DNA of 64,000 nt from an uncultured Bacilli bacterium (GCA_934096405.1 CAKOLW010000003.1:3282-67281), one strand, 5' to 3'; shown: positions 1 through 64,000, numbered from the stretch's first letter. Notes: generated by a model from the sequence alone, not told the origin. Numbers and translations: made by a program.

Positions 1-283
1 TGTCTAATGATTTATTAAATTTATTTAAATAATTTTTCAAATAAATTTTTAAAGTTCTGCTGTTACCATCACAAAATGGCTGTAAACATAAAATTGAAGA
101 TAAAGTATCTAATAATAATTCTTCATTAAGTGTTTGTTCTGAATTTAATTTTTTTAATTTAAATTCTATAGGTTTTAATATTTGCTCATCTCTTATATTA
201 AGATCAATTACATAGTCAAATAAACTATTATTTATTATAACTAGTTCATAAAAGTATGGATATTTTTCTTTTAAATTAGACAT
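1..283 (-). CDS. Fic/Doc-family-like protein, N-terminal part (gene runs off the left edge)
   Basis: Not in the ORF track because no stop lies in the window. Reverse-strand ATG at 283..281 is preceded by GGTGA. My translation MSNLKEKYPYFYELV...LCLQPFCDGNSRTLKIYLKNYL contains a Fic/Doc-like core (xPFxDGNxRT), but Gln sits where the catalytic His normally is. Confidence 0.4.
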   Translation of the reverse strand, partial: MSNLKEKYPYFYELVIINNSLFDYVIDLNIRDEQILKPIEFKLKKLNSEQTLNEELLLDTLSSILCLQPFCDGNSRTLKIYLKNYLNKFNKSLD

Positions 284-380
284 AATGTTTCACCGAAAAA
301 TATTGTAACAATTTTTTGGTTTTTTTTCTACCATTTAATTAAATAATATGGTAAAATAACATCAGAATAGGAAGGGTATT

Positions 381-1277
381 ATGAAAGTTTTATGTATAGG
401 ACATGCTAGTTATGATATATCTATGTATTCTGATGGATTTCCTAAAGAAAATACTAAATATAGACTTAAGGAAAAAAATGAGTGTGTAGGTGGTTCTGCT
501 TTAACAGCTAGTTTATTATTAGGAAAATGGGGAGTAGATACATATTATAGTGGCGTTATTGGAAATGATTATTTTGGAGATAAAGTTATAGAAGAACTTA
601 GAAATTCTAATGTAAATTATGACTATTTGATTAAATCTGATGATTTAGAAACTACAAAATCATTTATAGTTATAAATAAATATAATGCTTCTAGAACTAT
701 ATTTAATTCTTATCAAGCTTGTAATGAATTAGATATAAAATATAATTTTGAACCAGATATTATATATACTGATGGAGAACATTATGATTTAACTATTAAA
801 GCATTTGATAAATATCCTAATAGTATTAAAGTAATAGATGCAGGTAAAATAAATGAAAAAGTTACTAAGTTATGTAGTGTAAGTGATTATATAATTTGTT
901 CTAAAGAGTTTGCTGAGTTAATTAGTAAAATTAGAATTGATTTTGATGATCCAGATACAATAAAAAGTGTAATTAATGAATTAGAAAAATTATATAGTGG
1001 TAAAATAATTATTACATTAGAAAACAAAGGATGTTTATATAAAATTGAAGATAAGATTAAAATAATGAGTGGCATTAAGGTACATGCTATTGATACTACT
1101 GGGGCTGGAGATATATTTCATGGTGCTTTTATATATGGACTTTCAAAAAAATTAACACTTGAGAAATGTTTAAAGATAGCTAATATTGCTGCTGGATTAA
1201 GTGTTAAGAGAAAGGGATCTTCAAGTAGTATTCCTAATATAATGAAGGTACATGAAATATATGAAAAAAATAAATAA
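381..1277 (+). CDS. PfkB/ribokinase-family sugar kinase
   Basis: 298 aa. N-terminal GGSALTAS and C-terminal DTTGAGDIFHGAF match the two PfkB signature regions. AGGAAGGG RBS lies upstream. Confidence 0.8.
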   Translation: MKVLCIGHASYDISMYSDGFPKENTKYRLKEKNECVGGSALTASLLLGKWGVDTYYSGVIGNDYFGDKVIEELRNSNVNYDYLIKSDDLETTKSFIVINKYNASRTIFNSYQACNELDIKYNFEPDIIYTDGEHYDLTIKAFDKYPNSIKVIDAGKINEKVTKLCSVSDYIICSKEFAELISKIRIDFDDPDTIKSVINELEKLYSGKIIITLENKGCLYKIEDKIKIMSGIKVHAIDTTGAGDIFHGAFIYGLSKKLTLEKCLKIANIAAGLSVKRKGSSSSIPNIMKVHEIYEKNK

Positions 1278-1554
1278 TAATAATTTTATTGATCCATTTT
1301 ATACTTTATATAATGTTATAGATTTACATGGATTTGATAAAGAATATGCTTTATTTAAGGTAAATGAATTTATTAGTGATAGTCTTAAATTAAAAAAGTA
1401 TGACTTAATTATAATTCATGGAAAAGGGACTGGTGTATTAAAGAATTCTATACATGAGTTTTTAAAACACGATAAAAGAGTTATTGAATATAAAATTGAT
1501 AATTATAATGATGGACAAACTATAGTTAGGTTAGGTGAAATAAATGAAAAATAA
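1252..1554 (+). CDS. Smr (small MutS-related) domain protein
   Basis: IDLHG...IIIHGKGTGVLK is the typical Smr domain pattern. It overlaps both neighbouring genes, which suggests translational coupling. Confidence 0.7.
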   Translation: MKYMKKINNNNFIDPFYTLYNVIDLHGFDKEYALFKVNEFISDSLKLKKYDLIIIHGKGTGVLKNSIHEFLKHDKRVIEYKIDNYNDGQTIVRLGEINEK

Positions 1555-2998
1555 AAATGGTTTTACATTAGTTGAATTGCTAGCAGTTATTGCTTTAATA
1601 GGAGTAATAATGCTTTTAGTAGCACCTAAAGTTATTAATGTATTTAATGATAGTAAAAAAACTGCTTTTTATGATGAAGTAGTTAGTTTATATAACAATG
1701 CTTATACAACTTATGCTAGTAGATTATCAGAAGGTGATACAAGTAAAAGATATTGTTTAGGAGAAGATGAAACTTTAAATAAGTTAGAAATAAAAGATAA
1801 GAATAATTTTTATTATGATATACAATTAAATAATGAAGGAAAAGTAATAAAAATTAAAGTTAAAAATAAGAATTATAATATTTCTATATCTAATAGTAAT
1901 GGATTAGACAAAAGTGATATAAAAGTTGAAAGTGTTCAAGTTAATGATAAAACTCAATATTTAAATTGTAGTGGAGAGGGATTAACTTTGACACAAACTT
2001 TGTTAAGAGATAATCCAATAGTAAGTGAAAGAACTGATTTTTCACCATATCATGATGAGCCTATCGAAAATGGAACAATTTATAAAACTAATGAAACAGA
2101 AGATGGAAGTATAGTATATTATTACTATGGTAATATAAACAACAATTGGTTTAAGTTTGCTAATTATTATTGGCGAATAATAAGAACTAATGAAAATGGT
2201 GGAATAAGGTTATTATTTGTAGGAAAGAACCATGATACAATTGATGATAGTAAATTGTATAGTACTACTAGAAAATATAAAGATTTAACTGGTATTTCTT
2301 CTGATCCAATGTATGTTGGATTTATGTATGGAACAAGTGGGTCTTTAGAAAATAATAGAACAAATGAAAACATTAGTACTATATTAGAAGAGTTAGAATC
2401 ATGGTATGAAAAAAATATTTCATATAAATATGAAAAGTATATTAGTATGGATGCAATTTATTGTAATGATAGAAGCATTGGTAGTGGTACTTATTCTACT
2501 TCTTCATCCGATTATTTCAGATATGGTGCTTCTGTTAGATTATCTAATAAAACGCCTTCTTATAAATGTGGAGGAAATGGTAATGGTGGTACATTTGCTA
2601 CTGCCGGTGATGCTGATAAGTTTAGTGTAAGTAAAGCTTCAGGAGGAAATGGAGAATTAATTTACCCAATTGCTTTAATAACTTTAGATGAAATAGTTTT
2701 TGCTGGTGGTCCATATCCAAATGTTTGGTATTTTAGTACAAGTACTGGAAATACTTTGATTGAATATTATTCTTGGTGGACTATGACACCTATTAATTGG
2801 AACAATGGAAATTCAAGAGTAGCAGCAATTAATGGTGCAATTTATCCGGGAAGTTTCTCTAGTTTAAACATTGATTCTTCAGGAGGAGATTTGGCTGTTA
2901 TGAGACCTGTAATTTCACTAGATAAATGTGTTAAATTAAATGGTACTGGAACTGCAACTGATCCTTATGTCGTTGATGAAGATGCTAGTACTTGTTAG
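1544..2998 (+). CDS. Paralog P1: type IV prepilin-leader protein carrying the conserved YWRIIRTN...VRPVISL...STC core
   Basis: N-terminus MKNKNGFTLVELLAVIALIGVIM is a class III prepilin signal (G|FTLVE with Glu at +5). The rest aligns with 7 other ORFs in the window (LRDNP, NNWFKF, YWRIIRTNENGG, YVGFMYG, AIYCNDRS, YPIALITLDE, WWTMTP, MRPVISLDKC, DPYVVDEDASTC). Confidence 0.85.
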   Translation: MKNKNGFTLVELLAVIALIGVIMLLVAPKVINVFNDSKKTAFYDEVVSLYNNAYTTYASRLSEGDTSKRYCLGEDETLNKLEIKDKNNFYYDIQLNNEGKVIKIKVKNKNYNISISNSNGLDKSDIKVESVQVNDKTQYLNCSGEGLTLTQTLLRDNPIVSERTDFSPYHDEPIENGTIYKTNETEDGSIVYYYYGNINNNWFKFANYYWRIIRTNENGGIRLLFVGKNHDTIDDSKLYSTTRKYKDLTGISSDPMYVGFMYGTSGSLENNRTNENISTILEELESWYEKNISYKYEKYISMDAIYCNDRSIGSGTYSTSSSDYFRYGASVRLSNKTPSYKCGGNGNGGTFATAGDADKFSVSKASGGNGELIYPIALITLDEIVFAGGPYPNVWYFSTSTGNTLIEYYSWWTMTPINWNNGNSRVAAINGAIYPGSFSSLNIDSSGGDLAVMRPVISLDKCVKLNGTGTATDPYVVDEDASTC

Positions 2999-3008
2999 GA
3001 GGTATTGA

Positions 3009-4418
3009 ATGAAGAAAAGTAAAAAAGGATTTACATTGGTTGAACTATTAGCAGTTATTGCTTTAATAGGAGTAATTATGCTAATAGTTGCACCTAATGT
3101 TATAAGATTGTTTAAAAAGGGAACTAAGTCTGCATTTAAAAATGAAGTATTAACTATATATAATAGTGTGTATCCTACATATTTATCAAGAACTAGTGAT
3201 GGAGATTATTCAACTAGGTTTTGTTTTACACATGGTATAGGTGATTCATTGGATGTAGAAAATAAAGAAAATATTTCTTATGACATTTCTATTGATGATG
3301 ATGGTAATATAACAAAATTTACTGTTATTAATGATGATTATGTATTTAAAGGAAATAAAATTACTAAAAAAGATATTAAATCAAATAATATTAAAGAAAA
3401 AACTAATAGTGATGTAATAATATGTGATAATATACCTTTAACATTGTCACAAGCAATGTTGAGAGATAATCCGACAAGAAACGTAAGAAGTAATAATGAT
3501 GATATAACTGACTTTGTAGGACTATTTACTGAGAATACTACTGGGACATTGTTTACTTCAACAGAAAGTATAAGTGGAATAACTGATGTGCCACAAGAAG
3601 TATACTATTATGCTGGAAATACAACAAATAACTGGGTAAAATTCGGAGGATTTTACTGGAGAATAATAAGAACAAATCATGATGGAAGTGTAAGATTACT
3701 TTACTCCGGAACAAGCTCTGATACAACAAACGGTTATATTGGAACAAGTGCATATAATAGTTCAGCTAATAGCACAAAATATGCGGGATATAAGTATGGA
3801 GAAGATACTTCTTATGATACAATGACAAATAATACAATAGATAGTACAGTAAAAACATATATAGATGCATGGTATAAAAATAATTTAACAAATTATACAA
3901 AATACTTGAGTACAAGTGCAGTATATTGTAATGATAGAGGTATAAGTGGAATATATTCAGCAAGTACTAGATATTATTATGAATCATATACAAGAGCATA
4001 TTCATATTTAACACCAACTTATGATTGTTATAATCAAAAAGATGCGTTTAGTGTAGATAATACAAGTGCTAAATTAAATTACCCAATAGCTTTAATGACA
4101 TTTGATGAAATGTGGTTTGCTGGAAGTTGGAGAAATCCATCATGGAGTAGTCAATATGCTTGGTTACACACAAATAGTAAAGGAAATTCAATCACAGGTA
4201 ATACTAGATGGTGGTCTTTGTCACCTAATCGTTGGGATGGAAAAAATTCTTATCAGTGGAGTTGTGCTTTTGATGGTGATGCATATTTAGCAATGAGTAG
4301 TACAAACTCTAATTATGGTGTCCGTCCTGTAATATCATTAAAATCATGTGCTAAAGTAACAGGAACAGGAACTGCTGATAATCCATATGTAGTGGATGAA
4401 AAAAATTCTTCGTGCTAA
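3009..4418 (+). CDS. Paralog P2: type IV prepilin-leader protein with the conserved core (subtype A)
   Basis: MKKSKKGFTLVELLAVIALIGVIM prepilin leader. The core contains TGTLFTSTESISGITDVPQEVYYYAGNTTNNWVKFG, YWRIIRTNHDGSVRLLY, AVYCNDRG, YPIALMTFDE, WWSLSP, VRPVISLKSC and NPYVVDEKNSSC. Confidence 0.85.
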   Translation: MKKSKKGFTLVELLAVIALIGVIMLIVAPNVIRLFKKGTKSAFKNEVLTIYNSVYPTYLSRTSDGDYSTRFCFTHGIGDSLDVENKENISYDISIDDDGNITKFTVINDDYVFKGNKITKKDIKSNNIKEKTNSDVIICDNIPLTLSQAMLRDNPTRNVRSNNDDITDFVGLFTENTTGTLFTSTESISGITDVPQEVYYYAGNTTNNWVKFGGFYWRIIRTNHDGSVRLLYSGTSSDTTNGYIGTSAYNSSANSTKYAGYKYGEDTSYDTMTNNTIDSTVKTYIDAWYKNNLTNYTKYLSTSAVYCNDRGISGIYSASTRYYYESYTRAYSYLTPTYDCYNQKDAFSVDNTSAKLNYPIALMTFDEMWFAGSWRNPSWSSQYAWLHTNSKGNSITGNTRWWSLSPNRWDGKNSYQWSCAFDGDAYLAMSSTNSNYGVRPVISLKSCAKVTGTGTADNPYVVDEKNSSC

Positions 4419-4463
4419 GTATTGTAATAGATAAAATAATTTGATATAATTAAGTTACTTGAT

Positions 4464-4493
4464 GAGTGGGACAGAAATCCCACTCTTTAATTT
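4464..4493 (+). terminator. Intrinsic terminator after P2
   Basis: GAGTGGGA-cagaaa-TCCCACTC followed by TTTAATTT. Confidence 0.7.
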
Positions 4494-4508
4494 GATAAGG
4501 AGGATATA

Positions 4509-4766
4509 GTGAAAGAAAAGATATTAGAAGTAGTTACTGAGCCATTAAAAACTATTGGTGTAGAAGTAACTGATGTTAAGTTTGAAAAAGAAGATGGAGT
4601 AGATACATTATTTATTACAATTAATAATGGAAATATAGTTGATACTGAATTATGTGCTAAAGCAAGTGAAATAATTAATCCATTATTAGATACTTTAGAT
4701 ATACCAGAGTTAAATAATGAATATGTATTAGATGTAGGAAGTGAGGTTTCAGAAGATGAACAATAA
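4509..4766 (+). CDS. rimP: Ribosome maturation factor RimP, N-terminal domain only (truncated)
   Basis: GTG start after AAGGAGG. It sits directly upstream of nusA. The sequence LEVVTEPL...GVEVTDVKFEKEDGVDTLFITI is RimP-like, but it stops at 85 aa where the canonical SSPG motif and the C-terminal domain should follow. Confidence 0.6.
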   Translation: MKEKILEVVTEPLKTIGVEVTDVKFEKEDGVDTLFITINNGNIVDTELCAKASEIINPLLDTLDIPELNNEYVLDVGSEVSEDEQ

Positions 4767-5811
4767 AGAATTTAAAACAGCTTTTGATTTTATAGTTAAA
4801 GAAAAAAATATAGATCCAGAGGTAGTAAAGGAAGCAATGCAAAATGCTCTAGCAGCAGGTTATAAAAAGAACACTGGAGAAGATGCTGATGTAAGAGCAG
4901 AGTTTAATACTGAAAATGGTATGATTCGTCTATTTAGAAGAATGACTGTAGTAGATGAAATAGAAAATGAGGATACAGAATTAAGTCTAGAAGAAGCTCA
5001 AGAAATAAATCCTAACTATAAAGTAGGAGATGTTATTGAAAATGAAGTAGACTTTGAAGATTTTGGTCGTGTAGCAGTTAGTGTTGCTAAACAAGTAGTA
5101 CTTCAAAAGATTAGAGAAGTTGAAAGAAATCAAATTATGGATGAATTTAGAGATAAACAAGATGAAATGATGGTTGGTTTCTTAGCAATGGAAGATAATA
5201 GAAATTACTATGTTGATCTTGGAAAAGCAAGAGGAATATTACCTAAAAATGAACTAATTCCTGGAGAAACTTTAAGAATGGGAGATAGTGTTAAAGTTTA
5301 TATAGTAAGTGTTGAAGAAACTACTAAAGGGCCTTCAATTAGATTAAGTCGTAAACATTATGGATTTGTAAAAAGACTATTTGAAAATGAAATACCTGAA
5401 TTTGCTGAAGGAATACTAATAATGCATGGTGTTGCGCGTGAAGCAGGGGTAAGAAGTAAAGTTGCGATTGAAAGTATAAATCCTAATGTTGATGCTATAG
5501 GTAGTTGTATAGGAGAAAAAGGTACTCGTATTGCTAATATAATTAAGGCTTTAAATGGAGAAAAAGTAGATTTAGTATTATATGATGAGAATCCAGAAAA
5601 ATTTATAGAAAATGCTTTAAGTCCAGCTAAGAATTTAAATGTTACAATACAAGATGAAAAGAAAAGAGAAGCTTTAGTTATAACTGATAATGAAAATTTA
5701 AGTTTAGCTATTGGTAAAAAAGGAATTAATATTAAATTAGCTAGTAAATTAACTAGATATAAATTAAATATTAAGACTTTAGATGATATAAATAAAGAAA
5801 TTAATAAATAA
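4756..5811 (+). CDS. nusA: Transcription termination/antitermination factor NusA
   Basis: S1 and KH-domain sequence (GDSVKVYIVSVEE, GSCIGEKGTRI, AIGKKGINIKLA). I prefer the ATG at 4756 (MNNKEF, after GGAAGTGAGG) to the track's GTG at 4741. Confidence 0.95.
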   Translation: MNNKEFKTAFDFIVKEKNIDPEVVKEAMQNALAAGYKKNTGEDADVRAEFNTENGMIRLFRRMTVVDEIENEDTELSLEEAQEINPNYKVGDVIENEVDFEDFGRVAVSVAKQVVLQKIREVERNQIMDEFRDKQDEMMVGFLAMEDNRNYYVDLGKARGILPKNELIPGETLRMGDSVKVYIVSVEETTKGPSIRLSRKHYGFVKRLFENEIPEFAEGILIMHGVAREAGVRSKVAIESINPNVDAIGSCIGEKGTRIANIIKALNGEKVDLVLYDENPEKFIENALSPAKNLNVTIQDEKKREALVITDNENLSLAIGKKGINIKLASKLTRYKLNIKTLDDINKEINK

Positions 5812-5820
5812 GGTGTAAAT

Positions 5821-6081
5821 ATGAAAAATAAAAAAATACCTATGAGAACTTGTGTAGTTACTAAAGAAAAGTGTGAGAAAAGAGATTTACTTAGAGTAGT
5901 AAGAACTCCAGAAGGTAATGTAATTGTTGATGATACATTAAAAGCTAATGGAAGAGGTGCTTACCTAAAAAAAGATAAAAGTGTTATAGAAAGTGCTAAG
6001 AAAAGTAAGAGTCTTGAAAGACATTTAGAAACTAGTATAAGTGATGAAATATATGATGAATTATTAAATAAAATTAATTAG
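5821..6081 (+). CDS. ylxR: YlxR/RnpM-family RNA-binding protein (DUF448)
   Basis: PMRTCVVTKEKCEKRDLLRVV...GRGAYL is the typical YlxR sequence. It has the conserved position between nusA and infB. Confidence 0.85.
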   Translation: MKNKKIPMRTCVVTKEKCEKRDLLRVVRTPEGNVIVDDTLKANGRGAYLKKDKSVIESAKKSKSLERHLETSISDEIYDELLNKIN

Positions 6082-6096
6082 AAAGAAGGTGCTTAT

Positions 6097-8217
6097 ATGA
6101 CAGTAAAAGACTATGCATTAGATTTAAATGTTAGTGTTAATAGTGTTTTAGATAAATGTAAAAGTTTAGGCATAAAGGTTAGTAGTGAAAATGATTATTT
6201 AGAAGATGATGATATTATAATGTTAGATAATGTTATTGGAGAAATGGCTACTAATGAAGAAGTAGAAGAAAATTTACTTAGTGAAGAATTAGAAGATAAG
6301 TTTAACTTAGAAGATAGAGCTAATAATTTAATAGATGAAGATTTAACTGAAGAAAGAACTAAGAAAGTTAAATTAAAGAAAAAAGATTCTAATAAGAATG
6401 AAGATTTTAAGAAAGAAAAGAAGAATATTTATAAGCATAAAACTAAGTTACAAACTAATAAGAGTGAAGATGATACAAATGTAATACTTTATACTGATGG
6501 TATGACTGTTAAAGATTTAGCTAGTAAACTTGGTATAAGAGATGAAGAGATAATTAAGAAGATGTTTGGTATGGGATTAATTCTTAATATTAATCAGGCT
6601 ATTACATTTGAAGATGCTGAAGTTGTATGTTTAGAATATAATAAAGAATTAAAGAAAGAAGAAAGTAAAGATATTAGTAATTTTGAAGAATATGAAATTA
6701 TTGATGATGAGAATGATTTAGTTCCAAGACCGCCTATTGTTACTATTATGGGACATGTTGATCATGGTAAAACAAGTTTACTTGATTATATAAGACATTC
6801 TCATGTTGTAAGTGGAGAAGCAGGTGGAATTACCCAACATATTGGTGCTTATCAAGTTGAGATTAAAGGTAATTTAATTACATTTATTGATACTCCTGGA
6901 CATGCTGCATTTACTGAAATGAGAGCAAGAGGAGCAAAGATTACTGATATTGTTGTTATAATAGTGGCTGCTGATGATGGAGTTATGCCACAAACTAAAG
7001 AAGCAATAGACCATGCTAAAAGTGCTGGAGTTCCTATTATAGTGGCTATTAATAAAATAGATAAAGGTATAGGAAATATTGATAAAATAATGAGTGAGAT
7101 GAGTGAATATGGATTGACTCCTGAAGAATGGGGTGGAGATACTATATTTGTTAAATTATCTGCTCATACTGGAGAAAATGTTGACTTATTATTAGAGAAT
7201 ATTATTGCTTTAGCTGAAATGCAAGAATTAAAAGCAAATCCTAATAGGTATGCTGTAGGTACAGTTATTGAAGCTAAATTAGATAAAAATAAGGGACCAG
7301 TTGCAACACTTCTTATTAATAATGGTACTTTAAGATTAGGAGATCCTATTGTAGTTGGTTCTTCATTTGGTAAAGTAAGAACTTTAAAAAATAGTAATGG
7401 TATTGATTTAACTAGTGCTTTACCTAGTACTCCAGTTGAAGTTACAGGACTTAATGAAGTACCAGTCGCTGGAGATAAATTTATGGCATTTGAAAGTGAA
7501 AAAGAAGCAAGAAGTGTAGCTGAAAAGAGATCAAATATACAAAAAGAAAAGAAATATGCTAAGAAGGCAGTAAGTCTAGATGATTTATTTGAATCTATTA
7601 AAGAAGGTCATAAAGAAATTAATATAGTACTTAAAACTGATGTTAAAGGTAGTGAAGAGGCAGTTAAAAATGCTCTTGAAAAGATAAGTGTTGATGGAGT
7701 TAAAATATCAGTTATAAGAAGTGGAGTAGGAACTATTACAGAAAGTGATGTAGTGTTAGCTAGTGCATCAAATGCAATTATTATTGGATTTAATGTTGTT
7801 CCTAGTCATGAAACTAAAGAAACAGCTAAACAATATAATGTTGATATTAGATTATATAATATTATTTATAAAGTAGTAGAAGAAATAGAAGCAGCTATGA
7901 AAGGTATGCTTGATCCTGAATACGAAGAGGTTATTACTGGTAATGCTGAAGTTAGACAAATATTTAAGTTTTCTAAAGTTGGTAATATCGCAGGTAGTCA
8001 TGTTACTAGTGGTGTTGTAAAAAGTAATAGTCTTGTAAGATTAATTCGTGATGGAGTGGTAGTATATACTGGTAAAATAGGAAGTTTACAAAGAGAAAAG
8101 GATCAAGTTAAAGAAGTAAAAAATGGATTTGATTGTGGTATTACATTAGAAAACTTTATTGATATTAAAGTTGGTGATGTAATTGAAGCATATGAAATGA
8201 AGGAAGTAAAGAGATAA
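6097..8217 (+). CDS. infB: Translation initiation factor IF-2
   Basis: GTPase motifs GHVDHGKTS, DTPGH and NKID, with conserved C-terminal domains. 706 aa. Confidence 0.97.
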   Translation: MTVKDYALDLNVSVNSVLDKCKSLGIKVSSENDYLEDDDIIMLDNVIGEMATNEEVEENLLSEELEDKFNLEDRANNLIDEDLTEERTKKVKLKKKDSNKNEDFKKEKKNIYKHKTKLQTNKSEDDTNVILYTDGMTVKDLASKLGIRDEEIIKKMFGMGLILNINQAITFEDAEVVCLEYNKELKKEESKDISNFEEYEIIDDENDLVPRPPIVTIMGHVDHGKTSLLDYIRHSHVVSGEAGGITQHIGAYQVEIKGNLITFIDTPGHAAFTEMRARGAKITDIVVIIVAADDGVMPQTKEAIDHAKSAGVPIIVAINKIDKGIGNIDKIMSEMSEYGLTPEEWGGDTIFVKLSAHTGENVDLLLENIIALAEMQELKANPNRYAVGTVIEAKLDKNKGPVATLLINNGTLRLGDPIVVGSSFGKVRTLKNSNGIDLTSALPSTPVEVTGLNEVPVAGDKFMAFESEKEARSVAEKRSNIQKEKKYAKKAVSLDDLFESIKEGHKEINIVLKTDVKGSEEAVKNALEKISVDGVKISVIRSGVGTITESDVVLASASNAIIIGFNVVPSHETKETAKQYNVDIRLYNIIYKVVEEIEAAMKGMLDPEYEEVITGNAEVRQIFKFSKVGNIAGSHVTSGVVKSNSLVRLIRDGVVVYTGKIGSLQREKDQVKEVKNGFDCGITLENFIDIKVGDVIEAYEMKEVKR

Positions 8218-8555
8218 TGAAATTAAAAGGAGAAAGAGTAGCTTCTGATTTATTAAAAGAACTTGGCATGATTTTACTTACTGATGCGAAAGATGAAGAT
8301 TTTAAATATGTTACATTAACTTATGCAACTGTTACAAATGATTTATCTTTTGCTAAAGTTTATTTTACTACATTAGATAATGAAAATAAGGATAAAGTTT
8401 TAAAAGACTTAAATAATGCAAGTGGCTATTTTAGAAGTAGTTTAGCTGGTAAATTGAATATTAGACATATTCCAGAAATAAGATTTGTATATGATGAGTC
8501 AATTGAATATGGTCAAAAAATAGAAAAGATAATTGAAAAAATTAATGAAGAATAA
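8217..8555 (+). CDS. rbfA: Ribosome-binding factor A
   Basis: RVASDLLKELGMIL...VTNDLSFAKVYF...IRHIPEIRFVYDES. The start overlaps the infB stop (TAATG). Confidence 0.9.
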   Translation: MKLKGERVASDLLKELGMILLTDAKDEDFKYVTLTYATVTNDLSFAKVYFTTLDNENKDKVLKDLNNASGYFRSSLAGKLNIRHIPEIRFVYDESIEYGQKIEKIIEKINEE

Positions 8556-8651
8556 TGGACAGAATAAATAAAATTTAGTATAATGTATACAGATGGACAT
8601 ATTGAATACAATATAAAAAGAGTTCACTTAACTTTAGTCGGTCAGGTGTTC

Positions 8652-8813
8652 TCAGTCCTTGATGACTTGGAAAAACACCGTTCTAACTAGAAAGGTGTTT
8701 TTCTTAATTTTTGACCCCCTTACTAAGTTCGAAGTTAATCTTCGAATAGTTTTATTAATAAAACTAATATAATAATTAGAATAATCAAATATTCCATTAA
8801 TATACCCTTTCAT
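8652..8813 (-). CDS. Candidate small basic protein (53 aa), not in the ORF track
   Basis: My translation is MKGYINGIFDYSNYYISFINKTIRRLTSNLVRGSKIKKNTFLVRTVFFQVIKD. ATG is at 8813..8811, 7 nt after a perfect AAGGAGGTG (8829..8821). 53 open codons are unlikely by chance in DNA this AT-rich. Caveat: the ORF contains the rbfA-operon terminator hairpin. Confidence 0.4.
   Translation of the reverse strand: MKGYINGIFDYSNYYISFINKTIRRLTSNLVRGSKIKKNTFLVRTVFFQVIKD
8671..8710 (+). terminator. Intrinsic terminator of the nusA-infB-rbfA operon
   Basis: AAAAACACC-G-TTCT[aact]AGAA-A-GGTGTTTTT followed by CTTAATTTTT. Confidence 0.8.
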
Positions 8814-8879
8814 AGGACCTCACCTCCTTCCTAAAAAGGACTGAGGGAAAATCACCTGACAATTAAGTGAACTAAAAAT

Positions 8880-8908
8880 ATGATATCAAATAAATGTACT
8901 ATAGTCAA
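8880..8908 (-). promoter_or_regulatory. Sigma-A-type promoter on the minus strand driving the small-ORF unit
   Basis: On the reverse strand: TTGACT (8908..8903), 17 nt spacer, TATCAT (8885..8880). The predicted start falls at the first base of the right inverted-repeat arm. Confidence 0.5.
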
Positions 8909-8994
8909 GCAAAATAACTTATTAAATAAAGGAAAAAAATTATATGTAAAAAACAAACTAAATTTGGTAAAATATAAATGAAGTGGTGATATTT

Positions 8995-10785
8995 ATGATT
9001 AAAGAAAAATTATCTTTAGTACCTATGCTACCTGGTTGTTACTTAATGAAAAATAAAGATGGTACTATAATATATGTAGGGAAAGCTAAAATACTAAAAA
9101 GAAGACTTAATAGTTATTTTAATAGAACTCAAACTGGTAAAACTAAAAAATTAGTTAGTGAAATAGTAGATTTTGATTATATAGTTACTAGTAGTGAATT
9201 AGAAGCTTTTATATTAGAAATAAATCTTATTAAAAAGTATGATCCTAAATATAATATATTACTTAAAGATGATAAAAGTTATCCATATATAGAATTTAAA
9301 AATGATAAATATCCTACATTAACTGTTAAAAGAGAAATAAATATTAATAAGAAAAATAAAATGTTATTTGGACCTTATCCTAATGTAGGCGCGGCTAGAA
9401 GAATAGTTAATCTTATAAATAGGTTATATCCTTTAAAAAAGTGTGATAAAATGCCTAAAAAAGAATGCTTATACTATCATATAGGTGAATGCTTAGGTTA
9501 TTGTGTATTTAAAGATTTGGATACAACTGATTTAAGAAATGAAATAACACTTATACTTAATGGACATGATGATATACTTATAAATAAAATAAATGAAAAG
9601 ATTAAGGTTAATTCTGATAATTTAAATTATGAAGTTGCTTTAGAACTTAAGAATGAACTTGATTATATTAAGGTTGTATTTGAAAAACAAAAAGTTGAAC
9701 TTAATGATGGAATTAATAGAGATATATTCAATTATTATTATGAAAATGGTTATATAAGTATAGTAGTGTTCTTTTTAAGAAATGGTAAATTAGTAGGTAA
9801 TAAAAAGAATATATTTCCTTTGATAGATGAAATTAATGATACTATGGAATATTATATAGTTAATTTTTATCAAAAAAAGAATATACCTCCTAAAGAAATA
9901 ATTGTTCCAGAAGAATTAGATATAGAATTACTTAATAGTTTATTAGATTCTAAAGTAGTTACTGCGATTAAAGGAAAGAAAAAGCATTTATTTGATTTAG
10001 CTAAAACTAATGCTAAAATTAATTTAGATAACAATATAGAAATGGAATATAGAAAGAATGAAAGAAGTTTTGATGCTTCTAGAGAGTTAGGTAATATTGT
10101 TGGAATAGATAATTTGAGTGTAATTGAAAGCTTTGATAATTCTAACTTATTTGGATCATTTACTGTAAGTGGTATGGTAACATTTATAGATGGAGTTCCT
10201 AGTAAGAAAGATTATAGAAAGTTTAAGATTAGCAAGGAACAAAATGATGATGTTGGAAGTATGAAAGAAGTTATTTATAGAAGATATCAAAGTGTATTAA
10301 TGAATAATTCTAGAAAACCTGATTTAATACTTGTAGATGGTGGTATTAATCAGATTAATGCTTGTAAAAGTGTACTTAATGATTTGAATTTATCTATTAA
10401 AGTATGTGGACTTATGAAAGATGATAAACATACATTAAGTGAATTAATTGATGGAGATACTTTAAATAGTTATAAAATAGATAAGAAAAGTAATGTGTTT
10501 TATTTATTAACTAGAATAAGCGATGAAGTACATAGATTTACTATTAATTATCATAGACAGATTAGAAGTAAAGGTAGTATATCTAGTGTACTTGATAATA
10601 TAGAAGGAATAGGATCAACTAGAAAGAAAGAATTACTTAAAAAATATGGTAGTTTAAAAAAGATTAAAGAGGCTACACTTGAAGAATTGGAAACTATTTT
10701 ACCTAGTGAAGTTGCTAAGAATACATTGGAATATTTAAATGAATTTGATAAGGAGAATATTAATGATAGAAACAGTGACAATTAA
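8995..10785 (+). CDS. uvrC: Excinuclease ABC subunit C
   Basis: GIY-YIG N-terminus (PGCYLMKNKDGTIIYVGKAKILKRRLNSYF), UvrBC-binding region and a C-terminal (HhH)2. The ATG at 8995 is preferred to the upstream GTG. Confidence 0.95.
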   Translation: MIKEKLSLVPMLPGCYLMKNKDGTIIYVGKAKILKRRLNSYFNRTQTGKTKKLVSEIVDFDYIVTSSELEAFILEINLIKKYDPKYNILLKDDKSYPYIEFKNDKYPTLTVKREININKKNKMLFGPYPNVGAARRIVNLINRLYPLKKCDKMPKKECLYYHIGECLGYCVFKDLDTTDLRNEITLILNGHDDILINKINEKIKVNSDNLNYEVALELKNELDYIKVVFEKQKVELNDGINRDIFNYYYENGYISIVVFFLRNGKLVGNKKNIFPLIDEINDTMEYYIVNFYQKKNIPPKEIIVPEELDIELLNSLLDSKVVTAIKGKKKHLFDLAKTNAKINLDNNIEMEYRKNERSFDASRELGNIVGIDNLSVIESFDNSNLFGSFTVSGMVTFIDGVPSKKDYRKFKISKEQNDDVGSMKEVIYRRYQSVLMNNSRKPDLILVDGGINQINACKSVLNDLNLSIKVCGLMKDDKHTLSELIDGDTLNSYKIDKKSNVFYLLTRISDEVHRFTINYHRQIRSKGSISSVLDNIEGIGSTRKKELLKKYGSLKKIKEATLEELETILPSEVAKNTLEYLNEFDKENINDRNSDN

Positions 10786-11011
10786 TGATAAAAAGTATAG
10801 TGTTTTATTTACTTATGAAGAAGAAAATGGTAATAAATACATATATTATACTGATAATAGTTTTGATGATAGTGGTAAACTTAATGTAGTAGTAGGGTTA
10901 TATGAGATAGTTAATAATGAATATAAAGTTTCTGATATAGAAGATGATTTAACTATGAAGAAGGCTGTTAAAATACTAGGAGAGGTAATTAAAAGTTTAA
11001 ATAAAAAGTAG
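10763..11011 (+). CDS. Small acidic hypothetical protein (DUF1292-like pattern)
   Basis: Start MIETVTIND follows AAGGAG. The composition and the Y..L....EE....Y pattern recall DUF1292. This is from memory only. Confidence 0.35.
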   Translation: MIETVTINDKKYSVLFTYEEENGNKYIYYTDNSFDDSGKLNVVVGLYEIVNNEYKVSDIEDDLTMKKAVKILGEVIKSLNKK

Positions 11012-11076
11012 TATATTAAGTACTTGAACTTGTTTTTTTAGATAAAATATGATATCATTAATTCGAGGGGAGAAAC

Positions 11077-11658
11077 ATGAGTAAAAAAGAATTAGGTAAT
11101 AAATATGAAGGAGAAAGATTACCAGATATAGGATTTGAAAATCATATGTTTAGACTAAGATTAAGCTTTATGGCTTTATCACTAGCTAGTGTTATTTCAA
11201 TGGGAATTGTTCTTCGTGGTAAAACTAATACTAGTTTTAAATATGAAACTAAGGTTTCTAATGGCTACAAAAATTTTTGTGCACCAATTGGTTATGAATT
11301 ATATCGTGATGAAAATGGAAATGTTTATGCTAAAAAGAGTGAAAAGAAAGAAGTAAAAGTTCCTGATGGCTATGAGGGTCATTATGCACCTAGTAGTTGT
11401 GATTTATATCGTGATGAAATGGGAAGAATATATCCAAAGGAAAAAACATATGAAGAGGAAATAATTCCTAATGGTTATATGAATGGATGGGTACCTGATG
11501 GTTATGAGAGATACCGCGCTAAAGATGGGTTTATCTATACTAGAAAAAAAGAAAGCAAAGATAAAGAAATAATTATAGGTTCAGATGAATATCCTTCTAT
11601 TACTAGTGATAATTATAATGATAAAGAAGAGTTGGTTCTTACTAAAAAATATAATTAA
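11077..11658 (+). CDS. Membrane-anchored protein with three ~40-aa GY...(A/V)P.GYE.YRD..G..Y repeats
   Basis: One TM segment (FMALSLASVISMGIVL). It is followed by NGYKNFCAPIGYELYRDENGNVYAKK, DGYEGHYAPSSCDLYRDEMGRIYPKE and NGYMNGWVPDGYERYRAKDGFIYTRK. Confidence 0.6.
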   Translation: MSKKELGNKYEGERLPDIGFENHMFRLRLSFMALSLASVISMGIVLRGKTNTSFKYETKVSNGYKNFCAPIGYELYRDENGNVYAKKSEKKEVKVPDGYEGHYAPSSCDLYRDEMGRIYPKEKTYEEEIIPNGYMNGWVPDGYERYRAKDGFIYTRKKESKDKEIIIGSDEYPSITSDNYNDKEELVLTKKYN

Positions 11659-11675
11659 TAAGATGGGGGAGCAGT

Positions 11676-12050
11676 ATGGAAAAGACAAAGAGTGAACAAA
11701 AAGTAACAAATAAATTCAATATTACTATGGCTGGTTTGGGTTTATTAGGTATTTTAACTGTTGGAGGAATAAAGTTAGATAATGATACAGATCATTTAAA
11801 TTATAAATGTCCTTTTAGATTTTTATTTAAGGATAAAGTAATTGAACATTCTGTTGATGAAGTAAATAAAGAATATTATAAGGTATATAAAGCACCTGAA
11901 GGGTATATTTTAAATGGAAATATATGCTATAAAGATACTGCCCAAGGTAGAGTATATACTGAACCAATATTAGTTGGTATTATGGAAAATGATACAATTA
12001 TTACAAATGATGAAGTTTATACTAGAGTTAAAAAATTATATAATAAGTAG
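11676..12050 (+). CDS. Membrane-anchored protein with one copy of the same repeat
   Basis: TM segment MAGLGLLGILTVGG, then YKVYKAPEGYILNGNICYKDTAQGRVYTEP. GGGGGAG RBS. Confidence 0.55.
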   Translation: MEKTKSEQKVTNKFNITMAGLGLLGILTVGGIKLDNDTDHLNYKCPFRFLFKDKVIEHSVDEVNKEYYKVYKAPEGYILNGNICYKDTAQGRVYTEPILVGIMENDTIITNDEVYTRVKKLYNK

Positions 12051-12111
12051 GTGAAAACCTGCTTTTATTTTGGGTATTCCATTATTTACAAACATATGTT
12101 ATAATTGACTT

Positions 12112-12912
12112 ATGAGAGAATATGAAATTGAAACATTCTTAACTAGTGATTATATATACATACCTTATGTATTTAAAGAAAAAATTAATTTGAATAGTGA
12201 TGGGTATGTTTTTAAGAATGATGTTATTTATGATAATTATTATAGTCCAGTAAGTGGTAAAGCTTGTGGTCTTACAGAAATATTTGGTATAGGTGGAGTT
12301 AAGAAGACTGTTATAGTAGAAAATGATTTTATTGATAAAGTAAAGTCTAAAGAATTTTGTGTTAAAGATTTATATGATATAAATAAAGAAATTGTAGTTA
12401 ATAGTGTAAATAAATATATAAAAGATAATAAGCTTGAAGTATCTGTTAGTTATAAAAATAAATATGATTTAAGAGATTATTCAATATTAAAAGATAATAT
12501 TAACATAATATTAGAAACTTTAGATGTTATAAGTGAAAATATGAGTGATTTAGAAATTAAAATTATACTTGATAAGAGAGATTTTAATAGTTATCAATTG
12601 TTATTTAATAATCTTGGAACTTATCCTAATATTAAAGTCGACTTTAAGAAAAGTGATAATTCATTGAGTTTATATAATATAATAGATATATATAATGAAT
12701 TAAAACATAAAACTATAAGAGATTATATATATGTTACTTTAATTTATGAAAATAAATTTAAAGTTATTAAGTTAAAAAGATATTCTAATTTAAAAGATTT
12801 ATTAGAGCATATTAAAACAATAGGAATTAGTTTTGTATTAAATAATACTATTAAATTAGAAAATCCTAATTTCTTATTAGATGATGAAGTGTATACTATA
12901 AATGTTATTTAA
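12112..12912 (+). CDS. Hypothetical protein
   Basis: 266-aa ORF with coding-like composition. I recognise no motif. Confidence 0.5.
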   Translation: MREYEIETFLTSDYIYIPYVFKEKINLNSDGYVFKNDVIYDNYYSPVSGKACGLTEIFGIGGVKKTVIVENDFIDKVKSKEFCVKDLYDINKEIVVNSVNKYIKDNKLEVSVSYKNKYDLRDYSILKDNINIILETLDVISENMSDLEIKIILDKRDFNSYQLLFNNLGTYPNIKVDFKKSDNSLSLYNIIDIYNELKHKTIRDYIYVTLIYENKFKVIKLKRYSNLKDLLEHIKTIGISFVLNNTIKLENPNFLLDDEVYTINVI

Positions 12913-12961
12913 ACTAGATTAATTCTAGTTTTTATTTTATAATATTTGTGAGGTGTATGAG

Positions 12962-13897
12962 ATGATTTATCTTTTATATGGTGAATTTGAAAATGACATA
13001 GATAGATTTATAAATAAATTAATTAAAGATAATTCTATAGAGACTAAAATAGTTTATAATTATAAAGATACTACTATAGATGAAGTTATAAATGAGTGTT
13101 CCTATACTGATTTATTTGGTAATAAAAAGATAGTTATTTTGAATGAGTGTTTATTTTTAACTGGGAAAGAAACTTTAGATAGTGATAAATTAAATAATTA
13201 TATAGAAAATCCCAACTCGGATGTTATATTAGTATTTAAAATTGTTGTAGATAAGTTAGATGAAAGAAAAAAATTAGTTAAATTAATTAAGAGTAAGTGT
13301 ACAGTTAAAGAATTTAAATTATTAGATAGTAGTAATATTAAAGATTATATTAAGAAATATTTTGAAGAGTTGGATTTTAAAATAGATAATATATCTATAA
13401 ATGAAATAGCGGATAGACTTAAAGAGAATTCTAATGTTATAGATAGTGAATTAGATAAGTTGTATTTATATAAATTAAATGAAAAAGTTATTAATTTAGA
13501 TGATGTTAAAAAAGTAGTTACTAAGTATGATGATAATAAGATATTTAAATTAGTAGATGCTAGTATAAGAAAGAATAAAAGAGAAATATTTAATTTATAT
13601 AAAGAGTTACTAAATGATAAAGAAGAACCTATAGTTATATTATCATTGTTAGCTAATCAATTTAGACTTATATATCAAGTTAAAGTATTATATGAAGATG
13701 GGTATAATTTTAAAGATATAGGTGTTAAATTAAAAGAACATCCTTATAGAGTTCAACTAGCTTATAGTAATTCTTTAAATATAAGTAAGAGTGAAATAAA
13801 AGATATTTTATTAAAATTATCTGATATAGATTATCAAATTAAAACTGGTTTTTTTGATAAAGAGAAAGGTTTAGAGGTATTTTTCTTAGAATTATAA
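12962..13897 (+). CDS. holA: DNA polymerase III delta subunit (HolA-like)
   Basis: N-terminal IYLLYGEF, and a size and helical C-terminus typical of delta. The ATG at 12962 follows GTGAGGTG. Confidence 0.6.
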   Translation: MIYLLYGEFENDIDRFINKLIKDNSIETKIVYNYKDTTIDEVINECSYTDLFGNKKIVILNECLFLTGKETLDSDKLNNYIENPNSDVILVFKIVVDKLDERKKLVKLIKSKCTVKEFKLLDSSNIKDYIKKYFEELDFKIDNISINEIADRLKENSNVIDSELDKLYLYKLNEKVINLDDVKKVVTKYDDNKIFKLVDASIRKNKREIFNLYKELLNDKEEPIVILSLLANQFRLIYQVKVLYEDGYNFKDIGVKLKEHPYRVQLAYSNSLNISKSEIKDILLKLSDIDYQIKTGFFDKEKGLEVFFLEL

Positions 13898-13957
13898 TAA
13901 AAATATTGCATTTTTAAATAAAAAATATTAAAATTTTATTAGAAAGTAGGAAGTAGT

Positions 13958-14272
13958 ATGGAAGTAAGAAATAAAATAAAACTTGATTTATTAGTTGAAT
14001 ATTTATCAAGTTTAGAAGAAGTAGAAGGGGTTCTAGTTAATTATGATGCTAATAATAAACCTACGTTGTCTGTAGTGTGTTATAAGAAATCTAATAATTA
14101 TTTGATTAATGAATTACCAATAGTAGTTAATAATTCTAGTAGTTATGATTTAAATAAACCTAATTATTATTTTGATAAACTAATGTGTAGTGAAATATTG
14201 TATGATAGGGATTATAGATTAAGTACTATTAAAAATAATGCTATTGGTGCTTCTAGAAAATTGGCTTTATAA
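13958..14272 (+). CDS. Hypothetical protein
   Basis: 104-aa ORF with AGGAAG upstream. No motif recognised. Confidence 0.45.
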   Translation: MEVRNKIKLDLLVEYLSSLEEVEGVLVNYDANNKPTLSVVCYKKSNNYLINELPIVVNNSSSYDLNKPNYYFDKLMCSEILYDRDYRLSTIKNNAIGASRKLAL

Positions 14273-14351
14273 AGTCAATTTTTTTCTATTGTTTGCTTGT
14301 TAATTTAAATGTTAGTTGTTATAATAAATATTATGACAGAAGGTGTGTTAA

Positions 14352-17300
14352 ATGGATAATAGGTTAGTAAGATTTTTTGATAAAATTAATTTAGAGAAAG
14401 AGTATTATAAATTTTTTGAAGGGGCTAAATTAGAAAATGTTTTAGTAGATAATTATAATAGTACTTGGACACTTTATATAATGATAGATAAAATGATAGA
14501 TGTTAGTTTATTTGATTTGTTATGTGTTAAATCTAGTAAATTACCATTAATTAGTAAAGTTTATTTTGTATGGAAACATGATGATATAGATAAATTAAAA
14601 GAATATGTATTATATATATTTAATAATTATCAAGAGAAGTGTCCTATGCTTAAGAGTATTAAAGATGAAGATATTAATATAGATGGATTAAATATTAATT
14701 TTGAAGTATCTAGTAATGCAGAGTTAAATAAGATTAATGAAGTTATTCCTAAAATGAGAGAATTTTTATTAAATATGGGATTTTTAGGTGTTAAAATTAA
14801 TGTCTGTATAAGTGAAAGTAAGAGTAATGAAATACAAGAAATGATTAAACAAAAAGATATAGTAGAGGTTATAGAAAAACAAGAAAGTCCTCTTATTATG
14901 GGAAATCCTATAAAAAGTAATGCCACACCTGTTAAAAATATAATTGCAGAAATGAATGATGTTACGGTAGAAGTTTTTGTGTTCGGTAGTGAACTAAAAG
15001 AAACTGCTAGTGGATTTAATATAATTACATATAAAATAAGTGATTATACTGATAGTATATATGCTAAAATATTTACTAAAGATAAAGATATAACTAAAAT
15101 GCTAGGTAAAAGAATTCAAGAGGGCTCTTGGTATAGAATGAAAGGTTATGTTAAACATGATACTTATTTAAATGATTTAGTGTTTAATATAAGAGATATA
15201 GAAACATTTAATAGAGAAGTTAGTAAAAGACATGATAATGCTCCTGTCAAAAGAGTTGAATTACATTGTCATACAACTATGAGTCAAATGGATGGCTTAA
15301 TTGAACCCAAAAAGTTACTTAAAAAAGTCAAAAGTTTTGGTATGCGTGGGGTTGGAATTACTGACAAAAATGGTATTCAATGTTTTCCTAAAGTATATAA
15401 AGGCAAAGAAGATTTAGAGGTATATTTTGGAGTAGAACTATTTGTTGTAGATGATGAAGTATTAATAATAAATAAAGATTCTGATAAAAGTTTGATGAAT
15501 AGTGAATATGTTGTATTTGATACAGAAACAACAGGATTTAATGCAACTGCAGGAGACCAAATGATAGAAATTGGTGCAGTAAAAATAAAAAATGGTACTA
15601 TTACTGATAGATTTGATGAATTGATTAATCCTGGATTTAAACTAAAAGAATGGACTACAACATTTACAAATATTACAGATGAAATGTTAAAAGATAAAGA
15701 TGATGAAGAAACTGTAGTAAAAAGATTTAAAGAGTGGATTGGAGATGCTCCAATGGTTGCACAAAATGCAAGATTTGATATATCTTTTATGGAGAGTGCA
15801 TACCAAAAATATAATTTAGGAACATTTGATAATGTAGTACTTGATACAATGGAAATAAGTAAAGCACAAAATCCAGATGCTACTAAACATAGTTTAAGTG
15901 CATTAGTTAAGAGATACGGAGTACACTTTGAAGAAGATAAGCACCATCGTGCTGACTATGATGCTGAGGGAACAGCACTTGTTTTTTATAAAATGTTGAA
16001 AGCATTAAGTAGTGGTTATGAAACAATAAGTGATTTAAAAAAATTAGTTAATCCTGATTTAGCATATAAAATGAATAGGCCTTATCATGTGACGGTTTAT
16101 GCTATTAATAATGTTGGTCTTAGAAATATGTTTCAAATTATTAGTTATGCAACAACTAAGTATTTTTATAAAACTCCTAGAACTCCTAAAAGTTTATTGA
16201 CTAAGCATAGAGAAGGTTTAATAATAGGAAGTGGATGTGTTAATGGTGAAATATTTGAAGCAGCAAAAAGAAATACTGAAGAAGAATTAATGAATTTAAT
16301 GAAATATTATGATTTTATAGAGATTAATCCACCTAGTATAATGGGCTATTTAGTTGAAAGTGGAGAGGTAACTAGTAAAGCTGATATTTATAATATAATA
16401 AATAAAATAATTAGAAGTGCAGAAAAAGTAGATAAAATGGTGGTTGCTACAGGAGATGTTCATACATTAGATCCTGAAGATAATATATACAGAGAGATTT
16501 TAGTTGTACAGAAACAACCTGGTGGTGGATTCCATCCTTTATTTAAGCCTAATATTAAAACAATACCTAATGCATATTTGATGACAACAGAAGAAATGCT
16601 TAAAGAATTTGAATTTTTAGGTGAAGAAAAAGCTTATGAAATAGTTGTAACTAATTCAAATAAAGTTGCCGATATGTTTGATACTGTAGAAATAGTTAAA
16701 CCTGGGTTAAATCCTCCTAGAATGGAAAATTCTGTACAAATAATAAAAGATACTGTTTATGGTAATGCACATAGAATTTATGGAGAAGAGTTACCAGAAA
16801 TAATTGCTACAAGACTAGATAAAGAATTGTCAGGTATTATAAATGGTGGTTATGATGTTATTTATTTGATTGCACAAAGACTTGTAGAAAATTCTAATGC
16901 TCATGGTTATATTGTTGGTAGCCGTGGTAGTGTTGGTTCAAGCTTGGTTGCAACCTTCTGTGGTATAACTGAAGTTAATCCGTTGCCCCCTCATTATGTA
17001 TGTCCAGAATGCAAAAAGAGTATATTTGAATTAGATGGTAAACCACTTAATTTGACATATGGTAGTGGATTTGATATGCCAGAAAGACATTGTGAATGTG
17101 GTGCTTTAATGAAAAGACAAGGTCAAGATATTCCGTTTGAAACCTTCCTTGGATTTAATGCCGATAAAACACCAGATATAGATTTGAACTTTAGTGGAGA
17201 ATATCAAGCAGAAGCTCATAACTATACTAAAGTGTTATTTGGAGAAAAGAATGTTTATCGTGCAGGTACTGTTTCTACTATTGCTGAAAAAACAGCATAT

Positions 17301-18623
17301 GGTTTTGTTAAAATATATGCAGAAGATAAAGGTATAACAATGCGTAGGCCTGAAATAGAAAGACTTGCACAGGGTATTACTGGTATTAAAAGAACTAGTG
17401 GACAACATCCAGGTGGAATTATAGTTATACCTGATTATAAAGATGTTTTTGACTTTACTCCTTATCAATATCCGGCTGAAAATACAGAGGCTGCTTGGTA
17501 TACAACACACTTTGAATTCCATGATATAGAAGAAAATGTACTTAAACTAGATATACTAGGTCACGATGATCCAACAGTACTAAAATATTTAAGTGATGAT
17601 GTTAAAATAGATATAAATGATATACCACTAGATGATAGGGGAGTAATAAGTTTATTTAATAGTCCAGAAGCTTTAGGTGTAACTCGTGAACAAATAAATT
17701 GTTATTCTGGAACTCTTGGAATACCTGAATTTGGTACAAATTTTGTAATCAATATGCTTGAAGAAATAAAACCACAAAAGTTTGCAGATTTAATTAAAAT
17801 ATCTGGATTATCTCATGGTACAGATGTTTGGAACGGCAATGCAAGAGATTTGATACTCGATGGAACTTGTGAATTTGATAAAGTTATAGGATGTCGTGAT
17901 GACATAATGCTTTACTTAATAAAGGCTGGAATACCTAATGGACAAGCATTCAAGATGAGTGAATTTATTCGTAAAGGCAAAGTTGGTAAAGATCCAGAAA
18001 AATGGGTTGAATTTAAACAAATACTTACAGAACATGATGTACCTGATTGGTATATAAAGTCATGCGAAAAAATTAAATACATGTTTCCTAAAGCCCATGC
18101 TGCTGCATATGTTATTAATGGTATAAGAGTTGCTTGGTTTAAACTATATCATCCAATTAATTATTACAGAGTTTATTTAAGTATTAGACAAAGTGATTTC
18201 GATTTGGATTCAATGATTAAAGGTAAAACAGCTATTAAACAAGCAATACAAAATTTGGAAGCTAAAGGTTTTGATAGAAGTAATAAAGAGGATAGTACCC
18301 TTTCAAGTTTAACTATATGTAACGAAATGGTGGAAAGAGGTTTCTATTTTACTAATATTAGCATAAAAGATAGCGATGCAACAATGTTTAAAGTTACACC
18401 AGACGGTAAAGGATTAATACCTCCATTTACAACTTTAGATGGAATGGGTGATGTAGCCGCTTTAAAAATTGTTGAAGAAAGAAAAGATAGACCTTATGTA
18501 AGTATAGAAGATTTACAAGTAAGAGGTAAAGTTAGTCAAGCGTTAATTGATAGATTAAGAGGACTTGGAGCACTAGATGAACTTCCAGAAAGCAGTCAAT
18601 TAACTTTAGATTTATTTATGTAA
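14352..18623 (+). CDS. polC: DNA polymerase III PolC-type alpha subunit
   Basis: 1423 aa. PHP domain (VELHCHTTMSQMDG), inserted DEDDh exonuclease (VVFDTETTGF ... HRADYDA), a Zn-finger (CPECKK...CECG) and the polymerase core. Confidence 0.98.
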   Translation: MDNRLVRFFDKINLEKEYYKFFEGAKLENVLVDNYNSTWTLYIMIDKMIDVSLFDLLCVKSSKLPLISKVYFVWKHDDIDKLKEYVLYIFNNYQEKCPMLKSIKDEDINIDGLNINFEVSSNAELNKINEVIPKMREFLLNMGFLGVKINVCISESKSNEIQEMIKQKDIVEVIEKQESPLIMGNPIKSNATPVKNIIAEMNDVTVEVFVFGSELKETASGFNIITYKISDYTDSIYAKIFTKDKDITKMLGKRIQEGSWYRMKGYVKHDTYLNDLVFNIRDIETFNREVSKRHDNAPVKRVELHCHTTMSQMDGLIEPKKLLKKVKSFGMRGVGITDKNGIQCFPKVYKGKEDLEVYFGVELFVVDDEVLIINKDSDKSLMNSEYVVFDTETTGFNATAGDQMIEIGAVKIKNGTITDRFDELINPGFKLKEWTTTFTNITDEMLKDKDDEETVVKRFKEWIGDAPMVAQNARFDISFMESAYQKYNLGTFDNVVLDTMEISKAQNPDATKHSLSALVKRYGVHFEEDKHHRADYDAEGTALVFYKMLKALSSGYETISDLKKLVNPDLAYKMNRPYHVTVYAINNVGLRNMFQIISYATTKYFYKTPRTPKSLLTKHREGLIIGSGCVNGEIFEAAKRNTEEELMNLMKYYDFIEINPPSIMGYLVESGEVTSKADIYNIINKIIRSAEKVDKMVVATGDVHTLDPEDNIYREILVVQKQPGGGFHPLFKPNIKTIPNAYLMTTEEMLKEFEFLGEEKAYEIVVTNSNKVADMFDTVEIVKPGLNPPRMENSVQIIKDTVYGNAHRIYGEELPEIIATRLDKELSGIINGGYDVIYLIAQRLVENSNAHGYIVGSRGSVGSSLVATFCGITEVNPLPPHYVCPECKKSIFELDGKPLNLTYGSGFDMPERHCECGALMKRQGQDIPFETFLGFNADKTPDIDLNFSGEYQAEAHNYTKVLFGEKNVYRAGTVSTIAEKTAYGFVKIYAEDKGITMRRPEIERLAQGITGIKRTSGQHPGGIIVIPDYKDVFDFTPYQYPAENTEAAWYTTHFEFHDIEENVLKLDILGHDDPTVLKYLSDDVKIDINDIPLDDRGVISLFNSPEALGVTREQINCYSGTLGIPEFGTNFVINMLEEIKPQKFADLIKISGLSHGTDVWNGNARDLILDGTCEFDKVIGCRDDIMLYLIKAGIPNGQAFKMSEFIRKGKVGKDPEKWVEFKQILTEHDVPDWYIKSCEKIKYMFPKAHAAAYVINGIRVAWFKLYHPINYYRVYLSIRQSDFDLDSMIKGKTAIKQAIQNLEAKGFDRSNKEDSTLSSLTICNEMVERGFYFTNISIKDSDATMFKVTPDGKGLIPPFTTLDGMGDVAALKIVEERKDRPYVSIEDLQVRGKVSQALIDRLRGLGALDELPESSQLTLDLFM

Positions 18624-18650
18624 AAGTAGTTGAAAAATACTACTTTTTTT
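18622..18650 (+). terminator. polC terminator, homologous to the terminator at 30469
   Basis: AAAAGTAGT-tgaaaaat-ACTACTTTTTTT. Confidence 0.8.
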
Positions 18651-18683
18651 GATATTATTAGTTTAGTGTAAGAGGATGATATC

Positions 18684-28308: not shown

Positions 28309-29622
28309 ATGAATAAAAGTATTGATGAATTAATTTCTTATGTAGAAAAACTACCTAAATCTAAAACTTATCGTGAATGTATAAGTAATTTAAATTTAAT
28401 AGTTAAATATATAGAAGAAAATAATTTAATTATAACACCTGAAATATTTATGAGTATATTAAATAATAATAAATTTAATTATATAATTAAAACTGTGGTA
28501 GAAAGTAATTTCTTTGCTATTAAAGAGAATAAATTAGATATGATATTTAGTAATTCTACAATTATTTCTTTAATAGAACTTTATTGTATGCTTAATAATG
28601 TAGAGATAGAAGAATATAGTGAAAAAATAAAAGAAGATGCACTAGTTTATAATGGAGATACGGATGATTCTTTAACTATATATTTAAATAGTATTAATTT
28701 ACCTTTATTATCTATAAATGAAGAAAGAAGATTAGGATACTTAGTTTTACAGGGAGACCAAAAAGCAAGAAAGAAATTAATTGAACATAATTTAAGATTA
28801 GTTGTTTCTATTGCTAAACAATATTGTGGTAAGTCTGCATTAAGTATGCTTGATTTAATACAAGAAGGAAATATAGGACTTATGACTGCTGTAGATAAAT
28901 ATGATGTTACTAAAGAAATAAGATTTTCTACTTATGCTACTTGGTGGATTAAACAAAGTATATCAAGAGCTAGTTATGAAAAAGGTAGAAATATTAGAAT
29001 TCCTGTTCATAAAGTTGATGGTTTATCAAAATATAAAAGAGCTAAAGAAAGATTATTACAAGAAGTGGGAGAAGATTTAACTTTAAAAGATATAGCAGCT
29101 AAATTAGGTATTACTTTAGATGAAGCTTTAGAATATGAAAGATTATTTAATGATACTTTGAGTGCTAATGATTATATTGCTGAAGATTCAGATATTAGTG
29201 TATTAGATACAATAACTGATGAAAAAGATGATATAGAAAATATTTATTTCAAATATGATATGATAAGTTCTGTTGATGAATTTTTGGAAAGTAGTAATTT
29301 AACTGATAATGAAAAGTATGTTGTAATAAATAGATACGGAATAAATAAAAATAGAGAAAAAACGTTAGAAGAAATTGGTAAAACTTTAAATGTTACTAGA
29401 GAAAGAGTTAGACAAATGGAAAATAAAGCTTTAATAAAATTAGTTAGAAATGCAAATAATGTGTCTTTAGCAGATTATTTTGATAATGCAGAAGAAATAA
29501 AAGAAAGACTTAAATATATAAGGCAAAAAATTAGAACTAATAATTGTACTTCAAAAATAGAAAATTTGCATAAAGAAGCTACAAGAGTATTAAAAACTGA
29601 AGGTGGTAAATATGAATTATAA
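28309..29622 (+). CDS. RpoD-like sigma-70 family factor with long N- and C-terminal extensions
   Basis: Regions 1.2-2.4 ([50 protein letters not shown]), region 3, and region 4.2 (TLEEIGKTLNVTRERVRQMENKALIKL). About 130 aa at the N-terminus and about 60 aa at the C-terminus are unassigned. Confidence 0.8.
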   Translation: MNKSIDELISYVEKLPKSKTYRECISNLNLIVKYIEENNLIITPEIFMSILNNNKFNYIIKTVVESNFFAIKENKLDMIFSNSTIISLIELYCMLNNVEIEEYSEKIKEDALVYNGDTDDSLTIYLNSINLPLLSINEERRLGYLVLQGDQKARKKLIEHNLRLVVSIAKQYCGKSALSMLDLIQEGNIGLMTAVDKYDVTKEIRFSTYATWWIKQSISRASYEKGRNIRIPVHKVDGLSKYKRAKERLLQEVGEDLTLKDIAAKLGITLDEALEYERLFNDTLSANDYIAEDSDISVLDTITDEKDDIENIYFKYDMISSVDEFLESSNLTDNEKYVVINRYGINKNREKTLEEIGKTLNVTRERVRQMENKALIKLVRNANNVSLADYFDNAEEIKERLKYIRQKIRTNNCTSKIENLHKEATRVLKTEGGKYEL

Positions 29623-30460
29623 GGAACAAACAGAAAAAATTTATAATGAGGTTATAGAGAATAAAGATGTTGAAATCATCAAAAGTGCTGAATTAAGATA
29701 TGTTAAAAGAATTAAAAGAGAATTAGCAAATTATAATAATGTTGCATCTAAATATATGGAAGATGATGGTAAATATTATTTATTTGTTAAATATCAAGAA
29801 GAAAGATTACCTTTTGAAGAAATTAAAATTATGTACGATAGAGCTACAGAAGCTTATTTAAATGGTAATAATGGATTATGTATTCATATTTTAAGAGAAT
29901 TATTAAAGCGTGAAGGTTTTAATATGAGAGTATTTGCTAAATTAGGTATGGCTTATTATAAATGTCAAAATACAAATATGGCTATTAAATATTTAACAGT
30001 AGCTAATGTTATAAGTAAAAATATTAAGGGTAGATTTAATTTTGATGAATTGTTATTAGTACTTAGTAGTAGTAAAGGGATGGATAAAAAAGATTTAAAA
30101 CCAGTAGTATTAATGAAGGAAGAAGAATTTATTAATAAGGAAAATAATTATGATGAGTTATTTAATAAACTTTATAATTATTTAGTAGTAAATAAAGTTA
30201 ATTTTACTGATGGTTGTGTAGCTCTTGGTTTAAGTGATGAGGAAATTAATATTATGGCTTTAGTGTTTGCTAAGAATTATTATATACATCATGAAGTAGC
30301 TTTTGGAGATTTGTTTGTTAAGTTTTATGAAAAGAGAAATGGTAAGACTTTAAATACTAAGTTAATGTATAATGAATTAGTTAATAAAAAGAAAATTTAT
30401 TTAAACAAAGAATTAGATGAAGATATTAAAAGTCTGAGTTTAGCTATAAAAGTTAAGTAA
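29612..30460 (+). CDS. Hypothetical protein, apparently translationally coupled to the sigma paralog
   Basis: ATG at 29612 follows AAGGTGG and lies inside the 3' end of the sigma gene. The product is helical, with a TPR-like stretch (LGMAYYKCQNTNMAIKYL). Confidence 0.5.
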   Translation: MNYKEQTEKIYNEVIENKDVEIIKSAELRYVKRIKRELANYNNVASKYMEDDGKYYLFVKYQEERLPFEEIKIMYDRATEAYLNGNNGLCIHILRELLKREGFNMRVFAKLGMAYYKCQNTNMAIKYLTVANVISKNIKGRFNFDELLLVLSSSKGMDKKDLKPVVLMKEEEFINKENNYDELFNKLYNYLVVNKVNFTDGCVALGLSDEEINIMALVFAKNYYIHHEVAFGDLFVKFYEKRNGKTLNTKLMYNELVNKKKIYLNKELDEDIKSLSLAIKVK

Positions 30461-30468
30461 AGTTTAAT

Positions 30469-30497
30469 AAAAGTAGTTGTAATAGACTACTTTTTTT
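30469..30497 (+). terminator. Intrinsic terminator, homologous to the polC terminator
   Basis: AAAAGTAGT-tgtaatag-ACTACTTTTTTT. Confidence 0.8.
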
Positions 30498-30502
30498 GAT
30501 AA

Positions 30503-30690
30503 AATTAAAGAGTAAAAAGTAGAAGGAGTACAGAACTATGGAAAGAATAATTCTCTTTGATTTAAGTACCAAACTTGGTACGAATTTCGGGGGGGGTTAA
30601 AAATAATGCCTCTCATAGTTTTTTCGTTATATTAAATTCATAGGCATCAGTCTATGAGTTTTTTAGTGCTCTAAAAAATGGAGGCAAAAG
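30503..30690 (+). promoter_or_regulatory. Conserved 5' leader L1 of paralog P4: short ORF, G8 tract and two terminator-like hairpins
   Basis: TGATAAAAT extended -10 at 30497..30505. The conserved box AATTAAAGAGTAAAAAGTAGAAGGAG precedes a 20-codon ORF at 30538..30600 (MERIILFDLSTKLGTNFGGG). G8 lies at 30589..30596. Hairpin 1 ends CTCATAG plus T6 (30612..30624). Hairpin 2 is TCATAG-gcatcagt-CTATGA plus T6 (30638..30664). The 5' and 3' parts are near-identical to 58724..58908. Confidence 0.6.
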
Positions 30691-32211
30691 ATGAAGGAAA
30701 GAAAATATGCTTTGTTTGGAATAATTACAACAATAATTTTAATAATTGGAACTACACTAGCATACTTTAAATTTCAAGTATTTGGAAATAAAAAAGTAAT
30801 AAATGTGGAATCAACTAACTTACAAATAATATTTAATAATGGAGATAGTACATTTGAAGGAAATGCTTTAGAACCAGGTAATTATGATGAAATAAAGACA
30901 TTTAGTGTTAAAAACGAAACAGATACAGAGTTTAAATATAATATAATAATAAAAGATTTAATAAATACATTTGTAACAAAAGGTTATTTAGTATATAAAA
31001 TAACTAATACATCAAATAATGGAGGATACAGTATGAATGATTTTGAAGATATACCAAAATCATCAATAGCTTTAGATATAGGACTAGCATATAATATAAC
31101 TATTCCATCAGGAGTAACACAGGATTATACTATAGAGATAAAGTATTTAAATGATCCAAGTTATGATCAATCAGATGATATGGAAAAAGAAGTATCAGGA
31201 AGTATTTATATAGCAAAAGGAACAGAACCAACATTTATAACAAAAATATTAGAACAGAATAAAACAATAAGTGAAAGAACTAATTTTAAAGTAACTAATA
31301 CAGATAAAACAACAGGAACAATATATAAAACAAATAAAACAGAAGACTCTAGTGATGTATATTATTATTCAGGTAATACAATAAATAACTGGGTTAAGTT
31401 TGGAAAGTATACAACGGATGATACTTCAAGTAAAAAATTATGGAAATCTGGAGACGATATGTACTGGAGAATAATAAGAACCAATGAAGATGGGAGTGTA
31501 AGACTATTATATTCTGGAACAAGTCCAGATACAACAGAAGGCTATATAGGAACCTCAGCATTTAATAATTCAACTAAAGATCCATTGTATGTAGGTTATA
31601 TGTATGGAACAAGTGGTTCATTAGAAAGTAATAGAACAAATGAAAATGATAGTACAATAAAAACTGTAATTGACAAGTGGTATCAAAATAATTTACTAAA
31701 TGATTATGATAAATATATAAGTAAATCAGCAATATATTGTAATGATAGAAATGCTAGTAATTATGCTTTAGAAGGAACATATTATTCTAGCGCATACAAT
31801 AGAATTGAACAAGGATCGCCTACTTTAAAATGCGAAAATAAAAGTGATTCATTTAGTTATAATAATACAAGTGCAAAATTAAAATATCCTATAGCATTAG
31901 TAACTACAGATGAATTAAATTTTGCTGGAGGATATCTACTTAGAGCTGAAGGCATTTATTTTACAGTTAATAGTAATAATCTTTCAATTACTAATACACT
32001 ATTTTGGTGGACAATGAGTCCTTGGGGACTATACACTACGATAGCAGATACCTTCAGAGTAAAAGATACAGGAGTAATAAATGGAAACAATGTTTCATTT
32101 TTATTTGCAGTTAGACCTGTTATATCTGTATCATCATGTGCAAGAGTTAAATCAGGTAATGGAACAGCAGATAATCCATATGTAGTAGATGAAGAAGCTA
32201 GCACTTGCTAG
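30691..32211 (+). CDS. Paralog P4: TasA/SipW-type signal plus N-terminal domain plus conserved core (mosaic subtype)
   Basis: Signal IIGTTLAYFKFQVFG. The core has TGTIYKTNKTEDSSDVYYYSGNTINNWVKFG, YWRIIRTNEDGSVRLLY, YVGYMYGTSGSLESNRTNEN, AIYCNDRN, YPIALVTTDE, WWTMSP, VRPVISVSSC and NPYVVDEEASTC. Confidence 0.85.
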   Translation: MKERKYALFGIITTIILIIGTTLAYFKFQVFGNKKVINVESTNLQIIFNNGDSTFEGNALEPGNYDEIKTFSVKNETDTEFKYNIIIKDLINTFVTKGYLVYKITNTSNNGGYSMNDFEDIPKSSIALDIGLAYNITIPSGVTQDYTIEIKYLNDPSYDQSDDMEKEVSGSIYIAKGTEPTFITKILEQNKTISERTNFKVTNTDKTTGTIYKTNKTEDSSDVYYYSGNTINNWVKFGKYTTDDTSSKKLWKSGDDMYWRIIRTNEDGSVRLLYSGTSPDTTEGYIGTSAFNNSTKDPLYVGYMYGTSGSLESNRTNENDSTIKTVIDKWYQNNLLNDYDKYISKSAIYCNDRNASNYALEGTYYSSAYNRIEQGSPTLKCENKSDSFSYNNTSAKLKYPIALVTTDELNFAGGYLLRAEGIYFTVNSNNLSITNTLFWWTMSPWGLYTTIADTFRVKDTGVINGNNVSFLFAVRPVISVSSCARVKSGNGTADNPYVVDEEASTC

Positions 32212-32263
32212 GATGAAATGTTTGTAAAACTTATAAAAAATGTTATAATTTACTTGACAAAGC

Positions 32264-32292
32264 ATACTAATTATTGTATTATTTAATACGTA
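32264..32292 (+). promoter_or_regulatory. Sigma-A-type promoter of the infC-rpmI-rplT operon
   Basis: TTGACA (32264..32269), 17 nt spacer, TATTAT (32287..32292). A TGTTATAAT extended -10 also lies at 32241..32249. Confidence 0.55.
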
Positions 32293-32299
32293 GAAAAGA

Positions 32300-32400
32300 G
32301 AAAGAAGTGTATCCACACTCACCTGACTGACTAAGTTGGTAGGTAAAATGCTTAATATTGTTTAAGTTTTTAGAGTGGATACGTTTGTATTCACTTTTTA
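32300..32400 (+). promoter_or_regulatory. Probable ribosomal protein L20 leader
   Basis: The position upstream of infC matches Firmicute L20 leaders. A long helix GTATCCACACTC...GAGTGGATAC encloses ACCTGACTGACTAAGTTGGTAGGT. It is followed by GTATTCACTTTTT, which can pair alternatively with upstream AAGTG. Confidence 0.5.
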
Positions 32401-32421
32401 TTATATGTGGAGGTGTTTAGT

Positions 32422-32940
32422 ATAGCTAAACAAGATAATGTTCTTATAAATGAACAAATTAAATTTAACGAAGTAATGGTAATTGGACCTAATGGAGAAA
32501 AATTAGGTGTCAAAAAAATTGAGGATGCTAGAACTTTAGCTAATTATGCTGGACTGGATTTAGTTTTAATGAGTTCATCAGGTATGCCTGTATGTAAAGT
32601 TATAGACTATAATAAGTTTAAGTATGAGAAAACTAAAAAGGAAAAAGAAGCTAAAAAAAGACAAAGAGAACAAAACTTAGAATTAAAAGAGTATCGTTTG
32701 AGCGTTACTATTGATGTTCATGACTTTGAAACTAAACTTAAAAATGCTAGAAGTTATGTAGAAAAAGGTCATAAAGTAAAAGTATCAGTGAGATTTAAAG
32801 GTAGACAAATAGCACATCCAGAGCTTGGAAAAGATGTTATTGTTAGATTTGCTGATAGACTAAGTGATGTTGGAGAAATTAGCGAATTACCAAAACTTGA
32901 GGGAAGAAGTATAAGTTTAGTCGTAGCACCTAAAAAATAA
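32422..32940 (+). CDS. infC: Translation initiation factor IF-3, probable non-canonical ATA start
   Basis: IAKQDNVLINEQIKFNEVMVIGPNGEKLGV is a canonical IF-3 N-terminus. GGAGGTG (32409..32415) lies 6 nt upstream of the in-frame ATA at 32422. The track's GTG at 32407 sits inside that SD and has no SD of its own. Confidence 0.85.
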   Translation: MAKQDNVLINEQIKFNEVMVIGPNGEKLGVKKIEDARTLANYAGLDLVLMSSSGMPVCKVIDYNKFKYEKTKKEKEAKKRQREQNLELKEYRLSVTIDVHDFETKLKNARSYVEKGHKVKVSVRFKGRQIAHPELGKDVIVRFADRLSDVGEISELPKLEGRSISLVVAPKK

Positions 32941-32956
32941 AGAAGGAGAGATAAAT

Positions 32957-33151
32957 ATGCCAAAACAAAAGACACATAAAGGAATAGCTAAAAAAGTAAC
33001 TAAAAGAAATAGTGGAAGTCTTAAAATAGGACATCCAGGAGCAAACCATAAAACAGGAAAGAAACCAACAAGTTTCAATAGAAATCATAGAGAACAAAGC
33101 ACATTAAGTAGTGCTGATATGAACAGATATAAGAAAGCGTTAAGGGGGTAA
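32957..33151 (+). CDS. rpmI: 50S ribosomal protein L35
   Basis: MPKQKTHKGIAKKVTKR...; conserved operon position. Confidence 0.95.
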   Translation: MPKQKTHKGIAKKVTKRNSGSLKIGHPGANHKTGKKPTSFNRNHREQSTLSSADMNRYKKALRG

Positions 33152-33156
33152 TGTAG

Positions 33157-33687
33157 ATGACAAGAGTTAAAGGCGGAACTGTAACAAGAGCAAGAAGAAA
33201 AAAAGTATTAAAACAAGCAAAAGGATATTTTGGAAGTAAACATAGACTATATAAAACTGCTCAAGAACAATTAATGCATAGTGGTAGATATAGTTTCAAT
33301 GATAGAAAGAAAAATAAGGGTAACTTTAGAAAAATTTGGATTACAAGAATTAATGCTGCTTGTAGAATGAATGACATTAGTTATAGTAAGTTTATAGATG
33401 GACTTAATAAAGCTGGTGTTGAAATTAACAGAAAGATGTTAAGTGAATTAGCAATCCAAGATATGAATGAATTTACTAAATTAGTAAATATTGCTAAAGA
33501 TGCTTTAAATGGTAAAGTAAAAAAAGCTGTAGAAACTAAAGAAGTAAAAAGTGAAGTTAAAAAAGAAACTAAGAAAGATGGTTTAGAATCTAAAACAGTT
33601 GCTGAATTAAAAGAATTAGCTAAAGAAAAAGGAATTGAAGGTTACACTACAATGAAAAAAGCAGATTTATTAAATGCTTTAAAGTAG
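33157..33687 (+). CDS. rplT: 50S ribosomal protein L20 with a C-terminal Lys/Glu linker and Rho_N/SAP-like extension
   Basis: The L20 core is [32 protein letters not shown]...NIAKDAL (about 118 aa). It is followed by [21 protein letters not shown] and then [33 protein letters not shown]. Confidence 0.9.
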
Positions 33688-33764
33688 AAAAGTAATCTTC
33701 TTTTTTATGTAGGAAGTATTGAAGTTTATGGTTTCTTATGATAAATTATAAGTGAGGAATAATT

Positions 33765-34115
33765 ATGAATATAAAAGATAAATTTAAAATTAAGAAGTTT
33801 TATTTAGAAAAGAAGAAAGAGTTATTACTAAACTTAAAAAAGAATGTTACCTTAATTGATTGTTGTTCACCTAATGGGTATTTTTTGTGCCAACATGAAC
33901 TAAAAGATAGTGTTGTGAATGGGTATTTATATAGTAATATAACGGAAGATGAAATAAAGTATTTAAAAGATTTAGCTGATAGAGATGGTATAAATTTTAA
34001 TGTTAAGTTTTCACCATATAGACCATTTGAATTTGTTGCAACAACTGAATATATAAATAATAATATTGGTTCTTTTAAGAGAAAGAAAGTTAAATATTTT
34101 AATTGTTATTATTAA
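33765..34115 (+). CDS. Small hypothetical protein, tandem paralog A
   Basis: Shares IKKFYLEKKKELLLNLK, EIKYLKDL and KFSPYRP with the next ORF. Confidence 0.5.
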   Translation: MNIKDKFKIKKFYLEKKKELLLNLKKNVTLIDCCSPNGYFLCQHELKDSVVNGYLYSNITEDEIKYLKDLADRDGINFNVKFSPYRPFEFVATTEYINNNIGSFKRKKVKYFNCYY

Positions 34116-34133
34116 TATCAATAAGGATATATT

Positions 34134-34445
34134 ATGAATAAAGAAGAAAAAATTAAAATTAAGAAGTTATATTTGATGATGAAAAAAGAATTACTATTAA
34201 AGTTAAAAGGTAAAGTGAAATGTTATAAATTTGGTAAAAATATATATTTTGTGAAAAATAATTATAAGAATATTAGTGTACAAAAATATTTAACAAGTGA
34301 TTATGAAGAAAAAAATGTAAGATATTTAAAAGAATTAGTAGAAAATAATAATTTATCTTTTCAGATTAAATATTCTCCTTATAGACCAGTTACTATTTCT
34401 CCTACTAGTGAATTTATAAGAAAATATTATAGATTTATAAAATAA
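34134..34445 (+). CDS. Small hypothetical protein, tandem paralog B
   Basis: IKKLYLMMKKELLLKLK, VRYLKEL, KYSPYRP. Confidence 0.5.
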   Translation: MNKEEKIKIKKLYLMMKKELLLKLKGKVKCYKFGKNIYFVKNNYKNISVQKYLTSDYEEKNVRYLKELVENNNLSFQIKYSPYRPVTISPTSEFIRKYYRFIK

Positions 34446-34602
34446 GTGATATTTTTAATAATATTAATGCTAAATTTGTGAAATAAATGCAAAAATGTTA
34501 AAAATAATGAAAATTTATTAAGTTTAAATTCTTATACTTGTATATAAAATTATATATACTATTGAAGAATTTGATATAATGTAATTTATTTTATACAAAG
34601 TA

Positions 34603-34631
34603 TTGACAAACTATACTTTATATGGTACAAT
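34603..34631 (+). promoter_or_regulatory. Sigma-A-type promoter with an extended -10
   Basis: TTGACA (34603..34608), 17 nt spacer ending in TGG, TACAAT (34626..34631). The track's TTG start at 34603 is this -35 hexamer. Confidence 0.65.
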
Positions 34632-34677
34632 TATATCACTTGATGGTAATACACATGTTAAAAAGGGGGAATTAAGA

Positions 34678-35001
34678 ATGTGTACTAATAGTGAAAATCA
34701 AATTAAAATAACTTTAGGAAAGAGAATTTATGAAGTATTAAAAAATGAATATCTTCAATGTTTAAGAACTTATCTTAGAGCTAACAAGAGAGTGGATTTA
34801 AGTGAAATTAATCCAATGGTATCTATTCCTACTGATTTTAGAATAGGTAATGTAGTTATGGATGGACAAGTTCTTGCAGTAACTAAAAAATATATGAATA
34901 TTAATGGACTTGATTTTGAATATATTTATGGTGATGATGGTTACGTATATTTTAATATAAGTTCACTTATAGAAGAAAAAAGTAAAAGTAAAAAGGCCTA
35001 A
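34678..35001 (+). CDS. Hypothetical protein (107 aa)
   Basis: ATG at 34678 (MCTNSENQ) follows AAGGGGGA and lies downstream of the promoter above. Confidence 0.5.
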   Translation: MCTNSENQIKITLGKRIYEVLKNEYLQCLRTYLRANKRVDLSEINPMVSIPTDFRIGNVVMDGQVLAVTKKYMNINGLDFEYIYGDDGYVYFNISSLIEEKSKSKKA

Positions 35002-35018
35002 TCTTGTAGGCCTTTTTT
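34991..35018. terminator. Bidirectional terminator between convergent genes
   Basis: AAAAGGCCTA-atcttg-TAGGCCTTTT, with A/T runs on both sides. It overlaps both stop codons. Confidence 0.8.
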
Positions 35019-36251
35019 GTTAAATTCTTTATGAAGAGCATGTGTACTCCATAATAGAGCATATTTATTTTGATTTATTATAAAATCAAATTCTCCAATG
35101 TATTCAAATACTTTTGGATTCCAACTTAATTTAAAATCATTTAATCCTTTATATGGATTGTTACTATCATTTGTACCAGTTATACCATTTAAATCTAAGA
35201 AACTATAACCATCATTTTTATACTTATTTATAATCATATAATGTAAATAATGATTTGGAAGTAATCTCTTATAACTTTTAATAAATCCACTAGTATATAT
35301 AGTAGCAACATTTTTATATTTTATAACTATTGCACCTGCAACAACTTCTTTAGCTGTTCCCTTTAAAATCTTTTCGTTTACGTCTGTCATTTCATTATTT
35401 AAATCATTAAGTTTTTTATCACTTAATGTTTTTTCATTATAAACTTGTCTATTTTGAGGATCCTGTTGGAATAATTTATTTAATTTTTCATTTATGTCAA
35501 GTTCAATTAAAATTTCTTCTTGGAGATTTTCTAAATATTCATGATATGCTACATCTACTAAATATAAATCAACCATTCCTTTAGCATCAAAAGTTTTATA
35601 CAAGTATTTATAAAAGTCTGGGTTAATATCATCTTTTCTTTTAACTAATTCATATAAATCATTTAAATTATATATATCTCCTTTATATATGTTTAATCCT
35701 TTTTGACCAATTCTTTCTAGGTTAGATTGTAATTTTTTATCTAAGTTATTAAAATTAAAAGTTTTTAAATTTAATATTGGATTATATTTTGGTAATAAAC
35801 TTTCAAAATATATATTATCTTTTAATTTTTGATATTTGTTTTGTACTAAATCAAATATAATATTATTACCAACTTGATTAACTACTTTAGTATTATCTAT
35901 TATATTTACATTGCTATATATAACTAATGGATTTATTTTAATAAAAGCATAGTTCTTTTTATTAAAATATTTTCTTAATGAAGTAGAGAAGTCTTCTAGT
36001 AATTCAGTGTTGGTATAATCAATTAAAAATCCTCTAGGACTATATCCATATTTAACATTTAAAGAAATATTTTTTTCTAATATTAAAGAAGCACCTACAA
36101 GTTCATTATTTATATAACCACCTATATAAATATCTTTATAACCACATTTACTCATAAATTCTCCGTAAGTACTTGTTTCATAAAAACTTCCTAATGGATG
36201 TTTGGATGAAAAATCATCAAAAGTATTCTTGTCTATTTCTTTAATAGTCAT
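34998..36251 (-). CDS. FemAB-family peptidoglycan interpeptide-bridge aminoacyltransferase
   Basis: 417 aa. It has two GNAT-like halves separated by a coiled-coil insert (LENLQEEILIELDINEKLNKL), which is the FemA/FemX/MurM architecture. The N-terminus is FSSKHPLGSFYETSTYGEF. Confidence 0.65.
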   Translation of the reverse strand: MTIKEIDKNTFDDFSSKHPLGSFYETSTYGEFMSKCGYKDIYIGGYINNELVGASLILEKNISLNVKYGYSPRGFLIDYTNTELLEDFSTSLRKYFNKKNYAFIKINPLVIYSNVNIIDNTKVVNQVGNNIIFDLVQNKYQKLKDNIYFESLLPKYNPILNLKTFNFNNLDKKLQSNLERIGQKGLNIYKGDIYNLNDLYELVKRKDDINPDFYKYLYKTFDAKGMVDLYLVDVAYHEYLENLQEEILIELDINEKLNKLFQQDPQNRQVYNEKTLSDKKLNDLNNEMTDVNEKILKGTAKEVVAGAIVIKYKNVATIYTSGFIKSYKRLLPNHYLHYMIINKYKNDGYSFLDLNGITGTNDSNNPYKGLNDFKLSWNPKVFEYIGEFDFIINQNKYALLWSTHALHKEFNKKGLQD

Positions 36252-36350
36252 ACATAATCACTCCTAGTTATGATTATAACATAATTATTAAATTAATTGT
36301 AGTTTTTTCTTTTTTATTATTGTATAATTAAGGTAATAGAAGGTGAATAT

Positions 36351-37592
36351 ATGAGTAAGATAAAAGATGTAGTAGCTAGAGAAATATTAGATTCTAGAGG
36401 TAATCCAACTGTTGAAGTTAAAGTGTTTACTGAAAAGGGAAATGTAGGAGTGTTTAGTGTTCCTAGTGGGGCTTCTACAGGTAAGAAAGAGGCTTTAGAG
36501 TTAAGAGATAATGATGAAAGATATATGGGTAAAGGTGTTTTAAAAGCAGTTAATAACGTAAATAATATAATTAAACCTAGAATAATTGGTATGAATGTAG
36601 AGAATCAAAAGAGTATTGATGAGTTATTAATTAGTTTAGATGGTACACCTAATAAAAGTTATTTAGGGGCTAATAGTATATTAGGAGTTAGTGTAGCGTG
36701 TATAAAAGCATCTAGTTTAGATAATAATGAAGAATTATATAGATATTTAAATAAAAGAGAAGTTAGAGTACCTTACTGTATGTTTAATGTATTAAATGGG
36801 GGTAAACATGCTCCTAATAATGTAGATATACAAGAATTTATGATTGTACCTAAATTTAGTACATTTAAAGAATCTTTAAGAGCTGCTAGTGAAGTATTTC
36901 ATAATTTAAAGAATTTATTAAGTGAAAAAGAATTAGTTACTTCTGTAGGAGATGAGGGTGGTTTTGCACCTGATTTAGAAAATAATGAAGAAGCTTTAAT
37001 GCTAATAGTGAAATCTATTGAAATGGCTGGGTATATACCTGGTAAAAATATATTTATTGCTTTAGATGTAGCGGCTAGTAGTTTTTATAATGAAAATAGT
37101 GATACTTATAAAATTGATAATAAGAATTTAAATAGAGAAGAATTATTGAATTATTATATAGATTTAGTTAAGAAATATCCTATTATAAGTATAGAAGATC
37201 CTTTTGATGAAAATGATAAATTAGGATTTAAGATGATTACTGATTCATTAGGTAAAAAAATAAGTATAGTTGGAGATGACTTATTTGTTACTAATAAAGA
37301 ATTATTAAAAAGTGGAATTGAAGAAGGACTTTGTAATGCTATTATAATTAAACCTAATCAAGTTGGTACTTTTTATGAAACTTTAGAGACTATAGTACTT
37401 GCTAAACAAAATAAATATACTCCTATAGTTAGTCATAGAAGTGGAGAAACAACAGATACTTTTATAAGTGATTTAGCAGTTGCTTTAAATATTCCTTTTA
37501 TGAAGAGTGGTAGTACTTCTAGAGGAGAAAGAATTTGTAAATATAATAGATTATTAGAAATAGAAGAAGAATTAAATAAAAATATTGAATAA
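36351..37592 (+). CDS. eno: Enolase
   Basis: AREILDSRGNPTVEV, SVPSGASTGKKEA, IEDPFDENDK, IKPNQVGT, SHRSGET. Confidence 0.95.
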   Translation: MSKIKDVVAREILDSRGNPTVEVKVFTEKGNVGVFSVPSGASTGKKEALELRDNDERYMGKGVLKAVNNVNNIIKPRIIGMNVENQKSIDELLISLDGTPNKSYLGANSILGVSVACIKASSLDNNEELYRYLNKREVRVPYCMFNVLNGGKHAPNNVDIQEFMIVPKFSTFKESLRAASEVFHNLKNLLSEKELVTSVGDEGGFAPDLENNEEALMLIVKSIEMAGYIPGKNIFIALDVAASSFYNENSDTYKIDNKNLNREELLNYYIDLVKKYPIISIEDPFDENDKLGFKMITDSLGKKISIVGDDLFVTNKELLKSGIEEGLCNAIIIKPNQVGTFYETLETIVLAKQNKYTPIVSHRSGETTDTFISDLAVALNIPFMKSGSTSRGERICKYNRLLEIEEELNKNIE

Positions 37593-37641
37593 ATATAAAA
37601 TATTTGATAGAATTTAAGATAGTGATAATAGGAGTGAAACT

Positions 37642-39435
37642 ATGAGTAAAGAAATTAAAAGAAGTTATAAATTAACTATGTTAGTGGCTGTTTTATGTTT
37701 AATAGTAATAGTAGGATCTACTACTTATGCTTATTTTAAAACTAGAATTAGTGGTAGTGGTACTAAGATTGATATAAGTGGTAAGACTTTTGATTTAAAT
37801 ATTAATGAGAATAGTATTACACTTAATTCATTAAAGCCTATATATGATACAGATAAGGCTACTAAAGCTAATATAAAAACATTTACTGTTAGTGGTGGTG
37901 GCGTATCTAGTGGGTGCGTAAGTATTTATTTAACTTTAGATAGTATAGGTACTAACTTAGTTACTAGATTTTTAAAATATGAATTATTAGATGGTAGTAC
38001 TTTAGTATCAGCAGGAGATTTTAGTGGAAGAAGTGTTGGTAGTAGTGTATCTTTAGCTAAGAATATATCCTTAAGCGATTTAAGTAGTAAATCTTATACA
38101 TTAAGAATATGGTTAAGTTATGATGCTGATACAGATCAAAGTAGTATTTTAACAGGTACAGAAGCTGATAGAACATTGCAAGCTCATTTAAAAGCAGTTG
38201 GTACAACTGGTGCTTGTAAAGAATTAACTTTAAAAGAAGCAATTTTAAAAGATAATCCAACAGTCAGTGAAAGAACTAGTTTTACATCAACTAATGTAGC
38301 TAATACGACAGGAACAATATATAAAACAAATAAGACAGAAGACTCTAGTGATGTATATTATTACTCAGGTAATACAACAAATAACTGGGTTAAATTTGGA
38401 AAAGAAACAAGAGGTACTTGTTCATATAATAACAATAAGGTTATATATGTTGATTCAATAGAAGAATGGGAAGAGAAAGATAATAATTTATTAGAGTCTG
38501 AATGTACTGCTGCTAATGTTTGTATTTTTGAGGGAAATTATTATGTTTTTGGAGAAGAAGGCGTTACTTGTGCCGACTTAGATGGAACATCAGTTAATGA
38601 AAAGGCTACATTTACTCCATACCAATTAGATGCTTATTGGAGAATAATAAGAACAAATGAAGATGGTAGTGTAAGACTATTGTATTTTGGAACAAGTCCT
38701 GATACTACCGAACCTAGTATAGGTGTAAGTTATTTTAATGATAATAATTATGTCGGACAGTCTGGATATATGTATGATTTATATGTTGCAGGTTATTCAA
38801 CGGATTATGATGAAATTAGAGCTAATACTACAGATAGTACAATAAAAAAATTTATCGATACATGGTATGAAAAAAACTTATTAAGCAATTATGACAAATA
38901 TATAAGCAAAGCTGCTATATATTGTAATGATAGAAGTATAAAAGATAAAGATAATTTTTCTATGCCTACTAGAGATGATGTTGGTGCTTATATAAGGTTG
39001 TCCCATAAATCTCCATCTTATAAATGTGGTGCTGATAAAGATAATAATTTAATAGAGTCTACACAAGCAGTTGCAGATAAATTTAGTGCAAGTACAACAG
39101 GTGGAGGAAATGGACAATTAAAATATCCAATTGCTTTAATGACTGTTGACGAAATATCATTTGCTAGTATTTCTTCTACTAAATGGTATAATACAAATAG
39201 TAATAGTAATTCTGACTTAAATAATATAGGTTGGTGGCTTCTATCACCTTCTTCCTATAATTTATCTTCACAAGTATACAATATTGGTTCAACTGGTGCT
39301 ATGAATGATACTACTAAGCCAAATGAACTTTATACTGTTCGTCCTGTAATTTCCTTAGCCTCTTGTGTCAAAGTAACAGGAAGTGGGACTACAACTGATC
39401 CGTATATCGTGAATGAAAGTGCTAGTACATGCTAA
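37642..39435 (+). CDS. Paralog P5: TasA/SipW-type signal plus divergent N-terminal domain plus conserved core with a Cys-rich insert
   Basis: The signal VGSTTYAYFKTRISGSG and LNSLKPIYD resemble TasA (GGGTWAAFND, LSNLKPGD). The core has TGTIYKTNKTEDSSDVYYYSGNTTNNWVKFG, YWRIIRTNEDGSVRLLY, AIYCNDRS, KFSASTTGGGNGQLKYPIALMTVDE, WWLLSP, VRPVISLASC and DPYIVNESASTC. Confidence 0.85.
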   Translation: MSKEIKRSYKLTMLVAVLCLIVIVGSTTYAYFKTRISGSGTKIDISGKTFDLNINENSITLNSLKPIYDTDKATKANIKTFTVSGGGVSSGCVSIYLTLDSIGTNLVTRFLKYELLDGSTLVSAGDFSGRSVGSSVSLAKNISLSDLSSKSYTLRIWLSYDADTDQSSILTGTEADRTLQAHLKAVGTTGACKELTLKEAILKDNPTVSERTSFTSTNVANTTGTIYKTNKTEDSSDVYYYSGNTTNNWVKFGKETRGTCSYNNNKVIYVDSIEEWEEKDNNLLESECTAANVCIFEGNYYVFGEEGVTCADLDGTSVNEKATFTPYQLDAYWRIIRTNEDGSVRLLYFGTSPDTTEPSIGVSYFNDNNYVGQSGYMYDLYVAGYSTDYDEIRANTTDSTIKKFIDTWYEKNLLSNYDKYISKAAIYCNDRSIKDKDNFSMPTRDDVGAYIRLSHKSPSYKCGADKDNNLIESTQAVADKFSASTTGGGNGQLKYPIALMTVDEISFASISSTKWYNTNSNSNSDLNNIGWWLLSPSSYNLSSQVYNIGSTGAMNDTTKPNELYTVRPVISLASCVKVTGSGTTTDPYIVNESASTC

Positions 39436-39475
39436 AATATACTAGACAATTAAAATGATTTGTGGTATTCTTTAA

Positions 39476-39679
39476 TGGTAAAACAAATGAAAGAGATGTT
39501 ATATATAGAAGTTTATAGAGAGTTAGTGGTTGGTGTAAACTAATAATGAATATATATGAGTATCACTCTGGATGTGCTTTAAGGATAAGTTAAAGCCGCT
39601 TATAAGCGTTAAATGAATTAAGATAAGCTATATTTAGGATGGTATCGTTAGCTGCTCCTATGTATGGCTTTTTTGTTTT
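39476..39679 (+). promoter_or_regulatory. T-box riboswitch leader (Ile specifier ATC)
   Basis: Stem I is TATAGAGAGTTAGTGGTTGGTG. ATC lies at 39562..39564. The T-box sequence is TATTTAGGATGGTATCG. The terminator is AAGCTATATTTAGGA...TCCTATGTATGGCTT plus T6. Confidence 0.85.
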
Positions 39680-39694
39680 ATGAAAGGAGTTTTT

Positions 39695-42600
39695 ATGTAT
39701 AAAGAAATTAAAGAAAGTACAAATACTTTAGAAAGTAATTTAGTAAGTAAATGGAAAAATGAAAATTTACTAGAAAAAACTATAAAAAATAGAGAAGGAA
39801 AAGAAAACTTTGTGTTTTATGATGGACCAATATATGCTAATGCTAAACCAGGATTACACCATGTATTTGCTAAAACGATAAAAGATGCATTTTGTAAATA
39901 TCAAACAATGCAAGGTAAAAGAGTATTAAGAAAAATAGGACTTGATACACATGGTCTTCCAATTGAAGTTAATGTTGAAAAGAAATTAGGTTTTAAAACA
40001 AAAGCTGATATTGAAGCATTTGGTATTGAAAACTTTTGTAAAGAATGTAATAGTGAAACAGCAACAAATATAGATGAAGTTAATAAAATGACTGATATGA
40101 TGGGACAACTTATTGATAGTGATAATCCATATATAACATGTACTAATGAATATATTGAAAGTGAATGGTGGCTTATAAAGAATATCTTTGATAAAGGATT
40201 GATTTATCATGGTAATAAAGTTTTACCATATTGCTATAGATGTGGAACTGAATTATCTAAAAACGAAGTAAGTTTAGGTTATCAAGATGATACAGTTAAT
40301 ACAGTAATAATACCATTTAAACTACAAAATAAAGATGAATATATGTTAGTATGGACAACTACTCCTTGGACACTAATTGATAATGTCGCAGCATGTGTTA
40401 ATCCTAATTTAACTTATATTAAAGTAGAAAGTATGGGATATAAATTTATATTATGTGAAAGTCTAGCTAATAAAGTATTAGGTGATGATTACAAAGTATT
40501 AGAAAAATTCAAAGGAACAGATTTAGTAGGACTTAAGTATGAACAACTTATGCCATTTGCTAAAGTAGAAGGTAAATCATTTGAAGTAGTCGCAGATAAC
40601 TATGTAACTGATGCTGATGGTACTGGTATTGTTCATATCGCACCTGCTTATGGTGAAGATGATAGTCGTGTATGTAAAGAAAATGGTATTGGTTTTGTAC
40701 AAAGTGTTGGAAAAGATGGATGTTATACAATCGGACCTTGGATAGGAAGAACAGTAACTGACTCTGAACTTGAAATAGATATAATAAAATACTTAAAAGA
40801 AAATGATAAATTATTTAAAAAGATTAAACTTACACATGAATATCCTCATTGTTGGAGATGTAAAAGTCCTCTTATATACTATTCTAAACCAGCTTGGTAT
40901 ATAGAAACAACTAAATATAAAGATAAAATACTAGCATCTAACAAAACAGTTAATTGGTATCCTGAATATGTTGGAGAAAAGAGATTTAATAACTGGCTTG
41001 AAAATATGATTGACTGGGGTATATCAAGAAATAGATATTGGGGATGTCCAATGCCTTTATGGGCTTGTGCTTGTGGTCATATAGAATGTATTGGTAGTAG
41101 AGAAGAATTACAAAATAAAATCATAGAAGATACTAATGTATTTGAAATGGAACTTCATAGACCTTATATTGATTCATTGCATATAAAATGTCCAAAATGT
41201 GGTGAAACAATGAACAGAGTAGCTGATGTAATGGATGTATGGTTTGACTCTGGAGCGATGCCATATGCTCAAATGCACTATCCTTTTGAAAATAAAGAAT
41301 TATTTGAAAGTCAATTTCCAGCTGATTTTATCGCAGAAGGTGTAGATCAAACTCGTGGTTGGTTTAATTCACTTATATGTATATCTACTTTAGTAAGTGG
41401 AAAAAGTTCATTTAAAAATGTAGTAGTAAATGATATGATGTTAGATGCTAAAGGTAAGAAGATGAGTAAAAGTACAGGAAATATAATAAATCCTGAAGAA
41501 ATAATAACTACATATGGAGCAGATGCAGTAAGATTCTATATGTTATATGCGAGTCCTGTATGGACACCTTTAAAATTTGATATAGAAGGTGTAAAAGAAG
41601 TAAATAGTAAATTCTTTAGTACATTAAAAAATACATATAATTTCTTTAGTATGTATGCTAATGCTGATAAATTAGAAACGAAAGACTTTATTAATAGTAC
41701 TAGTTATGAATTAATTGATAAATGGATGCTTTCTAAGTTAAATAGACTTGTTAAAGATGTAACTAATGCATATAATGATTATGATTTAAATAGAGTAGTA
41801 AAACCACTTGTTAATTTTGTAAGTGAAGACTTATCTAATTGGTATATAAGAAGAAATAGAAGAAGATTCTGGAAAGGTGAACTTGATGAAAGTAAAAAAT
41901 CAGTATATAAAGTAACTTATGAAGTACTTGTTACATTATCTCAGTTACTAGCACCTATAAGTCCATTCTTATCAGAAACAATATATACTAATTTAACTGG
42001 TAATGAAAGCGTTCATTTGAGTGATTTCCCTAAATGTGATGAATCATTAATTGATGAATCTATTGAAACTAAAATGGATTTAGTAAGAGATTTAATTAGT
42101 TTAGGTAGAAATGCAAGAGAAGAAGCTAATGTTAAAATAAGACAACCATTAAGTAAAGTATATCTTGATAAGAATATTGAAAATATAACCGGAGATTTAT
42201 CTGACTTAATAAAAGAAGAATTAAACGTTAAAGATGTTGAATATATAACTGATAAAAGTAAATATTTATCATATCAAATAAAACCTAATTTTAAAGAAGT
42301 AGGTAAGTTATTTGGTAAAAATATAAGTAAATTTACTGAATTTGTTAGTAATTTAAATGATTCTGATTTAAATAATTTAGATAATATTAAATTTGTATGT
42401 GAAGATAATGAATATACACTAAATAATGATATGCTTGATATTAGAATAGTTCAAAGAGATGGATATGACGCTAAAAGTGATGGAAATAATTTTGTTATTT
42501 TAGATGTAAATATTACAGAAGAACTTAAAAATGAAGGAATATTAAGAGATATTATTAGACAATGTCAATTATTTAGAAAAGAAGCTGGATTTAATGTTGA

Positions 42601-42778
42601 AGATAGAATCAATATTAAATTTGAAAGTGATAATACTGAGTTACTTAATATGCTAAATAATAATAAAGATATTATATCTAGTGAATTACTAGCTAAGTTT
42701 GATGAAGTTGATTCTTATGAATTTAGTAAAGATATAGTTGATGATTATACTTTAAATGTTAAAATGAATAGAATATAG
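39695..42778 (+). CDS. ileS: Isoleucyl-tRNA synthetase (long, type 2-like)
   Basis: HHVF variant of HIGH (GLHHVFAKT), KMSKS, CP1 editing domain and a Zn-binding CxxC pair. The ATG at 39695 follows AAAGGAG. Confidence 0.95.
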   Translation: MYKEIKESTNTLESNLVSKWKNENLLEKTIKNREGKENFVFYDGPIYANAKPGLHHVFAKTIKDAFCKYQTMQGKRVLRKIGLDTHGLPIEVNVEKKLGFKTKADIEAFGIENFCKECNSETATNIDEVNKMTDMMGQLIDSDNPYITCTNEYIESEWWLIKNIFDKGLIYHGNKVLPYCYRCGTELSKNEVSLGYQDDTVNTVIIPFKLQNKDEYMLVWTTTPWTLIDNVAACVNPNLTYIKVESMGYKFILCESLANKVLGDDYKVLEKFKGTDLVGLKYEQLMPFAKVEGKSFEVVADNYVTDADGTGIVHIAPAYGEDDSRVCKENGIGFVQSVGKDGCYTIGPWIGRTVTDSELEIDIIKYLKENDKLFKKIKLTHEYPHCWRCKSPLIYYSKPAWYIETTKYKDKILASNKTVNWYPEYVGEKRFNNWLENMIDWGISRNRYWGCPMPLWACACGHIECIGSREELQNKIIEDTNVFEMELHRPYIDSLHIKCPKCGETMNRVADVMDVWFDSGAMPYAQMHYPFENKELFESQFPADFIAEGVDQTRGWFNSLICISTLVSGKSSFKNVVVNDMMLDAKGKKMSKSTGNIINPEEIITTYGADAVRFYMLYASPVWTPLKFDIEGVKEVNSKFFSTLKNTYNFFSMYANADKLETKDFINSTSYELIDKWMLSKLNRLVKDVTNAYNDYDLNRVVKPLVNFVSEDLSNWYIRRNRRRFWKGELDESKKSVYKVTYEVLVTLSQLLAPISPFLSETIYTNLTGNESVHLSDFPKCDESLIDESIETKMDLVRDLISLGRNAREEANVKIRQPLSKVYLDKNIENITGDLSDLIKEELNVKDVEYITDKSKYLSYQIKPNFKEVGKLFGKNISKFTEFVSNLNDSDLNNLDNIKFVCEDNEYTLNNDMLDIRIVQRDGYDAKSDGNNFVILDVNITEELKNEGILRDIIRQCQLFRKEAGFNVEDRINIKFESDNTELLNMLNNNKDIISSELLAKFDEVDSYEFSKDIVDDYTLNVKMNRI

Positions 42779-42889
42779 ATCAAGAGTAATCTTGTTCTTT
42801 TTTATGTATATTTTTGCTATCAAAACATAAAATATATATTAGAATTATATGAAATATAATATATTACACATATATTAACTTGACATTTT

Positions 42890-42918
42890 ATATAAAATAT
42901 GTTATCATTTTAAATATG
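42890..42918 (+). promoter_or_regulatory. Sigma-A-type promoter of the toxin-antitoxin operon
   Basis: TTGACA (42890..42895), 17 nt spacer, TATCAT (42913..42918). Confidence 0.6.
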
Positions 42919-42932
42919 AAAGAGGTGTTATT

Positions 42933-43220
42933 ATGGAAAGTTTAACAACAGCTATAAGTGTACAAGTAGATAGACAAGACAAAGAATTAGCAACTGGTAT
43001 TTTAAGCAATTTAGGGTTAAATATGAGTACATATGTTAATATGGCTATAAAACAATTAATTAATAAAAATGGTGTACCTTTTGAAATAGTAAATCCTAAA
43101 CCAAGTAAAGAATTATTGGAGGCTTTAAAAGAGGGTGAAGATATACTAAGTGGAAAAGTAAAAACGAAAGGCTACCATAACATAAAGGAAATGTTTGAGG
43201 ATATTTTAAATGAAGATTGA
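42933..43220 (+). CDS. Type II antitoxin, RelB/DinJ family
   Basis: ISVQVDRQDKELATGILSNLGLNMSTYVNMAIKQL has the ribbon-helix-helix pattern of DinJ. It overlaps the toxin start. Confidence 0.8.
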   Translation: MESLTTAISVQVDRQDKELATGILSNLGLNMSTYVNMAIKQLINKNGVPFEIVNPKPSKELLEALKEGEDILSGKVKTKGYHNIKEMFEDILNED

Positions 43221-43518
43221 TGTTGGAAATACTTACTATGAAGTTAAAACAACTTCAAGATTTAATAAAGAATTAAAGAAGTTATATAAGCAACACAAAG
43301 ATATTAACAAGTTAATTGAAGTTGTGGAGACTTTAGCAAACGGAGAAGAATTATCAGAAAAATACAAAAATCATAAACTAATAAATGATAAAACATTTAA
43401 AGAGTGTTATGAGTGTCATATACAACCTGACTGGCTATTAGTTTATAAAGTACAAAATAATGAATTAGTATTATTACTTTTTGCAACTGGTAGTCATAGC
43501 GATTTATTTAATAAATAG
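43210..43518 (+). CDS. Type II toxin, YafQ/RelE family mRNA interferase
   Basis: FNKELKKL...HKL...ECHIQPDWLLVYKV...LVLLLFATGSHSDLF is the YafQ-type signature. Confidence 0.8.
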   Translation: MKIDVGNTYYEVKTTSRFNKELKKLYKQHKDINKLIEVVETLANGEELSEKYKNHKLINDKTFKECYECHIQPDWLLVYKVQNNELVLLLFATGSHSDLFNK

Positions 43519-43543
43519 GGAAATATAATCCTATTTTTTATTT

Positions 43544-43596
43544 TCAGCCAAATTGTAAAGTAAAACTCAGCCAAATTGTAAAATTGATGTTTACAA
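43544..43596 (+). repeat. Two 16-nt direct repeats plus an inverted half-site upstream of queA
   Basis: TCAGCCAAATTGTAAA occurs at 43544..43559 and 43567..43582 (23 nt period). TTTACAA at 43590..43596 is the inverse of TTGTAAA. Confidence 0.7.
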
Positions 43597-43676
43597 ATAG
43601 AAAAAATATAAATATACTATGTATAAATATTTATTTATTTGTAAATAAATGTTATTATTGATTAGAAGGTGTATTT

Positions 43677-44732
43677 ATGGAAAGAATATATGATTTAGAT
43701 TATTATGATTATGAATTAGATGAGTCTTTAATTGCTCAGACGCCATTAAAAGATAGAGCTAGTTCTAAACTATTGGTGTTAGATAAGAATACTGGTAAAT
43801 ATAAAGATGAAGTATTTTCTAATATTATTAATTATTTAAAAAGAGGAGATGTATTAGTACTTAATGATACTAAAGTTATACCTGCTAGATTGATTGGTAC
43901 TAAAGAAAGCACTGGAGCTGTTATTGAATTGTTATTACTAAAAGACATAGATGGAGATATATGGGAATGTTTATCTAGACCTCAGAAAAGATTACATATA
44001 GATGACATTATAACTTTTGGTAATGGTGAATTAAAAGCTAAAGTAAAAGAAAAAAAGAATGATGGAATAGTTATAGTTGAACTTATTTATGAAGGTATTT
44101 TGTATGAAATATTAGATAAGTTAGGTACTATGCCACTTCCTCCTTATATACATGAAAAATTAGAAGAACAAGATAGATATCAAACTGTTTATGCTAAAAA
44201 TATAGGTAGTGCTGCTGCACCTACTGCTGGATTACATTTTACTAAAGAATTATTAAATAAAATTGAAGATAAGGGCATTATAATTACTTATGTTACTCTA
44301 CATGTTGGATTAGGTACTTTTAGACCGGTTTCTACTAATAATGTTTTAGAACATAATATGCATAGTGAATTTTATATGATGAGTAAAGAAACAGCTGATA
44401 TATTAAATAAAGCTAAAAGAGAAAATAGAAGAATAGTAGCTGTTGGTACTACAAGTACTAGAACGTTAGAAAGTGTCATGACAAAATATGGTGAATTTAA
44501 AGAATGCAGTGAAAAAACTAATATATTTATTTATCCTGGATATAAATTTAAAGGAATAGATGCTTTAATTACTAATTTTCATTTACCTAAAAGTACTTTG
44601 GTAATGCTAGTTTCAGCCCTAGCGGGTAGAGATAATATATTGAATGCTTATAGACACGCTAATGAAAATAAATATAGATTCTTTTCATTTGGAGATGCTA
44701 TGTTTATTACTGATGATATTGATATGAATTAG
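43677..44732 (+). CDS. queA: S-adenosylmethionine:tRNA ribosyltransferase-isomerase
   Basis: [46 protein letters not shown]. Confidence 0.95.
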
Positions 44733-44802
44733 TCTACACAAATAAGTGTAGATTTTTAAGTTTTAGATTGATTATAATTCAAAAAAATAGTAAAATGATT
44801 TT

Positions 44803-47800
44803 AGAATAGGAATGATAAAAATGGTTAAAGTAAGAAAGTCTATAATTATATTTGGAATAATATCAATTGGCTTAACTATCTGTTTATTAGGCTCTTTAGA
44901 TAAAAATGAATCTAATAATAAATTAATTGGTATTTTAGAGAATACTACTTCTATAGATAACTATAGTACTGCTTTAACTGTGTTTTATAATTCTTTAGAT
45001 AAGTCTAATAATGAGGACGATAGAAATAAAAATTTATTAGAGACAACTATGTTTAATTGTAATAGTGGTGGATGTACTTCATTAGATAATTTCAAAAATA
45101 TAGGATTTTTAACTAAATATGAATATGATTTAATCGGTGGAGATAATTCATATTTATATAATTATTCTGATTATTATGTAATTAATAATGAAGGTAATAT
45201 TGAATCATTAAGTGGAGATAGTAATAGTGGTATCAGACCAACAGTTTATTTAAATGAAGGAACTAAAGTAACTGGAAGTGGTACAGTTAATGATCCATAT
45301 AAAATAAGTCACTATAAAGATATTAATTTTATTGCTTATACATTTAATGGAAAAGAGACTGATATTAAATATTCAGAATTGATTAAAACTAAAGCAATAA
45401 AGGCAATTAATTGTGAAAATGGAACTAAGGCAACTTGGGATACAGAAGAGAATGTAATAAAATTTAAAGATACAAAAGTACCTGACTTTTGTACTATAGA
45501 TTTTACAGATGGAATACAGATAACTTTAAATGCAACTAATGGAACAGTAATGACACCAGTAACAAGAGTAGTAGCCAATAAAGGTGAAACTACATATACT
45601 GTTACTCCAAATAGTGGTTATAAATTAACTGGTTCAAGTATCAGTTGTGATGGAGGAGCTACTATAGAATTAACTAATAAAGGAGTTAAAATATCTAATA
45701 TAACAAAAAAACAAACATGTAAAATAACATTGACTAAGAGTGGCCCATTCAAAGAAGGAACATTAGCTGAGAAAATATTATTAGATAATTCAAGATTGGC
45801 TTCACGTTCTAATTTCGAAACGTTTGGTGCTACTTTAGATTTGCCAAATATCATTTATACTACCAATAATACTGAAGATGGAAGTACGGTTTATTATTAT
45901 TCAGGCAACAATGCTAACAACTGGATTAAGTTTGGCAAAGAAACAACCGAAGGTCGTTGCACTTATGAAAATGAAGAAGTTTTTTATAGTAAAGAAGGAA
46001 AATATAATAAAATAACTACCGAATCAGAATGTAATTCTAAAACTGTTTGTTTAGAATATGGTAGACCAATATTCTACGATTATAGTTGTAGTGGAACTTA
46101 TTATAATAATACTTATAAAAGGGCTACATGGGTAGCATCCAAATCAAATCAAGATACTTATTGGAGAATAATTCGTACAAACGAAGATGGCGGATTAAGA
46201 TTACTTTATGTCGGTCCTAATCCAGAAACAAAAATGGGATATATTGGTCAAGCACAGTATAATAATACAGGCGATACCATACAAAATACTGATTCTATGT
46301 ATGTAGGATATATGTATGGGACAATTTCAGATAAACGAACTAATACAAATAGTAGTACAATCAAGGAATATTTAGAAAACTGGTATAAAAATAATTTATT
46401 TGCAAAATATGATAAATATATAAGTAAAACAGCAATTTATTGTAATGATAGAAGTTCTACATATGTTTCTGGAAATGGAAGCACTTATTCTTCAAGCACA
46501 AGACTTAATATTTTGTCGCCTTCTTATAGGTGTGGTGATACTGGTTTTGGAACACTTGTTGAAGAATTTCAAGCAATTAACGATAAGTTTAGTGTTAGCA
46601 AGGCTTCAGGTGGTAATGGACAATTAACTTATCCGATTGCATTAATAACTGCTGATGAAATAGCCTTTGCTGGAGGTAGAAACCAAAAATACGATGAGAA
46701 TGATGCATCATTAAATTTTAATAATAAATTATATTATTATGCTAATAGTAATGGAGGAAGTGTGATAGGTGCTAGCAAAAGTTGGTGGACAATGAGTCCA
46801 AATCATGATGGCGCAAGTTATTCAAGTCCATATCATATTCCAACTTTAAAATTAGTAGGGGGATATCAAATTACACAATATACTGGCACTTATTATGGAG
46901 CCTTATATACTGGTTATTCATATGGTGTTGGTTTAGTTCGTCCAGTCATTTCCTTAAAATCTTGTGTTAAATTTAAAAATGGAAATGGAACTTCTGGAAA
47001 TCCATATGAAATTACAATAGATGATGCTTGTGCTAAAGCAGAAAATTAAAAAATAGAATAGGAATGATAAAAATGGTTAAAGTAAGAAAATCTATAATTA
47101 TATTTGGCTTAATATCAATTGGTTTGACTATATGTTTATTAGAGTCTTTAGATAAAAATGAATCTAATAATAAATTAATTGGTATTTTAGAGAATACTAC
47201 TTCTATAGATAACTATAGTACTGCTTTAACTGTGTTTTATAATTCTTTAGATAAGTCTAATAATGAGGACGATAGAAATAAAAATTTATTAGAGACAACT
47301 ATGTTTAATTGTAATAGTGGTGGATGTACTTCATTAGATAATTTCAAAAATATAGGATTTTTAACTAAATATGAATATGATTTAATCGGTGGAGATAATT
47401 CATATTTATATAATTATTCTGATTATTATGTAATTAATAATGAAGGTAATATTGAATCATTAAGTGGAGATAGTAATAGTGGTATCAGACCAACAGTTTA
47501 TTTAAATGAAGGAACTAAAGTAACTGGAAGTGGTACAGTTAATGATCCATATAAAATAAGTCACTATAAAGATATTAATTTTATTGCTTATACATTTAAT
47601 GGAAAAGAGACTGATATTAAATATTCAGAATTGATTAAAACTAAAGCAATAAAGGCAATTAATTGTGAAAATGGAACTAAGGCAACTTGGGATACAGAAG
47701 AGAATGTAATAAAATTTAAAGATACAAAAGTACCTGACTTTTGTACTATAGATTTTACAGATGGAATACAGATAACTTTAAATGCAACTAATGGAACAGT

Positions 47801-48027
47801 AATGACACCAGTAACAAGAGTAGTAGCCAATAAAGGTGAAACTACATATACTGTTACCCCTAATAGTGGTTATAAGTTAGCTAATTCAAGTATCAGTTGT
47901 GATGGAGGAGCTACTATAGAATTAACTAGTACTGGAGTTAAAATATCTAATATAACAAAAACACAAATTTGTAAAATAACATTGACTAAGAGTGGTCCAT
48001 TTAAAGAAGGAACATTAGCTGAGAGAA
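44803..48027 (+). repeat. Tandem direct repeat (unit 2252 bp); the first ~970 bp of each unit are near-identical
   Basis: 44803..45775 aligns with 47055..48027 at a constant offset of 2252. The identical antisense track ORFs 45336..45578 and 47588..47830 show 100% identity across at least 243 nt. Identity decays after GCTGAGA at 45773/48025. Confidence 0.9.
44812..47049 (+). CDS. Paralog P6: TM anchor plus mini-module plus Ig-like repeat plus conserved core with a Cys-rich insert
   Basis: N-terminal TM segment. The mini-module is FLTKYEYDLIGG...GIRPTVYLNEGTKVTGSGTVNDPYKI. Next comes TYTVTPNSGYKL. The core has LAEKILLDN, NNWIKFG, YWRIIRTNEDGGLRLLY, AIYCNDRS, KFSVSKASGGNGQLTYPIALITADE, WWTMSP and VRPVISLKSC. 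The C-terminus is ACAKAEN. The start may be the ATG at 44821. Confidence 0.85.
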   Translation: MIKMVKVRKSIIIFGIISIGLTICLLGSLDKNESNNKLIGILENTTSIDNYSTALTVFYNSLDKSNNEDDRNKNLLETTMFNCNSGGCTSLDNFKNIGFLTKYEYDLIGGDNSYLYNYSDYYVINNEGNIESLSGDSNSGIRPTVYLNEGTKVTGSGTVNDPYKISHYKDINFIAYTFNGKETDIKYSELIKTKAIKAINCENGTKATWDTEENVIKFKDTKVPDFCTIDFTDGIQITLNATNGTVMTPVTRVVANKGETTYTVTPNSGYKLTGSSISCDGGATIELTNKGVKISNITKKQTCKITLTKSGPFKEGTLAEKILLDNSRLASRSNFETFGATLDLPNIIYTTNNTEDGSTVYYYSGNNANNWIKFGKETTEGRCTYENEEVFYSKEGKYNKITTESECNSKTVCLEYGRPIFYDYSCSGTYYNNTYKRATWVASKSNQDTYWRIIRTNEDGGLRLLYVGPNPETKMGYIGQAQYNNTGDTIQNTDSMYVGYMYGTISDKRTNTNSSTIKEYLENWYKNNLFAKYDKYISKTAIYCNDRSSTYVSGNGSTYSSSTRLNILSPSYRCGDTGFGTLVEEFQAINDKFSVSKASGGNGQLTYPIALITADEIAFAGGRNQKYDENDASLNFNNKLYYYANSNGGSVIGASKSWWTMSPNHDGASYSSPYHIPTLKLVGGYQITQYTGTYYGALYTGYSYGVGLVRPVISLKSCVKFKNGNGTSGNPYEITIDDACAKAEN

Positions 48028-49253
48028 TACTTTTAAATAATCCAAATGTAGAGACAAGAAGTGATTTTAGTAATACATTTAATGCCGATTCTTTTAATGT
48101 AAATAAGGGTTTATTTACTATTTATAAGATTTCTAGCACTTCTGGTAATCAAATGACAGAAGATACAGATAATGATGGAATGGGTGAGGATGTATATTAT
48201 TATGCTGGATATACAGTTAATAACTGGGTAAAGTTTGGAACATATCCAACAGATTTATATTATTATAGTTATGTTTTAAATTCACGACTTTATACTGGCT
48301 ATGTTACTTCTAATTCTTCTTGTTGCCCTAGTGGTGTTACTTGTACCTGCAGTAAAATGTATTCTAAAGGTGATGATATTTTATGGAGAATAATTCGTAC
48401 TAATGAAGATGGCGGAGTAAGATTGTTATATACAGGTTTTAAGAATGGCATAATTAATAACGGAGAACTTATACAAAATAATTATACTTATACTATTCCA
48501 GGCTCTAGTGATAAATTTAACGATTTGGGTTATATGTATGGAATGGCTACCAGTTACAATGCGGCAACGATCGAGAACGCTAGACTAAATACTAATGATA
48601 GTGTTCAAAAAAATAGAATTGATACATGGTATCAAAATAATTTATTAAATGATTATGACAAATATATTAGTAAAACAGCTATATATTGTGATGACAGAAG
48701 CATTTCAGTAAGCAATTCAACTGAATGGTTTGGGACAGCTAAAAGATCTAGTAATAATACGCCTTCTTATTTATGCGGTAGCAATGGTACTGGTGGATTA
48801 TTTGAAAGTACTCAGGCAATAGAAGATAAATTTAGTGTAAGCAAAAGTTCTGGAGGAAATGGACAATTAAAATATCCAATTGGAATGATGACTGTTGATG
48901 AAGTTATCTTTGCTGGAGCACAATCTGGAAAAACTTCAGTATCTCCCTATTTTTGGTTGTTAAGAGATAAATATAATCAACAAAGTATGAATTCTTTCCA
49001 ATTATTTAGCTATCGAACTTTTCAAAAAACTACAACTTATGGAATTTATCGTTATATTATGACTCCTATTGTTAATAATAGTTCTAGTTCAATACTTTAT
49101 GATGTTTTAAATACAGATGGTTATACTGGAACTAATGGTTTAAGACCTGTTACTTCATTAAAATCTTGTGTTAAGTGGCTCAAAGGCGACGGTACAGCTA
49201 ACCACCCTTACGAAGTTACAATAGATGCTGCTTGTGCTAACACAGAAAATTAA
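47064..49253 (+). CDS. Paralog P7: tandem copy of P6 with a near-identical N-terminal ~320 aa and a diverged core
   Basis: The first ~320 aa are near-identical to P6. The core has NNWVKFG, LWRIIRTNEDGGVRLLY, AIYCDDRS, KFSVSKSSGGNGQLKYPIGMMTVDE and LRPVTSLKSC. The WWxxSP motif is degenerate. The C-terminus is ACANTEN. Confidence 0.85.
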   Translation: MIKMVKVRKSIIIFGLISIGLTICLLESLDKNESNNKLIGILENTTSIDNYSTALTVFYNSLDKSNNEDDRNKNLLETTMFNCNSGGCTSLDNFKNIGFLTKYEYDLIGGDNSYLYNYSDYYVINNEGNIESLSGDSNSGIRPTVYLNEGTKVTGSGTVNDPYKISHYKDINFIAYTFNGKETDIKYSELIKTKAIKAINCENGTKATWDTEENVIKFKDTKVPDFCTIDFTDGIQITLNATNGTVMTPVTRVVANKGETTYTVTPNSGYKLANSSISCDGGATIELTSTGVKISNITKTQICKITLTKSGPFKEGTLAERILLNNPNVETRSDFSNTFNADSFNVNKGLFTIYKISSTSGNQMTEDTDNDGMGEDVYYYAGYTVNNWVKFGTYPTDLYYYSYVLNSRLYTGYVTSNSSCCPSGVTCTCSKMYSKGDDILWRIIRTNEDGGVRLLYTGFKNGIINNGELIQNNYTYTIPGSSDKFNDLGYMYGMATSYNAATIENARLNTNDSVQKNRIDTWYQNNLLNDYDKYISKTAIYCDDRSISVSNSTEWFGTAKRSSNNTPSYLCGSNGTGGLFESTQAIEDKFSVSKSSGGNGQLKYPIGMMTVDEVIFAGAQSGKTSVSPYFWLLRDKYNQQSMNSFQLFSYRTFQKTTTYGIYRYIMTPIVNNSSSSILYDVLNTDGYTGTNGLRPVTSLKSCVKWLKGDGTANHPYEVTIDAACANTEN

Positions 49254-49310
49254 AAATAGTTGAAAAATCCATAAAATAATTGTATAATTTCTATAGAATA
49301 GAGGGATAAA

Positions 49311-49823
49311 ATGGATAATATAGTGATTCTTTGCATATTAATATTTTGTGCTAGGATAGTTGATACTTCTTTAGCTACTATAAGAACTGTGATGGTTGTT
49401 AAGGATAGGACTATACTCGCGTTTATATTTGCATTTTTTGAAGTATTTGTATGGTTTATGATTGTAAGAGAAGCACTTACCTCTGTAGAAAATGTTTGGC
49501 TACTTGCAATGTCTTATAGTTTTGGATATGCATGTGGTGTTATGGTTGGAATGTATATTACAGATAGATTTATAGTAAGTAATGTATCAGTTAATATAGT
49601 TGTTAAACAAAAAAAAGAAGTAGTTGATAAATTGATTGAACATAACTTTGCAGTTAGTGTTAGTAAAATTAAAGGTAAAGATTTAATAAGTAATAAATAT
49701 ATGATATTTGTGGCAACTACAAGTAAAAGAATAGATGAACTTAAAAAAATAGTAACTGAAATAGACAATCATGCATTTATTGTAGTTAGTGAAAATAAGT
49801 CAGTTTTAGGTGGTTATAGATAA
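49311..49823 (+). CDS. UPF0316-family membrane protein (DUF2179 C-terminal domain)
   Basis: IFCARIVDTSLATIRTVMVVKDR, three TM segments and a small C-terminal alpha/beta domain. Confidence 0.7.
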   Translation: MDNIVILCILIFCARIVDTSLATIRTVMVVKDRTILAFIFAFFEVFVWFMIVREALTSVENVWLLAMSYSFGYACGVMVGMYITDRFIVSNVSVNIVVKQKKEVVDKLIEHNFAVSVSKIKGKDLISNKYMIFVATTSKRIDELKKIVTEIDNHAFIVVSENKSVLGGYR

Positions 49824-49902
49824 AAAAGTCAAAAATCTTTAAAAGAAAAAAAGCGTTTTGGCTTTTTTTGTCGTATATAATATATGTAGGGTTTTAAAAA
49901 TA

Positions 49903-49931
49903 TTGACATTTAGTATAAAGTTTTGTACAAT
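49903..49931 (+). promoter_or_regulatory. Sigma-A-type promoter of dnaG-rpoD
   Basis: TTGACA (49903..49908), 17 nt spacer ending in TG, TACAAT (49926..49931). Confidence 0.65.
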
Positions 49932-49954
49932 ATTTACCAAATGAGGAGGGTACT

Positions 49955-51679
49955 ATGACATTTATTAATGATGAAACAATAAATAGAATTAGAAGAGAGA
50001 ATAATATAGTAGATGTTGTAGGTAGTTATATACCTCTAACTAAAAAAGGAAAAAACTATTTTGCTGTATGTCCATTTCATGATGATCATTCTCCATCAAT
50101 GTCTATAAGCGAAGAAAAACAAATATATAGATGCTTTGTATGTGGAGCAAGTGGTAATGTTATATCATTTGTCAAAGATTATGAAAAAGTCAGTTTTAAA
50201 GAAGCTTTAGAAATATTAGGTAAAAGAATAGGACTTGATATAAAAAGTGATGATAAGAAAGTAAATACTCCTTATAAAGGGTTTTATGATATATATAATG
50301 TTTATAAAGATTATTATAAAAATAATTTGTATTCTATAAAAGGTAAAAATGCTAGAGAATATTTATTAAATAGAAAATTAGATAAAGAAACAATAGATTA
50401 TTTTGATATCGGTTTATCTTTAGATGGAGAATTATCTAAGAGTATAGTAAATAAGTATGATAGAAATAAATTAGTTGATTTGGGATTATGTAGTAATGAC
50501 CTGAAAGATTTATTTCATAATAGAATTATGTTTACTATTAAAGATAATGATGGCAATACTGTTGCTTTTAGTGGAAGAAAGTATACTGAAATTGATGCTC
50601 CAAAATATATTAATAGTAAAGAGACTGTTATATTTAAAAAAGGTAGCATTTTATATAATTTATGTAATTCTAAAGAATATATAAGAAAAAGTAAAGAGAT
50701 AATTATAAGTGAAGGATTTATGGAAGTAATCAGGTTACATACTATAGGAATAGATAATACTGTTGCTTTGATGGGAACTAGTTTTACTAAGGAACACTTA
50801 AATATTATTAAAAATCTTAAATGTAATGTAGTACTAAATTTAGATCAGGATGAGGCTGGTAAGACGGCTACTATATTGATTGGAGATATGCTTGTTAAGA
50901 ATGGAATTGATCCTACTGTTATAATATTTAGTAAATATAAAGATGCAGATGAGTTAATAAGTAATCTTGGAGAAGATTCATTTAAGGAAGCATATAAGTC
51001 TAGAGTTAATTTTATAGATTTTAAATTAAATTATCTTAAGAAAAATAAAGATTTAAGTAATTCTGAAGATTTAAGTAAATATATAAGAGAAAGTATAGAT
51101 GCTATTAATTTAATAGATGATGATATATTAAGAGATATTAAGATTAAGGAACTTTCTAAGACATATGATATAAGTGAAGATGTTATTAGAAACAAAATAA
51201 CTAATAATAATGTTATAGAAAGAAAAGAGAAACCTAAAGTAGTTAAAAAGAATATTAAATATGATAAATTTGATGTAAGTGAAATAAGATTGTTATATTT
51301 AATGATGAATAATCCGGAGTTAATAAAATATTATGAAATTAATTTAGGATATTTAAATGATAGCAATAGAAAGTTACTTGCTGATGCAATTATAAATTTT
51401 AAAAATAGAAATAAAGTATTTGACTTAGGGGATTTTATTTGTTACACTATGCAAGTGGAAGAACTTGATAAAGTTTTTAAGAGTGTTATGGAATATCATA
51501 ATATTGATAATTATACTATGGATGAGGTAGATGATTATATTAATGTTATAAAAAAGAAAAAAGTAGATGAACAAGTTAATAAACTTAAAGACAAGATGAA
51601 AAATACAATAGATATAAATGAGAAAAAGAAGTTAGCTAGTAAGATTGAAAATATTAAGAGGGAAGTGTTAAAATGGTAA
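49955..51679 (+). CDS. dnaG: DNA primase
   Basis: Zn-ribbon [13 protein letters not shown]...[15 protein letters not shown] domain ([20 protein letters not shown]). Confidence 0.95.
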
Positions 51680-52770
51680 ATGAATTAAAAACATTTGAAG
51701 AAATATTAAATGATTTAGTTAGTGAAGGAAAAAAACAAGGTTATTTAACTTATGAGCAAATTGCTAAAAAAACTAGTAGTTTAGAGTTAGATAGTAATAA
51801 TCTAGATGAACTTTATAATGTATTAAGTGAGAATCAAATTGAAGTTAGAAGTGAAGATGAAGGAGATACTGATGATACTTTAGCATTAGAAGAACCGGAA
51901 CTTAATATAGAAACTATAAGTAATGAAAGCAAAGATATGTCAGTTAATGACAATGTAAGAATGTATTTAAAAGATATTGGTAAAATTAGCTTACTTAGTT
52001 TAGAAGAAGAGCAAGAATTAAGTCATAGAATAGCTAACGGAGATGAAGAAGCTAAGAAGATACTTGCTGAATCTAACTTAAGATTAGTTGTTAGTATTGC
52101 TAAAAGATATGTAGGACGTGGATTATTATTCTTAGATTTAATTCAAGAAGGTAATATTGGACTTATGAAGGCAGTAGATAAGTTTGATTTTGAAAAGGGA
52201 TTTAAGTTTAGTACTTATGCTACTTGGTGGGTTAGACAAGCAATTACAAGAGCTTTAGCTGATCAAGCAAGAACAATAAGAGTTCCTGTACATATGGTTG
52301 AAACTATTAATAAGATGGCAAGAATTGAAAGACAAATGGCCCTTGATTTAAATCGTGAACCTACTGATGAAGAATTAGCTAAAAAGATGGGATTAACTTT
52401 AGATAAGATAGTAGAAATTAGAAAGATTGGACAAGATCCAGTTAGTTTAGAAACACCAATTGGTGAAGAGGATGATTCTCATTTAGGTGATTTCTTAGCT
52501 GACAAAGATACTATGAGTCCAGAAGAAGCAGCTACTTATGAATCTTTAAAAGAAGAACTTAAAAAAGTATTACAAACACTTACTAAAAGAGAAGAAGAAG
52601 TTTTAGAGTTAAGATTTGGTTTATATGATGGAACATGTCATACTTTGGAAGAAGTTGGTAAAAAATTTGGTGTTACTAGAGAAAGAATTAGACAAATAGA
52701 AGCTAAAGCACTTCGTAAGTTAAGACATCCTAGTCGTGCTAAAAAGTTAAAGGATTTCTTAGTTGACTAG
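51673..52770 (+). CDS. rpoD: Primary sigma factor RpoD/SigA
   Basis: Regions 1.1-4.2 are present: [83 protein letters not shown]. Confidence 0.97.
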
Positions 52771-53377
52771 GTTAGATGTAATTTCATCTTATATTAAAGA
52801 TGGAGAAAAAGTATTAGATGTTGGATGCGATAAAGCTCTTTTGAGTAGAATACTTGCTAGAAGGGGAATATATAGTGTTGCTAGTGATATTCATATGCAT
52901 ATTATAGATGAAGCTATTAGCTTAACTGATGATGAATTAAAGAAATATATTACTTTTAAAGTAGGGGATGGAATAACTATAGATAATGAAAGTGAATATA
53001 CATTAGTACTCGCAGGTATGGGTACATATACAATACTTAGTATTATTTCTAATAGTAAAAAAGAATTTAATAAAATAATTACTATATCTAATAATAATCA
53101 TGATATTTTAAGAAAAGAAATGTTAAAGTATGGATATGCTGTAAAAGAAGAAGAAATTATAAAAGAAAAAAATAAATACTATAATTTAATAGTATTTACT
53201 AAAGGTTATTTAGATTATTCTAAGGAAGAGTTAATTGTAGGATTAAATCATAATAATAAAGAACTTCTTAGAGAAAAAAATATATTTTTAATTGATAAAT
53301 ATAAAAAGATACTTAAAGACAAATATGTAGAAGAAATAGACGATTTAGTTAAAATATTAGAAAACTATAATTATTGA
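52763..53377 (+). CDS. trmK: tRNA (adenine22-N1)-methyltransferase TrmK-like
   Basis: SAM-binding [12 protein letters not shown]...ASDI. Its position after rpoD matches B. subtilis. TTG start overlaps the rpoD stop. Confidence 0.6.
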
Positions 53378-53658
53378 AAGAATGTTAAAGTATCTAAATT
53401 AAAATTACCACGATCACTATTATTAGTGATCTTTTTAAATTTGTTAACTGGTCGTTCTAAAGATTTAATTTCTTTTACTTCTGCTTCTTTTGCTGCATCT
53501 TTTATGCTTGTAACACTTTTAAAAGCACTTCTAACATTTTTTACTATTGGAGTTACTTGTTTATATATTGGAATAGCTTTATTTACTATACCTACAGTAT
53601 TATTTACACCACTTACTATTTTTGATAAATTAAATCCTTTAAATAGACTATTAGCCAT
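53371..53658 (-). CDS. Hypothetical small protein
   Basis: ATG at 53658 (MANSLFKGF) lies 5 nt after AGGTGG. I prefer it to the overlapping + strand ORF, which has no RBS. Confidence 0.5.
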   Translation of the reverse strand: MANSLFKGFNLSKIVSGVNNTVGIVNKAIPIYKQVTPIVKNVRSAFKSVTSIKDAAKEAEVKEIKSLERPVNKFKKITNNSDRGNFNLDTLTFFQ

Positions 53659-53765
53659 ATTTACCACCTAATATAATATATTTTATTTAGTAGAAAAATT
53701 TACAATATATATTTAAATTTAATAAAAAATTTGATAGAATGTATTTATAGGATGTGATAATAATT

Positions 53766-54503
53766 ATGAAAAAGCATTGTGGAACATGTGGAAAAGAAAT
53801 AGATAAATGTGTATGTGAAAATAAAAATGAAAGTAATATTAAAAGTGTATTTAAAGGAATAGGATTTACTATTATATTATTTCTATCTTATTTGTTAATA
53901 CCTACTTTTATAGCAACTTTAACATATCAAACATTTAAAATTAGTGAAAGTCTTGCTTCATTTATAGGTAATTTAGTTTACATACTTGGTGTTATTTATT
54001 ATTTTAGAAAGTTATTTGAAAAAGATTTATTAGATTATAAAAATAATTTTGGTAAGTATTTAGGGAATTCTTTTAAATATTGGGGTATAGGTTTAGCTGT
54101 TATGATGGTTACTAATTTAATTATAAATGTATTTGTGTTTAAGGGACAAATAGCTAATAATGAAGAAGTTAATCGTGCTTTTTTAGAAAGTTACAAAGTT
54201 ATTGGATTTATTCAAATAGTATTTATGGCACCTATCATAGAAGAATTAATATTTAGATACGGAATTAGTAAAATAACAAGACATAAATATATTTACCCAT
54301 TATTAAGTGCTTTAGCATTTGGACTTCCTCATGCTTTAACCAATATTACTTCACCTTTAGATTTACTTTATGTTATTCCATATGGGGCTTTAGGTTATGC
54401 TTTCGCAGCTTTATATAATAAAACTGATAATATTATTACTAATATAAGTATGCATGCTACTCATAATTTACTGGTTTATTTAGTTATAATATTAGCTATA
54501 TAG
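53766..54503 (+). CDS. CPBP-family intramembrane glutamic endopeptidase with an N-terminal Cys-rich ribbon
   Basis: Motifs EELIFRYG, FGLPHAL and HATHNL. N-terminal CGTCGKEIDKCVC. Confidence 0.8.
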   Translation: MKKHCGTCGKEIDKCVCENKNESNIKSVFKGIGFTIILFLSYLLIPTFIATLTYQTFKISESLASFIGNLVYILGVIYYFRKLFEKDLLDYKNNFGKYLGNSFKYWGIGLAVMMVTNLIINVFVFKGQIANNEEVNRAFLESYKVIGFIQIVFMAPIIEELIFRYGISKITRHKYIYPLLSALAFGLPHALTNITSPLDLLYVIPYGALGYAFAALYNKTDNIITNISMHATHNLLVYLVIILAI

Positions 54504-54510
54504 GTGTAAG

Positions 54511-55368
54511 ATGAAAGAAGAAAGTGTAGAAGAGGTAAAACCTAAAAGAAATAGATTAACTAATTTTTTAATTATTTTGGTTATTATATTATTGTCTTTA
54601 TTAATGTATTCTAAATATGTAGAAACAAGGCTTATAAGGGTTAAAGAATATTTAGTAAGTGAATCTAGCGTACCAAGTAATTTTAATGGAGTTAATGTGG
54701 TTTATTTTAGTGATTTATTATATGGTACTGTAGATGATAAGTTTGTAAGTAATTTAGTTGATAAAATAAATGACATGAAGCCTGATATTGTTTTATTTGG
54801 TGGTTCATTGATAAGTAAAGAATATAAACTATCTAGTAATGATAAGAAAGAATTGGTTAAAAGTTTAAGTAAGATAGATAGCACTATAGGTAAATATTAT
54901 GTTAATTCTTTTATAGATAAAGAAAATACTAAAGAAATAATGGAATCTAGTGGTTTTATTAATAAAGATAATATTGGAGAATTTGTATATAATGATAGTA
55001 ATACTCCATTATGTATTTATGGAATAGGTAGTTATAATTCTGGTAAGAGTGATGTTAGTGGATTAGTTAATTGTAATGGTTATTATACAATTGTATTTAC
55101 TCATGAAGGAGATATTTTTGATAAGGTTCTAGAACTTGATTTTAAACCTAATATTATGTTTTCTGGTAATTCTTTAGGTGGAGAAGTTAATTTACCTTTT
55201 TATAATAATTTAATTAAGTATAAAGGTAGTAATAAATATTATTTAGATTATTATAATAAAAGTAATATTAGAATTTATGTTTCTAATGGGTTAGGTACAG
55301 ATAAGCTTGGTTTAAGGCTTAATAATTTTCCGTCATTTACATTTATTAGGTTAAAAAGTACAGACTAA
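54511..55368 (+). CDS. Membrane-anchored metallophosphoesterase-like protein with degenerate metal-binding motifs
   Basis: The layout resembles YkuE-type phosphoesterases. However, DxH is SDLLYG, GD is GGS, and the later motif is FTHEGD. Confidence 0.45.
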   Translation: MKEESVEEVKPKRNRLTNFLIILVIILLSLLMYSKYVETRLIRVKEYLVSESSVPSNFNGVNVVYFSDLLYGTVDDKFVSNLVDKINDMKPDIVLFGGSLISKEYKLSSNDKKELVKSLSKIDSTIGKYYVNSFIDKENTKEIMESSGFINKDNIGEFVYNDSNTPLCIYGIGSYNSGKSDVSGLVNCNGYYTIVFTHEGDIFDKVLELDFKPNIMFSGNSLGGEVNLPFYNNLIKYKGSNKYYLDYYNKSNIRIYVSNGLGTDKLGLRLNNFPSFTFIRLKSTD

Positions 55369-55406
55369 TTAAAAAGCACCTCATATATTATTGTAAGAGG
55401 TGTTTT

Positions 55407-55604
55407 ATGTATACAAATTATATACCTAGAAAAGTTAGTTATAAAAAGGATACTCGTTTTGTTCCGTTTGCCGGACCATTCTTATTAGGTGCTTTAACTG
55501 GTGGTGTTGCAGTAGCGGCTGTTGGACCTAGACCAAGACCTTATTATGGTTATCCAAATAATGGTTATATGCCTTATCCAAGACCATATCCATATTATTA
55601 CTGA
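55407..55604 (+). CDS. Small Pro/Tyr-rich protein with one hydrophobic segment
   Basis: GAGGTG RBS; ...FAGPFLLGALTGGVAVAAVGPRPRPYYGYPNNGYMPYPRPYPYYY. Confidence 0.5.
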   Translation: MYTNYIPRKVSYKKDTRFVPFAGPFLLGALTGGVAVAAVGPRPRPYYGYPNNGYMPYPRPYPYYY

Positions 55605-55641
55605 TTTTTAAGGGGAAGGACAATTTATTATATTGTTCTTT

Positions 55642-56117
55642 TTATTTTGTTGTTTCTAATTCTTTTAATAGTAGTTTCTTGATTCTATCTGTATCAGCAA
55701 AGAAAACTTTACTACCATTTCTATGATATTTTAGTAAATTTTTAAAATTATTGGTTATTTCTTTTGTTAAAACACTACCTATTTTCGTTGGAATTCCATT
55801 TAAAGTGTGTACATGATCAATATATTTTTCTAAAGTTGGAAATGCGTTTTGAAATAATATAACTGAGTCTTGATTTAGTATTTTTCTTATCCATATAGTG
55901 TTACAAAAACCATATTTTTAATTTTTTTATCAATTATTTTATTGTATTTCTCAACTTTACTGCTAAGTGGTATAAACCATAATATATTTTTATCTTTAAT
56001 AGTAAAATATGTTGATCGTTTTTTACCATATTCGTGGTTAGTCATAAGGGTTTCATCACTGACTAAATCAAAGAATTCATCTTTGATGTGATATAAGTAG
56101 TCAGTTTTTATTTTCAT
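55642..56117 (-). pseudogene. Frameshifted gene (~158 aa if repaired); the N-terminal part is weakly ToxN/AbiQ-like
   Basis: Frame 1 (start 56117) gives MKIKTDYLYHIKDEFFDLV...STYFTIKDKNILWFIPLSSKVEKYNKII...NMVFVTLYG*. The next frame continues NTIWIRKILNQDSVILFQNAFPTLEKYIDHVH...KELETTK* to 55642. One extra T in the T5 run (plus-strand A5 at 55905..55909) joins the two frames. Confidence 0.6.
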
Positions 56118-56227
56118 ATATTGTGTTTTCCTTTCTTGTTCTATAAATATTTTATTAACTAATGTCATAATTTTAACACAAGTATATATGTTTACCAATA
56201 TAATGTTTGCTATGTATCAAATTTCTA

Positions 56228-56259
56228 TAAAAGAAAACTTCTATCAAATGATAGAAGTT
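56228..56259 (-). terminator. Intrinsic terminator on the minus strand
   Basis: On the reverse strand: AACTTCTATC-attt-GATAGAAGTT followed by TTCTTTT. Confidence 0.8.
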
Positions 56260-56347
56260 CCATATATTTTCCTTCGGGATCATTTATTTAACTCGCACCA
56301 CCCGTAAGCGAGAAACATTTGCATATTTGTGCATTTCTGTTGAATGC
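56228..56347 (-). ncRNA. Candidate ~120-nt noncoding transcript between the kinase gene and the frameshifted gene
   Basis: It is bounded by the promoter-like element at 56354..56382 and the terminator at 56228..56259. It has no RBS-preceded ORF. It contains an unusually GC-rich hairpin CTCGC-ttacgggtggt-GCGAG and TCC-cgaa-GGA. It may alternatively be the kinase 3' UTR. Confidence 0.35.
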
Positions 56348-56353
56348 AATATT

Positions 56354-56382
56354 AATATACTATATTTTATGCAAAATGTCAA
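56354..56382 (-). promoter_or_regulatory. Sigma-A-type promoter-like element on the minus strand
   Basis: On the reverse strand: TTGACA (56382..56377), 17 nt spacer, TATATT (56359..56354). Confidence 0.45.
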
Positions 56383-56421
56383 ATTTTATTTATATATTAT
56401 GATATTTATTTTTACTTTATT

Positions 56422-57645
56422 TTAGTCTTCAATTGGAAGAACAATTTTACAAATAGTTCCTTTTTTTAATACAGAAGAATAACTTAAATTTCCTTTATGT
56501 GCTTTTATTATTTCATTACTTAAACTTACTCCAAGACCTGTACCATAGTCTTTAGTAGTTACAAATGGTGTAGTAATTTTGTCTAATGTTTCTTTTGCCA
56601 TTCCTTCTCCGTTATCTATAACACTTATTACTAATAAATCCCCATCTTTAAAAATAGTAGTTCTAACTATACCTTCATCACTTTCACATGCTTCAATAGC
56701 ATTTTTAATTATATTTAAAATAACTTGTTTCATTCTAATAGCGTCTATATTAACTATAATATTAGACTCTATTTTAAAATAATACTCAATTCTTTTAGCA
56801 TTAAATAATGGTATTAAAATATCTTTAATTTCATCCATTAAGGCATTAAAATTTGTTTCTTGTTTATTAATCTTTATTTTAGAAAACTCTAAAAAATCAT
56901 TTAATAAATTAAGGGTTCTAACTAATTCATTATTTATAATAGATAAATATCTTTCACTTTTACTTTTATCATTTATATCAAACATATCTAAATAACCTTT
57001 TATAACTGCTAGGGGATTCTTTATTTCATGCGTTATTTTAAATATAGATAATCTTAAATCTTTTTCTTTTTCAAAATTCTTTAAGTTTGTATGTAAACTA
57101 ATTACATTATTTGCTTCTTCTATACCTAAGTTTATTACTATTATAGATATTGCATATATAATTAGTGAACACACTGTAGAAACTAATATTTCGTAACTAT
57201 AATTATGAAAGAAATTTAATGCCATTGTTATAGCTAATAGAAGAGTAGATATAATAGTAAAAAATAATTTACTTTTATTTCTTCTACTATAATACTCATA
57301 AAATAAATATAAAATTATAAAGAATGGAATTATTATATACCATTTAAAATTTAGAATACATATAGAATATATTGAAATTATGATACTCATAAATAGTGCA
57401 TTCTTTTTACTATTATGTATGTAAGCTATTATAATAGGAATAATAATTGAAACAAATTGATATTCTGAATAAGTATAATTCTTATATAAAATAGCCAAGT
57501 AAAAAGATAAATATAAAAATATATTAAATAGTATATTTACTTTTTCTTTTTTCATATTTTGCATGGATACAGTAAAATATTCAAATATAAGTATTGGGAA
57601 TATAATTAATACGACATTTATTAATAAACTTACTATGTTATTCAT
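56422..57645 (-). CDS. Orphan sensor histidine kinase (multi-TM sensor, HisKA plus HATPase_c)
   Basis: H-box ITHEIKNPLAVIKGYLDM, N/G boxes (NIIKNAIEA, DNGEGM, GTGLGVS) and about 6 N-terminal TM helices. No adjacent response regulator. The ATG at 57645 follows GAGGTG. Confidence 0.85.
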   Translation of the reverse strand: MNNIVSLLINVVLIIFPILIFEYFTVSMQNMKKEKVNILFNIFLYLSFYLAILYKNYTYSEYQFVSIIIPIIIAYIHNSKKNALFMSIIISIYSICILNFKWYIIIPFFIILYLFYEYYSRRNKSKLFFTIISTLLLAITMALNFFHNYSYEILVSTVCSLIIYAISIIVINLGIEEANNVISLHTNLKNFEKEKDLRLSIFKITHEIKNPLAVIKGYLDMFDINDKSKSERYLSIINNELVRTLNLLNDFLEFSKIKINKQETNFNALMDEIKDILIPLFNAKRIEYYFKIESNIIVNIDAIRMKQVILNIIKNAIEACESDEGIVRTTIFKDGDLLVISVIDNGEGMAKETLDKITTPFVTTKDYGTGLGVSLSNEIIKAHKGNLSYSSVLKKGTICKIVLPIED

Positions 57646-57680
57646 TTCACACCTCACAAATATATATTACCATATTTAAT

Positions 57681-57707
57681 TGTCAAAATTTGTCGAATTA
57701 TGTCGAA
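57681..57707 (+). promoter_or_regulatory. Three Spo0A-box-like heptamers at exact 10-bp spacing upstream of the kinase gene
   Basis: TGTCAAA (57681), TGTCGAA (57691) and TGTCGAA (57701). The 0A-box consensus is TGTCGAA/TGNCGAA. Confidence 0.5.
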
Positions 57708-57726
57708 AAAAGAAAAAAATTAGCGA

Positions 57727-58044
57727 TTATTTTAAATCACTAATATATTTCTTAATATTTTTTGAATTAGAATCAAGAATAATCTTTAATTCATCATCAA
57801 CTTCAACTATACCTTTAGCCCCTAATTTTTGAATAGCGTCTTTATCAACTATACTAGTATCTTTTACTCTTACTTTAAGTCTAGACATATGATAATTAGC
57901 ACTTATTATGTTTTCTTTTCCACCTAAATATTGTATTAGTTTATTAATTTCAATTTTAAAGTCTTTCTTATTAATTTTAATAATAATAAAGCTTATTATT
58001 ATTAATATTCCTAATATAATTAGATATTCATAACTTAATTCCAT
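57727..58044 (-). CDS. Membrane-anchored PTS EIIB(Glc)-like domain protein lacking the phospho-Cys
   Basis: LIQYLGGKENIISANYHMSRLKVRVKDTSIVDKDAIQKLGAKGIV aligns with EIIB [24 protein letters not shown]...LKKLGAAGVV. The Cys position is occupied by His/Met. Confidence 0.65.
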   Translation of the reverse strand: MELSYEYLIILGILIIISFIIIKINKKDFKIEINKLIQYLGGKENIISANYHMSRLKVRVKDTSIVDKDAIQKLGAKGIVEVDDELKIILDSNSKNIKKYISDLK

Positions 58045-58110
58045 TTTTATTCACCTACTAGAATTATACTATAAAAAAATAAAAAAATAAATATAATATT
58101 TATAATGTAC

Positions 58111-58137
58111 ACAAATTAAATTAAATGACATAAATTA
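58111..58137 (+). promoter_or_regulatory. Possible sigma-K-type promoter of the coat-protein gene
   Basis: AC (58111..58112), 16 nt spacer, CATAAATTA (58129..58137). The consensus is AC-16/17-CATANNNTA. Confidence 0.3.
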
Positions 58138-58166
58138 TTAGTGAATAATAAAGAAGGGGTGGATTT

Positions 58167-58640
58167 ATGAATAATAATTTAGGTTCATGTGGATGTAGAA
58201 ATTCAAATAATGATGATTGTCAAAATAATTGCATACAAGAAATACTACAAGTAATTAATGTTCTTCAAAATAATGCTTGTCCAGATAATTGTTTAAATTC
58301 TTGTGATAGACCTGCATTAGGTGGAGGCGGAAATTGTGTAGTATGTAATACTAGACCAATAATGCTTTATACTTGTTGTGGAAATGGAACACCTTGGAGT
58401 ATGCCAACAACTAGAACTACAACTGATTGTAATAGTGAAGATGCTACAGGATGCTCAAGTGTATTCAGAGTAGAAAAATGTGATGGATGTTGTTGTACAT
58501 TTAGAGTATTAGCTGCTAATACTGATTCTAGTAGTCCTTATCCATATGTTGCTACTGATTCAATATTTACTATGAATGTTAATTGCATATGCTCATTAAG
58601 ATGTTTAAATGATACTTATGTAGAATGTATATGTGGTTAA
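58167..58640 (+). CDS. Cysteine-rich spore coat/exosporium protein, CotZ/CotY family-like
   Basis: About 26 Cys in 157 aa. The segments IQEILQVINVLQNNACPDNC, NTRPIMLY, SVFRVEKCDGCCCTFRVLA and NCICSLRCLND parallel, from memory, B. subtilis CotZ (EDLQNAVEEDCPTGC, FFRVERVHGSCATLSLL, CFCAINCLN). Confidence 0.6.
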   Translation: MNNNLGSCGCRNSNNDDCQNNCIQEILQVINVLQNNACPDNCLNSCDRPALGGGGNCVVCNTRPIMLYTCCGNGTPWSMPTTRTTTDCNSEDATGCSSVFRVEKCDGCCCTFRVLAANTDSSSPYPYVATDSIFTMNVNCICSLRCLNDTYVECICG

Positions 58641-58644
58641 TTAA

Positions 58645-58676
58645 AGACTACCATTAATTTGGTAGTTTTTATTTTG
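58645..58676 (+). terminator. Intrinsic terminator
   Basis: ACTACCA-ttaatt-TGGTAGT followed by TTTTATTTT. Confidence 0.75.
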
Positions 58677-58723
58677 TTATTTTTTGATACAAAATACTTG
58701 AACTCAATAAGATATTTTGGTAG

Positions 58724-58908
58724 AATTAAAGAGTAAAAAGTAGAAGGAGCACAAAACTATGGGGCAAATAGATTTCTTTCATAATAAAACAATAGTTTGT
58801 TATGGGGGGGTCAGTATTATTAACTAACTCCCATAGTTTTTTCGTTATATTAAATTCATGGGCACCAGTCTATGAGTTTTTTAGTGCTCTAAAAATGGAG
58901 GAAAGACA
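58724..58908 (+). promoter_or_regulatory. Conserved 5' leader L2 of paralog P8: short ORF, G7 tract and two terminator-like hairpins
   Basis: TGGTAGAAT extended -10 at 58718..58726. It has the same conserved box as L1. A 22-codon ORF lies at 58759..58827 (MGQIDFFHNKTIVCYGGVSIIN). G7 is at 58804..58810. Hairpin 1 is TATGGGGG...CTCCCATA plus GTTTTTT (to 58842). Hairpin 2 is TCATGG-gcaccagt-CTATGA plus T6 (58856..58882). Confidence 0.6.
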
Positions 58909-60570
58909 ATGAAAGAAAAGAAGTATTTAATTTATGGAATATGTTTATCACTATTAATAGTTATAGGAGTAACACTAGCATACTTTATAACAGAGATAGA
59001 AGGAGATAAAAAAGATGTTACATTAAATACAGGAGATTTAAGAGTAATATTTAATAATGGAGAGAAAATAGAAGGAATAGATATAGAACCAGGATGGAGT
59101 ATAACAAAAACATTTAGTATAGAAAATAAATCTAAGACAGAATATAAATACAATATAGTAATACAAGATTTAGTAAATACATTTGTATCAGATAACTTAG
59201 TATATAAAATAACAAGTACAAATAATGGACACAATATGGCAGATTATGAAGTATTACCAAAATCAGAAACAACAGAAGATACAATACTAACATATAGTAC
59301 AACAATATCAGGGAAAACGACACAAGAATATACAATAGAAGTAAAGTTTAAAGAAGAAGATAGAAACCAATATGAAGATATGGGTAAAACTATAACAGGT
59401 AAGATTTATATTACTAAAGGCACAAAAAATTCAACTTTTTTAACTCAGGCAATACTAAGAGATAACCCAACAATAAGTGAAAGAACAGATTTTATAAATG
59501 TTAATATTGAAAACACAACAGGAACAATATATAAAACAAATAAAACAGAAGATGGTAGTTATGTATACTATTATTCTGGAAATACAACAAATAATTGGAT
59601 TAAATTTGGCAAGTATGAAACAGACAGGTTTATGTCAACTAATTGTTATAATTCTTTTCGTTGTGAGGGCAATAGTCTTAATGAATGCTATGCTGCTGGT
59701 GGTATAGCTTGTTACTCTGCTTGGAATATAGGCGATGACATATATTGGAGAATAATTCGTACTAATGAAGACGAAAGCATAAGACTTTTATATTTTGGTA
59801 CTAAAATGAATGTAAACAATAGAAGTGTTATATCTACTTCTGAATATAATATAAATAATAGTGATCCTATGTATGTAGGCTATATGTATGGAACAAGTGG
59901 TTCATTAGAAAATAATAGAACAAATAGAAATGATAGTACAGTAAAAACATATATTGATACATGGTATCAAAATAATCTATTAACAAATTATGATAAATAT
60001 ATAAACAAAACTGCAATATATTGTAATGATAGAAGTGTTCCAAATAATAAATATTCCACATCTAGTAAATTTATATATGCATCTGCTCAAAGAATAGGCA
60101 CGGGAGCACCATCATATAAATGTGGTGTAGATACAAACAATGAATTAATTGAAAGCACACAGGCTGTTGCAGATAAATTTAGTGCAAGTACAGAAGGCGG
60201 AGGAAATGGACAATTAAAATATCCAATTGCTTTAATGACGGGAGACGAAATGGCATTTGCAGGTGGCTACAATGGTAGCGAAAAATCAGATGACCCGTAC
60301 CCATGGCATATATCTAACAGAGATGGAAAATGGAGATATCACCCTTTTTATTCATTATCGCCTGGAACTAATAGTCAACTAGTATTCATGGGTGCAAATT
60401 TACCACCAGCATCCATTGAATTTGATGCTGACATCGGCAGCTTTAATTCTATTAGTGGTGAAGAATTTGGAGTTGTTCCGGTCATTTCCCTATCTTCTTG
60501 TGTCAAAGTAACAGGAACAGGAACTGCTGATGATCCATATGTTGTTGATGAAGAAGGGTCTACATGTTAA
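58909..60570 (+). CDS. Paralog P8: TasA/SipW-type signal plus N-terminal domain plus conserved core with a Cys-rich insert
   Basis: Signal VIGVTLAYFITEIEG. The N-terminal domain is about 75% identical to that of P3. The core has TGTIYKTNKTEDGSYVYYYSGNTTNNWIKFG, YWRIIRTNEDESIRLLY, YVGYMYGTSGSLENNRTN, AIYCNDRS, KFSASTEGGGNGQLKYPIALMTGDE, VVPVISLSSC and DPYVVDEEGSTC. Confidence 0.85.
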   Translation: MKEKKYLIYGICLSLLIVIGVTLAYFITEIEGDKKDVTLNTGDLRVIFNNGEKIEGIDIEPGWSITKTFSIENKSKTEYKYNIVIQDLVNTFVSDNLVYKITSTNNGHNMADYEVLPKSETTEDTILTYSTTISGKTTQEYTIEVKFKEEDRNQYEDMGKTITGKIYITKGTKNSTFLTQAILRDNPTISERTDFINVNIENTTGTIYKTNKTEDGSYVYYYSGNTTNNWIKFGKYETDRFMSTNCYNSFRCEGNSLNECYAAGGIACYSAWNIGDDIYWRIIRTNEDESIRLLYFGTKMNVNNRSVISTSEYNINNSDPMYVGYMYGTSGSLENNRTNRNDSTVKTYIDTWYQNNLLTNYDKYINKTAIYCNDRSVPNNKYSTSSKFIYASAQRIGTGAPSYKCGVDTNNELIESTQAVADKFSASTEGGGNGQLKYPIALMTGDEMAFAGGYNGSEKSDDPYPWHISNRDGKWRYHPFYSLSPGTNSQLVFMGANLPPASIEFDADIGSFNSISGEEFGVVPVISLSSCVKVTGTGTADDPYVVDEEGSTC

Positions 60571-60708
60571 AATAAAAACTCTAATATGAGTCATATAACT
60601 TTACAATAGTTAGTAAAATTATATGATAAGTATTGACAAAGAGTTTTTTTTCTTTTATTTTAGTTAGTGAGAGAACTAAAGCATTAAATTAAATGAAGGA
60701 GAATATAT

Positions 60709-62724
60709 ATGAAAAATTTAGTAATAGTAGAAAGCCCTAGTAAGAGCAAGACTATTGAAAAATATTTAGGAAAAGATTATAAAGTTACTTCTAGTAAGGG
60801 ACATATTAGAGATTTGACTACAACTGGTAAATATGGATTAGGAATAGATTTGGAAAATCATTATAAACCTAGTTATAAAGTTATTACTGGAAAAAGTAAA
60901 TTAGTAAAAGAACTAAAAAAAGAAATAAGTAATAGTGATTATGTTATACTAGCAACCGACCCTGACCGTGAGGGAGAAGCAATAAGTTGGCATTTAAAGG
61001 ATACTTTAGGTATTGATAAAAACTATGGTAGAGTAGTGTTTAATGAAATAACAGAAAATGCTATTAAAGAGGCGTTTAAAGAACCAAGAGATATCGATAT
61101 GGATTTAGTACACAGTCAAGAAGCAAGAAGAATATTAGATAGGATTATTGGATTCAGATTAAGTAAACTTATGCAAAATAAGACTGAAGGAAAAAGTGCT
61201 GGGCGTGTTCAAAGTGTTGCTTTAAAATTAATTGTAGATAGAGAAAGAGAAATTGAGGCTTTTAATAGTGAAGAGTATTTTACTATAGAAGCAGAATTTA
61301 ATGATTTTGAAGCAAGTTTATCTAAATATAAAGATAAAAAGATTGAGATTAAATCAAATGTTGAAGCAGATAATATATTAAATTCTTTATCTAATGCATT
61401 TACAATAGAAAGTGTAGAAAGTAAAGAAAAATCTAAGAAAAGTAAACCTGTATTTACTACAAGTACTTTAACACAAATGGCAAGTATTAAATTAGGCTTT
61501 AGTGCATCTAAAACTATGAGATTAGCGCAAGGATTATATGAAGGTAAAAATGTTGGTAATGAAACTGTCGGTTTAATTTCATATATGAGAACTGATAGTA
61601 CAAGATTAAGTGATGTGTTTGTAAGTGATGCTAAGAAATTTATTACTAATAATTATGGTAAACAATATGTAGGAAATGTAAAAGTTACTAAAAATAAAGA
61701 AAATGTACAAGATGCTCATGAAGGTATAAGACCTACTAGTTTAAATAGAACACCAGAAAGTATGAAGCTTCATTTAACTAGTGATGAATACAAATTATAT
61801 AATTTAATTTATATAAGAGCATTATCTAGTTTAATGGCAGATGCTAAAGTACTTGCGACTACAGTTACATTAGATAATAATGATTATAAATTCACAGCTA
61901 GTGGGCAAGTTGGAGTATTTGATGGATATTTAAAGATTTATAAAGAGTTTGAAAAATCAGAAGATAAAGTATTACCTGACTTTAGTTCTTATAAATCAAA
62001 TATATTAGTAAGTAAAGATATTCATAAAACAAGTCACTTTACTGAACCACCTGCTAGATTTACAGAAGATAAATTAATTAAAGAATTAGAAAGTTTAGGA
62101 ATAGGTAGACCTAGTACTTATGTTAAAATAATTGAAGTATTAAAAGAAAGAAAGTATATAAGTGTTGTTGATAAGAAGTTTGAACCTACTACAGTTGGTA
62201 TTCAAGTTACTGATAAACTACAAGAGTTCTTTTCAAGTATTATAAATGTTAAATATACTAGTGATATGGAAACTGATTTAGACTATGTTGCCGAAGGTAA
62301 AATGGTTTGGTATGATTTAATAGATAAATTTTATAAGGATTTTGAACCACTTTTAGAAACTGCTTTTAAAAAAATGGAAAAGGAAGTCCCAGAAGAGACT
62401 GGAGAAATATGTCCAGAGTGTGGTAAACCACTTGTTTATAGGTATGGAAAGTATGGTAAATTTGTGGCATGTTCTGGTTATCCTGAATGTAAGTATGTAC
62501 CTAAAGTAGAAAAAGAAGTAAGTGTTGTTTGTAAGTGTCCTTTATGTGATGGAGATATAGTTGTTAAAAAGACTAAAAGAGGTAAAGATTTTTATGGATG
62601 TAGTAATTATCCAAAATGTAAAAACGCCTTTTGGGATAAACCTACTGGAGAAATATGTCCAGAGTGTGGAAACTTACTTGTAGAAAAGAAAGGCGAAAAG
62701 TTCTGTCCTAATTGTAAAAAATAA
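60709..62724 (+). CDS. topA: DNA topoisomerase I
   Basis: TOPRIM domain (LVIVESPSKSKTIEKYLG, ATDPDREGEAISWH), active-site region SYMRTDS and three C-terminal Zn-ribbons (CPECGKPL..., CPLCDG..., CPECGNLL...). Confidence 0.97.
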   Translation: MKNLVIVESPSKSKTIEKYLGKDYKVTSSKGHIRDLTTTGKYGLGIDLENHYKPSYKVITGKSKLVKELKKEISNSDYVILATDPDREGEAISWHLKDTLGIDKNYGRVVFNEITENAIKEAFKEPRDIDMDLVHSQEARRILDRIIGFRLSKLMQNKTEGKSAGRVQSVALKLIVDREREIEAFNSEEYFTIEAEFNDFEASLSKYKDKKIEIKSNVEADNILNSLSNAFTIESVESKEKSKKSKPVFTTSTLTQMASIKLGFSASKTMRLAQGLYEGKNVGNETVGLISYMRTDSTRLSDVFVSDAKKFITNNYGKQYVGNVKVTKNKENVQDAHEGIRPTSLNRTPESMKLHLTSDEYKLYNLIYIRALSSLMADAKVLATTVTLDNNDYKFTASGQVGVFDGYLKIYKEFEKSEDKVLPDFSSYKSNILVSKDIHKTSHFTEPPARFTEDKLIKELESLGIGRPSTYVKIIEVLKERKYISVVDKKFEPTTVGIQVTDKLQEFFSSIINVKYTSDMETDLDYVAEGKMVWYDLIDKFYKDFEPLLETAFKKMEKEVPEETGEICPECGKPLVYRYGKYGKFVACSGYPECKYVPKVEKEVSVVCKCPLCDGDIVVKKTKRGKDFYGCSNYPKCKNAFWDKPTGEICPECGNLLVEKKGEKFCPNCKK

Positions 62725-62761
62725 ATTTATGTGATAGAATTAACCTAAGGGAGGTAAAGTT

Positions 62762-63220
62762 ATGTTAAATAAAAATGGATGGGGTATTGTAGAAGCTTTA
62801 GTATTTATATTAATATTTGCAGTTTGTTTATTATTTAGTTTTTGGGGATTAAGAAGATTTGGATTAGTTGACGAAAATTGGCAATTTTATCCTTCAAATA
62901 TAACTAAAAATGATGATAAAAAAGATAATAAAACTGATGTAAAAAAATTTAGTTATACAGATTTAGAAGAAAAGATGGTTGAAAGTACTAAAAATTATAT
63001 TAAAGATTTTTATAATAATGAACTTGGATTAGATACTTTAAATATAAGAGTAAGTCAGTTAGAAGATAATGGCTATTTAGGTGATCTAAAAGATGATAAG
63101 AATAGAGATTGTTCTGGTTATGTTGCTGTTTATGTAGAAAATGAAGAAACAATTTATAAACCTTATTTAAAATGCAAAAAATATGAAACTAAAGGTTATG
63201 AAGAAAGAAAAGATGATTAA
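62762..63220 (+). CDS. Pseudopilin-like protein (degenerate prepilin leader)
   Basis: In MLNKNGWGIVEALVFILIFAVCLL, a Gly is followed by a hydrophobic segment with Glu at +5. The C-terminus has the Cys pair CSGYVAVYV...YLKC. Confidence 0.5.
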   Translation: MLNKNGWGIVEALVFILIFAVCLLFSFWGLRRFGLVDENWQFYPSNITKNDDKKDNKTDVKKFSYTDLEEKMVESTKNYIKDFYNNELGLDTLNIRVSQLEDNGYLGDLKDDKNRDCSGYVAVYVENEETIYKPYLKCKKYETKGYEERKDD

Positions 63221-63543
63221 TGAATAAGAGAATATTTATAGTATGGGGCTTATTAATTGCTTTATTAGTTTTAGGTATTGGATATATAGGTATTACTAAG
63301 AAAGAGGAAATAAAATATATTTCTTTAAAGAATGAAGTTAAAAAGGCTACTAAGGAATATATAAATGATAATAATATAAAGGTATATCCTTTTAAAATAA
63401 CTACGGAGGAATTAGAAGAAAAAGATTATTTAAAAGAATTAAAAATTAATAATAAGGTATGTGCTGGTGATATTGTAGTTAATAAAAAATTTATATTTTA
63501 TAGTTATGATATAAAGTTTACTTGTGTTAATGTAGAAAAATAA
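63220..63543 (+). CDS. Small membrane-anchored protein, possibly a minor pseudopilin
   Basis: N-terminal TM segment IFIVWGLLIALLVLGIGYIG and a C-terminal Cys pair (VCAGDIVV...KFTC). The start overlaps the previous stop. Confidence 0.4.
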   Translation: MNKRIFIVWGLLIALLVLGIGYIGITKKEEIKYISLKNEVKKATKEYINDNNIKVYPFKITTEELEEKDYLKELKINNKVCAGDIVVNKKFIFYSYDIKFTCVNVEK

Positions 63544-63614
63544 TATTTTTTCTACATTTTATTGTTTTAAAGCCAGTTTTATGGTATATTTTAATTATCA
63601 TATGGAGGCTTGTT

Positions 63615-64000
63615 ATGAAGAAAACTATAATTATCTTATTAGTATGTATTTTGCTTAGTATTAGTACCTTTTTCGGCGTCAGTAGAAGTATTAAAATTGA
63701 TTATTTAACTACTAAAGATAACTTAAAGAATGTATTAGATAATCTTTATAATACTTTTGATATGAAAGATTTTTACTTTCAAAGTACAGATAAATTTAAT
63801 TGTAATGAAAAAGAATGTAAATCTAGTATTTTTAATAATATAGGTATTCTTTCATATTCTGAGCTTAAAAGTTATTTATATAATGATAATCCATATTTTG
63901 TATTGGATGATAATGTAATTAGAAATGTTAAATCTACTAATCTTGTTGAAGATATTAATAGTACTACTTCTAGTCGTGTTAGATCAACATTAAATGTTAG
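63615..64000 (+). CDS. Paralog P9 (partial, runs off the right edge): TM anchor plus the P6/P7-type N-terminal mini-module
   Basis: Not in the track. ATG at 63615 follows GGAGG. My translation is MKKTIIILLVCILLSISTFFG...FNCNEKECKSSIFNNIGILSYSELKSYLYNDNPYFVLDDN...SSRVRSTLNV. This parallels P6 FNCNSGGCTSLDNFKNIGFLTKYEYDLIGG...SGIRPTVYLN. Confidence 0.6.
   Translation, partial: MKKTIIILLVCILLSISTFFGVSRSIKIDYLTTKDNLKNVLDNLYNTFDMKDFYFQSTDKFNCNEKECKSSIFNNIGILSYSELKSYLYNDNPYFVLDDNVIRNVKSTNLVEDINSTTSSRVRSTLNV

Follow-up and report, generated by a model that had tools for sequence, protein, structure and literature searches.

In the pil1 and pil3 loci of Streptococcus gallolyticus, GCAGA repeats are located within a leader ORF upstream of a stem-loop terminator, and the resulting switch has been demonstrated genetically (Danne et al. 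2014, PLoS Pathog, PMC3894217). There, leader peptides that stop at least 28 nt before the hairpin (about 28-39 nt) go along with low expression, and peptides that stop immediately before, within or beyond the hairpin with high expression (PMC3894217). So far, a phase switch relying on a repeat in a leader peptide has been shown experimentally for this one species and this one repeat type (GCAGA), and our literature searches yielded no repeat-in-leader-peptide terminator switch besides that of S. gallolyticus, and none with a homopolymer.

Other known systems share individual elements with the leaders described here. In E. coli pyrBI, a ribosome that translates the leader ORF through the attenuator blocks the terminator, and UTP is sensed via polymerase pausing. 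Our leaders resemble pyrBI in the overlap between leader ORF and terminator hairpin, in a U-rich stretch ~20 nt before the hairpin and in a ribosome that would run close behind the polymerase, but here the frame is set by the length of a DNA tract rather than by UTP sensing, with no link to nucleotide metabolism. Contingency loci are characterized by poly-G/C tracts in genes or promoters, e.g. in Neisseria, Haemophilus and Campylobacter, or by a poly-G upstream of a gene, as in Treponema tpr. They have in common with our leaders a G homopolymer of 7-10 residues that varies between isolates, the position upstream of surface-protein genes and the presence of multiple loci per genome; however, their tracts lie in the structural gene or in or near the promoter, whereas here the tract is part of a separate leader ORF. 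Finally, at cwpV of Clostridioides difficile a site-specific DNA inversion changes the RNA sequence, which makes terminator formation phase-variable. Here, too, a phase-variable intrinsic terminator would reside in the 5' leader of a surface-protein gene of a low-GC Bacillota, but the terminator itself stays constant and it is the path of the ribosome that would change.

The window, i.e. the whole stretch of 64,000 nt (64 kb, 26% GC) that was analysed, contains only two runs of six or more G or C residues, a G8 and a G7 (Table 1). The expected number of G7 runs per window is 0.26, and the observed count was reached in 0 of 100 dinucleotide shuffles. The runs are situated in two leaders, L1 and L2, upstream of two paralogous genes whose products are 53% identical. 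In both leaders, the 5' block is conserved and the 3' block (~80 nt) is identical, with a diverged core around the G run between them. An initial annotation of the window had named these runs as its only G runs of seven or more, had placed both in the otherwise non-homologous core of the leaders and had regarded GGG as a rare Gly codon, all of which we can confirm: GGG accounts for 4% of the Gly codons in the long ORFs of the window (2.4 per 1000) and is the rarest of them, and no in-frame GGGGGG is found among these ORFs.

Table 1. Features of leaders L1 and L2 and of the genes behind them (positions counted from the first nucleotide of the window).
Feature	Position	Strand	Remarks
L1 predicted promoter: -35 TTGTAA (30477-30482), 17-nt spacer, extended -10 TGATAAAAT (30497-30505)	30477..30505	+	promoter scan
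L1 Shine-Dalgarno sequence of the leader ORF, AGAAGGAG	30521..30528	+	9 nt before the ATG
L1 helix A strand AGAACTATGGAA, contains the leader AUG, pairs with 30611-30622	30532..30543	+	95% paired, one compensatory pair, duplex -10.0 kcal/mol
L1 leader ORF in its present frame, 20 aa, ATG 30538, stop TAA 30598-30600	30538..30600	+	early stop, 36 nt before the terminator arm
L1 upstream pyrimidine run TTCTCTTT, predicted main partner of the G run	30551..30558	+	MFE fold, pair probabilities 0.83-0.90
L1 poly-G tract (G8), hypervariable element	30589..30596	+	related allele G9 (L001) vs G8 (L017/L020), flanks identical
L1 helix B strand TCTCATAGTTTT and remaining T's ("first T6" of the initial annotation)	30611..30624	+	
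L1 intrinsic-terminator-like hairpin AAATTCATAGGC / ATCA / GTCTATGAGTTT, U6 tail	30634..30664	+	-12.7 kcal/mol, z -6.3
L1 putatively regulated gene, 506-aa protein, N-terminal signal-peptide-like TLAYF motif, large paralogous family	30691..32211	+	
L2 predicted promoter: -35 TTGAAC (58698-58703), 17-nt spacer, extended -10 TGGTAGAAT (58718-58726)	58698..58726	+	promoter scan
L2 Shine-Dalgarno sequence of the leader ORF, AGAAGGAG	58742..58749	+	9 nt before the ATG
L2 helix A strand AAAACTATGGGG, contains the leader AUG, pairs with 58829-58840	58753..58764	+	duplex -15.8 kcal/mol
L2 leader ORF in its present frame, 22 aa, ATG 58759, stop TAA 58825-58827	58759..58827	+	early stop, 27 nt before the terminator arm
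L2 upstream pyrimidine run TTTCTTTC, predicted partner of the G run	58773..58780	+	fold, pair probabilities 0.67-0.99
L2 poly-G tract (G7), hypervariable element	58804..58810	+	G7/G8 alleles in the window haplotype, G8/G9 in the sister haplotype
L2 helix B strand TCCCATAGTTTT and remaining T's	58829..58842	+	
L2 intrinsic-terminator-like hairpin AAATTCATGGGC / ACCA / GTCTATGAGTTT, U6 tail	58852..58882	+	-12.4 kcal/mol, z -5.2, covariation
L2 putatively regulated gene, 553-aa paralog, N-terminal motif as in the L1 protein	58909..60570	+	

We propose, with a probability of roughly 0.6, that the G run is a homopolymer made hypermutable by slipped-strand mispairing, which lies in a translated leader ORF whose frame would control a terminator and thus the gene behind it. 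A slip by a single base would then probably turn each of the downstream secreted-protein genes on or off. The elements of a pil1-type switch, i.e. a leader ORF with RBS, a length-variable repeat, a stem-loop and a frame-dependent stop, can all be recognized here, and the leaders share with pil1/pil3 the succession of promoter, RBS and ATG of a repeat-containing leader ORF, stem-loop and surface-structure gene as well as the Bacillota host and the presence of several loci per genome.

The position of the tract rules out two other kinds of switch. The distance from the tract to the main ATG is 95-99 nt and the main ORFs are intact, i.e. the tract lies outside the structural gene, so that an intragenic homopolymer frameshift can be dismissed. 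A homopolymer in the promoter spacer can be dismissed, too, as the tract is about 77-84 nt past the predicted -10 element (its start lies 84 nt (L1) or 78 nt (L2) downstream of the -10 end) and the promoter position is conserved across the leader subtypes described below. The promoters are of the sigma-70 type, and their TGn-extended -10 element, like their position, recurs in all subtypes. As such a promoter is found directly upstream of each leader, the short ORF is located near the 5' end of the predicted transcript, with the tract outside the promoter; transcription of L1 would start at about position 30512.

Contigs of the same species were located via exact copies of proteins encoded next to the leaders in the window (a CotZ-like protein, IF3 and a sigma factor). 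They come from human-gut metagenomes, and their leaders are identical apart from the G run. In addition, a leader pattern derived from the 3' block only, the G run being excluded, was used on JGI and ENA gut metagenomes and matched 61 metagenome loci. In total, about 70 homologous leaders were obtained from human-gut metagenomes and from MAGs of other species. A run of G5-G10 is present at the same place in about 50 of about 60 full-length leaders, with G8 and G9 found 20 times each and G10 12 times, and since the pattern did not include the run, this conservation is independent of the search. The leaders can be grouped into three subtypes with otherwise dissimilar cores, i.e. type I (L1 of the window), type II (related to L2) and type III (the majority), and all of them contain the extended -10 promoter, an SD and ATG, a short ORF that enters the G run, a long-range helix (A:B) and the terminator with its U-tail.

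A protein-based scan of GTDB revealed paralogs at 43-49% identity in other species, the sources being the MAGs "Bacillota bacterium UBA11492", "uncultured Bacilli bacterium" (Hadza) and Clostridium sp. CAG:628, and at four GTDB loci a G8 or G9 is embedded in a leader of the same architecture and of different sequence. The G run lies ~105 nt upstream of the gene in three of these scan loci (L024-L026); the distance in L023 is obscured by an N-gap. When an exact 24-mer of the 3' block was searched for, none of the GTDB representative genomes contained it, and relatives with 53-55% identity (L002-L005) lack such a leader, their gene being preceded by a 140-aa ORF. Ten leaders contain no G run or only a G4, and keep the ORF and the terminator. 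They belong to at least three independent lineages: a short form without the whole hairpin, a leader with a decayed run (L074) and one with an unrelated 5' half (L035).

The SD and the ATG of the leader ORF are found in every subtype. In the window, the short ORFs correspond exactly to what the initial annotation had described, including the SD, its 9-nt spacing and the peptides MERIILFDLSTKLGTNFGGG (L1) and MGQIDFFHNKTIVCYGGVSIIN (L2), each followed by a stop codon. Between the ATG and the G run of seven diverged leaders there are 0 stops in the ORF frame vs 19 and 8 in the other two, a pattern that argues for an ORF kept open by conservation of its frame. We rejected a conserved functional micropeptide, as the tails of the long frame differ between subtypes and substitutions are mostly non-synonymous, and for the same reasons the act of translation is likelier to be the signal than the peptide.

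A translated run of G residues might also serve as a sensor, in line with the first reading of the initial annotation, in which ribosome pausing on rare GGG codons or occupancy at the stop controls the terminator. Stalling could occur at two or three such codons in a row, at poly-Gly or at the SD-like GGGGG, and the state of Gly-tRNA or of translation would set the terminator, without any switching at the DNA level. Such a scheme is in line with the rarity of GGG and the lack of in-frame GGGGGG in the long ORFs of the window, and with the location of the run inside an SD-preceded ORF upstream of a terminator. The run indeed starts at codon position 1 in both window leaders, but this is not conserved across the homologous leaders, where the three codon phases occur 34, 9 and 19 times, i.e. 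the run is often not read as GGG-GGG-GGG from position 1. Moreover, a comparison of the leaders revealed no conserved antiterminator as alternative to the terminator hairpin, and the regulated genes code for secreted proteins rather than for glycine metabolism; these points also led us to reject a trp/his-type amino-acid-sensing attenuator. As run-less leaders retain ORF and terminator, and as the length variation between identical alleles would be left unexplained, we regard sensing as very unlikely, although pausing at these codons could modulate the main mechanism.

Length polymorphism of the tract is directly observed. Six groups of contigs from different samples have identical flanks (100 nt on the 5' side of the run, about 90 nt on the 3' side) and differ only in tract length (G7/G8, G8/G9, G8/G9, G8/G9/G10, G9/G10 and G8/G10), and 14 of the 28 contig pairs with zero flank mismatches differ in the number of G residues, which is the same proportion as among diverged pairs. 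For L2, the window haplotype was found with G7 three times (window, L007, L014) and with G8 once (L012), and a sister haplotype with G8 five times and with G9 once (L013). An L1-type allele (L001, L017, L020) has G9 once (L001) and G8 twice, and the L1 haplotype of the window has G8 four times (window and three more samples). Judged from this signature in contigs of different samples, the tract appears to mutate faster than the sequence around it by orders of magnitude. Within the species of the window itself, one state predominates (G8 in 4/4 contigs of the L1 haplotype and, overall, 15/17 contigs in the frame with an early stop defined below), which could mean that the switching rate is modest or that the OFF state is selected.

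All these contigs are low-coverage (about 2-25x) Illumina metagenome assemblies, so that some of the +/-1 length differences could be errors, and several contigs or scaffolds break at the run, e.g. L099, which ends 4 nt before it, and L023, in which N-gaps follow it. Nevertheless, it is highly improbable that the runs or their length differences are as a whole artefacts of sequencing, assembly or polishing. About 50 independent assemblies, which represent several studies, assemblers and species, have the run at one and the same site, differences of 2 nt exist between identical flanks (G8 vs G10), the remaining homopolymers of these leaders (T6-T8, A8) are constant in length within the identical-flank groups, and run-less leaders have a coherent in-frame ORF. 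Slipped-strand variation of the G tract that shifts the ORF frame and makes expression phase-variable, the second reading of the initial annotation, is the one that we follow: the tract is conserved, it is the only difference between otherwise identical alleles and its length sets the stop. Variation and frame change can be read directly from the contigs, and a switch in expression would follow from the precedent of pil1 (PMC3894217).

In the proposed switch, the frame would act on a terminator. The second hairpin of the initial annotation (30634-30661 in L1, 58852-58879 in L2) comprises 12 bp followed by U6, and in all subtypes this element is positioned directly before the SD of the main gene. 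In types I and II its pairing is complete (100%), two compensatory pairs occur in 8/16 leaders, and the hairpin covaries again between types I/II and type III. The type III terminator has a conserved A.C mismatch in 33/36 leaders, and most are weak (-7.5 kcal/mol); a simple terminator scan flagged neither of the two window hairpins. Pairing and covariation argue for a real, conserved structure, for which we predict termination. Rho-dependent polarity was considered as well, but the leader is very C-poor.

Relative to the 5' arm of this terminator, the stops of the leader ORF fall into two classes. Early stops are located 27-45 nt before the arm, and long frames end at -1 (foot of the arm), +7 (within the arm), +12 (loop) or +58, the last being, in the L2 haplotype of the window, a TGA that overlaps the main ATG. 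In L1, G8 results in the early frame (stop at -36) and G9 (-1), G7 and G10 (both +7) result in the long frame; in L2, G7 (-27) and G8 (-31) are early and G9 (+58) is long, the long frame requiring G6, G9 or G12. Both window copies (L1, G8, stop 30598; L2, G7, stop 58825) are in the early frame and, for this reason, are predicted to be OFF. As in pil1/pil3, the repeat number sets the frame, and the two distance classes are the same (here -27 to -45 vs -1, +7, +12 and +58). Among the 62 contigs with G5 or longer, 42 are in an early and 20 in the long frame, near the 2:1 expected for an unbiased frame, with the short-run leaders L051 (G5) and L066 (G6) in early frames. In all of the leaders with no run or only a G4 (10/10), the ORF is fused in the long frame. 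By our own estimate, the chance that at least one frame is open ~13 codons past the tract is about 0.5 in this composition. As a statistical argument, the presence of one frame that is open up to the terminator was therefore judged weak on its own, being roughly 50% likely by chance, and frame geometry alone is weak evidence.

Taken together, the proposed mechanism would operate as follows. Transcription from the extended -10 promoter would yield a leader of about 175 nt, in which the SD and the AUG near the 5' end would direct ribosomes into the short ORF and on into the G run, with the intrinsic terminator (12-bp hairpin, U6 tail) about 40-60 nt past the tract and directly before the SD of the surface or secreted protein gene. 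Slipped-strand mispairing would change the number of G residues, and this number would set the frame after the tract. In the early frame, the ribosome would stop 27-45 nt before the hairpin, the terminator would form and the gene would be low or OFF, whereas in the long frame the ribosome would get as far as the hairpin (its foot, 5' arm or loop) or go beyond it, which would block folding and result in read-through, i.e. the ON state. For L1, one G more (G9) would shift the stop to the hairpin foot and one G fewer (G7) to +7, either of which would switch the gene, and for L2 the long frame (G9) would leave the ORF open up to the TGA overlapping the main ATG. Translation of the ORF, activity of the terminator, coupling of ribosome and polymerase, and the assignment of the long frame to ON are what we infer from the sequence for this scheme. 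A point against it is that ribosome and RNAP may be only loosely coupled in some Bacillota.

Homopolymers of eight or more residues are known slippage sites, and slippage of RNA polymerase on G8-G10 would provide each cell with a mixture of leader frames, giving graded, non-heritable expression instead of or besides a DNA switch. The frame-dependent geometry would serve this purpose equally well; however, the length polymorphism is directly observed at the DNA level and would not be explained by slippage on RNA. Thus, we consider RNA slippage a distinctly unlikely account, although both processes can coexist.

The leader RNA itself is predicted to be structured. Both window leaders fold better than shuffled sequences (z -4.6 and -4.2), and the G run pairs with an upstream pyrimidine run with ensemble probabilities of 0.86 (L1) and 0.96 (L2). 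The initial annotation had paired the G run with the downstream CCTCTC (L1) or CTCCC (L2), making it the 5' arm of a first terminator. This pairing can form, but it is a minor one, with probabilities of 0.11 (L1) and 0.03 (L2), and the first terminator as such is not supported by the comparison. The first T6 run, its presumed tail, is the 3' strand of the long-range helix A:B, the 5' strand of which is made up of the A-run and the AUG of the short ORF, and which encloses the G-run domain. Nor is the first terminator a conserved element: type III has no pyrimidine stretch before the first U-run, which precedes the rest of the helix strand and is not a tail after a helix.

Helix A:B is formed by AAAACUAUGAGA and UCUCAUAGUUUU in types I and II and by GUACAUGAAAA and UUUUCAUGUGC in type III. 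It is 95-99% paired, shows one compensatory pair and several one-sided changes, and has a predicted stability of -10 to -16 kcal/mol. It could restrict initiation to the pioneer ribosome or serve as a pause element. A B:D pairing (CTCATAG with CTATGAG) was rejected as a general alternative, the sequences of types II and III being unable to form it. Rfam 15, searched with the whole window at the gathering score and with both leaders at E up to 10, contains no family to which the leaders could be assigned, the best leader matches having E 0.24 or worse, far below the thresholds. A T-box at 26266-26444 is the only Rfam match in the window that passes the gathering score.

In view of this folding, the G run might primarily be a structural element of an RNA that answers a protein, a small RNA or a ligand, acting as 3' arm together with the upstream pyrimidines or as 5' arm of the first terminator, and its length variation might be tolerated noise. 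The folding scores, the high pairing probability with the upstream pyrimidines and the enclosure of the G-run domain by a helix supported by covariation are all compatible with this idea. Yet in type III, the largest subtype, the run has no convincing pyrimidine partner and lies unpaired between two small hairpins, and there the first U-run offers no tail to a first terminator, for which the pairing probabilities are low in L1 and L2 as well. Moreover, the subtypes do not share a conserved core around the run, the run can be missing from a leader that is otherwise kept, and Rfam provides no match. Finally, one or two G residues more or less in a G.U-rich helix would hardly alter its stability, yet length is what varies. 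A primarily structural role is thus unlikely.

We return to the slipping tract in a translated leader ORF as our preferred reading. Compared to pil1/pil3, it differs in several respects: the repeat is a homopolymer of G7-G10 instead of 13-22 GCAGA units, there is no sequence similarity, and the downstream genes code for a large family of signal-peptide proteins instead of sortase pili. Further, the leader is a portable module that precedes dozens of paralogs as well as two small HTH genes and occurs in several uncultured gut species, natural run-less versions appear "locked" in the long frame, and an additional conserved long-range helix includes the leader AUG. As a speculative and rather doubtful extension, helix A:B might sequester the leader AUG and, together with the G-run hairpin domain, gate the loading of the pioneer ribosome, so that a physiological signal would be combined with the heritable state of the G run, and slippage of RNA polymerase on G8-G10 would add a non-heritable, probabilistic layer. 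The leader would then be a portable bet-hedging device with three levels (DNA, RNA and translation) that acts on dozens of surface-protein paralogs in uncultured gut Bacillota.

The family to which the regulated proteins belong is very large, with >5,800 matches, some of which contain DUF6273, and nearly all of the 70 downstream genes encode members of this family, the two exceptions being small HTH-like proteins. The N-terminus of the family consists of a basic stretch, a hydrophobic stretch and an (S/T)LAYF-like motif. Sequence searches of the regulated proteins against Pfam, NCBIfam and PDB gave no significant match; the SipW-type signal peptide model stayed below threshold (E 0.075), and the designation "SipW-dependent" is a lead. 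At least four leader copies are present in one MAG, and two in the window. With several copies per genome, combinatorial variation of the surface is possible, and with many leaders the variation of this paralogous surface-protein family would be combinatorial, heritable and reversible.

The logic of the pil1-type switch would thus be realized here with a homopolymer, in a reusable leader module placed before many secreted-protein paralogs and hosted by several uncultured low-GC Bacillota of the human gut in Hadza, Nepali and other cohorts. According to our model, the expression state could be predicted from sequence by a simple rule, i.e. the G length modulo 3 vs the stop position. If the model is true, metagenome assemblies give one arbitrary state per locus and often break there, and annotation that searches for homopolymers only in genes and promoters misses this class of switches. 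These commensals would also vary their surface combinatorially by slips of single bases.

In every leader subtype the AUG of the leader ORF lies in a long-range helix, the sequences of which differ between subtypes while 95-99% of the positions stay paired, with one compensatory pair. The AUG and the adjoining A-run pair with the region of the first U-run, so that the G-run domain is enclosed between the two strands. The helix may restrict initiation to one ribosome or, alternatively, may serve as a pause signal.

With a G9 tract, the leader ORF in the window haplotype of L2 would stay open across both U-runs (window 58804-58912) and would end at a TGA overlapping the main start codon (caATGAaa), which would permit translational coupling besides antitermination. 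In the sister haplotype a TAG lies inside the terminator arm instead. In L1 (window 30589-30635) an AUG (30607-30609) is located 10 nt past the G run, for which GGGGG could act as Shine-Dalgarno mimic, and from which a possible 9-codon ORF (MPLIVFSLY*) ends at the foot of the terminator; such an ORF was not seen in L2 or the other leader subtypes. In the majority subtype, type III, 33 of 36 terminator hairpins share one A.C mismatch (columns 127 and 141 of alignment A4), which makes them less stable (-7.5 kcal/mol as against about -12 kcal/mol), and this terminator may be deliberately leaky.

The leaders are found in several genetic contexts. L1 follows at once on an ORF of ~282-285 aa, w​hich is without family match and overlaps the preceding gene for a sigma-70-family protein, and four other samples (L096-L099) show the same gene order. 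Further upstream, the T-box leader directly precedes the gene for aspartyl-tRNA synthetase. The CotZ-like protein encoded 5' of L2 has identical copies in at least 14 gut-metagenome contigs. In a related strain (L001, 780-1100, same contig as L016), an L1-type leader lies 3' of another paralog in tandem rather than of the 285-aa ORF. This leader resembles window L2 in the promoter region and matches L1 exactly in the 3' half, a pattern that points to recombination among leader copies, or to mosaicism. Moreover, two leaders (loci L035 and L087) drive HTH-like proteins of 80-85 aa rather than members of the secreted-protein family, and the 5' half of the former is unrelated and run-less, its ORF nevertheless being fused in the long frame.

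Features of the leaders and their surroundings
Feature	Location	Strand	Remarks
T-box leader	window 26266-26444		Rfam RF00230, 98.4 bits
Aspartyl-tRNA synthetase gene	window 26477-28222
Sigma-70-family protein, 437 aa, and overlapping ORF	window 28309-30460		sigma-70-family protein has regions 1.2, 2, 3 and 4
Long-range helix, L1	30532-30543 with 30611-30622		conserved pairing
CotZ-like protein (spore-coat family), 157 aa	window 58167-58671, including terminator		cysteine-rich; directly 5' of L2
Terminator of CotZ-like gene	58642-58671		strong
Long-range helix, L2	58753-58764 with 58829-58840		conserved pairing
Leader of L035	6926-7074	(-)	drives small HTH-like protein
Leader of L087	13502-13650	(+)	drives small HTH-like protein
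Breaks or N-gaps at or near G run or in downstream paralog	L099 end; L023 2645-2893; L034 about 2576-2838; L028 start; L008-L015 ends

Breaks and N-gaps are frequent in the assemblies, either at the G run or immediately after it, or in the downstream paralog a few hundred nt from its start. This is consistent with heterogeneity of the tract, with poor read-through at poly-G and with the repeated leader and N-terminal sequences. Under-representation or mis-joining of G-run leader loci in MAGs is to be expected.
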